The notes beneath the pieces are model-generated. The model saw only the letters and a program-made list of their open reading frames with translations, did no database searches and was not told the DNA's origin. From an uncultured Eubacteriales bacterium (lineage in GTDB: Bacteria; Bacillota; Clostridia; Christensenellales; RUG350): DNA of 54,409 nt. The stretch's first letter is position 1. Every line of letters begins with the position of its first letter. A program made the translations under genes and the position numbers. Of the stretch, positions 1 to 54,409 are shown one piece after another. The stretch is from positions 1 to 54,409 of the forward strand of contig ONBF01000002.1 of the NCBI GenBank assembly GCA_900315995.1, written 5' to 3'.

Positions 1-426
1 GGCGAGAAAGAAAAGTATACGATATTCGACGCGGCGGAATTCTTTCAGACCAAGTACCATGCTTTTCAAGTGCCGTGGGATAAAATGTTGCAGTATCTTG
101 AAGGTAAAATTATAACGACGTTTTATGAGTCTTCCGGTCTTGCGGATGACGAAATGAAACCTTTCGATTATGCGGGGAATAAGGCGCATAAGAACGTAAC
201 ATTAATAATCGACTTGGTTCATAACAGAGATTTGCGCGAAAAGTATCCCGTAATTGAACAACACGAAAAAAAGTATAAGGAAGAGTTAGCCAAATGTGTT
301 CATATAGCTAGGAACGATTATATAGTAATCGGTACGTTTGACTGGGAGACTATTGAGTCGATGTTTACGGATTGTCTAATTGATGACATTAATTATGAAA
401 TGCTGTATTTTTATCAGCACTCGTAA
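1..426 (+). CDS. Family-A repeated protein, copy 1 (5' end cut by the window edge); candidate immunity-type protein, function unknown
   Basis: Frame 1 is open from nt 1 (GEKEKYTIFDAAEFFQTKYHAFQVPWDKM...). It is colinear with the full-length paralogs at 736-1293 and 1586-2158 and ends ...YEMLYFYQHS*. Confidence 0.8.
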   Translation, partial: GEKEKYTIFDAAEFFQTKYHAFQVPWDKMLQYLEGKIITTFYESSGLADDEMKPFDYAGNKAHKNVTLIIDLVHNRDLREKYPVIEQHEKKYKEELAKCVHIARNDYIVIGTFDWETIESMFTDCLIDDINYEMLYFYQHS

Positions 427-438
427 TAAGATTATCCC

Positions 439-467
439 CCACCCCGTTAAATAACATAACGGGGTGG
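439..467. other. Cassette-boundary hairpin 1 (11 bp GC-rich stem, 7 nt loop 'aataaca')
   Basis: 'ccaccccgtta aataaca taacggggtgg' lies 13 nt after the family-A stop codon. No U-tract follows it. Confidence 0.8.
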
Positions 468-486
468 TAATGGGTATCGTATAATA

Positions 487-717
487 ATGGCAACGAATAT
501 GAGAACGTTAGGATGGAGTTCTTTAACTCAATTCGAGTCTGACGCAAAAAGCGTTATGACAAGTGCTTTCAGTGGTTACGGTTATATAATAGATAAAGAT
601 GATAAGCCTGAAAACCCTTTATTTGTACCGCATTATCATGCTTTTTTGTCTAACGGGGCTCATGTAACGGGACCGAATAATAATTCCATACACTCATATT
701 TTGCTTCTTTGCTCTAA
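487..717 (+). CDS. Small family-S ORF, copy 1 (76 aa); possible orphan toxin-tip fragment or small partner protein
   Basis: Paralog of 1352-1564, sharing MATNMRT.GWSS...DAK.V..SAF...PHY...LSNGAHV.TGPNN..IHSYF. No Shine-Dalgarno sequence lies upstream of the ATG. Confidence 0.45.
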   Translation: MATNMRTLGWSSLTQFESDAKSVMTSAFSGYGYIIDKDDKPENPLFVPHYHAFLSNGAHVTGPNNNSIHSYFASLL

Positions 718-735
718 TAAGGAGATAATGAAATA

Positions 736-1293
736 ATGGTGATTGATACAAGTTTTTATAAGTCAAAAAAGTTTTTTGCGCAGAAACTTCTACCCAAAAA
801 GGAAAGAGAAAAATATTTTGACCAAAAAATTTACGAAAGATGCATTGCCGATATAAAGAGTATAGTAGGCGATAAGGAGAAGTATACGATATTCGACGCG
901 GCAGAATTCTTTCAGACCAAGTACCATGCATTTCAAGTGCCGTGGGATAAAATGTTGCAGTATCTTGACGGTAAAATATTAACGAAGTTTTATGATAGTT
1001 CATGCTATAACAATGACGAAGTCGCACCGTTTGATTATAGAGATAATAAGGCGCATAAAAACGTAACGTTGATAATTGACTTGGTTCATAACAGAGATTT
1101 GCGTGAAAAGTATCCTGTAATTGAAAAAATGGAAAAAATGTATAAGGAAGCATTAGCCGAAGGTGTTCATATGAATAGAAACGAATTTATAACTATCGGC
1201 ACGTTTGACTGGGAGACAATCGAGTCGATGTATACTGATACTAGTATTGGCGATGTTTATTACGAAATACTGTATTTTTATGAGCACTCGTAA
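736..1293 (+). CDS. Family-A repeated protein, copy 2 (185 aa); candidate immunity-type protein
   Basis: Full ORF with an 'aaggaga' SD about 11 nt upstream. Paralogous to 1-426 and 1586-2158. No signal peptide or TM segment seen. Confidence 0.85.
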   Translation: MVIDTSFYKSKKFFAQKLLPKKEREKYFDQKIYERCIADIKSIVGDKEKYTIFDAAEFFQTKYHAFQVPWDKMLQYLDGKILTKFYDSSCYNNDEVAPFDYRDNKAHKNVTLIIDLVHNRDLREKYPVIEKMEKMYKEALAEGVHMNRNEFITIGTFDWETIESMYTDTSIGDVYYEILYFYEHS

Positions 1294-1306
1294 TAAGATT
1301 ATCCCC

Positions 1307-1333
1307 CACCCCGTTATGTTATTTAACGGGGTG
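1307..1333. other. Cassette-boundary hairpin 2 (10 bp stem, loop 'tgttatt')
   Basis: 'caccccgtta tgttatt taacggggtg'. Same stem as hairpin 1, but the loop is the reverse complement of the hairpin 1 loop. Confidence 0.8.
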
Positions 1334-1351
1334 TAACGGGACCGAATAATA

Positions 1352-1564
1352 ATGGCAACGAATATGAGAACGCAAGGTTGGAGTTCGGTTACAGTATACG
1401 AATTTGACGCAAAAATCGTTATAGAAAGTGCATTTACTATGCCTGCAACTTATGACAACCATAATGGAAAAAGTCTTCCACATTATAATATTGTATTGTC
1501 GAATGGGGCTCATGTAAGAACGGGTCCGAATAATTATGCCATACACTCATATTTTTACGCTTAA
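1352..1564 (+). CDS. Small family-S ORF, copy 2 (70 aa)
   Basis: Paralog of 487-717. The first 21 nt after the ATG are near-identical between copies. No SD upstream. Confidence 0.45.
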   Translation: MATNMRTQGWSSVTVYEFDAKIVIESAFTMPATYDNHNGKSLPHYNIVLSNGAHVRTGPNNYAIHSYFYA

Positions 1565-1585
1565 CTGAATAAAAGAATATCAGCA

Positions 1586-2158
1586 ATGTTATACGCAAGT
1601 TTTTATAAATCAAAAAAATGGTTGCCACATAAAAATATGCAAGGCTACGCTAAGTCAAATATAGAAATAAAAAAGTATAATAAGAATTATCTTGAAAAAG
1701 CGGCGGCTGATATAAAAAGTATAGTAGGCGAGAAAGATAAGTATACGATATTCGACGCGGCAGAGTTCTTTCAGACCAAGTACCATGCATTTCAAGTGCC
1801 GTGGGATAAAATGTTACAGTATCTTGACGGTAAAGTATTAACGAAGTTTTATGATGCTTCATGCCTTTTTGATGACGAAATGGCACCGTTTGATTATACA
1901 GGGAATAAGGCGCATAAGAACGTAACGTTGATAATCGACTTGGTTCATAACAGAGATTTGCGCGAAAAGTATCCTATAATAAAGCAGTTTGAAGAAGAGC
2001 GAAGAGAATTGCGGTTGAGTGGAATAAATGTAGAAATTGTTCATAACGATTTTATAGTTATCGGTACATTCGATTGGAACTCAATCGAGTCGATGTTCAC
2101 ATATTCTCCAATCGATGATATTCATTACGAAATGCTGTATTTTTATGAGCACTCGTAA
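1586..2158 (+). CDS. Family-A repeated protein, copy 3 (190 aa)
   Basis: Paralog of 736-1293. N-terminal 45 aa diverged, core 'KYTIFDAAEFFQTKYHAFQVPWDKMLQYLDGK' conserved. Weak or no SD. Confidence 0.8.
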   Translation: MLYASFYKSKKWLPHKNMQGYAKSNIEIKKYNKNYLEKAAADIKSIVGEKDKYTIFDAAEFFQTKYHAFQVPWDKMLQYLDGKVLTKFYDASCLFDDEMAPFDYTGNKAHKNVTLIIDLVHNRDLREKYPIIKQFEEERRELRLSGINVEIVHNDFIVIGTFDWNSIESMFTYSPIDDIHYEMLYFYEHS

Positions 2159-2170
2159 TAAGATTATCCC

Positions 2171-2199
2171 CCACCCCGTTAAACAACATAACGGGGTGG
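2171..2199. other. Cassette-boundary hairpin 3 (11 bp stem, loop 'aacaaca')
   Basis: 'ccaccccgtta aacaaca taacggggtgg' directly after the stop of family-A copy 3. Confidence 0.8.
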
Positions 2200-2229
2200 T
2201 AATTGGTATCGAATAATTAGGAGATAATT

Positions 2230-3024
2230 ATGAGTAGTTTTGAATTTCAACCTTTCGATAAATTGCTGAAAGAAAAATACAAAGCAAAAGTCATAGACAA
2301 ACAGATATTTCGGGATATTCTTTATGAAGGGCACAGTGAAGCATTAAGTGTATCGGAAATGACGGAAGGCATAGTGCAAACGGAAAAAGCGGTGTTTTAT
2401 TTAATAAGCAACCTTGAAGTTATTAACAAAAACTTCTCTTGTCTCTATCCCGATATGTACCCTGACGGAAAGGTTCCTCCACTGACCTCTTATGGATTTT
2501 GTTCTTTTGTTTTGTTTGTCGCAGGACTGAGCGAAGACGGTAATTATGTCGAATCATATGCGCGGTGGGGATCGTTTGCCGATAATATATTCGACGAAAT
2601 GTTGAAACTCGGTTTAATTAAGCCTAATATCGATAAAGTTAGTACAACGGAATTTACGGACGTAGAATTTCGTGGTATTGATTATCGTTTACAAAACTAT
2701 ACCGAAGTTGCACCGCAATTGGTAAAAAGTTTTTACTATATTTGTGATATAACAAAAAGCGGAGAATTGCTTGTAACTCCGATATGTTTGCCGTCTATAT
2801 ACGTTGCCTTAGACGCGCTGAATAAGGGATTGAATATATATACGTCAGATTCAATTGACGCTTATAATTTGGCTAAATCAGCATCAATCGCCGATTTTCA
2901 GCCTGAGCCTATTCGAGATCTTGCACATGTAAGCGGATATTTCGCGCATTATCACAAAACTTTGCAAATGGGGCGATCCGTATCTGATGCTTGTGCGTTT
3001 TACGGAATACCGATGGTTAAATGA
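2230..3024 (+). CDS. Family-B hypothetical protein (264 aa), second candidate immunity-type family
   Basis: ORF with an 'aggaga' SD. The N-terminal 130 aa are paralogous to 3047-3442. No recognisable catalytic motif, signal peptide or TM segment. Confidence 0.75.
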   Translation: MSSFEFQPFDKLLKEKYKAKVIDKQIFRDILYEGHSEALSVSEMTEGIVQTEKAVFYLISNLEVINKNFSCLYPDMYPDGKVPPLTSYGFCSFVLFVAGLSEDGNYVESYARWGSFADNIFDEMLKLGLIKPNIDKVSTTEFTDVEFRGIDYRLQNYTEVAPQLVKSFYYICDITKSGELLVTPICLPSIYVALDALNKGLNIYTSDSIDAYNLAKSASIADFQPEPIRDLAHVSGYFAHYHKTLQMGRSVSDACAFYGIPMVK

Positions 3025-3046
3025 ATAGACGGAAATAGGAGAAAAC

Positions 3047-3442
3047 ATGTATAATTTCGAATTTTTACCGTTGGATAAATTACTGAAGGAAAAATACAAA
3101 GCAAGCGTTATAGACAAATGGACGTTTCGTGATATATTGTATGGAAAAGGACGGAACGATTATGTCAGCGTATCTGAAATGACGGAAGATATAATACAAA
3201 CCGAAAACGCCGTTTTTTATTTAATAAACGACGTGGAGGTTATTAACAAAAACTGTATTTGTCTATATTCGTATATGTATCCCAATGAAGAACATTTGCC
3301 TACTATATCGTCAGGTTTTTGTCCTTTTATTTTGTTTGTCGTAGGACTGAGCGAAGACGGCACTCATGTCGAAGACTATGCGCGCTGGGGTTCGTTTGGT
3401 GATAATATATTCGACGAAATGGGAAAACTCGGTTTAATATAG
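3047..3442 (+). CDS. Family-B paralog, C-terminally truncated (131 aa against 264 aa)
   Basis: Aligns with residues 1 to about 131 of the 2230-3024 product (MYNFEFLPLDKLLKEKYKA... against MSSFEFQPFDKLLKEKYKA...). It stops at ...DEMGKLGLI* where the paralog continues. Confidence 0.6.
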   Translation: MYNFEFLPLDKLLKEKYKASVIDKWTFRDILYGKGRNDYVSVSEMTEDIIQTENAVFYLINDVEVINKNCICLYSYMYPNEEHLPTISSGFCPFILFVVGLSEDGTHVEDYARWGSFGDNIFDEMGKLGLI

Positions 3443-3465
3443 TGAGTGACGAATATATATCATAA

Positions 3466-3494
3466 AGGGCGTTTTTTACGTGACGCTCTTTTTT
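3466..3494 (+). terminator. Possible Rho-independent terminator closing the cassette array
   Basis: 'agggcgt'-10 nt-'acgctct' (7 bp including one G-U pair) followed by 'ttttt'. Confidence 0.45.
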
Positions 3495-3535
3495 AATTGA
3501 ATAATAAATTTCGACTTCCGAAACATACTACTATT

Positions 3536-4048
3536 ATGAAAGATACGGGAATAGTAAGAAGAATAGACGAACTCGGCAGAGTCGTTATTCCGAAAGAAAT
3601 AAGAAAGACGCTTAGGATGAAAGAGGGCGAGTCGCTCGAAATATGCACGGACGGAGACGCGGTGCTGTTAAGAAAGTATTCACTTATGAATAATATAGTC
3701 GATTTTGCCGAAGATTACGTCGATGCGCTTGCGGCGACTGCGGGTGAACCCGTCGTTATATGCGATTGCGAAAAGGTTGTTGCCGAGAGCAAAGCGCGGT
3801 CGCTTGAAGATTATCCTGTGAGTGAAGAGTTGCATAAGGTTTTGAATGCGCGCAGACCCGTAATTCTCGACGAGACGAAAAAAATTGATTTTAACGGGAT
3901 TGAGAGCAACAGTCAAATAATATGCCCGATTATATCGGACAGTGAACTTGTAGGCGGCGTCATATTGTTTCCGAAATCGGTGGGGAACGAAAAGGTGATG
4001 CTTAAACTTTGCGAGTGTGCGGCGAAATTTATCGGAAGTCAAGTATAG
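3536..4048 (+). CDS. spoVT: Stage V sporulation protein T (AbrB-type N-domain + GAF-like C-domain)
   Basis: MKDTGIVRRIDELGRVVIPKEIRKTLRMKEGE... matches the conserved SpoVT/AbrB N-terminus. About 170 aa, the typical SpoVT length. The track ORF begins at an upstream TTG that I do not favour. Confidence 0.9.
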   Translation: MKDTGIVRRIDELGRVVIPKEIRKTLRMKEGESLEICTDGDAVLLRKYSLMNNIVDFAEDYVDALAATAGEPVVICDCEKVVAESKARSLEDYPVSEELHKVLNARRPVILDETKKIDFNGIESNSQIICPIISDSELVGGVILFPKSVGNEKVMLKLCECAAKFIGSQV

Positions 4049-4084
4049 CGAAAATTGAAACGACTTTTCCGCAAGTGTTTCGGT

Positions 4085-4600
4085 TTATTGTTCCGAAACA
4101 CTTTTTAATTTTTTATGCGTTATATACGTTAATGCCATATAAACGAGAGCGCATATTGCTATTCCGCATATTATACCGACAGTATCTTTCGCGACGTCTG
4201 ACATTGAACCCGTCCTGCCTTCCACGAAAGTTTGATGCCACTCGTCCGACAGCGCGTAAATAAACGCGCTTACAAGAGTTATGACTGACGACAATAGAAC
4301 GTTGATATTGAAACTTACAAGAGTTAAAAAAAGCAATCCGCCCAAAGCGCAATATATCAGCATATGAGCGTAAGTCCTTATATTGATTTCCGTATAATAA
4401 GAAATTGAAATTTGTTCCGATTTCGAAAGGGAAGCGTAATCAGGATGTTGATTTTCGATAACTCTATCGACTACCGCGTTGCTCGTTTGTTTCGACTCGG
4501 TAACCGTCTGTGCGGAAAAACAGAATATCGTGACCGCGCACGTCACGGTCAAGAGACTGAGAATAATTCTGATTGTCCACAATATCTTTTTGTTTTTCAT
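4085..4600 (-). CDS. VanZ-like family membrane protein
   Basis: Multi-TM protein with the VanZ signature '...ALSDEWHQTFVEGRTGSMSDVAKDTVG'. Confidence 0.8.
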   Translation of the reverse strand: MKNKKILWTIRIILSLLTVTCAVTIFCFSAQTVTESKQTSNAVVDRVIENQHPDYASLSKSEQISISYYTEINIRTYAHMLIYCALGGLLFLTLVSFNINVLLSSVITLVSAFIYALSDEWHQTFVEGRTGSMSDVAKDTVGIICGIAICALVYMALTYITHKKLKSVSEQ

Positions 4601-5075
4601 TGCGCGTTTTTATAATACATACTATCGTGAAGATAATAAGTATACCCGTTAATGTTCCGCAAGTATCTATTATCACGTCCGATATTTGACAACAACGCCC
4701 CGGAACGAAGAGTTGATGTATTTCGTCGAGTATCGCGTAAATTACGCCCGCTCCGAGCGGAATAAGTATATATAAGGATACACGTTTCGATTTGAAAGTC
4801 AAGGCAAGTCCTACGCATAACGCGCCTAAAACGAGATATTCGGAATAGTGTGCGCCCGTTCTTATCAAAACGTTAATGCTTAGTAAAGCGGTATATTGTT
4901 TTGAAGCGTCCATTTCGTCGTAATCGGGATAAAACAGTTTTATAATCGGATTGACAAACGCGTCTGACGATTCTTCCGATTCAACCTGCGTTTCGTCGGA
5001 CAGAAGAAATATCCCTATCATTACCGCGAGTATTGAAATAACAAGCAATATGCGAATAAATGATTTTACCGTCAT
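4464..5075 (-). CDS. VanZ-like family membrane protein (paralog); its 3' end overlaps the next gene by 137 nt
   Basis: 'AILDEIHQLFVPGRCCQISDVIIDTCG' VanZ motif. Same architecture as 4085-4600. Confidence 0.8.
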   Translation of the reverse strand: MTVKSFIRILLVISILAVMIGIFLLSDETQVESEESSDAFVNPIIKLFYPDYDEMDASKQYTALLSINVLIRTGAHYSEYLVLGALCVGLALTFKSKRVSLYILIPLGAGVIYAILDEIHQLFVPGRCCQISDVIIDTCGTLTGILIIFTIVCIIKTRNEKQKDIVDNQNYSQSLDRDVRGHDILFFRTDGYRVETNEQRGSR

Positions 5076-5614
5076 TTAAGTATTTCGTCAGCGAAGAAGT
5101 TTCCGTCCGCATCATAAAAAGTAACTATTTCATCATCTATAACGGCGTATGTGTTGGTGCCGTTCCTCGATAAAGAAATCGAGCCCGGATTAATTACCGT
5201 GTTGGTGCCTATAAATTTTATGTAGGGAAGATGGAAATGTCCGCAACAAAGTATATCGCCCGATTTGAGCGGGGGCAGATTATGTTCATTGTAATGATCT
5301 CCGTGTGTCAAATAGATTGTTCTTCCGTTATTGTACGGCAGGCAAAAATGCTGATTAATTGTAAATTCGCTTATTTCAATATCGACGTCGCTGTCGCAGT
5401 TGCCGCGTACGGCAATTATATCGTCCTTTAACGAATTGAGTACTTTCGCCGTTGCCATAGTATCGTACTGTTCGGGAAGCGGATTGCGCGGACCGTGATA
5501 ATAATAGTCGCCGAGTAAACAAATTTTATCGGGTTTATGTTTCATAACGGCATTTTTGAGAGCGCAAGCGTATTTATATGAACCGTGGATGTCGGACGCC
5601 AATAAGTATTTCAT
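5072..5614 (-). CDS. YfcE/MJ0936-type metallophosphoesterase (phosphodiesterase)
   Basis: MKYLLASDIHGS...LGDYYYHGPRN...VRGNCD...GHFH motifs. I place the start at the ATG encoding MKYLL (nt 5614), not the upstream track start. Confidence 0.85.
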   Translation of the reverse strand: MKYLLASDIHGSYKYACALKNAVMKHKPDKICLLGDYYYHGPRNPLPEQYDTMATAKVLNSLKDDIIAVRGNCDSDVDIEISEFTINQHFCLPYNNGRTIYLTHGDHYNEHNLPPLKSGDILCCGHFHLPYIKFIGTNTVINPGSISLSRNGTNTYAVIDDEIVTFYDADGNFFADEILK

Positions 5615-5733
5615 AAACAACCTCGTAGATTTATTTCCATATAAATATATTATAAACTTAATTTTATACGCAGTCAACGGCAAAAAAAATGTAAACATAA
5701 TCGTCTTTCGGCATATATTGTTTCGGGGGCATT

Positions 5734-5985
5734 ATGAATAATATAAAAATCGAAAATAACGCCGTAGCGGAAATAAACGGTGTAAAAGAAGTGGTTGAAT
5801 TTGACGACAAAAACATCGTTTTACTGCTCGACGAATACAAACTTTTGATAAACGGTGAAAAACTGAATATGGAAAGTCTTGATACCGCAAACGGTAAAGC
5901 GGTATTCAAAGGGCTTATTTTATCCGTAAAATATATGAAAAAAGGCGTCAAGCCGTCGGGCTTTATCAAAAAACTTTTCAAATGA
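5734..5985 (+). CDS. yabP: Sporulation protein YabP
   Basis: 83 aa. '...VEFDDKNIVLLLDEYKLLINGEKLNMESLD...GFIKKLFK' resembles YabP, and a YabQ-like gene follows. Confidence 0.85.
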   Translation: MNNIKIENNAVAEINGVKEVVEFDDKNIVLLLDEYKLLINGEKLNMESLDTANGKAVFKGLILSVKYMKKGVKPSGFIKKLFK

Positions 5986-6308
5986 CGGATATAGTAAACA
6001 CCGCGATTCAACCTGTCGCGTTTGTAACATATCTTATGTACGGGCTTTTTGTCGGAGTAGCGTTTATTGTCGAAATGCCGATAAAAAAGTTTTGTAAAAT
6101 ATACGTTATAAACGTAATAACCGATTTTATTACCGCGCTTTTTGTCGGAACGGCGTTTATTTTCTTGATTAACTATACGTCGGACGGAGTGCTGCGAGCA
6201 TATACGGCGGTTGCTTACGCGCTGGGTATCACAGTCGATATTGCGATATTCAAAATTATTGCAAATATAATTTGGAGAATACGCGAACGTAAAAAGCGGA
6301 ACGCTTAG
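5982..6308 (+). CDS. yabQ: Spore cortex biosynthesis protein YabQ (small multi-TM protein)
   Basis: 108 aa, 3-4 TM segments, ATGA-coupled to yabP. The call rests on the conserved yabP-yabQ gene pair. Confidence 0.7.
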   Translation: MTDIVNTAIQPVAFVTYLMYGLFVGVAFIVEMPIKKFCKIYVINVITDFITALFVGTAFIFLINYTSDGVLRAYTAVAYALGITVDIAIFKIIANIIWRIRERKKRNA

Positions 6309-8764
6309 TTTTTCTTTCGAGCCGTTTTTTTGGACAGTATCCTTAAAAAGATTATAATGAACGCCGCCGAAAAGATTATAACAAGCGCGACTATCTGCGC
6401 AGTAGACAGCCCCGGGGTTTTAAGAGACGAAGTCAAAACGTATCCCGATATTTCTCCGAAAGTAACGAAAGTGAAAAGTTCGTCTTTATCGTAAGGCGCG
6501 GATAATTCGACTGTATCGCCGACCTTTAATATCCCGATAATAGAGGACGACTCGTTTGCCTCAGTATATATCTTAGTGTTGTCGGAACATACGTCGGCAT
6601 AGTATTTTTCGGGTGTTATCGGATCGTTCGCTTGCGAATCGCTACCGCGTTTTGAAGCCACAATGTCAGCGCGTTTAACGTATCCGACGCCACCGTCAAC
6701 GTATATCGAATACCACGCGGAATTATCGTATCCGCAAACATCACTCAGCGTTTCGATTTGCGCGCCTTTATTAAGCATCGTGAGTTTAACCGAGTTAACG
6801 TCAGGGTATTTGTATACGACAGTGTTTGCAAATAATGTCGAACCGTATTTAACAGACGGAATGCTCGAGGATAGTTCGGTAATGGAAGATTTCAAAATAA
6901 ATTCACCCGCACCGTTGCGCATAACGTAGCAAAACGTGTTTCCGTTGTGTTCATATTCTTTATTGTCAATGCAGTAAACGAGAGCGTCAATCTCGGTGTT
7001 CGCACCCGATTCGTAATCGTCGGGATATGTGAACGAGTTATAATTTCCGTTAGTTATTTTATAGATTTTCGCTTCTTTAAGAATAGGCTCGGACGATTTA
7101 CAGTCGGGTGCCGTATACGCGCTCGTAAATGTTGCCTTGTATTCTATTCCGTGCGCGTTAAGTTCTTCAAACGAAATATACGTTAAGGTATGCGGATTGT
7201 TCGATGTAAAATAAATTCCGTCGTCGGATAACGTAAAGTCGGTAGGAGTAATACCATCGACGGTTACGCAGTCGACGTATTCGTATCCCGAAAGCAATCG
7301 TTTAAGATATGTAAGTTTATAAGCATTATCGTTCTCGGTCATTATTATCAAATTGCCGCACGCGTCGCACTCAATGCGCATAACTTGTCCCGAAATGTGG
7401 ACGGACGACAGTTGAGTCGTGAATAACGTTGTTTTTGCGTCGGTATGTAAAGCGACTATGTTTTCGTTATTGACAAGGTATAATATTTTTCCGTTAAATG
7501 AGGCGCACACGTCAATGAAATTACCTCCCGCAATAAGCGACGAAGAAGAGTTTGAATAAGTGTAAACATCGCCGTTGTTGTCGATATAAAGGACGCCGTC
7601 TTTGAACGATTTAAGCGAATTGACAGTTACATTTGATATAAGCGTAGTAGCGGAATCGTTCGGGAGAGGATAAAGTTTAAGTCCTTCCGAATCGGCAAAG
7701 TAAACATCGGTCGAGTTGACGGCGACTTTATATACGCCCGTGCTCTTAATTTCGGAAGAGTTGGGGATAAGTACTCGGTCGTTACCCTTGTCGGCTATCG
7801 CAACCGTTTCACCGTCCGCACTGATTGAGACGGGATTATTAAGCCTTTCAAGCGTTGCGCCTACTGTTGTTAAAAGTTTTTCTCGCAAAAGCGTTCCGTC
7901 GTTTTGCATGTCGTACACGGCAACGCCGTTTGCAAGTGAAGAGAACGACGCATACAATTTTGAATTATAGGACGAAAGGGATATAAACTGTGAAGACGTT
8001 CCGAGAGATTCGTCGGACGAAACGGAACAAACTTCGGTATAGTCCGTCAAAGTGTATACGTGAATTTCGGTTTCCGTAAGTAAATACAGATAATTGTCAT
8101 CTGCGGAAACGGCGGTCGGATAAAACGGCAACGTAAAGGAATATTTTTCACCGCTTAATCTTATATCGGTTACGGAATTGTCCTTTCTTACGGCAAATAC
8201 GGATTGCGAGTTTGCGGCAAACAATTCGGACGAGTCGAAAGATTCTTGAATATTTTGAGATGACGCGAGTTTGCCGTTAATCGTTTCAAGCGTTTCAATG
8301 GCACTTAAATCGTAAACGTAGTAACCTGTTCGGTAACAGATGAACAGCGAATCGTTATATACGGCGAGAGATACTCCGACTATTAGAGATAATCCGACTA
8401 TTGAAGAATCGGTATGATTTCCCGTTGTCAAATCATAAATTCGCATAAGAGCGTTGTCGCCGTTGCGCAAGACACAGAACGTAAAATTTTTGTATACCGC
8501 AACGCCTACTACATTTGTATATCCGTCCATATTCAAAACTTGTTTTGTATTATCCGTTCTTGAAAGCGCGTATAACGATTCGTTTTCGGTATAAACGATA
8601 TAATCGTCGTTTACGGATAATTTTTGCGGAGAAAATTCAATGTAGTCCGTCGAATTAATCAGTGAAAAGCGTGGCGTAATATTTCCGTCCGCATAAGCAA
8701 CTGGGACGAAAGATATTATCGCAACGGCTGTTAAAATTAAGAATAACAAAAAACTTTTTTTCAT
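6305..8764 (-). CDS. Large surface protein: signal peptide, long repeat-like beta-rich region, two SH3b-like domains, C-terminal TM anchor
   Basis: N-terminus MKKSFLLFLILTAVAIISFVPVAYADG. SH3b-like segments ('...AWYSIYVDGGVGYVKRADI', '...FVTFGEISGYVLTSSLK'). C-terminal hydrophobic helix followed by KKTARKKN. Confidence 0.7.
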   Translation of the reverse strand: MKKSFLLFLILTAVAIISFVPVAYADGNITPRFSLINSTDYIEFSPQKLSVNDDYIVYTENESLYALSRTDNTKQVLNMDGYTNVVGVAVYKNFTFCVLRNGDNALMRIYDLTTGNHTDSSIVGLSLIVGVSLAVYNDSLFICYRTGYYVYDLSAIETLETINGKLASSQNIQESFDSSELFAANSQSVFAVRKDNSVTDIRLSGEKYSFTLPFYPTAVSADDNYLYLLTETEIHVYTLTDYTEVCSVSSDESLGTSSQFISLSSYNSKLYASFSSLANGVAVYDMQNDGTLLREKLLTTVGATLERLNNPVSISADGETVAIADKGNDRVLIPNSSEIKSTGVYKVAVNSTDVYFADSEGLKLYPLPNDSATTLISNVTVNSLKSFKDGVLYIDNNGDVYTYSNSSSSLIAGGNFIDVCASFNGKILYLVNNENIVALHTDAKTTLFTTQLSSVHISGQVMRIECDACGNLIIMTENDNAYKLTYLKRLLSGYEYVDCVTVDGITPTDFTLSDDGIYFTSNNPHTLTYISFEELNAHGIEYKATFTSAYTAPDCKSSEPILKEAKIYKITNGNYNSFTYPDDYESGANTEIDALVYCIDNKEYEHNGNTFCYVMRNGAGEFILKSSITELSSSIPSVKYGSTLFANTVVYKYPDVNSVKLTMLNKGAQIETLSDVCGYDNSAWYSIYVDGGVGYVKRADIVASKRGSDSQANDPITPEKYYADVCSDNTKIYTEANESSSIIGILKVGDTVELSAPYDKDELFTFVTFGEISGYVLTSSLKTPGLSTAQIVALVIIFSAAFIIIFLRILSKKTARKKN

Positions 8765-9936
8765 AACACCACCATATTTGAATCGAGTTCGAGATTGTCC
8801 GTTATAAGACTTGTTATCGAAGCCGTTTGATTTTCAAATTCATACAATTTTGAACAAATCGGGTCGGCGTTGTTCAAATCTTTGTACTTTCCGATTAAAT
8901 TCTTTTTATCTCGCCATAAGGACAGAAGAGCGGACTTTTGCTTTTTTCCGATTGCGAGTATTCTCGCGTACGGCGGAGCTTTCATAAGAGTTTTGACGTA
9001 ATCATCTGTTACGTTGAACAGCGCGTATAAACTTATCCGTTTGAGACGGGACAGAGTGTACCGCTTGGTTTTGACGGATTCGAGATACTCTTGATACGTT
9101 TTCGCAGATTTAGCGCACTCGGATATTCTGTTTTCAAGACCTTCGTTTACGTCGTATATGTTGTTCAAGTCTCTTTTGGGAATAGTTTTCAGTCTTGACA
9201 GAAGTAACATATCTTCGATTTCGGACTTGTAATGCAAGTTTTTCAAATCGTCGTATACATATTGCGGAACGTATTCCCGTATCTCTTCCGTTTTTCCGTT
9301 CAAAACAAGTTTTCGTATCGCGCTCGACGAAAGCATATTGTTAATCGGAACGTCGGAGTCGCGTCCGTTGTCAATACGTTTAATCGGAATAGGTATAATT
9401 TTCGACTTAGCGCGTTTAATTGCCGTAACGTACGCAATAGCAAGCAAGTCGTTGGGCGCGGAAAAGTCGAAACCGTTCATATCGGGTAATATCGTTTTGA
9501 GAGCCTTTTCACGCGCGCTCGGAAAGGGCAGTCCTTCGTCAAGTCCGCTTTTCAAAGCGGTCTTGTACTCCTCGGGCTCACGGCTTAAAACGTCCGCTAT
9601 TTTTTCAATCGATTGTAAATTATCGGATTCGCTTCCGAAAGCTATATAATCGACGTTCAGATAATCGGCGACTTTTATTCCCGTTTGGGCGAACTGTTCG
9701 GCGTTAAAAAAAGAAGAGCATGCCGGTAGCTCTATCACGACGTCCGCGCCGCTTTGTACAGCATGGCGGGCTCGTGGAAACCGTGGGAGTATTGCGCATT
9801 CTCCACGTTGGACGAAACTTCCGCTCATAATACAAATAACCGCGTCGGCACCCGATCTGAGACGTGCTTGCTCTATACAGTATTTATGCCCGTTATGGAA
9901 CGGATTATACTCGCAAATTACGGCTACGGTTCGCAA
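8761..9936 (-). CDS. tmcAL: tRNA(Met) cytidine acetate ligase (YlbM/UPF0348 nucleotidyltransferase)
   Basis: 'VICEYNPFHNGHKY...IMSGSFVQRGE' N-terminal HxGH-type motif and about 390 aa length, typical of TmcAL. Confidence 0.85.
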   Translation of the reverse strand: MRTVAVICEYNPFHNGHKYCIEQARLRSGADAVICIMSGSFVQRGECAILPRFPRARHAVQSGADVVIELPACSSFFNAEQFAQTGIKVADYLNVDYIAFGSESDNLQSIEKIADVLSREPEEYKTALKSGLDEGLPFPSAREKALKTILPDMNGFDFSAPNDLLAIAYVTAIKRAKSKIIPIPIKRIDNGRDSDVPINNMLSSSAIRKLVLNGKTEEIREYVPQYVYDDLKNLHYKSEIEDMLLLSRLKTIPKRDLNNIYDVNEGLENRISECAKSAKTYQEYLESVKTKRYTLSRLKRISLYALFNVTDDYVKTLMKAPPYARILAIGKKQKSALLSLWRDKKNLIGKYKDLNNADPICSKLYEFENQTASITSLITDNLELDSNMVVL

Positions 9937-9992
9937 TTATTTTTCTCCTTGATTTTATTAATTACGCAAACGTTAAAGTGTGCGGAAATAAT

Positions 9993-10020
9993 TTGCAATA
10001 AATTATCTTTTGTGTATAAT
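9993..10020 (+). promoter_or_regulatory. Candidate sigma-A promoter for pta-ackA
   Basis: TTGCAA - 16 nt - TATAAT, about 60 nt upstream of the pta ATG. Confidence 0.5.
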
Positions 10021-10082
10021 TATAAAGGTTAATCCGTAATTAATAAAGCGTTTTTACGTTTATATTTTCAAGGGGGCTGTTT

Positions 10083-11075
10083 ATGTCAAAAGTTATCGAC
10101 GGTATTATTGCCAAAGCGCAAGCGGGATACAAACGTATCGTTCTTGCCGAAGGCGAAGACGAAAGAGTTGTACGCGCCGCGGTCGAAATTACCGCGCGTA
10201 AAATAGCAAAGATTGTGTTGCTCGGCGACGAACTGAAAATACGCGCCGAACACAAAGATTTACATTTTGACGGAATTGAAATCGTTAATCCGCAGACAAG
10301 CGAACTACGCTCGAAGTATTCGGCACTTTTGTTTGAATTGAGAAAGTCGAAAGGTATGACCGAAGAGGAAGCTTATAAACTCGCTGGCGCAAACCTTTAT
10401 TTCGGCGTGCTTATGATTAAGGCGGGCGACGCGGACGGTATGGTGGGCGGCGCTTGTCACTCAACGGGCGACGTTTTACGTCCCGCACTTCAAATAATCA
10501 AGACGAAACCCGGAATTAATTCCGTATCGGGCGCGTTCCTTATGGCTTTACCCGATAACAGTCCGTTCGGTCAAAACGGCGTTATGGTATTCGGTGATTG
10601 CGCCGTTATTCCCGATCCTTCGGCGGAACAGCTTGCGGCTATTGCGGTGGCTTCCGCAGAGACCGCGAGAAAACTCGGAGACGTTGAACCGAAAGTCGCA
10701 ATGCTTTCGTATTCGACGAAAAGCAGTGCAAAAAGCGAGATGGTGGATAAAGTTGCGCTTGCGACTAAACTTGCGCACGAGATAGCGCCCGACCTTGAAC
10801 TCGACGGAGAACTTCAAGCAGACGCCGCGCTCGTTCAATCGGTAGCCGATCTCAAAGCTCCCGGAAGCAAAGTCGCGGGACACGCCAACGTATTCGTATT
10901 TCCCGATTTGAACGCAGGCAATATTGGGTATAAACTCGTTCAACGATTCGGTGGCGTTCAAGCAATAGGACCGATTTGTCAAGGTCTTGCGAAACCCGTT
11001 AACGATTTATCGCGCGGATGCTCCGTCGACGATATAGTCGTAGGCGTTGCGATAACGTCCGTTCTCGATATGTAA
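10083..11075 (+). CDS. pta: Phosphate acetyltransferase
   Basis: 330 aa short-form Pta. '...RIVLAEGEDERV...GACHSTGDVLRPALQIIKT...' Immediately upstream of ackA. Confidence 0.9.
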   Translation: MSKVIDGIIAKAQAGYKRIVLAEGEDERVVRAAVEITARKIAKIVLLGDELKIRAEHKDLHFDGIEIVNPQTSELRSKYSALLFELRKSKGMTEEEAYKLAGANLYFGVLMIKAGDADGMVGGACHSTGDVLRPALQIIKTKPGINSVSGAFLMALPDNSPFGQNGVMVFGDCAVIPDPSAEQLAAIAVASAETARKLGDVEPKVAMLSYSTKSSAKSEMVDKVALATKLAHEIAPDLELDGELQADAALVQSVADLKAPGSKVAGHANVFVFPDLNAGNIGYKLVQRFGGVQAIGPICQGLAKPVNDLSRGCSVDDIVVGVAITSVLDM

Positions 11076-11085
11076 GGAGTATACG

Positions 11086-12297
11086 ATGGATAAAAAAGAT
11101 ATGAAAATTCTGGTGTTGAACGCGGGCAGCTCGTCGCTTAAATATCAACTTATCGATATGGCTACCGAAAAGGCAGTCGCAAAGGGCGTATGCGACAGAA
11201 TAGGTATAGACGGTTCGTTAATAGAGCAAAAGTGCGGAGATAAAGAACTCGTTATCAAGGAAAACCTTGCGACGCATACCGACGCGTTCAAATTATTGCT
11301 TAAAGCGCTTGTAGACAAAGACAAAGGCGCAATTAAGAGCATAGACGAAATAAGCGCGGTCGGACACAGAGTGCTTCACAGTGGCGAAGACTTCAAAGGC
11401 TCGGTGGTTATAACCGACGAAGTTATTAAAATTTGCGAAAAAAACGCGCCTCTCGGACCGCTTCATATGAACGCGAATATAAATTGTATCAAATCCGCAA
11501 TGAAAGTATTGCCGGGTAAACCGATGGTAGCGGTATTCGATACGACTTTCCATTCGACGATGCCGAAATACGCATATATGTACGCTGTGCCTTACGACGC
11601 ATACGAAAACTGGCAGGTAAGAAAGTACGGTTTCCACGGAACGTCACATAAATTCGTAAGCGGAGAGGCAATCAAATATCTTAAAAGCATAGGCGCACCG
11701 CACGCAAGAATCATTACGTGTCATCTCGGAAACGGCGCGTCGCTTGCCGCCGTTAAGGACGGAAAGTGTATAGATACTTCAATGGGGTTCACGCCGCTTG
11801 AAGGGCTTGTTATGGGTACCCGTTCGGGCGATATAGACCCTGCTTGCGTCGAGTACATTATGAATAAAACGGGTATGAGTATCAGCGAGACGCTTAATTA
11901 TTTGAACAAAAAGAGCGGTGTACTCGGAATAAGCGGAATTTCAAGTGATTTCAGAGATTTGACGGCGGCGGCAGAGCAGGGTAACGAACGCGCTAAACTT
12001 GCTATCGATATGTTCGTATACAGAGTTAAAAAGTATATCGGTGCGTACGCCGCGGCATTGGGCGGCGTGGACTGCATACTCTTTACGGGCGGTATCGGCG
12101 AAAACGTCAAGATAGTGAGAAGTCGGGTTATGGAAGGACTTGAATACTTGGGAGTTGAATTCGATAAAGAAAAGAGCGACAACGCTCCGCGCGGACAAAC
12201 GGTCGAACTTCAAAAACCCGCGTCGAAAGTCAAAGTACTCATATTGCCCACAAACGAAGAGCTTGTCATTGCACGAGAAACGCTTGCACTTATTTAA
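11086..12297 (+). CDS. ackA: Acetate kinase
   Basis: 'KILVLNAGSSSLKYQL', 'GFHGTSH', 'TCHLGNGAS', 'MGTRSGDIDP' signature motifs. The start could also be the ATG at 11101. Confidence 0.95.
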   Translation: MDKKDMKILVLNAGSSSLKYQLIDMATEKAVAKGVCDRIGIDGSLIEQKCGDKELVIKENLATHTDAFKLLLKALVDKDKGAIKSIDEISAVGHRVLHSGEDFKGSVVITDEVIKICEKNAPLGPLHMNANINCIKSAMKVLPGKPMVAVFDTTFHSTMPKYAYMYAVPYDAYENWQVRKYGFHGTSHKFVSGEAIKYLKSIGAPHARIITCHLGNGASLAAVKDGKCIDTSMGFTPLEGLVMGTRSGDIDPACVEYIMNKTGMSISETLNYLNKKSGVLGISGISSDFRDLTAAAEQGNERAKLAIDMFVYRVKKYIGAYAAALGGVDCILFTGGIGENVKIVRSRVMEGLEYLGVEFDKEKSDNAPRGQTVELQKPASKVKVLILPTNEELVIARETLALI

Positions 12298-12303
12298 TTT
12301 TGA

Positions 12304-12332
12304 TTGACAAGTAGCTTTTATGTATTTATAAT
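12304..12332 (+). promoter_or_regulatory. Consensus sigma-A promoter for yceD-rpmF
   Basis: TTGACA - 17 nt - TATAAT, exact consensus, 27 nt upstream of the 12359 ATG. Confidence 0.65.
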
Positions 12333-12358
12333 TATACCGTTACACATAAAGGTTTGAT

Positions 12359-12844
12359 ATGGTAATTGATTTGAAAGGCGTCGAAATCGGCGCGATTATT
12401 AACCGCGAGTTTTCGTTTAAGATTGACGAAAACTTATTGGCGGACAGAAACGCGGAGATTGAAAGCGACGTTAAATTTACGGGATGGTATTCGCTCGCGG
12501 ACAGCAACACGTTCGCTATCTCGGGAAGTTTGAAGATAAACGTACGAGGCGTATGCGACAGTTGCGGAGACTGCTATACGAGAGTTTACGAATTGCCGTA
12601 CAAGGCGACGTTCAGAGTGGCTCCCGAACTCGACGAGTATAAGTTTGACGGAGTGAGCGCAGACATCGATAAGAGCGTCGCGGATGCGATACTTCTCGAA
12701 TTGCCTACGAGATTGTTGTGTAAAGACGATTGCAAAGGAATTTGCACGATTTGCGGACAAAATCTCAATAAAGGCAAGTGTAATTGCAACAAAGACGGCG
12801 ACGGCGACAGTCCGTTCGCAGTACTCAAAGATATTAAGTTTTAA
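12359..12844 (+). CDS. yceD: YceD/DUF177 family protein (23S rRNA accumulation protein)
   Basis: C-terminal Cys cluster 'CKDDCKGICTICGQNLNKGKCNC' and conserved position directly upstream of rpmF. Confidence 0.85.
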   Translation: MVIDLKGVEIGAIINREFSFKIDENLLADRNAEIESDVKFTGWYSLADSNTFAISGSLKINVRGVCDSCGDCYTRVYELPYKATFRVAPELDEYKFDGVSADIDKSVADAILLELPTRLLCKDDCKGICTICGQNLNKGKCNCNKDGDGDSPFAVLKDIKF

Positions 12845-12860
12845 TAGGAGGTGCGGATAA

Positions 12861-13055
12861 ATGGCAGTACCGAAGGGAAAAGTTTCTAAATCGAGACGTG
12901 ATAAGAGAGCGGCTAATTGGAAAATAAGCGCGCCTAATCTTGTCGAGTGTCCTCAATGTCACGAGCTTAAAGCAAGCCATCAGGTTTGTCCTAAGTGCGG
13001 ATACTATGACAAAAAGCAAGTCGTAGTCGAGAACGGGAAGAAAGCGGATAAATAA
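12861..13055 (+). CDS. rpmF: 50S ribosomal protein L32
   Basis: MAVPKGKVSKSRRDKRAANWK...CPQCHE...CPKCGYY, with a GGAGG SD. Confidence 0.95.
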   Translation: MAVPKGKVSKSRRDKRAANWKISAPNLVECPQCHELKASHQVCPKCGYYDKKQVVVENGKKADK

Positions 13056-13073
13056 TTATTGATTATGATTACG

Positions 13074-13107
13074 AAAGAGCGTTATCGCATTTGATAACGC
13101 TCTTTTA
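13074..13107 (+). terminator. Rho-independent terminator after rpmF
   Basis: 13 bp perfect stem 'aaagagcgttatc'/'gataacgctcttt', 6 nt loop, T-run. Confidence 0.8.
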
Positions 13108-13124
13108 ATAATCGACGGGATTAA

Positions 13125-13799
13125 ATGAATACAGACGACCTTCAAAACGTACTTGAATATAAATTCCGTAACGTCGAACTTTTATCGGAGAGTTTGACGC
13201 ACTCGTCTTATGCGAACGAAACGGGTTCAAAGAGCAACGAAAGACTTGAATTCTTAGGCGACAGCGTACTCGGATTTACGGTTGCGGAATACTTGTTTCA
13301 AGACTGCGCTATGGATGAAGGCGAACTTACGAAAAAGCGCGCGAGTATGGTTTCGGAGCAACCTTTATCGGCTATTGCGTTGAGTTTGAATCTCGACAAG
13401 TATATTTTGAAAAAGCAAAGCGTACAGGCAAGTAAAGCCGTACTGTGCGACCTTTTGGAAGCCGTTATCGGCGCAATATTTATCGACGGCGGTATGGACG
13501 CGGCAAGGCGTTTCATAACAGAAAAAGTAATAAAACCGTTATTCTGCGACAAGAGATTGACAGACGAAGAATTTACGGACTATAAATCAAGGCTCGTCGA
13601 ATATTGTGTGAAAAACAATTTGAAACTCGATTACGTTTTGATTTCGGTAAGCGGTGAAGAACACGCACCTACGTATAGGTACAAGGTAGAGATTAACGGT
13701 AAGAACGTAGGCGAAGGCTCGGGGAGTTCAAAGAAAGACGCGCAACAAATCGCGTCCAAACGTGCGCTTGATAAAGTTAAGGCAGGTGAGTTATTATGA
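13125..13799 (+). CDS. rnc: Ribonuclease III
   Basis: 'NERLEFLGDSVLG' RNase III signature plus a C-terminal dsRBD ('SKKDAQQIASKRALD'). Confidence 0.95.
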   Translation: MNTDDLQNVLEYKFRNVELLSESLTHSSYANETGSKSNERLEFLGDSVLGFTVAEYLFQDCAMDEGELTKKRASMVSEQPLSAIALSLNLDKYILKKQSVQASKAVLCDLLEAVIGAIFIDGGMDAARRFITEKVIKPLFCDKRLTDEEFTDYKSRLVEYCVKNNLKLDYVLISVSGEEHAPTYRYKVEINGKNVGEGSGSSKKDAQQIASKRALDKVKAGELL

Positions 13800-14509
13800 T
13801 GAAAAACGAACTGTTTATCGATAACGGTGAAAGACCTATCGGCGGGACTTTGTATTACGGTTCGGGTTTTGACAACACAATAGTCGCGCTTCACGGTTAT
13901 TCCTCTTCGAGAAAGAGCGAGCATATAAGAGAACTTGCCGAAATTGCTACGCAAAACAAAACGGCGGTGCTTAGTTTTGATTTGCCCGAACACGGCGACA
14001 GACGGTCTCAACGCGCGACGCTTAATATGCGTAACTGCGCGGAAGACTTAAAAACGGTTATTGCCTACGCGCGCGAAGAACTTACCGATAAGATTTCGTT
14101 GTACGGTTCGAGTTTCGGCGCGTATGTTTGTCTTGTCGGTTCGGTCGGCGATTTCGCAATCGAAAAGTATATGTTGAGAGTACCCGCTCTTAATCCGATT
14201 AAAGTTTTAAGTAAGGTAATGAAAGACGTGTCGGACGCTGAAACGGAAAAGTTAAGAAAATTGATTCTCGAAATAACCGCGGGCGGTAGGGCGTTCGACG
14301 TATACGACCTTGTAAGAAAATACAAATATTCGCCGATAGATATAATATACTCTATTAACGACGAATACGTGGACGGTGCGGACGTGAGACGATTTGAAGC
14401 GATAGATACGAGCCGTATTCGTTTGACGTCCACGGGTGGCGGGCACGGCTTTACCACGACCACCGCACATAAAGCGTATACCGAGTGGCTTAACAACGCT
14501 TTCAAATAA
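13796..14509 (+). CDS. Alpha/beta-fold hydrolase
   Basis: 'ALHGYSSS' oxyanion-type motif and the 'LYGSSFGAY' GxSxG nucleophile elbow. ATGA-coupled to rnc. Confidence 0.7.
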   Translation: MMKNELFIDNGERPIGGTLYYGSGFDNTIVALHGYSSSRKSEHIRELAEIATQNKTAVLSFDLPEHGDRRSQRATLNMRNCAEDLKTVIAYAREELTDKISLYGSSFGAYVCLVGSVGDFAIEKYMLRVPALNPIKVLSKVMKDVSDAETEKLRKLILEITAGGRAFDVYDLVRKYKYSPIDIIYSINDEYVDGADVRRFEAIDTSRIRLTSTGGGHGFTTTTAHKAYTEWLNNAFK

Positions 14510-14531
14510 ATAAAACGACGGGGGAAAAATT

Positions 14532-15287
14532 ATGGCGATTGCTATCATTACGGGCGCGTCGAGCGGTATGGGGCGTGAGTTTGTAAGACAAATTGCAAAT
14601 GATAACGAATTGGACGAGATTTGGGTGCTTGCCCGTCGTGTAGACAGGCTTGCCGAACTTCAACTTCAACACGAAATTTCGAAAAAACTCATTATTAAAG
14701 GCGTTGATTTCAATAAACGTGCGGATATGGTTATGTTTTCGGAAGAATTAAAAGTTGCATCGCCCGAAGTTAAACTTCTTATAAACTGTGCGGGGCTCGG
14801 ATATATAGGTGAATTCGATAAGTTATCCGCAAACGACAACGTGGAAATGATTGACGTAAATTGTACTGCGCTTACCTATATGACGCATATCGTATTACCG
14901 TTTATCATAGACGGCGGACGCATTATTAATCTTGCATCGAGCGCGGCATATCTTCCGCAACCTAAATTTGCCGTTTATGCGGCAACGAAGTCGTACGTTT
15001 TGAGTCTGTCGCGTGCGCTCGGGCGCGAGCTGAGAAAGAGAAATATTAAAGTAACGGCAGTTTGTCCCGGTCCCGTAAAAACTGAATTTTTCGATCTTGC
15101 GGAACGTAAGTTTAAGGGGGCGTCGTATAAAGAAAAATTTATGGTTTCCGCGGACAAAGTGGTAAAGAGCGCGTTGAAAGCGAGCAAGAAAGGAAAGGCG
15201 GTCGTAACTTATTCGTTTTCAATGAAGTTTTTTAGGCTTATTTGTAAAGTGTTGCCTAAAAAGTGGCTTTTGGGTTTTGTGAAATAA
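14532..15287 (+). CDS. SDR family oxidoreductase
   Basis: 'ITGASSGMG' Rossmann motif and the 'YAATKSY' catalytic YxxxK. Confidence 0.85.
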   Translation: MAIAIITGASSGMGREFVRQIANDNELDEIWVLARRVDRLAELQLQHEISKKLIIKGVDFNKRADMVMFSEELKVASPEVKLLINCAGLGYIGEFDKLSANDNVEMIDVNCTALTYMTHIVLPFIIDGGRIINLASSAAYLPQPKFAVYAATKSYVLSLSRALGRELRKRNIKVTAVCPGPVKTEFFDLAERKFKGASYKEKFMVSADKVVKSALKASKKGKAVVTYSFSMKFFRLICKVLPKKWLLGFVK

Positions 15288-15412
15288 ACAGAATACGATA
15301 GCGTCGATTTTTGTTGACGATTGGTGTTTTTTCAATTAAAATAAAAGAATAATCCATATAATACAGAACGCATTAACAAGAACACACTTGTTGTGCGTTT
15401 GCAAGGGGAAAT

Positions 15413-16258
15413 ATGAAGATAGCGATTTCGGCGGAGAACACGATTGATTTACCGAAAGAACTGCTTTGCGGTTTTGATATACACGTTATTTCTTTTAACG
15501 TAACACTCGGAGACAAAACTTCTTCCGATTTTACGAGCGCCGACGTATTCAATTACGTGGATAAAACGGGAATACTTCCCAAAACAAGCGCAATAAACGA
15601 AGTCGAATACGGTGAATTTTTCGATACGCTTTTGAAAGATTATGACGCGATTATCCATTTTACAATCAGTTCAAAAATAAGCAGTACTTATAATAATGCG
15701 GTGCGCGCGGCGAAAGAACGTAAAAACTGTTACGTTGTCGATACGCAGGCTTTGTCAACGGGTAGCGCGCTTATTGCTATATACGCGTCTCGACTTGCAA
15801 AGAAAGGACTGAGTCCCGAAGATATAGTCGATAAAGTCAACGTTCGTATTCCGTATATACAGACAAGTTTCGTCGTCGAAAGACTTGATTATCTTTATAA
15901 GGGCGGAAGATGTTCGGCACTTGCTTTATTCGGCGCAAATCTTCTTAAAATACGTCCGCAGATACAAATCAAGGAAGGCGTAATGCAACCGACAAGAAAG
16001 TACAGAGGACGTATGGACGACGTTATAAAGAAGTATTGCAAAGATACACTTGCTGAATATAACAATCCCGATAAGTCCATTGGATTCGTAACTTATTCGT
16101 CCGCAAGCGACGAAATGGTCGATGTAAGCGTAAACGCATTGAAGAACGTCGGTTTCAAAGAAATATACACAACGTTTGCGGGACCTACCGTCGGAAGTCA
16201 TTGCGGAAGAAATACGCTCGGTATTTTTTACATAAACGACGGCGGGCAAGAAGATTAA
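15413..16258 (+). CDS. DegV family (fatty-acid-binding, FakB-like) protein, paralog 1
   Basis: 281 aa. Aligns with DegV landmarks ('TS' after 'LPK', 'ISS.ISST', 'L.YLYKGGRCS', 'G.T.GSHCG'). Confidence 0.85.
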   Translation: MKIAISAENTIDLPKELLCGFDIHVISFNVTLGDKTSSDFTSADVFNYVDKTGILPKTSAINEVEYGEFFDTLLKDYDAIIHFTISSKISSTYNNAVRAAKERKNCYVVDTQALSTGSALIAIYASRLAKKGLSPEDIVDKVNVRIPYIQTSFVVERLDYLYKGGRCSALALFGANLLKIRPQIQIKEGVMQPTRKYRGRMDDVIKKYCKDTLAEYNNPDKSIGFVTYSSASDEMVDVSVNALKNVGFKEIYTTFAGPTVGSHCGRNTLGIFYINDGGQED

Positions 16259-16344
16259 TCGATATTAAGATTAAATACCTACCGCTGCTTATATTGATAT
16301 AACATATTTGAACATATTAATAAAAAATATTTTTCGAGGTTATT

Positions 16345-17190
16345 ATGAATATAGTTATTTCGGCGGAGAATACGATAGATTTACCGAAAGAATTACTTGA
16401 CAAGTATAATATACACGTTATTCCGTTTAATGTAACGCTTGGGGATCAAACGTCAAATTCGTATACGACAGCGGAGATATTCGATTACGTGGACAAAACG
16501 GGTATACTTCCAAAAACGAGTGCCGTAAACGAAGTCGAATACGGCGAGCACTTCGACGGATTATTGAAAGACTATGACGCGATTATTCATTTTGCTATCG
16601 GGTCGGGCATAAGCAGTACGATCGATAACGCAAAGCGCGCGGCGTCCGAACGTAATAATTGCTATATCGTGGACACTCAATCATTATCAACCGGCATAGC
16701 GTTACTTGCGATATATGCTTCAAAACTTGTTGAAAAAGGATTGAACGCAAAAGAGATTTACGACAAAGTAAACGCGCGTATTCCGTATGTTCAAGCAAGT
16801 TTTGTCATCGAAAGACTTGACTATCTGTACAAAGGCGGAAGATGTTCGGGGCTTGCGTTATTCGGTGCAAATCTTCTTAAAATCCGTCCGCAAATACAGA
16901 TAAAGAACGGCAAAATGCAACCGACAAGAAAGTATAGGGGACGTATGGAAGACGTATTCAGGAAAAATTGCGAAGATACGCTTGCCGAATTTAACAATCC
17001 CGATAAGTCCATAGGTTTCGTAACTTATACGTCCGCAAGCGACGAAATGGTAAAAATAGGTATCGACGCGTTGAAAAACGCGGGATTTGAAACAGTATAC
17101 AACACTTTCGCGGGTTCGACGATAGGAAGTCATTGCGGAAGAAATACAATCGGTATCTTGTACATAAACGACGGCGGGCAAGAAGATTAA
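16345..17190 (+). CDS. DegV family protein, paralog 2
   Basis: 281 aa, colinear with 15413-16258 without gaps. Confidence 0.85.
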   Translation: MNIVISAENTIDLPKELLDKYNIHVIPFNVTLGDQTSNSYTTAEIFDYVDKTGILPKTSAVNEVEYGEHFDGLLKDYDAIIHFAIGSGISSTIDNAKRAASERNNCYIVDTQSLSTGIALLAIYASKLVEKGLNAKEIYDKVNARIPYVQASFVIERLDYLYKGGRCSGLALFGANLLKIRPQIQIKNGKMQPTRKYRGRMEDVFRKNCEDTLAEFNNPDKSIGFVTYTSASDEMVKIGIDALKNAGFETVYNTFAGSTIGSHCGRNTIGILYINDGGQED

Positions 17191-17303
17191 GCGATGCGAA
17201 GATAAATTTAAGTCTTACGTTGACTGTATCTATCGATTTAACGTAAAGCGCATCTATATGACGCTTTTGAATAAATTAATAAAATTTTTTTCGAGGTTAA
17301 TTT

Positions 17304-18149
17304 ATGAATATAGCGATTTCAGCGGAGAATACGATTGATTTACCGAAAGAGTTACTTGACAAGTATAATATATACATTATTTCGTTTAACATAACGCTCG
17401 GAGATCAAACGTCAAATTCGTATACGACTGCGGAAGTTTTCGATTACGTTGACAGAACGGGGATATTTCCGAAGACAAGCGCGTTGAACGAAATTGAATA
17501 CGGCGAGTATTTCGACGGGCTGTTGAAAGATTATGACGCGGTTATTCACTTTGCACTCGGTTCGGGTGTAAGCAGTACGATCGATAACGCAAAGCGCGCG
17601 GCGTCCGAACGTAAGAATTGCTACGTTGTGGACAGTTTGTCTATATCGACAGGCATAGCATTACCTGCAATATATGCATCGAAACTTGTTCAAAAAGGTA
17701 TGGACGCAAAAGAAATATACGATAAGGTAAACGCGCGTATTCCGTACGTTCAATTAAGTTTCGTGGTTGAGAAACTCGATTATTTCCACAAAAGCGGAAG
17801 ATGTTCGGGACTTGCGTTAATAGGTGCGAATCTTCTTAAAATCCATCCGCAAGTTAAAATGAAGAACGGCAAAATGCAACCTGCCAAAAAGTACAGGGGG
17901 CGTATGGAAGAAGTATTCAAAAAGTATTGCGAAGATACACTTGCCGAATTTAATAATCCGGATAAGTCAATAGGCTTTGTGACCTACTCGTCCGCAAGCG
18001 ACGAAATGGTAAAAATAGGTATCGACGCGTTGAAAAACGCGGGGTTTGAGACGATATACAACACTTTTGCAGGTCCGACGATAGGTAGCCATTGCGGTAA
18101 AAATGCAATCGGCATAGTATACATTAACGACGGGAAACAAGAAGATTAA
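17304..18149 (+). CDS. DegV family protein, paralog 3
   Basis: 281 aa, colinear with the other two copies. Has 'YFHKSGRCS' in place of 'YLYKGGRCS'. Confidence 0.85.
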   Translation: MNIAISAENTIDLPKELLDKYNIYIISFNITLGDQTSNSYTTAEVFDYVDRTGIFPKTSALNEIEYGEYFDGLLKDYDAVIHFALGSGVSSTIDNAKRAASERKNCYVVDSLSISTGIALPAIYASKLVQKGMDAKEIYDKVNARIPYVQLSFVVEKLDYFHKSGRCSGLALIGANLLKIHPQVKMKNGKMQPAKKYRGRMEEVFKKYCEDTLAEFNNPDKSIGFVTYSSASDEMVKIGIDALKNAGFETIYNTFAGPTIGSHCGKNAIGIVYINDGKQED

Positions 18150-18210
18150 TAGTTAAAATAAATAAAAGCAGTCAAGAAATGCTCTCGGCTGTTTTTATTT
18201 TTAATTAAAC

Positions 18211-18936
18211 TTAGATTATCAAAAAGAGTTTAAGAGCGGCTTCGGCGTCTTTTACATCACGCGATATGGGTTTATAGTCGCTTAATGAGTACTTAAAGCC
18301 GAGAAACATCGGGCGGATAAGTCTTACGTCACGCGTGGTCATCGTATAGTAAAATCCGTCCGCAATCGCATCGTAGTCCGCGCGCAGTTGCGGGTCGATG
18401 TCAGCGATGTTTGCAAGTCGTGTGTGAATATTGCGAACGATATTGTCTATCGAGTGGAGCGCACCTTCGGGAACCGTTTCGACAACGTTTGCCGTTTCGT
18501 CGACAGGTTCTTCCGCGAACTCTTCGACGTCGTCTTCAAGAAGTGATATTATTGCTTCACGGAAAGGTATTATCAAGTCGTTGACGAACAGTTCAAACGA
18601 AGCGTTCGGGGAAGATGACGCATAAAATCTTTCGAGAAAAGGGCAAATCGTTGACGAGTCCTTATCGAAATCACGTAATATATTGAGAACCAAAGCGACA
18701 ATACGCTTGCGATTCTTAGGAAGCTGAAGCGTTTCGCGGTTATTGATAATAACTACGGACGAATCGAATTCTTCCGCATAGTTGTAACTTTTGATGCAAT
18801 CTTGAGCAATTGCGAAAATTTCTTTATCAAACGCAACAAGTCTCAAAAGGTCGTTAATATAGCGTTTGCAGAGTAAAAATTTACTCGACGCAAGCGAGTT
18901 GCACTTATTGATCAAAAGAGCCGTAGACGATTTCAT
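18211..18936 (-). CDS. Hypothetical cytoplasmic protein with an acidic central linker
   Basis: 241 aa ORF with no overlapping competitor. No motif recognised. The 'EDDVEEFAEEPVDETANVVE' linker separates two helical-looking halves. Confidence 0.55.
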   Translation of the reverse strand: MKSSTALLINKCNSLASSKFLLCKRYINDLLRLVAFDKEIFAIAQDCIKSYNYAEEFDSSVVIINNRETLQLPKNRKRIVALVLNILRDFDKDSSTICPFLERFYASSSPNASFELFVNDLIIPFREAIISLLEDDVEEFAEEPVDETANVVETVPEGALHSIDNIVRNIHTRLANIADIDPQLRADYDAIADGFYYTMTTRDVRLIRPMFLGFKYSLSDYKPISRDVKDAEAALKLFLII

Positions 18937-19036
18937 AACATTACCTCAAAACAAGTGTAACACAAAAAAAAGATTTTTTCAATCATTAAAACCGAATATA
19001 ATCATTACAGATTAGGGAAAATACTTGACAGTATAA

Positions 19037-21295
<2,259 letters not shown>

Positions 21296-21316
21296 TTTAT
21301 TCTATGGTGCATTTAT

Positions 21317-21346
21317 TTGACAAAGCGACATCGTATAGTGTATATT
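21317..21346 (+). promoter_or_regulatory. Candidate sigma-A promoter for the rpmH operon
   Basis: TTGACA - 18 nt - TATATT, about 50 nt upstream of rpmH. Confidence 0.45.
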
Positions 21347-21397
21347 TACAAGGTATAGAATTCGCCTACGGGCTTATAGATAAAAGTGAGGACTAAA

Positions 21398-21532
21398 ATG
21401 AAACAAACGTATCAACCCAAGAAAAGACAACGCAGTAAAGTCAACGGATTTCGTAAGAGAATGAGAACGAAGTCCGGCAGAAACGTTTTGTCGAGAAGAC
21501 GCAGAAAGGGCAGAGCACAACTCTCCGCATAA
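21398..21532 (+). CDS. rpmH: 50S ribosomal protein L34 (absent from the supplied ORF track, 44 aa)
   Basis: My own translation: [44 protein letters not shown]. 'gtgagga' SD upstream. Confidence 0.95.
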
Positions 21533-21535
21533 TAA

Positions 21536-21880
21536 GTGTTACAGCGTAAATACCGACTTAAAAATAAAGGCGCGTTCAATTACGTTTACAAGAAAGGCAA
21601 CAGTATTAACTCAAAATATTTTACGCTTATCTTTTCGCCGTCCAAGTATCCGATGAAAGTGGGTTTTTCGGCAAGTAAGAAGGTGGGTAACAGCGTAAGA
21701 CGTAACAGAGCGAAACGATTGATGCGCGAAGCTTTCAGAGCTTATATCGGACAAATTGAGAATACCAACAACTATATTATGGTTGCACATATTGCAATCA
21801 ACGATATAAGATATAATGAACTTGTCGCGGAACTCGGTAAAACGCTTAAACGTTGTAATTTGGTTAATAATTCGGATTGA
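21536..21880 (+). CDS. rnpA: Ribonuclease P protein component
   Basis: GTG start. 'LQRKYRLKNKGAFNYVYKKG...NSVRRNRAKRLMREAFR' RnpA motif. Follows rpmH. Confidence 0.9.
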   Translation: MLQRKYRLKNKGAFNYVYKKGNSINSKYFTLIFSPSKYPMKVGFSASKKVGNSVRRNRAKRLMREAFRAYIGQIENTNNYIMVAHIAINDIRYNELVAELGKTLKRCNLVNNSD

Positions 21881-22119
21881 AAAAAACAGTTTTGTTACTT
21901 CTTAAATTCTATAAACGCTTTATATCGCCCGCATTGCCGTCACAGTGTAGGTTCACTCCTACATGTTCGGTATACGCGTATCAGGCGATAGAGAGTTTCG
22001 GTCTTATACGGGGCGGACTTATGGCGGTATACAGAGTATTAAGATGCAATCCGTTCAACAAAGGCGGGTTCGATCCCGTACCGATTAATTTCAAAGGAAA
22101 GGCAAAATGGGTATTATAA
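21877..22119 (+). CDS. yidD: Membrane protein insertion efficiency factor YidD
   Basis: 'FYKRFISP....CRFTPTCSVYAYQAIE..G...G..MAVYRVLRCNPF..GGFDPVP'. Confidence 0.9.
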   Translation: MKKTVLLLLKFYKRFISPALPSQCRFTPTCSVYAYQAIESFGLIRGGLMAVYRVLRCNPFNKGGFDPVPINFKGKAKWVL

Positions 22120-23141
22120 ACAACGTAACGCTCTTTGCGACAGAGCTTCTCGAGCCTACGAAGTCCACGCACTTCGTGGCGAGTATTCTCGAATGGATTT
22201 CGGGTTGGGTAGGCGGATACGGTTGGACAGTCGTGGTATTTACAATACTTGTAAGTGTAGTTTTGTCTCCGCTTGACGTTTGGCAGAAGATGGTAATGTA
22301 TCGTAACGCCAAAATAATGCAGAGAATGAAACCTCAGATGGAGAAACTCCAAAAGCAATACGGCAATAACCCGGAAAGACTTCAACAGGAACAGTTGCGC
22401 CTTTTCAGAAAAGAAAAATACAGTGTTGCGGGTGCGTGTCTTCCGATTATCGCTACTATGGTGGTTTTCTTTATCGTTTGGGCGGGATTTAACGCGACTA
22501 CGAAGTTTAAGGCGGAGCAGAATTATGTAGATGCATACAACGCATATGCGACGGCTGCCGATAAGTTCAAAGAAGAAACCGATCTTTCACCCGAATCGGA
22601 GGCGTATGAAGAGGGTTGGAAAGCGGCGGGTGACGCTGCCGTACTTGCGGAATACAAGACGGAAAGTTTTCTTTGGGTAGGCAACATATTTATGCCTGAT
22701 AACTGGTCGTCGATTATTCCGAACGAAGATACGTTCAGAGGCGGAGGGCTCGGAAAGATTGACAGCAATATAGGTAAAAATGCGGTATATTCATATTCTG
22801 ACGTTATGTCGGCGGTAAGCAATGAATACAATACGCGATGGAACGGTTATCTTATACTCCCCGTATTGAGTATCGTTTTGACTTATATGTCGATATTCCT
22901 ATCCAAAAAATTCAATCGGCAATCCGCAGTAGATGCTACGGCGCAAAACAGTATGAAATTTATGCAAATCGTGATGCCGGTTTTGATGGGGGTGTTCGCA
23001 CTTATATACAGCGCGGCGTTTACCGTATATCTCGTTACGCGTTCGATAATAAGTACGGTCGTTCAACTTGTGTTCAATGTTTGCGTAAACTTAAAGAATA
23101 AACGTGACGAAGACAAACGTTTAAGCACGACGTTTAAGTAA
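22107..23141 (+). CDS. yidC: YidC/Oxa1 family membrane insertase
   Basis: Multi-TM protein with the 'MQRMKPQMEKLQKQYGNNPERLQQEQLRLFRKEKYSV..GCLP' YidC core. Conserved operon position. Confidence 0.9.
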   Translation: MGIINNVTLFATELLEPTKSTHFVASILEWISGWVGGYGWTVVVFTILVSVVLSPLDVWQKMVMYRNAKIMQRMKPQMEKLQKQYGNNPERLQQEQLRLFRKEKYSVAGACLPIIATMVVFFIVWAGFNATTKFKAEQNYVDAYNAYATAADKFKEETDLSPESEAYEEGWKAAGDAAVLAEYKTESFLWVGNIFMPDNWSSIIPNEDTFRGGGLGKIDSNIGKNAVYSYSDVMSAVSNEYNTRWNGYLILPVLSIVLTYMSIFLSKKFNRQSAVDATAQNSMKFMQIVMPVLMGVFALIYSAAFTVYLVTRSIISTVVQLVFNVCVNLKNKRDEDKRLSTTFK

Positions 23142-23153
23142 TAGGAGAGAATT

Positions 23154-23813
23154 ATGGAAAATCAAGCATTAGCGACAGGCTCGAATAAAGCCCTTGAATT
23201 TGTAAACAAGTTAGTCGAGCTTATGAATCTCGACTGTAAAGCGGAGGCGGAAGAGACAGATGACAAAATTCGGATTGTCGTAAGCGGAAACGACAGTCAC
23301 GTTGTTATCGGATACCGCGGAGACGTACTTGACGCAATTCAGTATTTGACGCTTCTTGTAAGCAACAAAAGCGATTGTGAAAAAAAAGTTGTCGTTGATA
23401 CGGAAGATTATCGCGCTAAGCGTACGGAAACACTTAAAAGTCTTGCGCGTAAACTTGCCGATAAAGCGGACAGAACGGGCAGAAAGATAGAGCTTGAACC
23501 AATGAACCCGTTTGAGCGCAGAATTATTCATGCGGCACTTGTCGACAGTGACAAGGCAATAACCGAAAGCGTAGGAGAAGATCCGAACCGTCATATCGTT
23601 ATTATTCCGAAGAACCCGAAGAAGAGATACGGCTACGGGAATTTCAATAAAGGTAACGGCGCGCATAAGGAATATAACGAGAGCGCGGCGTCCGTATCAA
23701 ACGATCAATCCGCATATGATCCGTATGCGGCGTATGACGGAGCTATGAGCAATTTCAAGCACAACGGTCCGAGAAAGATGAGAAGTTTCGGATATAAAAA
23801 GCCGAGATTTTAA
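23154..23813 (+). CDS. khpB: Jag/KhpB RNA-binding protein (Jag_N + KH + R3H)
   Basis: 'LEPMNPFERRIIHAAL' R3H motif. Position after yidC. Confidence 0.85.
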   Translation: MENQALATGSNKALEFVNKLVELMNLDCKAEAEETDDKIRIVVSGNDSHVVIGYRGDVLDAIQYLTLLVSNKSDCEKKVVVDTEDYRAKRTETLKSLARKLADKADRTGRKIELEPMNPFERRIIHAALVDSDKAITESVGEDPNRHIVIIPKNPKKRYGYGNFNKGNGAHKEYNESAASVSNDQSAYDPYAAYDGAMSNFKHNGPRKMRSFGYKKPRF

Positions 23814-23827
23814 TCACTATATGATAT

Positions 23828-23860
23828 AAAACGAGACTAAGCGGTCTCGTTTTTGTTTTT
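23828..23860 (+). terminator. Rho-independent terminator after jag
   Basis: 'aaaacgagac'-loop-'gtctcgtttt' stem followed by 'tgttttt'. Confidence 0.8.
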
Positions 23861-23882
23861 ATTTCGTTATATTATACTTAAA

Positions 23883-23911
23883 TTGACTTTATTAATATAT
23901 TCTTTTATAAT
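23883..23911 (+). promoter_or_regulatory. Near-consensus sigma-A promoter abutting the mnmE start codon
   Basis: TTGACT - 17 nt - TATAAT. The -10 element ends 8 nt before the mnmE ATG (23920). No SD lies in between. Confidence 0.65.
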
Positions 23912-23919
23912 GTCGTTAT

Positions 23920-25239
23920 ATGGATACGATAGCTGCTATATCAACACCAAACGGAAAAGGCGGTATAGGAATAGTAAGGATAAGCGGAGATAACGCGATA
24001 GACGTTGCTTCGCGCGTATTTCGTGCGCCTATCGAGTTAAAAGACGTTGAGAGCCGTAAAATGATACTCGGTACGGTAAATCTCATTGACGCACGCGATA
24101 AAGCGTTATGCGTCGTATTCCGCGCGCCCAACAGCTATACGGGCGAAGATGTTGTTGAACTTCATTGCCACGGCGGAGTATCGCTTATCGATGCGGTTTT
24201 GAAAGCCGTACTTAATGCGGGCGCAAAACTTGCCGGCGCGGGAGAATTTACAAAGCGGGCGTTTCTGAACGGCAAACTCAAACTTGCCGATGCGGAGGGA
24301 ATAATAGATATTATAAACGCGCAGAGCGTATCCGCGGTAAATGCGGCATATCGTTTAATGAGCGGAAAACTTTCCGACGATATAAACGTTATTCAAAATA
24401 AGTTGCTCGATTTAATCGCGCATCTCGAAGCGATTATGGACTATCCCGAAGAACTTGAAGACGAAGGTATCCCCGACGGGAGAAGAATAACGGAGGAACT
24501 TTTTGACGAACTTAAAAAGTTATACGATACGAAAGAAGTCGGGCGTATGATAAAAAACGGCGTTGCCGTCGCTATAATCGGTCTGCCTAACGCGGGCAAG
24601 TCGTCGCTTCTTAACCGCCTTTTGAAATGCGACAGAGCAATAGTTACGGACATTGAAGGGACTACGAGAGACGTAGTCGAAGATACGCTTGTATATAATG
24701 GTGAAATGATACGTTTACTTGATACGGCGGGTATAAGAGAAACCGACAACCATATAGAGAAGATAGGGATAGATAGGAGTAAAAAGGCGGTTAAGGGGGC
24801 GGACGTCGTTATTATCGTTCTTGACGGAGAAAGAGAAGACGCGCGCGAAAACGCGCTCTTTGAACTTGTTAAAGGTAAACCTTATATCGTTTGCGTAAAT
24901 AAGAGCGATTTGGGCATATCAAGACCTATTAATGAAGATTACGTCATAATTTCCGCAAAGACGGGTGACGGAACCGATGAGCTTCTTAAACGTCTTACGG
25001 ATATAACCGTAAGAGTGGACGGTGACAGTGAAATAATTACCAACGAAAGACATGCGCAAGCGGTTAAACGCGCAAAAGACGCGCTTGAACGGGCGCTTGA
25101 TAATTATGACGATTTCTATATCGACTGTATAGTAAACGATCTTAAAGAGGCGTACGACGCGCTCGGAGAGATAACCGGCAATACGGTTAGCGAAGACGTA
25201 ATTAATGCGATATTCGATAAATTTTGTGTGGGGAAATAA
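23920..25239 (+). CDS. mnmE: tRNA uridine-5-carboxymethylaminomethyl modification GTPase MnmE
   Basis: 'MDTIAAISTPNGKGGIGIVRISG', G-domain 'GLPNAGKSSLLN', 'DTAGIRE', C-terminal 'FCVGK'. Confidence 0.95.
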   Translation: MDTIAAISTPNGKGGIGIVRISGDNAIDVASRVFRAPIELKDVESRKMILGTVNLIDARDKALCVVFRAPNSYTGEDVVELHCHGGVSLIDAVLKAVLNAGAKLAGAGEFTKRAFLNGKLKLADAEGIIDIINAQSVSAVNAAYRLMSGKLSDDINVIQNKLLDLIAHLEAIMDYPEELEDEGIPDGRRITEELFDELKKLYDTKEVGRMIKNGVAVAIIGLPNAGKSSLLNRLLKCDRAIVTDIEGTTRDVVEDTLVYNGEMIRLLDTAGIRETDNHIEKIGIDRSKKAVKGADVVIIVLDGEREDARENALFELVKGKPYIVCVNKSDLGISRPINEDYVIISAKTGDGTDELLKRLTDITVRVDGDSEIITNERHAQAVKRAKDALERALDNYDDFYIDCIVNDLKEAYDALGEITGNTVSEDVINAIFDKFCVGK

Positions 25240-25971
25240 ATGTTCAAGACAGTTCTTATTACGGGTGCATCGCGTGGAATAGGCAGAGCGATTGCATTGA
25301 AATTCGGAAGAGAAGGATTTAACGTTGCGATTAACTTTAATAACGGCGAATCGGCTGCGCGGGAAGCAGTACTGCAAATAAATGAAAACGGCGGAAACGC
25401 AAAACTTTTCAAAGCTGACGTCTCGCACGTTGCCGAAGTTGTCGAAATGAAAAACAAAGTGCTGAAAAACTTCGGAAAAGTTGACGTTCTGGTGAACAAT
25501 GCCGGCGTTGCCTGCACTAAACTTTTTACGGATACGACAGAAGAAGATTTCGATAAACTCGTCGCCGTTAATCTTAAAGGCGCGTTCAATGTAACCAAGG
25601 CGTTTTGTCCCGAAATGATCAGTCGCAAATGCGGTAAAATCGTGAACATATCGTCTGTTTTCGGTGTATCCGGCGGTTCTGCCGAAGTTGTGTACAGTGC
25701 GACTAAGGCGGGTATAATCGGACTTACTAAGGCACTCGCTAAGGAGCTTGCGTACAGCAATATTCAAGTAAACGCAATTGCACCGGGGGCGGTAGAAACG
25801 GATATGACCAAATTTGACGATAAAACAATGAAAGCCGTTATTTCCGATATTCCGATGGGGCGTATGTGTAAGCCGTCCGAGATTGCCGACCTTGCTTTTT
25901 ATCTTGCGTCGGACAAAGCCGATTATTTAACGGGACAAGTGATTTCAATCGATGGCGGATTTGCATTTTAA
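25240..25971 (+). CDS. SDR family oxidoreductase, 3-oxoacyl-ACP reductase (FabG)-like
   Basis: 'ITGASRGIGRAIA', 'NNAG', 'YSATKAG' motifs. Confidence 0.85.
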   Translation: MFKTVLITGASRGIGRAIALKFGREGFNVAINFNNGESAAREAVLQINENGGNAKLFKADVSHVAEVVEMKNKVLKNFGKVDVLVNNAGVACTKLFTDTTEEDFDKLVAVNLKGAFNVTKAFCPEMISRKCGKIVNISSVFGVSGGSAEVVYSATKAGIIGLTKALAKELAYSNIQVNAIAPGAVETDMTKFDDKTMKAVISDIPMGRMCKPSEIADLAFYLASDKADYLTGQVISIDGGFAF

Positions 25972-26015
25972 CAGTGTAATCACATATTAATTAAAAATTC
26001 ACAGTCAAACTATTT

Positions 26016-26048
26016 CAACCGCCGTATTGAAAACGGCGGTTGTGTTTT
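26016..26048 (+). terminator. Rho-independent terminator
   Basis: 10 bp stem 'caaccgccgt'/'acggcggttg', 7 nt loop, followed by 'tgtttt'. Confidence 0.8.
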
Positions 26049-26056
26049 GACAAATA

Positions 26057-26085
26057 TTGACATACGCGCGTATGCATGATATAAT
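26057..26085 (+). promoter_or_regulatory. Consensus sigma-A promoter with extended -10, driving the polysaccharide operon
   Basis: TTGACA - 17 nt - TATAAT with 'TGa' immediately upstream of the -10. A second TTGACA lies 10 nt further upstream. 68 nt leader to the 26154 ATG. Confidence 0.7.
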
Positions 26086-26153
26086 TCTATAAATAAATAA
26101 TACTAAGTTATAATATTATACGGCATTACGTAATATATCGGACTTGGTGCAAA

Positions 26154-27617
26154 ATGTATAAACCTTTTAAGAGATTTTCGGATATTCTTATTTCGACGAT
26201 TGGTTTAATCGTTTTGTTTTTACCTATGTTGATTATCGGTTTTATTATTAAAATCGACTCGAAAGGACCGATATTTTTCAAACAGCTGAGAATTGGTAAA
26301 AACGGCAAAAAGTTTAAGATGCTCAAATTTCGTTCAATGATAATCAATGCGGAAGTCGGTGGTGTTTATTCGGATAAAAACGATGAACGCGTTACGCGCG
26401 TAGGTAAATTTTTGCGTGCAACCGGTCTTGACGAAATACCGCAACTTATTAACGTATTAAGAGGCGAAATGAGTTTAATCGGACCGCGTCCCGTTCTTAC
26501 CTATCACCCGTGGGAATACGAAGAGTATTCGGAAGAGGAAAAGAAACGTTTTGACGTTCGTCCCGGTATTACGGGACTTGCACAAGTTAACGGTCGGCGC
26601 GCAATCGATTGGGAAACCCGATTAAAGTACGATGTAAAGTATGTCAAAAAGATGTCGTTCCGTTTGGATATGGCAATATTATTCAAAACCGTTTGGGTGG
26701 TATTATTCGACAGAAACAAAAATTATAATCTTTCTGCCGACACAAAGAAACGTAAGTACAAACTAGAGAAACGTAAACCGTATTATCTTGAACTTATGTA
26801 TATTACTAACGATATTGTGCTTGCGCAGATTGCGGAAGAGTGCGGTGTGAATATAATTTTTATAGACGTTGAAATGGAAGGTAAAGCCGACAGACAGTAC
26901 GGACGTTATACGGTTATCAGCAATCATAAATTAAGCGACGTTGCGAAATTGCGACCGTTTATCAAAAAATCCGAAATTTTGGTCAGGGTAAATTCGCCCG
27001 AATACACTTCACGCAGTGAAATCGAAACGGCTATCGAAAACGGCGCGGATATAGTTATGTTGCCGTATTACAAAAATAACGACGACGTAAGAAAGTTTAT
27101 AAAGTCGGTTAACGGTAGGGCAAAGGTGTGGCTGCTTCTCGAAACGCCGGAAGCTGTCGATATTTTGGATGAAACATTGACGATAAAAGGTATAGACAGA
27201 ATTCATATAGGGCTCAATGATTTGCATATCGGTTATCACAAAAAGTTTATGTTTGAACTTTTGACGGACGGGACGGTTGAAAAGATTTGCAATAAGATAA
27301 AAGTTTCGGGTATACCGTACGGTATAGGCGGTATAGCGAGACTCGGCAAGGGTATGGTAAAGTCAAACAACATAATAGTCGAACATCATAGATTGGGGTC
27401 GACGAGTGCGATACTCTCAAAAAGTTTTTATGATATAAGAAAACAGGACGGTACGGAAATTATACGGCAGAAATTCGTTACGGGTATCGAAGATATAAGA
27501 CGTTTTGAAACTTTGATAGGAAACTATTCCGCGAGCGACTTTGAAAAGAATAAACTCGAACTTATTAAGCAGGTAGAGAAAATAACAAATGAAATTGCTG
27601 TTAGCGGGAAAGCTTGA
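26154..27617 (+). CDS. Initiating phosphoglycosyltransferase (PglC/WbaP-C-like 'bacterial sugar transferase') fused to a PEP/pyruvate-binding TIM-barrel (HpcH/HpaI-aldolase-like) domain
   Basis: Residues 1 to about 200: re-entrant helix plus 'KFRSM', '[19 protein letters not shown]', '[10 protein letters not shown]'. Residues from about 210 to 487: '...VMLPY...[30 protein letters not shown]' resembles HpcH/HpaI or PEP-utilizer barrels. Confidence 0.75.
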
Positions 27618-28506
27618 ATTAACCGACGAACAACTCGGGCGACTGAATATTCTCGGATATGAGTGTACGTTTATGTCCGATGAAAGAAATCGTGTGGAAA
27701 AGCCCGAAGCGTTCGACGCGGTTATTTGCAACGGTTTGTTTTTGCATAACGAAGTTTCAGAATTCAAAAATCTCAAATTCGTTCAATCGACAAGCGCGGG
27801 AACGGAACGATTGCCGATAGAGTACTTTGACAATCACGGTATAGTGTGGCGCAACGCAACGGGCGTGTACAGCGTACCGATAGCGGAGTGGGTGATTATG
27901 TCCGCGCTTAATCTTTTGAGAAATGGTAAGGCTTTGTATGAACGTCAAAACGCGAAAATCTGGGAGAAAGACAGAACGCAAAGGGAACTGAACGGTATGA
28001 CCGTTACTATCGTAGGGCTCGGAAGCGTCGGACTTGAATGCGCGAAACGATGTAAAGCGTTCGATACCGAAGTTGTAGGCGTCGATATAAAGAAAATCGC
28101 TTCTCCGTACGTAGACGTGTTTTACGAAGCGAGCAAATTAAACGATGCGTTAAAGATTACCGATATACTCGTGCTTTGTTGTTCGTTGACCGAAGATACG
28201 TTCAAAATGATAGGTAAAGAACAGTTCGATACAATCAAAAGAAACGCTTTGCTTATCAACGCGTCGCGCGGACAAGTCGTTGATGAGATGCGTCTTATCG
28301 AAGCGTTGAAAAATAAATGTTTGAGCGGAGCCGCGCTTGACGTTTTTGAAAACGAACCGCTTGATAAGGGTAGCGCGCTTTGGGATATGCCGAATGTTTT
28401 GATTTCGCCGCATTCGAGTTTTATATCGAATAGAAACGCCGATAGGTTGTTTGCGTTGGTATATGATAATCTCGTTAAGTTTAAGGAGAACGCGCATGGA
28501 GCATAA
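27589..28506 (+). CDS. D-isomer-specific 2-hydroxyacid dehydrogenase family, NAD-binding
   Basis: 'IVGLGSVGLECAKR' Rossmann motif, 'LINASRGQVVDE', 'GAALDVFENEPL', 'ISPHSS'. Confidence 0.8.
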   Translation: MKLLLAGKLELTDEQLGRLNILGYECTFMSDERNRVEKPEAFDAVICNGLFLHNEVSEFKNLKFVQSTSAGTERLPIEYFDNHGIVWRNATGVYSVPIAEWVIMSALNLLRNGKALYERQNAKIWEKDRTQRELNGMTVTIVGLGSVGLECAKRCKAFDTEVVGVDIKKIASPYVDVFYEASKLNDALKITDILVLCCSLTEDTFKMIGKEQFDTIKRNALLINASRGQVVDEMRLIEALKNKCLSGAALDVFENEPLDKGSALWDMPNVLISPHSSFISNRNADRLFALVYDNLVKFKENAHGA

Positions 28507-29626
28507 GGGACGTCTGCTTATTCTTGCCAATGCGGAATCAACCGTATATTGTTTCAGACGGGAGCTTATCGAAAAACTCGTAAAGGACGGATACGAAGTC
28601 TTCGTGAGTTTTCCGTGCGAAAAATATGCAAAAGTTATAGAAGCGACGGGGTGTACCGTTATAGATACGAAAGTAAACAAAAAAGGCAGAAATCCGTTTG
28701 AAGAATTGTCGCTTATTGCTGAGTATAAAAACATAATCAAAACGATTAAGCCCGACCTTGTCGTTACATATACGATAAAACCGAATATATACGGCGGGCT
28801 TGCGGCGCGGAAATTAAATGTTAAATATATAAACACCGTGACGGGATTGGGCGTTGTCTTTATGAAAAACTCGCCGCTTAATTTATACGTAAGGCACTTG
28901 CTTAAAAAGGCGTTGAAAAAATCTTCGTGCGTATTCTTCGAAAACGAGTACAATCTGAAACTGTTGACGGATAGCGGAATATGTAAAGCACCGACCGTAC
29001 TTACTTCCGGAACGGGAGTAAATCTCGAACTTTATAAATTCGAAGATATGACGGATAGCGATAAAGTAGGTTTTGTCGTTGTGTCGCATCTTTTGAAAGA
29101 TAAAGGATATGACGAGATATTCGAGGTTGTAAAACGTATTAAAGACAAGTACGGAGATAAAGTGCGTTTCGATATTGTCGGACGTATGCCGAATAATACA
29201 TATAAAAAACAAATTGACGAACTCGTCGATAACGGATATATCGTATATCACGGTGAAATACGGCAGGAAGAAGTACGCTTGATATTGAAAAACGGACAGT
29301 GCCTTATTCATGCGTCGCATCACGAGGGACTTTCAAACGCTGTAATGGAGGCGTGTGCAACGGGACGTCCCGCAATCGTTACGGATATTCCCGGGTGTCG
29401 TGAAGTGGTCGACGATAACGTTAACGGATACTTATTCGAGAAGTGCAATGCAAGCGAGCTTTATGAGTGCGTTGACAGATTTATTAATTTGCCGTTCGAC
29501 GCGCGTAAAAAGATGGGTATTGCGGCAAGACGAAAAGTCGAACGCGAATTCGACAGAAATTCCGTTATCGAAACATACGAATCGATTATAGCCCAAACGA
29601 TTAAAGACGCGGAGTGCGAAAAATGA
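28496..29626 (+). CDS. Glycosyltransferase family 4 (GT-B)
   Basis: Start taken at MEHKGRLLILAN ('aaggaga' SD). C-terminal 'HEGLSNAVMEACATGRPAIVTDIPGCREVV.D..NGYL' EX7E-type motif. Confidence 0.8.
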   Translation: MEHKGRLLILANAESTVYCFRRELIEKLVKDGYEVFVSFPCEKYAKVIEATGCTVIDTKVNKKGRNPFEELSLIAEYKNIIKTIKPDLVVTYTIKPNIYGGLAARKLNVKYINTVTGLGVVFMKNSPLNLYVRHLLKKALKKSSCVFFENEYNLKLLTDSGICKAPTVLTSGTGVNLELYKFEDMTDSDKVGFVVVSHLLKDKGYDEIFEVVKRIKDKYGDKVRFDIVGRMPNNTYKKQIDELVDNGYIVYHGEIRQEEVRLILKNGQCLIHASHHEGLSNAVMEACATGRPAIVTDIPGCREVVDDNVNGYLFEKCNASELYECVDRFINLPFDARKKMGIAARRKVEREFDRNSVIETYESIIAQTIKDAECEK

Positions 29627-30600
29627 AAAAATTCAGCGTCGTAATTCCGGTATATAACGTGGAAAAATATCTTGACGAGTGCGTGAAGAGCGTGCTTTCT
29701 CAAACATTTACGGATTATGAAGTTATACTTGTGGACGACGGGTCTACGGACGCAAGCGGAGATATGTGCGACGGTTACGCTTTATCGGATGACAGAATAA
29801 AGGTGATTCATAAACAAAACGGCGGGCTTTCGTCCGCGCGCAATGCGGGGATAAAAGAAGCGAGCGGAGAGTACTTGTTGTTTCTCGACAGTGACGATTA
29901 TTGGGCGAGCGGTGAAATGCTTGAAGAATTAAACGACGAAACGGAAAAGACAAGTGCCGACGTTATCGTCTGCAATTACTTAAAACTTTTTGAAAAAGAC
30001 GGAAAAATTGAAAACAAGAAATTCGGAGACGTTGTTCTTAAAGGCGATAAAACGGAAGATGTTAAAACTTTGCTTAAATACGCGTTATACGGTTCGTCCG
30101 CTTGTTTTAAGTGTGTTAAACTGTCGCTTATAATTCGTAACGGGGTTTATTTTGAAGACGGAAAGTTGTCGGAAGACGTAGAGTGGAGCGCACGGATATT
30201 GATACTTGCGAAACGATTCGGATGCGTAAACAAAGGCTTTTATGTGTATAGGCAAAGAGTAAAGTCGATTTCTCATACGATAAGTGAAAGAAACCTTGAC
30301 GATTTACAAAAAGCGATTGAGAAGTCATTGCATTATGCAAAAGAGTATTCGCTTGAAGAACCTTTTTTAAGCGTATATTACGCATACATCGCGTATCAGT
30401 ATGCAACGTTGTGTTTTTGCGTTAATCTTTTGCCGACAAAAGCGCAACGCGGAAACAGAATAAAGGCGATAAAACCGTATAAAAGAATATTGAATTACGG
30501 ACTTGCGAAAAAGGTCAGATTACTCAATTTTATAAGAAGAGTTATCGGACTTAAATCAGCTATTCGCTTTGCGTATTCGATAAGGAACAAAAATGGTTAG
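29623..30600 (+). CDS. Glycosyltransferase family 2
   Basis: 'FSVVIPVYNVEKYLDECVKSVLSQTF.DYEVILVDDGSTD...LDSDD'. The ATG overlaps the preceding stop (ATGA). Confidence 0.85.
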   Translation: MKKFSVVIPVYNVEKYLDECVKSVLSQTFTDYEVILVDDGSTDASGDMCDGYALSDDRIKVIHKQNGGLSSARNAGIKEASGEYLLFLDSDDYWASGEMLEELNDETEKTSADVIVCNYLKLFEKDGKIENKKFGDVVLKGDKTEDVKTLLKYALYGSSACFKCVKLSLIIRNGVYFEDGKLSEDVEWSARILILAKRFGCVNKGFYVYRQRVKSISHTISERNLDDLQKAIEKSLHYAKEYSLEEPFLSVYYAYIAYQYATLCFCVNLLPTKAQRGNRIKAIKPYKRILNYGLAKKVRLLNFIRRVIGLKSAIRFAYSIRNKNG

Positions 30601-31483
30601 AGTAACGGTTTTTACGGGCGCATATAATAGGGCGTACTGTATTGATAAACTTTACGAAAGCCTTAGACGACAGACGTTGAAAGACTTTTTGTGGCTTATT
30701 ATCGATGACGGCTCGACAGACGGCACGCAAGAAAAAGTAAAATCGTGGCAAAACGCGTCCGACAACGGTTTTGAGATTATATATTTATATAAAGAAAACG
30801 GCGGACTGCAAAGCGTGTATAATATAGCGATAGGTCTTCTTGAAACCGAGCTTGCGGTGGCAATCGATTCTGACGACTATATGCCTGATAACGCGATTGA
30901 ACGGATTCTCGAACATTGGGACAAGTATGGAAACGGGAATTATGCGGGAATTGCGGGACTTGATTATTATACGGACGGGACATTAGTCGGCGATAAAATC
31001 AAAGCCGAATTTGAAGTCGATATTACGTCGCGAGATTATATACTCAAATCGAAGGGAGATAAGAAGCTTGTTGTCAGAAGCGACCTTTATAAAAGCGTTG
31101 CGCCGATGAAAGAGTTCCCGGGGGAAAAGATAAGTCCGCATTATTTACACCTTTTGATCGGTAAGAAATATAAGTTTCTCGTAATGAACGAAAACTTGTG
31201 TTTTGTCGATTACCGCCCCGACGGTATGACAAACAATATATGGAAACAGTACAGATCGTCTCCGAACGCATTTATGGCATACAGACAGCTTGAAATGACT
31301 TTGGGATTGGGACTTAAACGAAATTTCGAATTGGCAATTCATTACACGTCGAGCTGTATTCTTGCCCATAAGTTTTGCAGGGGTATAAAGAAGTCTCCGA
31401 AGAAATTGTTAAGCATACTTGCGATACCGTTCGGATTAGTTATGTCGCTTATCGTAAGAATTAAGGCGAGAAAACGTAAATGA
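30593..31483 (+). CDS. Glycosyltransferase family 2 (GT-A)
   Basis: 'VTVFTGAYNRAY...QT..DFLWLIIDDGSTDGT...AIDSDD'. Confidence 0.75.
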   Translation: MVRVTVFTGAYNRAYCIDKLYESLRRQTLKDFLWLIIDDGSTDGTQEKVKSWQNASDNGFEIIYLYKENGGLQSVYNIAIGLLETELAVAIDSDDYMPDNAIERILEHWDKYGNGNYAGIAGLDYYTDGTLVGDKIKAEFEVDITSRDYILKSKGDKKLVVRSDLYKSVAPMKEFPGEKISPHYLHLLIGKKYKFLVMNENLCFVDYRPDGMTNNIWKQYRSSPNAFMAYRQLEMTLGLGLKRNFELAIHYTSSCILAHKFCRGIKKSPKKLLSILAIPFGLVMSLIVRIKARKRK

Positions 31484-31490
31484 GGTAATA

Positions 31491-32579
31491 ATGTTTTACT
31501 TTCTGTTGTTTTTTATGGTAATAATGTGCGCGATACCTTCGGTATTTTCGCCGAGGCACGTTCTTGTTGAAGGAAGAGAAACGACTCGTCCGAAATTATC
31601 TCTTGTTATTATTGCTTTTCTGCCGTTAATTGTTTTTATCGGTTTTCGCGCATACATCGCCGACACGCCCGCTTATGTTAATACTTACTTAAATAATAAT
31701 TACGGTTTTGTCAACAGTATAAGCAACGGATACGATTTCTACGTAATGATTATGAAGTCACTTAACGTTGACGTTTATTGGGCGCTGTTCGTATTTTGTT
31801 TAACGTCTTGCCTTTTGCTTATTCGCGGTATATATAAAAATTCCGATTCTCTGATAATATCGATGTATTACCTGATGGGAAGCGGAATATTTTTTTGGCT
31901 TGCTAACGGTATACGTCAGTTTATGGCAGTTTGTATAGTGTTTAATCTTCTGCCGTTAATCTCCGAAAGAAAAATACTTCCGTATTTAATCGGAATTTTG
32001 ATAGCGACTTGGTTTCATAAGTCGGCGATTATAATGTTGCCCGTGTTTTTTCTTGTAAACGACAAGCTGTTTTCGTTTGAAATGATTGTAAAAGTCCTTG
32101 GCTTTATTCTCGTACTGTTTTTGATTTTTATAATAACGCCGATAAGAGATATATTCTTGGAAGTGTTTGCGCTTTCCGATTATGCGAATTCAATCGATAA
32201 TACGGCAGGCGGCAGTATATTCAGAGTGCTTATCGCGTTGCTTCCGACGTTTATGATCGGTTTCTTCAAAGAAGAGATTGACAGAGATAACGATAAGCTT
32301 ATTTCCGTATGCATCAACTTGTCTTTTATGTCCGCGGGATTATACTTATTGTCTGTGTTTACGTCGGGAATATATCTCGGACGTATACCGATATATATGT
32401 CGATAAGCGAACTTATTCTTTTCCCGTACTTATTCAAGCTTAAAACTAAGAAAGATTGGAAGTACGTTTTGTTATTGTCGTTTATTATTATCTACGCAGT
32501 GTTTTTTACATTTACATTTTTACAAACGGAATACGCAAGTATCGTATTGGGAATACACGGCGACACGTTCAGGTGGTAG
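31491..32579 (+). CDS. EpsG/Wzy-like polysaccharide polymerase (multi-TM)
   Basis: 362 aa, about 10 predicted TM segments, noticeably AT-rich. Lies inside a GT cluster that also encodes a Wzx flippase. Confidence 0.65.
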   Translation: MFYFLLFFMVIMCAIPSVFSPRHVLVEGRETTRPKLSLVIIAFLPLIVFIGFRAYIADTPAYVNTYLNNNYGFVNSISNGYDFYVMIMKSLNVDVYWALFVFCLTSCLLLIRGIYKNSDSLIISMYYLMGSGIFFWLANGIRQFMAVCIVFNLLPLISERKILPYLIGILIATWFHKSAIIMLPVFFLVNDKLFSFEMIVKVLGFILVLFLIFIITPIRDIFLEVFALSDYANSIDNTAGGSIFRVLIALLPTFMIGFFKEEIDRDNDKLISVCINLSFMSAGLYLLSVFTSGIYLGRIPIYMSISELILFPYLFKLKTKKDWKYVLLLSFIIIYAVFFTFTFLQTEYASIVLGIHGDTFRW

Positions 32580-32580
32580 T

Positions 32581-33690
32581 ATGAAAAAAGTGTTGTTTTT
32601 AATCCCGAATTTAATGCACGGCGGAGCGGAAAAAGTACTTGTAAATCTTGTCAATAATCTGGACAAATCGAAATTCGACGTAACAGTCGGGACGCTATTC
32701 GATTGCGGTGAAAACAAAGCCGACTTATTGCCGGATGTTCATTATTATTCGGTATACAAAAAGCAATTCAGAGGCAATTCGCATTACTTCAAATTGTTTT
32801 CAAGACGTATGCTTTATAAGAAGTTCGTAAAAGGGAATTACGATATTGCGGTGTCTTATTTAGAAGGTGTGACGGCACGTGCCGTAAGCGGTTGTAATGA
32901 CGAAAGTATTAATAAAGTATCGTGGATTCATATTGAGCAAAAGGACAAAAAGACTTTGGCACAATCTTTCAGATCTTATAAGGAGTGCGCAGACGCATAT
33001 AACTCGTTTGACTTGAACGTGTGCGTATCGTATGCGGTAAAGGAAGATTTCACGTCTTTGATTAAACTCGATACGCGGTGCGCGGTTTTGTATAATACGA
33101 TTGAAAACGAAAAGATAAAAAAGTTGTCGAAAGAGCCGATTGAATTTATTTACGATAAAGAAAAGATAAACTTAACAGTAGTCGGGAAGCTTGCGGAAAA
33201 CAAGGGGTGTATGCGAATTTTGAAATCCCTTAAACGGCTTAAAAATTCGGGCGTTGACGTGTATACAGTGACATTTTTGGGCATAGGTTCCATCGAAAAC
33301 AAAATGAAAAAGTATGTGTCGGATAACGACCTTTCGGAAAACGTGCGACTTCTCGGATATAAAACCAATCCGTATAAGTACGTTTCGAGAAGTGACGCGT
33401 TATTGTGCGCGTCGTATGCGGAAGGGTTTTCGACGTCGGCAACCGAAGCCGTAATCGTCGGGACTCCGGTGTTGACGGTTAATGTATCCGGTATGGCTGA
33501 ACTTATAGGGGAATCGGGTTGCGGCGTTATAGTCGACAATACGGACGAAAAGTTGTATGATATGCTTAAATATTATTCGGATAAGAAAGAATTACTTGTT
33601 TCTATGAGAGACAACGCCTTAAACAGAGCGAAAATATTCAGTCTTGAAAAGACCGTAAAAGAAGTAGAAGATATGTTGGAGAGTTTATGA
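32581..33690 (+). CDS. Glycosyltransferase family 4 (GT-B, group 1)
   Basis: 'HGGAEKVLVNL' N-terminus. C-terminal 'SYAEGFSTSATEAVIVGTPVLTVNVSGMAELI'. Confidence 0.8.
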   Translation: MKKVLFLIPNLMHGGAEKVLVNLVNNLDKSKFDVTVGTLFDCGENKADLLPDVHYYSVYKKQFRGNSHYFKLFSRRMLYKKFVKGNYDIAVSYLEGVTARAVSGCNDESINKVSWIHIEQKDKKTLAQSFRSYKECADAYNSFDLNVCVSYAVKEDFTSLIKLDTRCAVLYNTIENEKIKKLSKEPIEFIYDKEKINLTVVGKLAENKGCMRILKSLKRLKNSGVDVYTVTFLGIGSIENKMKKYVSDNDLSENVRLLGYKTNPYKYVSRSDALLCASYAEGFSTSATEAVIVGTPVLTVNVSGMAELIGESGCGVIVDNTDEKLYDMLKYYSDKKELLVSMRDNALNRAKIFSLEKTVKEVEDMLESL

Positions 33691-34676
33691 AAGATTTAAT
33701 AAGTGTGATAGTTCCGGTATACAACATAGCGCCTTATCTTGACGAATGTGTCGGGAGCCTTATAGCGCAGACTTTCGAGAACATCGAAATAATTCTTGTG
33801 GACGACGGCTCAACGGACGGCAGCGGAGAACTATGCGATAAATTTAAAAAACTCGATAAACGCGTTAAAGTGATTCATAAAGAAAACGGCGGAGTGTCGA
33901 GCGCGAGAAACGAAGGATTGGAACGCGCGTCGGGTAACCTTATTGGTTTTTGCGACGGTGACGATTGGGTGGAGCCGAGTATGTATAAGACGCTGTACGA
34001 CAATATGGCTGAAACGGGCGCGGATATAAGTCACTGCGCGTTTCAATACGTTAAGCAAGATAAAAAGATAGCTTTCTACGGCACGGGTAAAAAGGAATCA
34101 ATGAATCGAACGAAAGGAATTTGCGAACTTATTTACGGAAACTGTATAGAGCCGGGTGTTTGGACAAAGTTGTATAAAAAAAGCGTTATAAATAACGTTC
34201 GGTTCAAAACGGATTTGAAATTTAACGAAGACGTGATGTTTAACGTAGAAGCGTTTATGAACGCCGAAAAGTCTGTATATGAAGACGTTATACTTTATAA
34301 CTACCGTAGCAGAAACGATTCGGTGGCGGTTACTGCCGTATTCGGTGAGTTTTCCGAGAAAGTTTTTACGGATACACTTGAAGTCGGTAAGCGTATTTGG
34401 GATATGACTAAAAACGAAAACAGAGAGATACGCCTTTCGGGACTTAATTGTTATGTAAATAAGTTAACCGCGGCGATAATTACCGCAAAGAAAGAGAAGA
34501 GCGCAAAACATTATAAAAACAGATTATACGCAAAACTCAAAATGCTTAAAAAGGACAGAGACTATGAAAATCTTCCGAAACGGACAAGATACAAAGCAAA
34601 ACTCGTAAAACTTCCGTATCGTATATACGGTATTATTCGCAAAACGGGAGCGAAAGAGAATAGATGGAAGAGCTGA
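33687..34676 (+). CDS. Glycosyltransferase family 2
   Basis: 'ISVIVPVYNIAPYLDECVGSLIAQTF.NIEIILVDDGSTDGS...CDGDD'. Confidence 0.85.
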   Translation: MKDLISVIVPVYNIAPYLDECVGSLIAQTFENIEIILVDDGSTDGSGELCDKFKKLDKRVKVIHKENGGVSSARNEGLERASGNLIGFCDGDDWVEPSMYKTLYDNMAETGADISHCAFQYVKQDKKIAFYGTGKKESMNRTKGICELIYGNCIEPGVWTKLYKKSVINNVRFKTDLKFNEDVMFNVEAFMNAEKSVYEDVILYNYRSRNDSVAVTAVFGEFSEKVFTDTLEVGKRIWDMTKNENREIRLSGLNCYVNKLTAAIITAKKEKSAKHYKNRLYAKLKMLKKDRDYENLPKRTRYKAKLVKLPYRIYGIIRKTGAKENRWKS

Positions 34677-35632
34677 TAAGCGTAATAATACCCGTTTATA
34701 ACGTGGAAAAATACTTGCGGCGGTGTATAGACAGCGTGATAAACCAAACGTATAAAAATCTCGAAATAATTATTGTTGACGACGGGTCGGTTGACGGCAG
34801 CGGTAAAATCGTTGACGACTACGCGGCAACGGATACGCGCATAATCAAAAAGCATAAACAAAACGGCGGCTTATCGTCGGCGCGTAATGCGGGGCTTGAC
34901 ATTATGAACGGCGCATACGTTACATTTATCGACAGCGACGATTGGGTTGACGACAGACATATTGAAATTTTGTACGATGCGTGTAAAAACGGCGCCGACG
35001 TTTCGACAGTCGGATACATCGAAACCGACTCCGACGGAGTTAAAGCCGTTTACGGCGGCGGAGCGGTATATAGCGGTAAGCAGCTGTATGAAGACAGAGA
35101 ATACTATTTTCGTACCGATTCGGTTATTGCTTGCGGAAAGTTATACAAAAGCGAGTGTTTTGAAAACGTTCGGTTTCCGACGGGCAGAGTGAGTGAAGAC
35201 GTGTTCACCGTATATAAGGCTGTTTATCCTTACGAAAAAGTTTCCGTACTCGATTCCGAAACATATTTTTATTATAAAAACGACGAAAGTATAACAAGGT
35301 CGCCGCTAACGCTCAAAAGATTGGATGTAATAGCCGCATATGCGAAGCAATATGCGTATTTTGATAAAATCGGCGATACGGCAGTCCGCGATTATGCGGC
35401 GGAAAAGATATATAATCTTTTGGCATATTACTATGCGCTTGCTTTACAAAAAAACGTTGAACACAAAAAAGAAATTTTAAGAGCATTGAAGAGATACTAC
35501 AAAGAAAACTTCAAAAGGTTCAAGAAAGTTGTCAAAGTAAAATTTATTGAGAAACTTTTAATAAAACTTTCTTGCGGAAATCTTTCCGTAACATATCCTA
35601 TCGCAAGGTACAGAAGGTACAGGATAAAATGA
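34664..35632 (+). CDS. Glycosyltransferase family 2
   Basis: 'ISVIIPVYNVEKYLRRCIDSVINQTYKNLEIIIVDDGSVDGS...IDSDD'. Confidence 0.85.
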   Translation: MEELISVIIPVYNVEKYLRRCIDSVINQTYKNLEIIIVDDGSVDGSGKIVDDYAATDTRIIKKHKQNGGLSSARNAGLDIMNGAYVTFIDSDDWVDDRHIEILYDACKNGADVSTVGYIETDSDGVKAVYGGGAVYSGKQLYEDREYYFRTDSVIACGKLYKSECFENVRFPTGRVSEDVFTVYKAVYPYEKVSVLDSETYFYYKNDESITRSPLTLKRLDVIAAYAKQYAYFDKIGDTAVRDYAAEKIYNLLAYYYALALQKNVEHKKEILRALKRYYKENFKRFKKVVKVKFIEKLLIKLSCGNLSVTYPIARYRRYRIK

Positions 35633-36615
35633 GTAGAATCAGCGTAATAATTCCCGTATATAACGCAGAAAGATATTTACCCGATTGTCTTGAAAGTATA
35701 ATCGGACAAACTTTTGACGATTACGAAATAATAATCGTCAACGACGGGTCGACCGATAACTCGCAAAAAATCATTGAAAGCTTTGCGAAGAGTTGCGATA
35801 AAATAAAAAACTTTACGATTGAAAACGGCGGAGTATCTAAGGCGCGTAATTTCGGCATAAGCGTTGCAAGCGGCGAGTATATAGTGTTCGCGGATGCGGA
35901 TGATACCGTGGAGAAAGACTACATTGAACAATTATCGAACAACGCGCGGGACGGCACTTTAACTCTCTGCGCCTACAATAAAATCTATCTTGATCGTAAG
36001 AAGAAATACAAAGAAATATGGAGAGCGGATAATAAAGACGATGTTTCAGTTACCGATGACTTTTATAAAGTCTATTCAAAATGGCTTTTTAATTCGCCAT
36101 GTAATAAACTTTATTCAAAGAAAATAATCGATGTAAACGAAATTGCGTTCGATATAGGGCTTAACGTCGGTGAAGATCTTATTTTCAATGCAAAATATGT
36201 TGAGAAAAGTAAAATCAATTCGTTTATCGTTATTAATAAACCGCTTTATAATTATTACGTCCGAAACGTAGAGAGCAATTCGACAAGATACGATTATTCG
36301 ATATGTGAAAAGGTATTGACGCACAGAGATTATATTATGTCTTGTATGAAACAGTTTAATGTTACCGAAGAAGAAAAAGCGAACATCGACGGGACTTTTC
36401 TCAATCGGATTAACGAGTATCTGTATATAAAACTCGATAAGAAGCAAATGCTTCACGCGTTCGAAAAAGAAAAATTACTTGAATTTTTGAAGATAGTTTC
36501 GGATGTAAAAAGTAAAAAATTAACGGAACGGAACAAGTTTAATACGTTAAGACGAATTTTCAGACGAAAGAGAAAAATTGCGGATATAAAAGCAAGTATA
36601 AGAGGGGTGCGCTGA
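35629..36615 (+). CDS. Glycosyltransferase family 2
   Basis: Start taken at MSRISVIIPVYNAERYL (ATGA overlap with the upstream stop). 'IIIVNDGSTDNS...ADADD'. Confidence 0.85.
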   Translation: MSRISVIIPVYNAERYLPDCLESIIGQTFDDYEIIIVNDGSTDNSQKIIESFAKSCDKIKNFTIENGGVSKARNFGISVASGEYIVFADADDTVEKDYIEQLSNNARDGTLTLCAYNKIYLDRKKKYKEIWRADNKDDVSVTDDFYKVYSKWLFNSPCNKLYSKKIIDVNEIAFDIGLNVGEDLIFNAKYVEKSKINSFIVINKPLYNYYVRNVESNSTRYDYSICEKVLTHRDYIMSCMKQFNVTEEEKANIDGTFLNRINEYLYIKLDKKQMLHAFEKEKLLEFLKIVSDVKSKKLTERNKFNTLRRIFRRKRKIADIKASIRGVR

Positions 36616-37748
36616 TGCGTGAAAAAATTGTATTATATATGCACGGCGGAAGCGGGAATCACGGTTGCGAAGCGATAGTCAGAACCGTAGCGTCTGTGAT
36701 TAAAGAAAAACCCGTGTTGTACAGCGCGGCGCCCGAAGAAGACGTTAAGTACGGTTTAAGTAACTTTTGCGACGTGAAAGAGCAGAAAAAGCCATCGACT
36801 TTACGGACGCGTTTGAAAATAAAACTCGGGTGTATAGACGATCTTGAAACAGCATACGGAAACCTTATGAAGTGTAAAGGTACGGCTTTGTCAATCGGAG
36901 GCGATGTATATTGTTATGAGATTGACAGAGAGCATATTATCCGTGTAAATGAGAAACTCAGAAATAACGGGTGTAAAACCGCGCTTATCGGCTGCTCGAT
37001 AAATCCCGAACTTTTAAGTCGTAAAACTCTTGTTAAAGACCTTAAAGGATATGAACTTATTACGGCAAGGGAGTCTGTGACTTACAATGCTCTCATTAAT
37101 GCGGGAATTGATAAAAACGTTAAACTTATTCCCGATTCGGCGTTTCTTTTGAAAGCCGAGAAAACATTGCTACCCGACATTTTCGATGGAAAAGACGTAG
37201 TAGGTATTAATTTAAGTCCGCTTTTATTTGATTTCGCGGACAAAGAGTCGATATTGGTTGCATATGGGGAATTGATAAACTTTATTTATGAAAATACGGA
37301 CTTTTCCGTTGCGCTTATTCCGCACGTTGTTAAACAAAACAACGATGACAGAGACGCGCTTGCATTATTGTACGATATGTGTGACGACAAGAACAGAGTC
37401 GTTACAATCGAAGATATGTCCGTCGGTAAACTTAAATTCATAATAAGCAAATGTCGGTTTTTTATAGGAGCGCGGACACACGCGATTATTTCGGCATATT
37501 CGTCGCGCGTTCCTGCCGTTGCTCTCGGATATTCGGTCAAAGCGAAAGGTATTGCGTGCGATTTGTTCGGTACGGATAAAGGTTACGTTATTGACGCACG
37601 CGCTTTGGAAAACAAAGAAGAACTTAAAAACGCGTTTGTTACTCTTACTGAAAACGAAGAGAAAATACGCGATATGCTTAATGACAAGATACCGTTTATT
37701 GAACGGGAAGCGATGCGCTTGTCCGACGCATTAAAGGAGATAGTATAA
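36615..37748 (+). CDS. Polysaccharide pyruvyl transferase family protein
   Basis: 'GGSGNHGCEAI', 'SIGGDVY', 'FIGARTHAIISAYSSRVPAVALGYSVKAKGI' typical of PS_pyruv_trans (CsaB/WcaK-like). Confidence 0.8.
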   Translation: MREKIVLYMHGGSGNHGCEAIVRTVASVIKEKPVLYSAAPEEDVKYGLSNFCDVKEQKKPSTLRTRLKIKLGCIDDLETAYGNLMKCKGTALSIGGDVYCYEIDREHIIRVNEKLRNNGCKTALIGCSINPELLSRKTLVKDLKGYELITARESVTYNALINAGIDKNVKLIPDSAFLLKAEKTLLPDIFDGKDVVGINLSPLLFDFADKESILVAYGELINFIYENTDFSVALIPHVVKQNNDDRDALALLYDMCDDKNRVVTIEDMSVGKLKFIISKCRFFIGARTHAIISAYSSRVPAVALGYSVKAKGIACDLFGTDKGYVIDARALENKEELKNAFVTLTENEEKIRDMLNDKIPFIEREAMRLSDALKEIV

Positions 37749-38287
37749 TGTTCAGAACACTATTGGCAAGATTGAGAGGGGAACTTACGATTAAACAACT
37801 TGTTAAACGCGGGCTTGTTATCGGCAAAAATCACACGATACAAAAGCGCGTCATAATCGACGACTCGCATCCGTGGCTTATCGAGATAGGCGACAACGTA
37901 AGAATTGCTTCGTATGTGCATATTCTTGCGCATGACGGAAGTACTAAAAATCATCTTAACGGTTATACGAAGATAGGACGCGTAAAGATAGGCAATAACT
38001 GTTTTATTGCGTCGGGTGTCGTTGTGTTACCGGGCGTTACGATAGGCGACAATTCGATAATCGGCGCGGGAAGTGTGGTTACGCACGATATACCCGAAAA
38101 CGTACTTGCATTCGGGGCTCCCGCAAAACCCGTATGCACCATAGACGAATACAATCGAAAACTCGATAAACTCTTTGACGAAAGTCCGAAATTCGACGAA
38201 AGTTATACTTTACGCGGAAAAATTTCGAAAAAGAAAAAGCAGGAACAAAAAGACGCATTGAAAGACGGCGTCGGATTCGTTGAGTAA
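37748..38287 (+). CDS. Hexapeptide-repeat (LbH) O-acetyltransferase
   Basis: 'IGNNCFIASGVVVLPGVTIGDNSIIGAGSVVTHDIPENVLAFGAPAK'. Confidence 0.85.
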   Translation: MFRTLLARLRGELTIKQLVKRGLVIGKNHTIQKRVIIDDSHPWLIEIGDNVRIASYVHILAHDGSTKNHLNGYTKIGRVKIGNNCFIASGVVVLPGVTIGDNSIIGAGSVVTHDIPENVLAFGAPAKPVCTIDEYNRKLDKLFDESPKFDESYTLRGKISKKKKQEQKDALKDGVGFVE

Positions 38288-40014
38288 TGGCTGAAAAAAC
38301 TTTGTCAAAAACCGAGTACACGGCTAAAAACGCTATGTGGTCGATAGTGGGAAAACTTATAGGCGATATATTGGGATTTATATCGCGAAGTTTCTTTATC
38401 AAATATCTCGGATTATACTACTTGGGACTTAACAGTTTGTTTACGAGTGTTTTGTCCGTATTGTCTCTTGCTGAACTCGGTATAGGTTCGGCAATTACGT
38501 TCAGTCTTTATAAGCCGTTATCCGAAGGAGATACCGAAAAGATAAAGTCTTTGATGAAATATTACAAGAGAGCGTATACGGGTATCGCGCTTGCGGTTAC
38601 GGCACTCGGTTTAATCATAATGCCGTTTCTGCGCTATATCGTAAGTGATTGGGAATCGTATGCGTCGTCCGCAAGCGGTTACAATCCTTATACAGTATAC
38701 TTGATTATTCTGGCTACAACCGCTACTTCGTATCTTCTTTCATACAAAAGGACGCTAATTATCGCCGATCAAAAGGAATACGTAGTTAAGAATTTTACGA
38801 CTTTATTTTCCATTTTGTCGTATGCGGCGCAGATAGTGTTATTGATAACGACAAAAAACTTTTATATATATCTCTGCGTAGCGCTTATAAGTTCCAATCT
38901 CTCTAATATTTTTCTTAACGTAATAATCAACGGAAAATATCCGTATATCAAAGAGAAAAACGTTGAAAAGCTCGATGATGGCGAACGTAAGAAAATCGGT
39001 AAAAACGTACGTGCGCTTATTGTGGATAAACTCGGCACTACGTTTGTTTACCAAACGGACAACATAATAACGTCCGCTATAATCAATACGGTAATCGTCG
39101 GCGTCGTATCAAACTACAATACTGTAATAACTATGATTGCGGGATTTGTAAATATTATCACCGGAGCGGCGCAAGCAAGTCTCGGACATTTTATCGCAAA
39201 TGCGGATGCCGAAAGACGATATGAATTGTTCAAGACTTATAGGTTTATTCATTTTTGGCAGTCGTCGTTTGCGACTATATGTATTTTCGCGTTGATTCAA
39301 CCGTTTATGAAAATTTGGGTTGTTGAAGACGCGTATATGCTCGATATGCTGTCGCTATTTGCTTTTGCGGTTGCCAACTATATAAACTTGGAACGCGGAC
39401 CTATACTTTATTTTAAGATAGCGGGTGGCATATTCGATGCGGATAAATGGCTTGCGTTCGTTATGGGTATCGTCAACGTCGGGGCGTCAATCTGTTTGGG
39501 GCTTTGGCTCGGCGTTGCGGGAATTTATTTCGGCACGATAGTGACGGGGATGCTTGCGACAATCGTAAGACCGATTATAGTATATAAGCGATTGTTTAAG
39601 CGTTCACCGAAAGAATATTTCGTAATGTGGTGCATATATGCGGGATTCACGGTTTCCGCGGGAGTGGGAGCGTATTATCTTATCAAATGTTTTTCGCAAC
39701 TTGTCGGGTACGTTCCGAACAGAAGTGCTTCGGGTATATTTGTATTTCTCGCAATGTGCGTCGTTATGGCGGTACTCGTCAATCTTTTATTGTTTCTTGT
39801 ATTCGGAAAAACGAAAGAATTCAAGAGAGCGTGGCGTACAGTCAAAAACGTATTCAATAGTTATAAAAAGCGTTTCGGCAAGAATAATCAGGCTGACAAA
39901 GTTTTAACCGAAACGAATAAAACGGAAGACGGAAACTCCGAATCAAACGGTAAAAACGAAAACATTGCCGACAGTGAAAGCGAACGACTTATCGTTGAAG
40001 ATAAAACGAGTTAA
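38287..40014 (+). CDS. wzx: Wzx-type oligosaccharide flippase (MOP superfamily) with an acidic/polar C-terminal tail of about 70 aa
   Basis: 12-14 TM segments. N-terminus '...AKNAMWSIVGKLIGDILGFISRSFFIKYLG..YLGLNSLFTSVLSVLSLAELGIGSA'. Confidence 0.8.
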   Translation: MAEKTLSKTEYTAKNAMWSIVGKLIGDILGFISRSFFIKYLGLYYLGLNSLFTSVLSVLSLAELGIGSAITFSLYKPLSEGDTEKIKSLMKYYKRAYTGIALAVTALGLIIMPFLRYIVSDWESYASSASGYNPYTVYLIILATTATSYLLSYKRTLIIADQKEYVVKNFTTLFSILSYAAQIVLLITTKNFYIYLCVALISSNLSNIFLNVIINGKYPYIKEKNVEKLDDGERKKIGKNVRALIVDKLGTTFVYQTDNIITSAIINTVIVGVVSNYNTVITMIAGFVNIITGAAQASLGHFIANADAERRYELFKTYRFIHFWQSSFATICIFALIQPFMKIWVVEDAYMLDMLSLFAFAVANYINLERGPILYFKIAGGIFDADKWLAFVMGIVNVGASICLGLWLGVAGIYFGTIVTGMLATIVRPIIVYKRLFKRSPKEYFVMWCIYAGFTVSAGVGAYYLIKCFSQLVGYVPNRSASGIFVFLAMCVVMAVLVNLLLFLVFGKTKEFKRAWRTVKNVFNSYKKRFGKNNQADKVLTETNKTEDGNSESNGKNENIADSESERLIVEDKTS

Positions 40015-40015
40015 T

Positions 40016-40948
40016 ATGGTTAACGTATTAAGAAAGGGGCTTATAAAGTGTTACAATGCTTGGATATATTACAAGCGCGACTTTCCTATGCGAGTAAAAC
40101 GCCGTAAAGACTTTTTTTATAGGATAACGCATAAAATGCCGAAAGTTATGTCTGTCAAAGATACGGCTGAATATATAATAAACAACCGTTGTTCTTGTTC
40201 GCGTTTCGGCGACGGCGAAATGAAGATAGTTTGCGGGACGGGAATAAATTTTCAGAACTATGACGAACGATTAAGCGCAAGGCTTAAAGAAATTCTCAAT
40301 ACGTCCGAAGACGAATATTTCGTATGTATTTCCGATATGTTCGGAAGTCTTCGATTTTTCAACAAAAAGTCAAGAAGATATATGCTCGATATTCTTGCCG
40401 ACAACAGAAAGAAATGGCTCAAAGCAATAAACATTAAAAGGACGTTCGGAAACACTTTCGTAACAAGATGTTATATCGATTGGAAAGACAGATCTTCTTC
40501 AAAATGCCATTTTGAATTGTTGAAAAGAATCTGGACGGGGCGCGATACGGTAATAGTCGAAGGCAAATACAGCAGGCTCGGAGTCGGCAACGATTTGTTT
40601 GAATCGGCAAAATCAATCGAACGCATATTGTGTCCCGCTAAGAACGCATTTTCAAAGTACGACGAGATATTGAAATTTGTTACCGAACGCGTTTCGAAAG
40701 ATAAACTCGTATTGCTTGCGCTGGGACCGACGGCTACCGTACTCGGTTACGATTTGGACAAACTCGGATATCAAGCGGTGGATATAGGTCATGCAGATGT
40801 TGAATACGAGTGGTGTTTAATGGGGGCGGAGTATAAAGTTCCGATTAAAAACAAATATGTAAACGAAGCGAATAACGGAGAGATTGACGAAGACAATCTC
40901 GACGACAAAACGTACAAAAATCAGATAATAGGAGTTATAGATGGTTAA
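40016..40948 (+). CDS. GT-D type glycosyltransferase (DUF1792 / SP_1767-like)
   Basis: 'SCSRFGDGEMKI' motif near the N-terminus and 'LGPTATVLGYDL...GYQAVDIGHAD'. Start taken at MVNVLRKG (1 nt after the wzx stop). Confidence 0.65.
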   Translation: MVNVLRKGLIKCYNAWIYYKRDFPMRVKRRKDFFYRITHKMPKVMSVKDTAEYIINNRCSCSRFGDGEMKIVCGTGINFQNYDERLSARLKEILNTSEDEYFVCISDMFGSLRFFNKKSRRYMLDILADNRKKWLKAINIKRTFGNTFVTRCYIDWKDRSSSKCHFELLKRIWTGRDTVIVEGKYSRLGVGNDLFESAKSIERILCPAKNAFSKYDEILKFVTERVSKDKLVLLALGPTATVLGYDLDKLGYQAVDIGHADVEYEWCLMGAEYKVPIKNKYVNEANNGEIDEDNLDDKTYKNQIIGVIDG

Positions 40949-41933
40949 AAAAGGCAGCGTTGCGTTGATAACGCCGTGTTATAACGGAGAAAAATACTTA
41001 AACATCTGGTTTGACTGTATTATGAGACAGACTTATCAAAACGTTGAAATTTTCGTCATTGACGACGGCTCAACGGATAAATCTGCGGAAATACTGAAAT
41101 CATTTGAAAACAAATTTATCGACAAAGGCTATGCTTTTCACTGTTATTCGCAACAAAACGGGGGAGCCGCATCAGCAGTGCAAGCGGTGCTTAACGTAAT
41201 CGAAACCGACTATATATATCTATACGACGTTGACGATTGCATTTACGAAAACGCAATCGAAACGATGGCGGATTTCTTGAACGAAAACGCAAATTACGAT
41301 ATGGTAAGATGTAACGGTTATTACACGCGTAATCTGTCCGAAAATAAAGAAGGAACGTTTTATACGAGTGACAGACTTAAAAACAAAGAAAACATATTCA
41401 CGTCGCTTGTAAAAGGCGAAACAGTCAATTTTCCTGCGAGTTATATGATTCGTGCCGATGTGCTTTTCGGAAAACTTAACGATAGAACGATATATATTTC
41501 CGAATTCGGACAGAATATGCAAATAATGTTGCCCGTTGCGTATTCGGGCAAGTGCGGATACATCGACGAACCGCTTATGGAGTATACGATCAGAGAAGAT
41601 TCCGATTCGCATAAAGGGGGTTATGAGAGAAAAGTTTATATGACGGACGGATATACAAAAAACCGTATCGAAACGATTAAAATGCTTGATATGTCCGACA
41701 ATGAAAAAGAGCGTTATATAAAACTTGCTCGGGACGCGTGCGCTCTTCGAAAGCTCGACTTTATGTACGAATACGGCAATAAAGATTTATATTTTCGAGA
41801 GTACAAACGTTTGAAAGCGGAAGGGATAATCGATAAAAACGCTGAAATGAAATATTTGAGACGCAGATATAAATTCATTGATTTTTGTGCAAAAGCGCGG
41901 AATAAGCTTGTGAGAATATTATGCAAAAGATAG
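40941..41933 (+). CDS. Glycosyltransferase family 2
   Basis: 'VALITPCYNGEKYLNIWFDCIMRQTYQNVEIFVIDDGSTD...YDVDD'. Confidence 0.8.
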   Translation: MVKKGSVALITPCYNGEKYLNIWFDCIMRQTYQNVEIFVIDDGSTDKSAEILKSFENKFIDKGYAFHCYSQQNGGAASAVQAVLNVIETDYIYLYDVDDCIYENAIETMADFLNENANYDMVRCNGYYTRNLSENKEGTFYTSDRLKNKENIFTSLVKGETVNFPASYMIRADVLFGKLNDRTIYISEFGQNMQIMLPVAYSGKCGYIDEPLMEYTIREDSDSHKGGYERKVYMTDGYTKNRIETIKMLDMSDNEKERYIKLARDACALRKLDFMYEYGNKDLYFREYKRLKAEGIIDKNAEMKYLRRRYKFIDFCAKARNKLVRILCKR

Positions 41934-43072
41934 ACGTGATTTGCAATTTCGATAAATGTACGGGGTGCAGTGCGTGCGTTAATGTTTGTCCGACGGGCGC
42001 AATAAGTATGCGCGAGTGTGTTGCGGGATTTCTGTATCCGAAAATCGATAAAGACAAGTGCGCAAACTGTATGGAGTGCGTTAAGACGTGTCCCGTAAAT
42101 AACGGGGTTAAACCGTGTAAAACAAACGTCGGATATTCGGCGTTCGTTACCGATAAAGACGCGCTTAAAAAAAGTTCGTCCGGCGGTGTGTTCGGCGCGC
42201 TTGCAAACGCGGTATTTAACGAAAACGGCGTTGTTTACGGTGCTGTTTATGACGACAAACTGAAAGTCGTACACGTTAAAGCGACGAATCAAACCGAGCT
42301 TGATAATATTCAAGGCTCAAAGTACGTGCAAAGTGACAAACGGGAAACGTTCAAAGAAATCAAAACTTTGCTTGATAAAGGCGAAAGCGTATTGTTTTCG
42401 GGCTGTCCGTGTGAAGTCGGCGGACTTAAAGCGTATTTGAGATGTGATTACAATAACTTGTTTACGCTTGATCTTGTTTGTCACGGCGTGCCGTCGTACA
42501 AAGTATTCAGGGCGTACGTCAACGGGAAACCGTACGGAGATAAAGTTGTAAACGTTGCGTTCAGAGATAAGAGAAACGGTTGGGAAAATTCGACGGTTCG
42601 CTACGACTTGTTTGACGGGACGGAAGAGATTGAAAGTTACTTCGATTGCAAATTTTTGAAAGGATATATCGACAATGTGTATCTCAGAAAATCGTGTTAT
42701 AATTGCGTTTTCAAAGGAGATGCGAGAGCGAGTGATATAACTCTCGGAGACTTATGGGGGGCGAAAGAATCGGGCTTTGTGAACGTGAACGAAAGCGGTA
42801 CGTCGCTTGTAATCGTGCATACGGAAAAAGGGGCAAAGTTTATAGACCGTCTTGTCAAAGGCGGGGTGTTGAATATATCGAATATAAGCGTTTCTGACGC
42901 TTATAAGCATAACCCGTCGGCAGTCGAATCAATGCCGCTTACAAATAAGCGTGCCAAGTTTTACAAGGTATTCGGAGTTAATAATTTCGACGAAGCGTTG
43001 AAAGCGTCCTATAAATCATCGTTTTTTGAAAAAGTCAAGTATAAACTTCAAAACATTTTCGGTAAAAAATAA
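41921..43072 (+). CDS. FrhB-like (coenzyme F420 hydrogenase/dehydrogenase beta-subunit family) protein with an N-terminal 2x[4Fe-4S] ferredoxin domain
   Basis: 'CTGCSACVNVCP' and 'CANCMECVKTCP' clusters. '...GSKYVQS...FSGCPCEVGGLK...LVCHGVPS' FrhB core. Confidence 0.8.
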   Translation: MQKIDVICNFDKCTGCSACVNVCPTGAISMRECVAGFLYPKIDKDKCANCMECVKTCPVNNGVKPCKTNVGYSAFVTDKDALKKSSSGGVFGALANAVFNENGVVYGAVYDDKLKVVHVKATNQTELDNIQGSKYVQSDKRETFKEIKTLLDKGESVLFSGCPCEVGGLKAYLRCDYNNLFTLDLVCHGVPSYKVFRAYVNGKPYGDKVVNVAFRDKRNGWENSTVRYDLFDGTEEIESYFDCKFLKGYIDNVYLRKSCYNCVFKGDARASDITLGDLWGAKESGFVNVNESGTSLVIVHTEKGAKFIDRLVKGGVLNISNISVSDAYKHNPSAVESMPLTNKRAKFYKVFGVNNFDEALKASYKSSFFEKVKYKLQNIFGKK

Positions 43073-43114
43073 AATAATCACGGCGGATATGTTTTTGTCG
43101 CCGTGATTATTTTA
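43073..43114. terminator. Bidirectional Rho-independent terminator between convergent operons
   Basis: 13 bp perfect stem 'aataatcacggcg'/'cgccgtgattatt', flanked by an A-run upstream and a T-run downstream. Confidence 0.85.
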
Positions 43115-43129
43115 TTGATATAATTTGTA

Positions 43130-43741
43130 TTAAACGATAATTCTGCTTACGCTCACTTCATATGCGGTCTTGATTACAATATCGCCGTTTTCAAGTACTT
43201 TCTGATATTCTCTCGATTGAATACGACCCTCAATGGATATGCGTTCTCCGACTTGCAAGTTTTTCGCAAAGCGTGCGTTTCTGCCCCAGGATATGCAAGG
43301 AATATAATCGGACTTATTATATGCGCGATTAACGGCTATTAACATATCGCATATTTCCCTTTTGAAAGGTGTGGTTCGATACATCGCGGGTTTACAAACG
43401 TAGCCGTTCAGCTCGATTGTATTCGGGTTTACGTTTTCGTCGAACGGTACGATTTCTCTTGCAAAGACGGTAAGCATAAGTTTGCTTTTATCACCTTCGA
43501 TTTTGTTGTAACTTCTGAATTGTCCGAGAAGCGAAACCATATTGCCACGCTTTATGTCATAATCTCGGATAAGGTGTTCCGATATAGTCATAGGGAGCAG
43601 ATCGGTTTGTTCGGATAAACGGTTGACCCGTATGAAAGTTTCGTAAAAATTTTCGCCGAACACTTCGTGCGAAAAGGCGGGTTCTGTTTCGATGACGCCG
43701 GATAAACTTGCTCTGTTGTTGTTCAATAGATCGTAATTCAT
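43130..43741 (-). CDS. OB-fold single-stranded-DNA-binding-like protein (about 200 aa, no acidic SSB tail)
   Basis: Start at MNYDLL with a GGAGG SD. Two OB-like halves ('LSGVIETEP...NFYETFIRVNR...LPMTIS', 'IELNGYVCK...ISWGRNARFAKNLQVGERISIEGRIQSREY'). Assigned on resemblance only. Confidence 0.5.
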   Translation of the reverse strand: MNYDLLNNNRASLSGVIETEPAFSHEVFGENFYETFIRVNRLSEQTDLLPMTISEHLIRDYDIKRGNMVSLLGQFRSYNKIEGDKSKLMLTVFAREIVPFDENVNPNTIELNGYVCKPAMYRTTPFKREICDMLIAVNRAYNKSDYIPCISWGRNARFAKNLQVGERISIEGRIQSREYQKVLENGDIVIKTAYEVSVSRIIV

Positions 43742-43767
43742 AGTGCCTCCGTATTTCATAAAGTATA

Positions 43768-44550
43768 TTATATTTTTGTTTCGCCGTCAATATCTGAGTG
43801 TTGCACGCCGTTATTGTCTATATAATAATTCTCGTACATAACGAGATCGCCGACTGCCTTAAACTTGTATCCTTTGGCGATAAGTCCCGATAATACGACC
43901 GGAAGGGCTTCGACTATATGGTCACTGTTATTATGGCACAAAATAATCGATCCGTCATTAACTCGGGATAAAATTCTCGAACTTATTTCTTTCGCCGAAA
44001 TGCCTTTCCAATCGAGCGAATCGACAGACCATTGAACAGGCAACACGTTTAACGATTTGCTTACTGTTATGAGCGTATCGTTATATTCGCCGTATGGCGG
44101 ACGAAATACGCGAACGGTCGCGCCTGTCAAAGATTGAATTTTATCAATCGACATACTTAAATCTTGTTTCATTTCTTCTTCGCTTAATTTGCTCATATGA
44201 AGGTGTGCGCTGCTGTGCGTTCCTATCTCAAAGCCGTTCTCGTATATTTTCTTCGTTGTTTCGGGATATTTATCCACCCAAAACCCTACGAGAAAGAAAG
44301 TTGCGGTCGCGTCATACGATTTAAGAATTTCCATAATCTTTTCTGTTTTGTCCGCGCCCCAGGCGGCGTCGAAAGACAAAGCGACGACTTTTTCGTCCGT
44401 ATCCACCGCGTATACCGGAAGTTTTCGGTTGCTGCGATTAAAAAACACGTCTGCGGATGCAGTGGCATTAAGCGTTGAACAGCAAGCGACGGTTACGAAC
44501 GCGAGAACCAAAGCGATAATCAAAAATTTTTTTTTCAAAATTACAAACAT
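43768..44550 (-). CDS. Polysaccharide deacetylase (NodB homology domain), secreted or membrane-anchored
   Basis: Start at MFVILKKKF (AAGGAG SD). 'ALSFDAAWG', 'ATFFLVG', 'FEIGTHSSAH', 'RPPYGEYN', 'ILCHN' NodB motifs. Confidence 0.85.
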   Translation of the reverse strand: MFVILKKKFLIIALVLAFVTVACCSTLNATASADVFFNRSNRKLPVYAVDTDEKVVALSFDAAWGADKTEKIMEILKSYDATATFFLVGFWVDKYPETTKKIYENGFEIGTHSSAHLHMSKLSEEEMKQDLSMSIDKIQSLTGATVRVFRPPYGEYNDTLITVSKSLNVLPVQWSVDSLDWKGISAKEISSRILSRVNDGSIILCHNNSDHIVEALPVVLSGLIAKGYKFKAVGDLVMYENYYIDNNGVQHSDIDGETKI

Positions 44551-44692
44551 CGAGTACTCCTTAATGATACAGATTCCCAAATGAATAAAATTAACGGATA
44601 TTGTCGAAAATTCACGAATAATACGTTAATTAACCGATAATACTGTATGCGCGTCTTTTTAATATATTCCGACGGGCGCGTCGGCGATAAGT

Positions 44693-44721
44693 TTGACATC
44701 AAGTGCCGAAAATAGTAAAAT
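44693..44721 (+). promoter_or_regulatory. Candidate sigma-A promoter for the GT-C module
   Basis: TTGACA - 17 nt - TAAAAT, about 40 nt upstream of the 44763 ATG. Confidence 0.55.
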
Positions 44722-44762
44722 TAATTAATATTGTAGCATTTATACGTATGAACGGAGATGTA

Positions 44763-46304
44763 ATGAAAAAGGTTGTCATTATCGGAGCGGGTCCCGCAGG
44801 ACTTACAGCTGCTTATTGGTTACTTAAAAATACGGATTGTATTCCCGTAATTTACGAAAGCAGCGATACAATAGGCGGAATCTCTCAAACAATTAACCAT
44901 AACGAAAACCGTATCGACATCGGCGGACACAGATTTTTCAGCAAGTCAGACGAAGTCGTTTCTATATGGAAAGAGATTTTAAGACCGCAAGGTGCGCCCG
45001 CAAAAGACGAACTTATTTTGAATAAAGAAGCGTCGCTTGCGGTAGGCGGTGCAAATCCCGAAACGGACGACGACGTACTTTTGACGCGTCATCGCGTATC
45101 GAGAATTTACTTTTTAAGGAAGTTTTTCGATTATCCGATATCGTTGAAGTTAAAAACTTTTGTCAATATGGGATTTTTCAGAACAGTTTACGCAGGATTG
45201 GGTTATATGCGGTCCGCAATATTCAAGAGAAAAGAAAAAAATCTCGAAGACTTTATGATTAACCGTTTCGGTAATCCGTTGTATAAGATGTTTTTCAGAG
45301 ATTATACGGCAAAAGTGTGGGGAAGAAGTCCGAAAGATATTTCGGCAGATTGGGGCGAGCAGCGTATAAAAGGGTTGTCTTTGAGAAAAGCTATCGGCAA
45401 CGCATTTGGAAAAATTTTCAAAAAGAAGAGCGAAAAAGCCGTTGAAACATCGCTTATAGAAAGTTTTATGTACCCGAAGTACGGTCCGGGGCAGTTATAT
45501 GAAACGATGGCAAAGCGGATAGTCGAGATGGGCGGAGAAATTCATATGAACACGCAAATCACGAATATCGAAGTCATAGACGGAAAGGTGACGAAAGTTT
45601 TGACGGACAAGCGTCGGGAGATAACGGGCTACGCATATATCTCGACTATGCCCGTTAAAGACTTGTTCGAGGGATTTATCGGAGACAAGGTTGACGAGCA
45701 GATTAAAAATATTGCGCTCAATCTTCCGTACCGTGATTTCATTACGGTGGGTTTGCTTGTCGATAAGTTGAAACTTAAAAATAAAACGAAGATAAAGACG
45801 GTCGGAAATATAGTCCCTGATTGCTGGATATATATTCAGGAGCGCAATGTAAAGATAGGCAGACTTCAAGTGTTTAACAACTGGTCGCCGTATATGGTTA
45901 AAGATTTTGAAAACAAAGTGTGGATAGGTCTCGAATACTTTTGTAACGAAGGCGACGAAATGTGGACTTTAAGCGACGAAGATATGATTGATTTCGGTAT
46001 ATCCGAACTTGTAAAGATAGGCATAATCGACGCTGCCGACGTGAGCGACAAAATGGTTAAGCGTATAAAGAAAGCATATCCCGCGTACTTCGACACATAT
46101 AAAGACTTCAAACTTGTCAAGAAGTATTTGACGGATATAGACGGCTTGTACTGTGCGGGGCGCAACGGTCAGCATAGATACAATAATATGGATCACAGTA
46201 TGCTTTCGGGTATTGAGTGCGCCAAGGTTATATCGGGCGTATCCGACGATAAAAACGCTATTTTCGAAGTCAACGCCGACAGAGATTATCAAGAGACGAA
46301 ATGA
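44763..46304 (+). CDS. NAD(P)/FAD-dependent oxidoreductase (amine-oxidase / UDP-galactopyranose-mutase-like fold)
   Basis: Start at [20 protein letters not shown] (GGAGA SD). 'IGGISQT...IDIGGHRFF' dinucleotide-binding signature. Confidence 0.75.
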
Positions 46305-47935
46305 TAAAAGAAATAAAACACGATTTCAAAGAGAATCCGTATAAGTTTTATTTATTCGCGGCGTTTATCGTATGGTGCGTTGCGGGACTTTTTTTTCACG
46401 AGTTATGGCGAGACGAGGCGCAAGCCTATCTTATAGTAAGAGACTGTTCTCTTTCCGAAACAATAGGGAGACTCAAAACGGAAGGACATCCCATACTTTG
46501 GTTTCTTCTTAACTATCCGTTCGTAAAACTCGGTATGGGAGTGTGGAGTCTTAAAATATTAAGCGTATCGTTTGCAATCGGCGCGTGCTATATGGTTTGT
46601 TTCAAATTGCGCGTCAATAATTTTTACCGTCTTTTATTCGTGCTGTTTACACCGTTACTGTTTCAGTACGGTATTGTTGCGAGAAGTTATTCGGTAGGTT
46701 TATTCTTTGCGTTGCTTGCGCTCGGATCTTATCATAAACGTAATGACAATAAGAGTTTCTTTATGTACGGCTTGTCGCTTGCGGTTATGTGTCAGGTATC
46801 TGTCAGTTTTGCGGTTATTGCGGGCGCGTTTATCGCAATGGATATACTTTACGCGCTCTTTGATAAACGTTTGACGCTTTTGTTGTCGAGTTATACGTTT
46901 TGGATTAACTTTCTGCTGTTTGCCGTATCGGCGTTTGTAATGCTGTATATGGTAGCACCCGGAAGTTATTATGAAGAGTATCAAGAGTTGAGTACGGGCT
47001 TTTCGGCGTTTACCGACGTACTCGGTACTGAGTATACTTTATCACCGCTCGGATTTACGGTGTCGTTTATTGCCGTACTCGGAGTACTGTTCGGATGGTT
47101 TCCGCTTGCTATGCATACATATGCGGTAACCGTGTTGACCGTACTTTCGGGGATATTCTCGTATATCGTATTCGTTCTCGTTTTCATTATGCTGTTGAAA
47201 ATGAACAATGAAAAATGGAGAAGCAGAGCGGTATTGTATTTTACGGTATTTGTCTTTGCGTTTGTCTTGCTTACTATGTTTACTCAGAAGTTATGGGTAC
47301 AGCATACGGGCGTGTTTTACGTCGCGCTTATTATAGTATTGACGCTTACATATCGTGATAAGGCTAACGATATCGATAAATCGACCGTTACGGGGTACTC
47401 ACCCGACAAGAAAGGGTATAAGTTCGTTGTCGCAACATTTGCCGTAATGATAATGGGGCTTGTGTTTCAGCCTGTGCTTGCGCTGCAAGACGTGTTCACG
47501 GCGTACGGAGACGCCGAAAATACTGCCGAATTTATCAAGACGAACGGATATGATAACGATAAAACGCTTATATACACTTACGACGAAGTGTTTTGCGCCG
47601 GCATAATTGCGAATCTTGAAAACATAAAGACGTTTACGTCGCCACGCGGTGAGTTCAGTTACGTTAAGTACGAAGGACTTGAAAAATATATGCAAGCCGA
47701 TATCGATTACGGCGCGATGGTGGAAAAATACGGCGATAAATACGATAATATTTTACTTATCGTATATTATGTGCGGGCAGACTACGACGAGCTCTGTAAG
47801 TTTTGGTTACCTGCCGAAGAAATGGGTAAGATTTACGGATACGGCGGATTTATTGCGCCGAGCGAGCCGATATACTCGTCGCCGAAAAAAATAAATCAAG
47901 CGGAGGAGAGTTTTTATATTTATAAACTCAAATAG
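46301..47935 (+). CDS. GT-C fold membrane glycosyltransferase (GT39/ArnT/PMT_2-like)
   Basis: 544 aa, about 12 TM segments, '[11 protein letters not shown]' acidic motif in the first extracytoplasmic loop, soluble C-terminal domain of about 170 aa. ATGA-coupled to the oxidoreductase. Confidence 0.6.
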
Positions 47936-47944
47936 GAGAAGAAA

Positions 47945-48442
47945 ATGAAGAAGAATTTAACCGGAATAGGCATAATGCTCGTCGCGGCGGTTTTTACGGC
48001 GATAGGACAGATGCACTGGAAACTCGGACTTAATCACGTCGATACTTTATTCGACATATTCGCCACATCGGAAAACTTCGGGAAAGTAATCCCGTATATT
48101 ATTTCGGGATTCGTCTTGTACGGTTGCGGTTCGGCACTTATGATAGTCGCTTATAAATTCGGAGACGTAAGTATGTTGCACCCGTTACTCGGCGTGTCGT
48201 ATATATTGTCTTTGATAATCGGATTTTCGCTTCTCGGAGAAACGATAAACGCGCAAAAGATAATAGCCGTTATTGTAATAATTACGGGATTGTTTTTTCT
48301 CGGCTGGTCCGCTTACGACATCGAGAAGAAGAAAGGACAAAACAAATCTTTCGATAACGACGGCGGCGAACGAAAACACGCCGCGGAAGCCGTTAAAACG
48401 GATACTTTGAACGGCGACTCCGACAAGGAGGGAAGTGTATAA
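47945..48442 (+). CDS. Small 4-TM EamA/SMR-like protein (ArnE/ArnF-like candidate flippase subunit) with a polar C-terminal tail
   Basis: 165 aa. The four hydrophobic helices end '...IIAVIVIITGLFFLG'. Confidence 0.5.
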   Translation: MKKNLTGIGIMLVAAVFTAIGQMHWKLGLNHVDTLFDIFATSENFGKVIPYIISGFVLYGCGSALMIVAYKFGDVSMLHPLLGVSYILSLIIGFSLLGETINAQKIIAVIVIITGLFFLGWSAYDIEKKKGQNKSFDNDGGERKHAAEAVKTDTLNGDSDKEGSV

Positions 48443-48780
48443 TGACTGTGTTGTATATAATAATCGTTATCGTTATGACGGCGATAGGGTCTCTCGGGGC
48501 TATAAGTTTTAAGCGTACTACGATGTTGTCCGATAGGTTTGTCGGATACTTTAAGATAAAGTGGCTGTATATAGGAATTGCGTTATACGTTACGGCTTCG
48601 ATTTTCAATTTCTATATGCTTACCGTAATTGACTATTCGGTAATGCTGCCGCTTACGTCGGTTACTTACATATGGACGGCGACTTTCTCCAAAGTCTTAT
48701 ATAAAGAGATAATAAATTGGCAAAAAATCGTTGCGATAGGGCTTATAATTGCCGGAGCAATACTTATAGCGACTGCATAG
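48442..48780 (+). CDS. Small 4-TM EamA/SMR-like protein (second candidate flippase subunit)
   Basis: 112 aa, four helices ending 'KIVAIGLIIAGAILIA'. TAATG-coupled to the previous gene. Confidence 0.5.
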   Translation: MTVLYIIIVIVMTAIGSLGAISFKRTTMLSDRFVGYFKIKWLYIGIALYVTASIFNFYMLTVIDYSVMLPLTSVTYIWTATFSKVLYKEIINWQKIVAIGLIIAGAILIATA

Positions 48781-48789
48781 GAATAAAAA

Positions 48790-49599
48790 ATGAACGAATT
48801 TTTCGGAAAAATAATCGATACGCACGCACACATCTATCCCGAAAAGATTGCGTCAAAAGCGGTTGACGCAATAGGAAAGTTTTACAATATTCCGATGTGC
48901 GAAGACGGTATGGTGGAAACGCTTACAAGGCTCGGACGCGAGGCGGGCGTTTCACGCTTTGTCGTACACTCTTTGGCGACTACGCCTAAGCAGGTTGTTT
49001 CAATCAATAACTACATATACTCGGAGTGTCAAAAGGATCCGTCGCTTATAGGTTTTGCGACGTTACACCCGGGACTTAGTGAACGGGAGTTAAACGACGA
49101 AGTTGAAAGGGTTATCTCAATGGGTATGCAAGGTATCAAACTGCACCCTGATTTTCAAAAGTTTTTCGCAGACGATCCCGAAGTATTCAAAATGTACGAG
49201 GCGGTCGAAGGACGACTTCCGATATTATTTCACGCGGGCGACAACAGATATACTTTCTCGGCTCCCGAAAGGATAATCAATATTGCCAAAGAGTTTCCGT
49301 TACTCGATATAATAGCCGCGCACTTCGGCGCATACAGTTGCTGGGAGAGAAGTATATTCTATAAGGGACTTGACAACGTATATTTCGATACTTGCTCGAC
49401 GCTTGCTTTTTTGGACAAAGACAGAGCGGCATGGCTTATTAATTATCTTGGCGAAGACAGATTTATGTTTTCGACCGATTTCCCGATGTGGAAACCGAAA
49501 GAAGAGACAGAAAGGTTTCTTGCTCTTAAATTAACCGACGCGCAACGGGAAAAGATTCTTTATAAAAACGCCGAGCGTATAATCTTGAAGAAGCGATGA
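48790..49599 (+). CDS. Amidohydrolase-family TIM-barrel metal-dependent hydrolase
   Basis: 'IIDTHAHIYP', 'GIKLHPDFQ', 'ILFHAGD', 'FSTDFPM' motifs. Confidence 0.75.
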   Translation: MNEFFGKIIDTHAHIYPEKIASKAVDAIGKFYNIPMCEDGMVETLTRLGREAGVSRFVVHSLATTPKQVVSINNYIYSECQKDPSLIGFATLHPGLSERELNDEVERVISMGMQGIKLHPDFQKFFADDPEVFKMYEAVEGRLPILFHAGDNRYTFSAPERIINIAKEFPLLDIIAAHFGAYSCWERSIFYKGLDNVYFDTCSTLAFLDKDRAAWLINYLGEDRFMFSTDFPMWKPKEETERFLALKLTDAQREKILYKNAERIILKKR

Positions 49600-50378
49600 A
49601 AAAGAAACTTTTCGAGATTTTACTTGCAAGGGAACTTGCCCCGAACGAAACGGAGGCGCGCGCAATAATTATGAGCGGAAACGTATACGTTAAGGGGAAC
49701 AAGGTTGACAAAGCGGGAACGCTTTTCGACGAAGACGTACTCTTGGACGTAAAGCAAAAAGAACATCCGTACGTATCGCGCGGCGGGCTTAAAATGGAAG
49801 GCGCAGTCAAAGTTTTCGGGTTGGACGTGACGAATAAAAACTGTATAGACATAGGCTCGTCCACGGGCGGCTTTACGGACTGCCTTTTGAAAAACGGCGC
49901 GAAATCGGTAACCGCCGTGGACGTCGGCGTCGGGGAGCTTGCGTGGAAGTTAAGGCAGGATACTCGCGTGATTGTTATGGAAGGGACGAACGCAAGGTAT
50001 TTGACGCGGGATAATTTCGATAATTTATTTGACGTTGCAGTTACGGACGTATCGTTTATTTCGCTTAAACATATTTTGCCCGTTATGGCGGCGGTTACGA
50101 CGGACGAACCTATTATCGTATCGCTTATTAAACCGCAGTTCGAGTGTGAAAGAAGCGAAGTGCAAAGCGGCGGAATAATAACGGACGTAAACGTACATAA
50201 ATCCGTCGTTAATAAAGTTAAATTATACGCGCAAAACGTCGGGCTTTATATGTCCGATATCGCATATTCGCCGATTAAGGGAACGAAAGGCAATACGGAG
50301 TTTCTCGCGCGGTATGAAAAAAAATACGAAAAAGTTTTCGATGAACGTATCAATAATTTCATTGATATGTTAAAATAG
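49596..50378 (+). CDS. tlyA: TlyA family rRNA (cytidine-2'-O)-methyltransferase
   Basis: S4-like N-terminus. 'YVSRGGLKMEGA...F...V..K.CIDIGSSTGGFTDCLL.NGAKSV.AVDVG'. Confidence 0.85.
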   Translation: MKKKLFEILLARELAPNETEARAIIMSGNVYVKGNKVDKAGTLFDEDVLLDVKQKEHPYVSRGGLKMEGAVKVFGLDVTNKNCIDIGSSTGGFTDCLLKNGAKSVTAVDVGVGELAWKLRQDTRVIVMEGTNARYLTRDNFDNLFDVAVTDVSFISLKHILPVMAAVTTDEPIIVSLIKPQFECERSEVQSGGIITDVNVHKSVVNKVKLYAQNVGLYMSDIAYSPIKGTKGNTEFLARYEKKYEKVFDERINNFIDMLK

Positions 50379-50404
50379 TTAAAACACTCATTAAGGAGTT
50401 AATT

Positions 50405-50896
50405 ATGGAAAAAGTCAAAGCTATGATATTGAAGTTATTGCAAGACGACGCAAAATTGCCGATTGACAGCATTGCCGCCGCAGTCGGTAAGCCCGTTGCC
50501 GAAACTGAAAAACTCATTAAAGAACTCGAAACCGAAGGTATTATCGTCAAGTATTCGGCAATTATCAATACCAACAAACTAACCGACGACAGAGTTGACG
50601 CGCTGATAGAAGTCAAGGTTACGCCGCAACGCACAAAAGGCTTTGACAAACTTGCGCAGGAGATATACTGTTTCGACGAAGTAAAGAGCGTATACTTAAT
50701 GAGCGGCGCGTATGACCTTGCCGTATTCATAGAAGGCAAGTCGTTAAAAGAAGTCGCGATGTTCGTCAGTGAAAAATTGTCCACGATGGAATCGGTAATA
50801 GGTACGGCAACGCATTTTATTCTGAAAAAGTACAAACAAAACGGCGTATGTTTCGAAGACGTCGCGGAAGGTAAAAGGCTGGCGATTAATCCGTGA
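50405..50896 (+). CDS. Lrp/AsnC family transcriptional regulator
   Basis: HTH 'ILKLLQDDAKLPIDSIAAAVGKPVAETEKLIKELETEGII' plus a RAM-type C-domain. Confidence 0.85.
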   Translation: MEKVKAMILKLLQDDAKLPIDSIAAAVGKPVAETEKLIKELETEGIIVKYSAIINTNKLTDDRVDALIEVKVTPQRTKGFDKLAQEIYCFDEVKSVYLMSGAYDLAVFIEGKSLKEVAMFVSEKLSTMESVIGTATHFILKKYKQNGVCFEDVAEGKRLAINP

Positions 50897-52074
50897 GAAA
50901 CTTTATTTCCAAAAAAGCGGGAGAAATAAAACCTTCCGGCATACGAAAATTCTTCGATATAGTCAACGACACCAAAGGGGCGATTTCGTTAGGCGTGGGC
51001 GAGCCCGATTTTATCACACCATGGAATATTCGCGACGCGGCTATTACGTCCGTTAAACAAGGCTATACTCAATATACGTCGAATTGGGGACTTAAAGAAT
51101 TGCGCGCGGAAATTTCCGAATACGTCAAAAGTCGTTTCGATTTGAATTACGACGCGGACGGCGAAGTATTCGTTACGGTAGGCGCGAGCGAGGCAATAGA
51201 CGTCGCTTTGCGCGCGGTAACGGACGATGGTGACGAAGTGCTTATTCCCGATCCGAGTTACGTATCATATGCGCCGTGCGTTACGCTGTGCGGCGGAGTA
51301 CCCGTTTCCGTTCCGACGAGCGCGAAAGACGAATTCAAACTTTTACCCGAACAGATAGAGAGCGTAATAACTCCCAAGACCAAAGCAATAATATTTCCGT
51401 ATCCGAACAACCCGACCGGCGCGATAATGGAACGTGAGTATCTTATAAAGTTTGCGGAAGTCGTTAAAAAGCACGATTTGCTCGTTATAAGCGACGAGAT
51501 ATACGCGGAACTTACGTACGGTGATAAACACGTAAGCATTGCGTCTGTCGACGGTATGAAAGAGCGTACGATATACATAAACGGCTTTTCGAAAGCTTTT
51601 GCAATGACGGGCTGGCGAATCGGCTACGTTTGCGCCCCGCGTGAATTTTGTAAGGCAATGATTAAAGTGCATCAGTACGCTATAATGTGCGCTCCTACGT
51701 TCAGTCAGTACGCGGCACTTAACGCGCTGCGCAGCGGAAAAGAAGATAATTTTTCCACGGTCGCCGAAATGCGCGACGAGTATGACGTAAGGCGTAAGGT
51801 TTTGTTAAGCGGATTAAGGAAAGCGGGGCTTGTGTGTTTCGAGCCGAAAGGCGCGTTCTATATGTTCCCGTCCGTAAAACATCTCGGTATAGACGGCGAT
51901 ACTTTTGCGGAAAGGTTGTTGAAAGAAAAGAAAGTTGCGGTCGTTCCCGGCTCTGCGTTCGGGAATAGCGGCAAGTATCATTTCCGTTGCGCATACGCCG
52001 CAAGCCTGAAAAATATTCATAAAGCGATAGAGGCGATAACGGAACTTATTGCCGATATTAAATCGGGACGGTAA
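50893..52074 (+). CDS. Class I/II PLP-dependent aminotransferase (aspartate/aromatic type)
   Basis: GTG start overlapping the Lrp stop (GTGA). 'PSGIRKFFD', 'PNNPTG', 'SDEIY', 'NGFSKAFAMTGWRIGY' (Schiff-base Lys). Confidence 0.9.
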   Translation: MRNFISKKAGEIKPSGIRKFFDIVNDTKGAISLGVGEPDFITPWNIRDAAITSVKQGYTQYTSNWGLKELRAEISEYVKSRFDLNYDADGEVFVTVGASEAIDVALRAVTDDGDEVLIPDPSYVSYAPCVTLCGGVPVSVPTSAKDEFKLLPEQIESVITPKTKAIIFPYPNNPTGAIMEREYLIKFAEVVKKHDLLVISDEIYAELTYGDKHVSIASVDGMKERTIYINGFSKAFAMTGWRIGYVCAPREFCKAMIKVHQYAIMCAPTFSQYAALNALRSGKEDNFSTVAEMRDEYDVRRKVLLSGLRKAGLVCFEPKGAFYMFPSVKHLGIDGDTFAERLLKEKKVAVVPGSAFGNSGKYHFRCAYAASLKNIHKAIEAITELIADIKSGR

Positions 52075-52111
52075 CTTCGAAAAAAAATCAAGCAGTAGCG
52101 GTGAAAAAGAC

Positions 52112-52141
52112 TTGCATTATTTTTGATTGATATGGTATGAT
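52112..52141 (+). promoter_or_regulatory. Candidate sigma-A promoter with extended -10
   Basis: TTGCAT - 18 nt - 'TGg'TATGAT, about 55 nt upstream of the 52195 ATG. Confidence 0.45.
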
Positions 52142-52194
52142 ACAAAAGTTATTATGTATCTTAATAAAAATTTTTTACACAGGAGATTATTAAA

Positions 52195-54409
52195 ATGACG
52201 AAAAAGTTTCAGTTGAGCAAGTACATATCGGTATGTGTGCTGAGTTTTCTTTTGCTGATGGCAATGCAATTTGTGTGTTTTTCACGAACAGTTGCAAGAG
52301 CGGACGGAATCGGTGATATGGATACGGCATATCCGTATGATCAAGAATATTTCGATTTATTTACGGACAGCGATAATTTATATAATCCCGATAAAGATCA
52401 AAAAAACTTTGATATTTATAATTATATTGATTCGCTTTATAGAACGAAGATTTCGAGAATCGAAAAGATTCCCTGCGAAAATTCCTCTAAATATAAAAAC
52501 GGAAACAGCGGATATGCGGGAATTATTTGTACGGTTGACGGTGACGATCCGATTGTAAAAATTATTCCCAAAGAACTCTTTGCAAGAAGAGGGGTATATT
52601 TACATATAGGAAGAGAGTACGGTTTCTATGTAAATACGCAAAAATTAGAAGATAACTCCAATCAAAGTACGGTTTTCGTTTTTGATATTGAAAAGAAACT
52701 GCTCGATCCTGCGTATCCCAGTCAGTATATTATTGAAATTCGTCCGTTATTTCAATATAAATACTGTTTCTTGACTTCCGATTATGGGTTTGATGCTGAT
52801 GGAAAGTCATATAGTGAATTGTGTTATAAATTGAATTGTTCAATGAGTTCCGTTGTTGTGCCTAAGCCGGAAGTTAAAGTAGATAAAGGTTATAATACAA
52901 ATTATTCTTTTGAGGAAACAAAAGAATATTTTATCAAGGACGCGTCGTTCGGTTTGGCATTATTTAACGAGCAGGAACCGAATATCGACGATACCGGATA
53001 TGACAGAAAAAAAGATAACGGTTCCTTTATCACAGGTACAAAAATTAATTTTTCGGGAGTAAGCAATAAAAAGGTTTTGCTTAACGAAGTTTTACCGATT
53101 GTTAAGTTGGGGTTAGGGTTTATTCCTTATGTAGGGAATATAATATCGATAGGAGAAACCATTTATGAAGTTTCTCAAAATGCTTCAAAGGAATTCAGAG
53201 ATGAACTTGCTTACATAGATGATGATCGTTATAGTACAGAATATTTCAATTCACGAGATGAACAACTTGAATATTATTCAAATTTAACGAAAAGCGGCTT
53301 CGCATCTTTATCATCCAACGATACAATGCCGTTATTGATAGGCAGAACTACCGATAACGATTATGTTAAAGCGTCGTTTACACTCGGCATGACGGAAAAC
53401 TGGTATACTCGTGCGATTGATTCGATTAAATTGAGCATTGTTACGGAAAGTACGAAGTTGTCGGGAGTTTCCGAAATTACAAGCAGAATAACAGCGGAAA
53501 GAAGCACAAAAAATTATTTAAGAACCATTAATGAAAAAACGCTTTCGTTGGAAAACTCTCAATCGTTCAGTATGTTGGAAAACGGGTGCGCCGAATTTAC
53601 ATTTGATGCTAAATATGACAGTGATTATAACTTAAATATTTCAGATGCAAATCAAATGTCAATAAAGATTGACGGCGCGGAAACAAGTTTTTCCGATAAT
53701 AAAGCAACGAAATATCTTTCGGCAGGTAAACATATAATACGGATAGACGGGAAAAACAGCGATAAATTAACGTCTTACGTTAGTATAACCCCAAAAACCA
53801 TAAGCGGCAGTATTAATTCCAATAACGTTTTGACGATAAACAGTAACGGACGGTATTTATTAAAGATTAATTCTCTTGCGCATGTCAAGAGATTAACAAC
53901 CGGAAACAGCTCTGTTAAAATTGAAGCGATATATGGAGATAACCGAAATAGTTATAACAGTTACGGCGGAATAACTTCGGCATCCGAAATTACACATCCT
54001 TTTGTCCGCGGAGATTACTATGTAGTGCTTAATAATACATTGTCATATCAAAAAACAATTAATTTTTCAATCGGCGAGCCATTAACGCTTACGTCTTCGA
54101 GGACGGTAAATTCGAATAATTCCAACTATACTTTCGTTAAATTTACCGGAGATAACTCATATAGTCAATATGTTCTAACATTTTCGAATATGAAAGGACT
54201 TTCGGTCGTAATCTATAATGACGACGACTTGATTACCAATGCGGGAGGAAAATATTTCCCGGAGTTGTTTTATAAAATAACGTTAGATCCAAGGCAGACG
54301 ATTTATATAGGCATCAAAAACAGTTCAAGCACATCGAATACGTTAACAATAAGAAAAGAGAGCGCTGCGTATCAATGGAAAATTAAAAATGAGAAAAATG
54401 GCTCTACAA
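52195..54409 (+). CDS. Large secreted protein of unknown function, 3'-truncated by the window edge (at least 738 aa); not in the supplied ORF track
   Basis: I translated from the ATG at 52195 (AGGAGA SD 9 nt upstream) to nt 54409 and found no stop. N-terminus MTKKFQLSKYISVCVLSFLLLMAMQFVCFSRTVARADG is a signal peptide. The C-terminal part has repeated beta-sandwich-like modules of about 100 aa. Confidence 0.85.
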   Translation, partial: MTKKFQLSKYISVCVLSFLLLMAMQFVCFSRTVARADGIGDMDTAYPYDQEYFDLFTDSDNLYNPDKDQKNFDIYNYIDSLYRTKISRIEKIPCENSSKYKNGNSGYAGIICTVDGDDPIVKIIPKELFARRGVYLHIGREYGFYVNTQKLEDNSNQSTVFVFDIEKKLLDPAYPSQYIIEIRPLFQYKYCFLTSDYGFDADGKSYSELCYKLNCSMSSVVVPKPEVKVDKGYNTNYSFEETKEYFIKDASFGLALFNEQEPNIDDTGYDRKKDNGSFITGTKINFSGVSNKKVLLNEVLPIVKLGLGFIPYVGNIISIGETIYEVSQNASKEFRDELAYIDDDRYSTEYFNSRDEQLEYYSNLTKSGFASLSSNDTMPLLIGRTTDNDYVKASFTLGMTENWYTRAIDSIKLSIVTESTKLSGVSEITSRITAERSTKNYLRTINEKTLSLENSQSFSMLENGCAEFTFDAKYDSDYNLNISDANQMSIKIDGAETSFSDNKATKYLSAGKHIIRIDGKNSDKLTSYVSITPKTISGSINSNNVLTINSNGRYLLKINSLAHVKRLTTGNSSVKIEAIYGDNRNSYNSYGGITSASEITHPFVRGDYYVVLNNTLSYQKTINFSIGEPLTLTSSRTVNSNNSNYTFVKFTGDNSYSQYVLTFSNMKGLSVVIYNDDDLITNAGGKYFPELFYKITLDPRQTIYIGIKNSSSTSNTLTIRKESAAYQWKIKNEKNGST

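Follow-up and report, generated by a model that had tools for sequence, protein, structure and literature searches.

What do the alternating short and longer ORFs at the start of this DNA belong to, and where would their parent gene lie? In the window (the whole stretch of 54,409 nt that was analysed), the short ORFs (S) had originally been predicted to be orphan toxin tips and the longer ones (A) their immunity proteins. Positions 1-3491 probably form the far end of a polymorphic toxin locus carried by an uncultured member of the gut Clostridia, for which we infer toxicity, immunity and protease processing.

Structure of the repeat array

Positions 1-2229 consist of a unit of ~865 nt in 2.6 copies, each unit running in the order A gene, hairpin, S fragment, in agreement with the unit of about 860-867 bp in 2.5 copies that had been read at first. 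A repeat search of the window returned two in-register triples, 1-273 / 868-1140 / 1727-1999 (84-86% identity) and 313-485 / 1180-1352 / 2045-2217 (76-87% identity), with copy-to-copy spacings of 867 and 859-865 nt; the array was undetected by TRF (longest period 500) because the unit period exceeds 500. The same arrangement is present in two other assemblies, L001 (44 mismatches in 11.3 kb) and L002 (0 mismatches in 4192 nt), which rules out an assembly artefact. The repeated system runs past 2229 through two further genes, B1 and B2, to position 3491, and comprises the following features:

1-426, + strand: A1, the 3' 142 codons and stop codon of an A-family gene (183 aa) whose 5' part falls outside the window, predicted cognate immunity gene
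439-467, + strand: hairpin 1, CCACCCCGTTA-AATAACA-TAACGGGGTGG, 12 nt past the A1 stop, without a T-run
468-486, + strand: junction filler TAATGGGTATCGTATAATA from hairpin 1 to S1, placed by the repeat family and unit alignment
487-717, + strand: S1, orphan 3' cassette of 76 codons without a Shine-Dalgarno sequence, homologous to residues 329-404 of the parent protein P0015
736-1293, + strand: A2, orphan A-family gene, 185 aa, preceded by AAGGAG
1305-1333, + strand: hairpin 2, stem as in the other copies
1352-1564, + strand: S2, orphan 3' cassette of 70 codons without a Shine-Dalgarno sequence, placed by parent homology
1586-2158, + strand: A3, orphan A-family gene, 190 aa
2171-2199, + strand: hairpin 3, with the filler repeated behind it ahead of the ribosome-binding site of B1
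2230-3024, + strand: B1 (264 aa), B-family immunity-like module fused to a type-2 toxin C-terminal domain
3047-3442, + strand: B2, B-family protein of 131 aa, predicted immunity for the toxin domain of B1
3464-3491, + strand: intrinsic terminator-like hairpin with a T-run, directly after B2

The lengths first read for S (70-76 aa) and A (185-190 aa) therefore stand, as do the other sequence observations made at the outset: the S copies share their 5' end, ATGGCAACGAATATGAGAACG, and a C-terminal block, ..SNGAHV(R)TGPNN..IHSYF; no AGGAG-like motif precedes S1 or S2 when the sequence is read directly; and A2 has the strong Shine-Dalgarno sequence attributed to it. The A copies share the block KYTIFDAAEFFQTKYHAFQVPWDKMLQYL, and the mosaicism described is present, pairwise identity per 40-column block ranging from 35% to 100%; A1 is 75% identical to A3 (tblastn). 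Exact-match blocks measure 26-59 nt. The filler TAATGGGTATCGTATAATA is similar to a stretch, GTAACGGGACCGAATAAT, that the S fragments carry in their 3' portion, and homology to the parent gene begins within the last 9 nt of the filler at 468-486.

The conserved hairpin noted for each unit was recovered after every A stop as a perfect 11-bp stem, in a pattern that occurs only three times in 54 kb and in none of 100 shuffles; the three hairpins fold at -21 to -26 kcal/mol, with z values of -2.3 to -4.4. The loop of hairpin 2, TGTTATT, is the reverse complement of the loops in hairpins 1 and 3. No T-run terminator was found in the array upstream of 3464, and 3464-3491 is the sole + strand terminator-like site outside ORFs in 1-3600. 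This hairpin is kept after B2 in a related strain (L017) and after a deleted B remnant in L012 and L058-61, and is likely the 3' end of the whole transcription unit from the toxin to B2. An Rfam search of 1-6000 gave no match; S is therefore not a known leader or riboswitch. A promoter scan showed no enrichment over shuffles; a TATAAT lies just ahead of S1, and no promoter is claimed for S.

The parent gene upstream of the window

The window contains neither the start of A1 nor the toxin gene, both of which are further upstream. L002 is the same as the window over 4192 nt, reaches 148 nt beyond it and completes A1 with a TTG start preceded by AAAGGAG. The first 62 nt of L002 are exactly the last 62 nt of L012. 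This contig, which comes from another sample, carries a 404-aa ORF, P0015, with its stop 21 nt before the A1 start; the adjacency of P0015 and A1 is thus given by a 62-nt overlap of contigs from two other samples in a repeat-rich region, with the parent off the window contig. Through this overlap, a parent gene was found directly before A1, where the original prediction had placed one upstream of nt 1.

The C-terminal ~70 residues of P0015 have homologues in both S1 and S2, and the homology begins 9 nt before an internal Met codon. S1 is 64% identical to P0015 329-402 (blastp) and matches the parent exactly over 27 nt, whereas the exact match of S2 to parent DNA covers 59 nt from AATAATAATGGCAACG; both matches begin 9 nt before the S ATG, and the latter supplies the 'ATNMRT.GWSS' block that the parent was expected to carry.

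The kind of parent that had been expected, one linked to LXG, Rhs, MafB or WXG100, was not borne out: when P0015 and the parents in L005 and L011 were scanned against Pfam, they showed no LXG, WXG100, Rhs/YD repeat, MafB N-terminal or haemagglutinin repeat domain, and an Rhs end was seen in one unrelated fragment only, P0091. P0015 is instead a ~400-aa protein with a Sec signal or anchor, of a family usually linked to a trypsin-like protease gene. Its signal peptide/anchor is followed by an acidic beta-rich domain, a ~70-aa hydrophobic stretch rich in Ala, Gly, Val and Thr, and a compact C-terminal domain of ~150 aa with a conserved HxH...H motif. A JGI metagenome scan with P0015 as query returned nothing.

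A family with variable C-termini

The P0015 family has ~80 members in uncultured Clostridia (Christensenella, Ca. Scatosoma, Coproplasma and others, with taxonomy taken from related MAGs). In an alignment of 79 homologues, columns are well conserved as far as about residue 250, after which identity drops sharply, the C-termini falling into at least 8 clusters. A few members carry recognised toxin domains: P0074 has Ntox35 (35.6 bits; Pfam cut-off 23.6), P0059 has Ntox37 (28.0 bits; cut-off 27.8), and P0079 has WHH (39.9 bits) with Colicin-DNase (29.6 bits), over the Pfam thresholds. With its conserved N-terminus of ~250 aa, its variable C-termini and these domains, the family agrees with the polymorphic toxin locus that had been proposed; by domain criteria, its assignment as a polymorphic toxin family of predicted toxicity is supported. 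This toxin family of uncultured gut Clostridia appears to be undescribed.

The related strain L017 carries the same toxin 5' half (93% nucleotide identity over 704 nt) with another C-terminus and another downstream gene, and also shares the B1-B2-terminator segment (93%) with the window lineage. A type-2 C-terminus occupies in L017 the place of the S-type C-terminus, A1, S1, A2, S2 and A3 of the window lineage. Orphan C-terminal fragments also lie downstream of toxins in L037, L040, L041, L050 and L052.

B1 and B2 belong to this second toxin type. In B1, an immunity-like module of the B family (type 2) occupies residues 1 to ~130 and continues in frame into an orphan C-terminal domain of the type-2 toxins, complete at residues ~125-264. 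The N-terminal half shares 69% identity with B2 and 49% with the 131-aa protein encoded behind the type-2 toxin P0054, and the C-terminal half is 36-48% identical to the C-termini of P0031, P0068, P0054 and others. The same fusion (90% amino acid identity) follows the full-length type-2 toxin of L017. B2 is 54% identical to the product of L013:9125-9520, directly after P0054, and B-family genes follow type-2 toxins in L013-L017 and L035. B1-B2 is a displaced module of another toxin type. Homology of the B1 N-terminal half to the toxin N-terminal domain was considered and rejected (hmmsearch E>0.09).

A trypsin-like protease gene adjoins the toxin in 31 of the 39 genomic loci, usually directly upstream of it and, in S-type loci, after A; none was found within the 54-kb window or beside the closely related L017 locus. 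The encoded protein begins with a TM segment, retains the His, Asp and Ser (GNSGG) motifs in recognisable form, and matches the Pfam families Trypsin_2 (7.7e-25) and Trypsin (4.8e-13); the operon-linked peptidase is thus not an S8 subtilase.

Predicted toxin domain and half-domain cassettes

In the AF2 model, P0015 residues ~250-404 form one confident domain (pLDDT 85-97), and the start of S falls at the helix 326-336. S thus corresponds to residues 329-404 of a single domain at ~255-404 and not to a complete domain. The proposal that S fragments are orphan toxin tips holds as regards homology to the parent 3' end and fails as regards a whole toxin domain, since they cover the C-terminal half only; S could not be a functional toxin alone because the N-terminal half of the domain is missing.

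The residues of the HxH...H motif are invariant or nearly so across C-terminal types. The S-type domain gave no match of known activity in Pfam or in Foldseek against the PDB: the whole toxin model had no match at E<=0.001, and a profile search of PDB sequences with the toxin C-terminal-domain alignment returned nothing. The comparison of S and A with known families that had been suggested at the outset likewise gave no match, also for the parent N-terminus, in Pfam, NCBIfam, PADLOC, PHROG or PDB; searches of S, A and B against the first four returned noise only (best T6SS_Tdi1_C, E=0.079, disregarded).

The N-terminal domain is modelled as an acidic fold of ~7 strands and a helix (pLDDT 55-80); ColN and TipC are absent among the 50 Foldseek matches listed for the whole toxin model. 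The hydrophobic stretch has pLDDT <50. In P0091, this stretch recurs directly after the Rhs cleavage motif and therefore travels with the released toxin there.

Predicted immunity genes

The pairing of A with S that had been proposed extends to full-length toxins: an A-family protein is encoded downstream of 7/7 distinct S-type toxins that have a downstream ORF. Other C-terminal types have their own partners, the WHH type being followed by the I5 family (2/2) and each subtype of the HYH type-2 cluster by its own downstream family; gaps between toxin and downstream gene are 14-18 nt in L005 and L013. The A copies have dN/dS values of 0.25-0.43 (0.28-0.43 for A2 against A1 and A3). From gene order and these sequence comparisons, we infer that A1 is the cognate immunity protein of the full-length toxin. 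The AF2 model of A3 is poor (pLDDT 61.5), and its Foldseek matches, all at E>1, are therefore meaningless; nothing was found when PDB sequences were searched with a profile of the A family, or when more distant relatives of A were scanned against Pfam.

An export chaperone or accessory factor for the toxin C-terminus would show the same adjacency and co-variation with C-terminal type, and the poorly modelled fold of A leaves room for such a role. Such a role for A in place of immunity is nevertheless very unlikely: a cytosolic chaperone specific for the C-terminus is not expected with a Sec-type toxin N-terminus, a toxin-less A homologue (in L003) and several extra copies here are typical of immunity genes, and a small gene occupies the same downstream position where the family member ends in a known nuclease or RNase domain.

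Origin and role of the array

Two further explanations concern the S fragments. A tandem duplication of the toxin 3' end and its immunity gene could have left S as dead remnants, with the extra A copies broadening immunity to neighbours' toxins, and S could then be inert debris. This would fit half-domain fragments without ribosome-binding sites and with relaxed dN/dS (0.5-0.97), purifying selection on the A copies and the lone A homologue in L003. It is an unlikely account, given that the frames of S1, S2 and their counterparts in L057 and L058-61 are open despite ~30% amino acid divergence and several in-frame indels, that the C-terminus of the expressed parent is itself a mosaic of S2-like and S1-like blocks in the unit alignment, and that module order differs in other strains (L057, L058-61). 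S and A might also be independent small toxin-antitoxin pairs acting in the producing cell by addiction or abortive infection, a layout suggested by a small ORF beside a larger one, neither with a signal peptide, in a system that is unannotated. This is highly improbable: S has no ribosome-binding site and begins at an internal Met in mid-domain of a larger protein, in every distant relative this domain forms the C-terminal end of an exported protein of ~400 aa, and PADLOC gave no match. A family profile scan of viral contigs also found no member, which argues against a phage-borne system.

In the preferred reading of a polymorphic toxin locus, S1 and S2 are silent cassettes without a ribosome-binding site, each paired with its own A paralogue. 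Conserved blocks with exact stretches of 26-59 nt flank the variable segments in S and A, and homologous recombination at these blocks could bring a cassette and variable parts of A into the expressed toxin gene or move them between copies, changing toxin and immunity specificity. The downstream A and B genes would be co-transcribed to the single terminator and so keep or widen immunity. The toxin itself would leave the cell through Sec, and the trypsin-like membrane protease of the family would cleave it close to where the hydrophobic stretch begins; the stretch may then aid entry of the toxin domain into a target cell, where damage would be done by a metal-dependent activity.

A broader reading, offered tentatively and at somewhat less than even chance, is that the system represents an undescribed class of Sec-dependent polymorphic toxin systems of uncultured gut Clostridia (Christensenellales-like) that jointly has five features. 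A separate trypsin-like membrane protease, rather than an S8 or in-chain peptidase, would free the toxin; the common Ala/Gly/Val hydrophobic stretch would be an entry module; and the HxH...H toxin domains of ~120-170 aa, with no detectable known fold, would form a new superfamily. Additionally, only the immunity-specifying C-terminal half of the toxin domain and the matching segments of the immunity gene would be swapped, by means of half-domain cassettes between short conserved blocks and a loop-flipping hairpin, and an immunity protein could be fused in frame to the next orphan toxin domain, as in B1.

In dense communities such as that of the gut, polymorphic toxins influence how strains compete, and little is known of those of the abundant uncultured Christensenellales-like Clostridia. 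The locus would contribute a toxin family whose trafficking module is new and whose releasing protease is the second operon-linked kind. Its toxin domains, with their putative metal site, would make up a new superfamily of wide variety, and two immunity families would be new as well. Half-domain cassettes with mosaic immunity genes would also be a compact natural system for mapping specificity segments. In a literature search of incomplete coverage, such that an earlier description is possible, neither a polymorphic toxin system linked to a trypsin-like protease nor polymorphic toxins of Christensenellaceae turned up.

Comparison with known systems

As in the orphan cdiA-CT/cdiI and rhs-CT/rhsI modules downstream of CDI and Rhs loci (Poole et al. 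2011, PMC3150448), silent 3' fragments with their own immunity genes lie downstream of a full-length toxin, a short conserved homology block marks the 5' end of the fragments, and an earlier C-terminus/immunity pair is displaced downstream (here B1-B2). Unlike those systems, in which the parent is a two-partner-secretion filament or an Rhs shell, the parent here is a ~400-aa Sec-type protein of Gram-positive Clostridia; the S cassettes stop short of a whole toxin domain, encoding just its C-terminal half, their homology block is internal to that domain rather than at a pre-toxin motif (e.g., VENN, PxxxxDPxGL), and a conserved hairpin stands at each cassette end.

The S8-PTS of Bacillales and Actinobacteria (Li, Tan & Zhang 2022, PMC9424270; functional study, bioRxiv 10.1101/2025.07.24.666436) follows the same three-component logic in Gram-positives as this family: an operon-linked peptidase with a gene of its own, a polymorphic toxin that is exported by Sec and joins one conserved N-terminal module to many different C-terminal toxins, and an immunity gene. 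Ntox35 is common to both. The N-terminal domain as modelled here is similar to what has been published as a description of BetaH. S8-PTS was described as the first system with an operon-linked releasing protease, and the word 'orphan' is absent from the main text (PMC9424270). Here, in contrast, the linked peptidase is trypsin-like (Pfam Trypsin_2/Trypsin) and not an S8 subtilase, an additional ~70-aa Ala/Gly/Val hydrophobic stretch precedes the toxin, and the hosts are uncultured Clostridia.

Strings of non-identical immunity paralogues that are recombination mosaics also stand beside a polymorphic toxin in Firmicutes in the T7SS EsaG/TsaI case (PMC9484751). The present locus differs in lacking T7SS, WXG and LXG components, in its protein families, which are unrelated, and in the alternation of its immunity copies with toxin 3' cassettes. 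The PrsW-dependent toxins, mainly Gram-positive, likewise combine membrane-associated N-terminal modules with proteolytic release of the C-terminus (Zhang et al. 2012, PMC3482391). Whereas those toxins contain a multi-pass PrsW within the toxin, PrsW is absent here and the candidate peptidase is a separate, single-pass trypsin-like protein.

Organization of the repeat array

In the first 2229 nt of the window, a repeat search identified a unit in three in-register copies, spaced 867 and 859-865 nt apart. Within each unit, the A gene (predicted immunity) is followed 12 nt past its stop by a hairpin, then by a 19-nt filler, a short S ORF, and an 18-21-nt spacer leading to the next A gene.

Elements of the repeat array
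1-426: A1, partial, cut by the window start
439-467, 1305-1333 and 2171-2199: hairpins, perfect 11-bp stem with 7-nt loop
487-717: S1, 76 aa
736-1293: A2, 185 aa
1352-1564: S2, 70 aa
1586-2158: A3, 190 aa

The original observation of a repeat array with A, S and a hairpin in every unit was confirmed by these ORFs, by the three spaced copies, and by the presence of the same arrangement in two further assemblies. Reading of the sequence also bore out that S lacks a Shine-Dalgarno sequence and that AAGGAG precedes A2, and the described mosaicism of the A copies is visible in between-unit identities that swing from 35% to 100% per 40-column block.

The predicted parent toxin gene

The A family is rare, with 11 clusters among 5.8 billion proteins and 44 representatives among 1.84 billion by profile. 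More distant members (49-51% identity) follow a 398-aa protein at a distance of 18 nt, and the final 70 residues of that protein align to the full length of S (...MKTNMRIQGWSS...LPHYHIVLTNKSHLTAGPYNYTVHSYFFA). Contig L002 shows no difference from the window over 4192 nt and adds 148 nt on the upstream side, which completes A1 (183 aa, preceded by a good ribosome-binding site); the contig's first 62 nt are the last 62 nt of contig L012, on which a 404-aa ORF (P0015) stops 21 nt ahead of A1. Alignment of the parent 3' end plus A1 to S1 plus A2 and S2 plus A3 places the start of homology at AATAATAATGGCAACG, where S2 matches the parent exactly over 59 nt; the S "start codon" is the internal Met329 of the parent. 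A parent toxin gene sharing the S 5' block had been expected upstream of nt 1, and P0015, reached through the overlapping contigs, is that gene; the suggestion that it would be a toxin of the LXG, Rhs, MafB or CDI kind was contradicted by Pfam scans.

A predicted toxin family with alternative C-termini

Querying with the 398-aa relative returned 80 proteins, ~350-480 aa long and exclusively from uncultured Clostridia and gut/rumen metagenomes, and a scan of species-representative genomes yielded 39 loci in MAGs that carry the names Ca. Scatosoma, Christensenella(ceae), Ca. Coproplasma, Ca. Gallimonas and "Clostridia bacterium". Conservation covers the first ~250 residues, which comprise a positively charged N-terminus with a hydrophobic segment of ~20 residues, a beta-rich domain of acidic character, a core in which LLS..G is invariant, and a ~70-residue Ala/Gly/Val/Thr-rich stretch; this region had no Pfam match. 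Beyond it the proteins divide into many unrelated types, among which Ntox35, Ntox37 and WHH + Colicin-DNase are recognised toxin domains and papain-like matches were below threshold. One MAG contig (L018) carries two full-length family toxins in tandem (3729-4910 and 6001-7182), one papain-like and the other S-like at the C-terminus, with different downstream genes.

A direct view of a C-terminal swap is provided by comparing the window with contig L017, whose toxin has 704 nt in common with the P0015 gene at 93% before continuing into a different ("type-2") C-terminus; next come genes like B1 and B2, then the same terminator, a segment that is 93% identical to window 2226-3494. Compared with L017, the window lineage carries the S-type C-terminus together with A1, S1, A2, S2 and A3 as an insertion that takes the place of the type-2 C-terminus, and the old B1-B2 module has stayed behind downstream. 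The end of another array lies upstream of the full-length toxin gene (L012 473-560; L058 879-990): an A gene and the hairpin, then ~50 nt left over from the 3' end of B2, and finally the same terminator. This arrangement suggests a tandem pair of toxin loci, of which the first has lost B1-B2.

Comparison of the cassettes likewise provides evidence that they recombine. The variable segments (the central part of S, the initial ~45 codons of A and two patches within A) are bordered by conserved blocks with exact matches of 26-59 nt, and the C-terminus of the expressed P0015 resembles S2 at either end (95-98%) and S1 in between. Module order varies between samples: L057 starts with the tail of a P0015-like C-terminus and continues with a further A variant, a hairpin, an S2-like cassette and an A3-like gene, whereas in L058-61 a hairpin precedes an S1-like cassette and an A2-like gene, and a second hairpin is followed by the B2 3'-end remnant, the terminator and a toxin start. 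Orphan C-terminal fragments are also found downstream of unrelated family members.

S as half of a toxin domain

In an AlphaFold2 model of P0015 built on a 74-sequence alignment, residues ~255-404 form one confident domain (pLDDT 85-97) with the order beta-beta-alpha-beta-beta-alpha-beta-alpha-beta-beta-beta, and S begins at the second helix (326-336). The S-type, type-2 and two further types align on one common scaffold, in which HYH has an invariant first His, and the second His and the last His (HS[FY][FY] / HAFYG) are near-invariant. Given the modelled domain limits and the shared His scaffold, S is the C-terminal half of the domain, putative metal/catalytic residues included. The proposal that S is a toxin tip stands as regards homology to the toxin C-terminus, but by model and alignment it is a half-domain and not a free-standing toxin. 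The S copies have relaxed dN/dS (0.5-0.97); even so, open frames persist through several in-frame indels in these copies and in the equivalent cassettes of other strains. The toxin domain had zero matches among Pfam families, PDB sequences and PDB folds; that it is a metal-dependent enzyme is a low-confidence guess.

Predicted immunity genes

A (and B2) are predicted to be immunity genes because standard comparative signatures of such genes are present. The next downstream gene clusters by C-terminal type across distinct toxins, with the A family following the S-type in 7/7 cases, one family following WHH in 2/2, and each of three type-2 subtypes having its own downstream family; B2 (3047-3442) is 54% identical to the 131-aa protein after the type-2 toxin of L013. 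Additionally, a lone A homologue occurs in L003, where the toxin is absent, the A copies are under purifying selection (dN/dS 0.25-0.43), and direct reading of the A sequence revealed neither a signal peptide nor a hydrophobic segment.

B1 (2230-3024; L017 10001-10795) is an in-frame fusion of a B-type immunity-like module with an orphan type-2 toxin domain that is complete. Its counterpart in L017 has 90% aa identity and lies directly behind a full-length type-2 toxin, and both copies have Cys in place of the domain's last near-invariant His (..SDACAFYG..).

Hairpin and transcription

The hairpin pattern was confined to the three array sites within 54 kb, did not occur in shuffles, and is without T-runs. 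Directly after B2, positions 3464-3491 form the sole + strand terminator-like site outside ORFs in 1-3600, and the simplest reading is that transcription runs as one unit from the toxin promoter up to 3491, with A1, A2, (A3), B1 and B2 being translated from this RNA and S remaining untranslated. The 3' edge of the hairpin joins three different sequences (the S cassette, the B1 ribosome-binding site and the deleted B2 remnant); it could stabilise RNA 3' ends, terminate transcription in part or mark a boundary for recombination. Between copies (window sites, L012 445-473, L057, L058-61) the loop is reverse-complemented (AATAACA/AACAACA vs TGTTATT) with the rest identical, a pattern consistent with small inversions through the perfect 11-bp stem.

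Protease and proposed delivery

A trypsin-like peptidase gene is present in 31 of the 39 genomic loci, usually ending 10-40 nt ahead of the toxin start; in S-type loci it comes after A. The product matches Pfam Trypsin_2/Trypsin; a TM segment lies at its N-terminus, and the motifs around His, Asp and the Ser of GNSGG can be recognised. A conserved LIKK sits directly ahead of the toxin's hydrophobic stretch, and the predicted cleavage site would be close to it. No protease gene was found in the 54-kb window or adjoining L017. The main steps of the toxin system's mechanism are inferred; the proposed release by the trypsin-like peptidase parallels the S8-peptidase polymorphic toxin system (S8-PTS) of Bacillales, in which a separate subtilase gene product cuts the exported toxin extracellularly and thereby activates it (PMC9424270; bioRxiv 10.1101/2025.07.24.666436).

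The hydrophobic stretch is proposed as an entry module because it is part of the released toxin piece in P0091, an unrelated 259-aa Rhs C-terminal fragment in which the same Ala/Val/Gly-rich stretch sits between the DPSGN motif of Rhs autoproteolysis, which it directly adjoins, and a GIY-YIG-like domain. It resembles a pre-toxin module common to different delivery systems. In a related species, a 787-aa MACPF/perforin-domain protein (L005 917-3280) is encoded in a variable island upstream of an rplJ-rplL-linked toxin locus.

Other genes in the window

The host belongs to a spore-forming Clostridia lineage, as the yabP-like gene and the sporulation genes after it show. Further features of the window are as follows.

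4085-5075 (-): two adjoining VanZ-like membrane protein genes beside spoVT (3497-4048)
15413-18149 (+): three tandem DegV-family paralogues, 281 aa apiece
19052-21295 (+): 747-aa ORF, IMP dehydrogenase (with CBS pair) plus C-terminal LPG_synthase_C-like domain, an unusual fusion

Comparison with known systems

Neither the N-terminal module, the trypsin-like protease link and the HxH...H domain superfamily nor the A/B families, the half-domain cassettes and the B1 fusion had a match in Pfam, NCBIfam, PDB or the searchable literature. The window family differs from S8-PTS in that its linked peptidase is of the Trypsin_2/Trypsin type rather than S8. CDI and Rhs systems follow the same classical logic of a polymorphic toxin locus with orphan modules (PMC3150448), and T7SS loci carry mosaic immunity paralogues as found here (PMC9484751).
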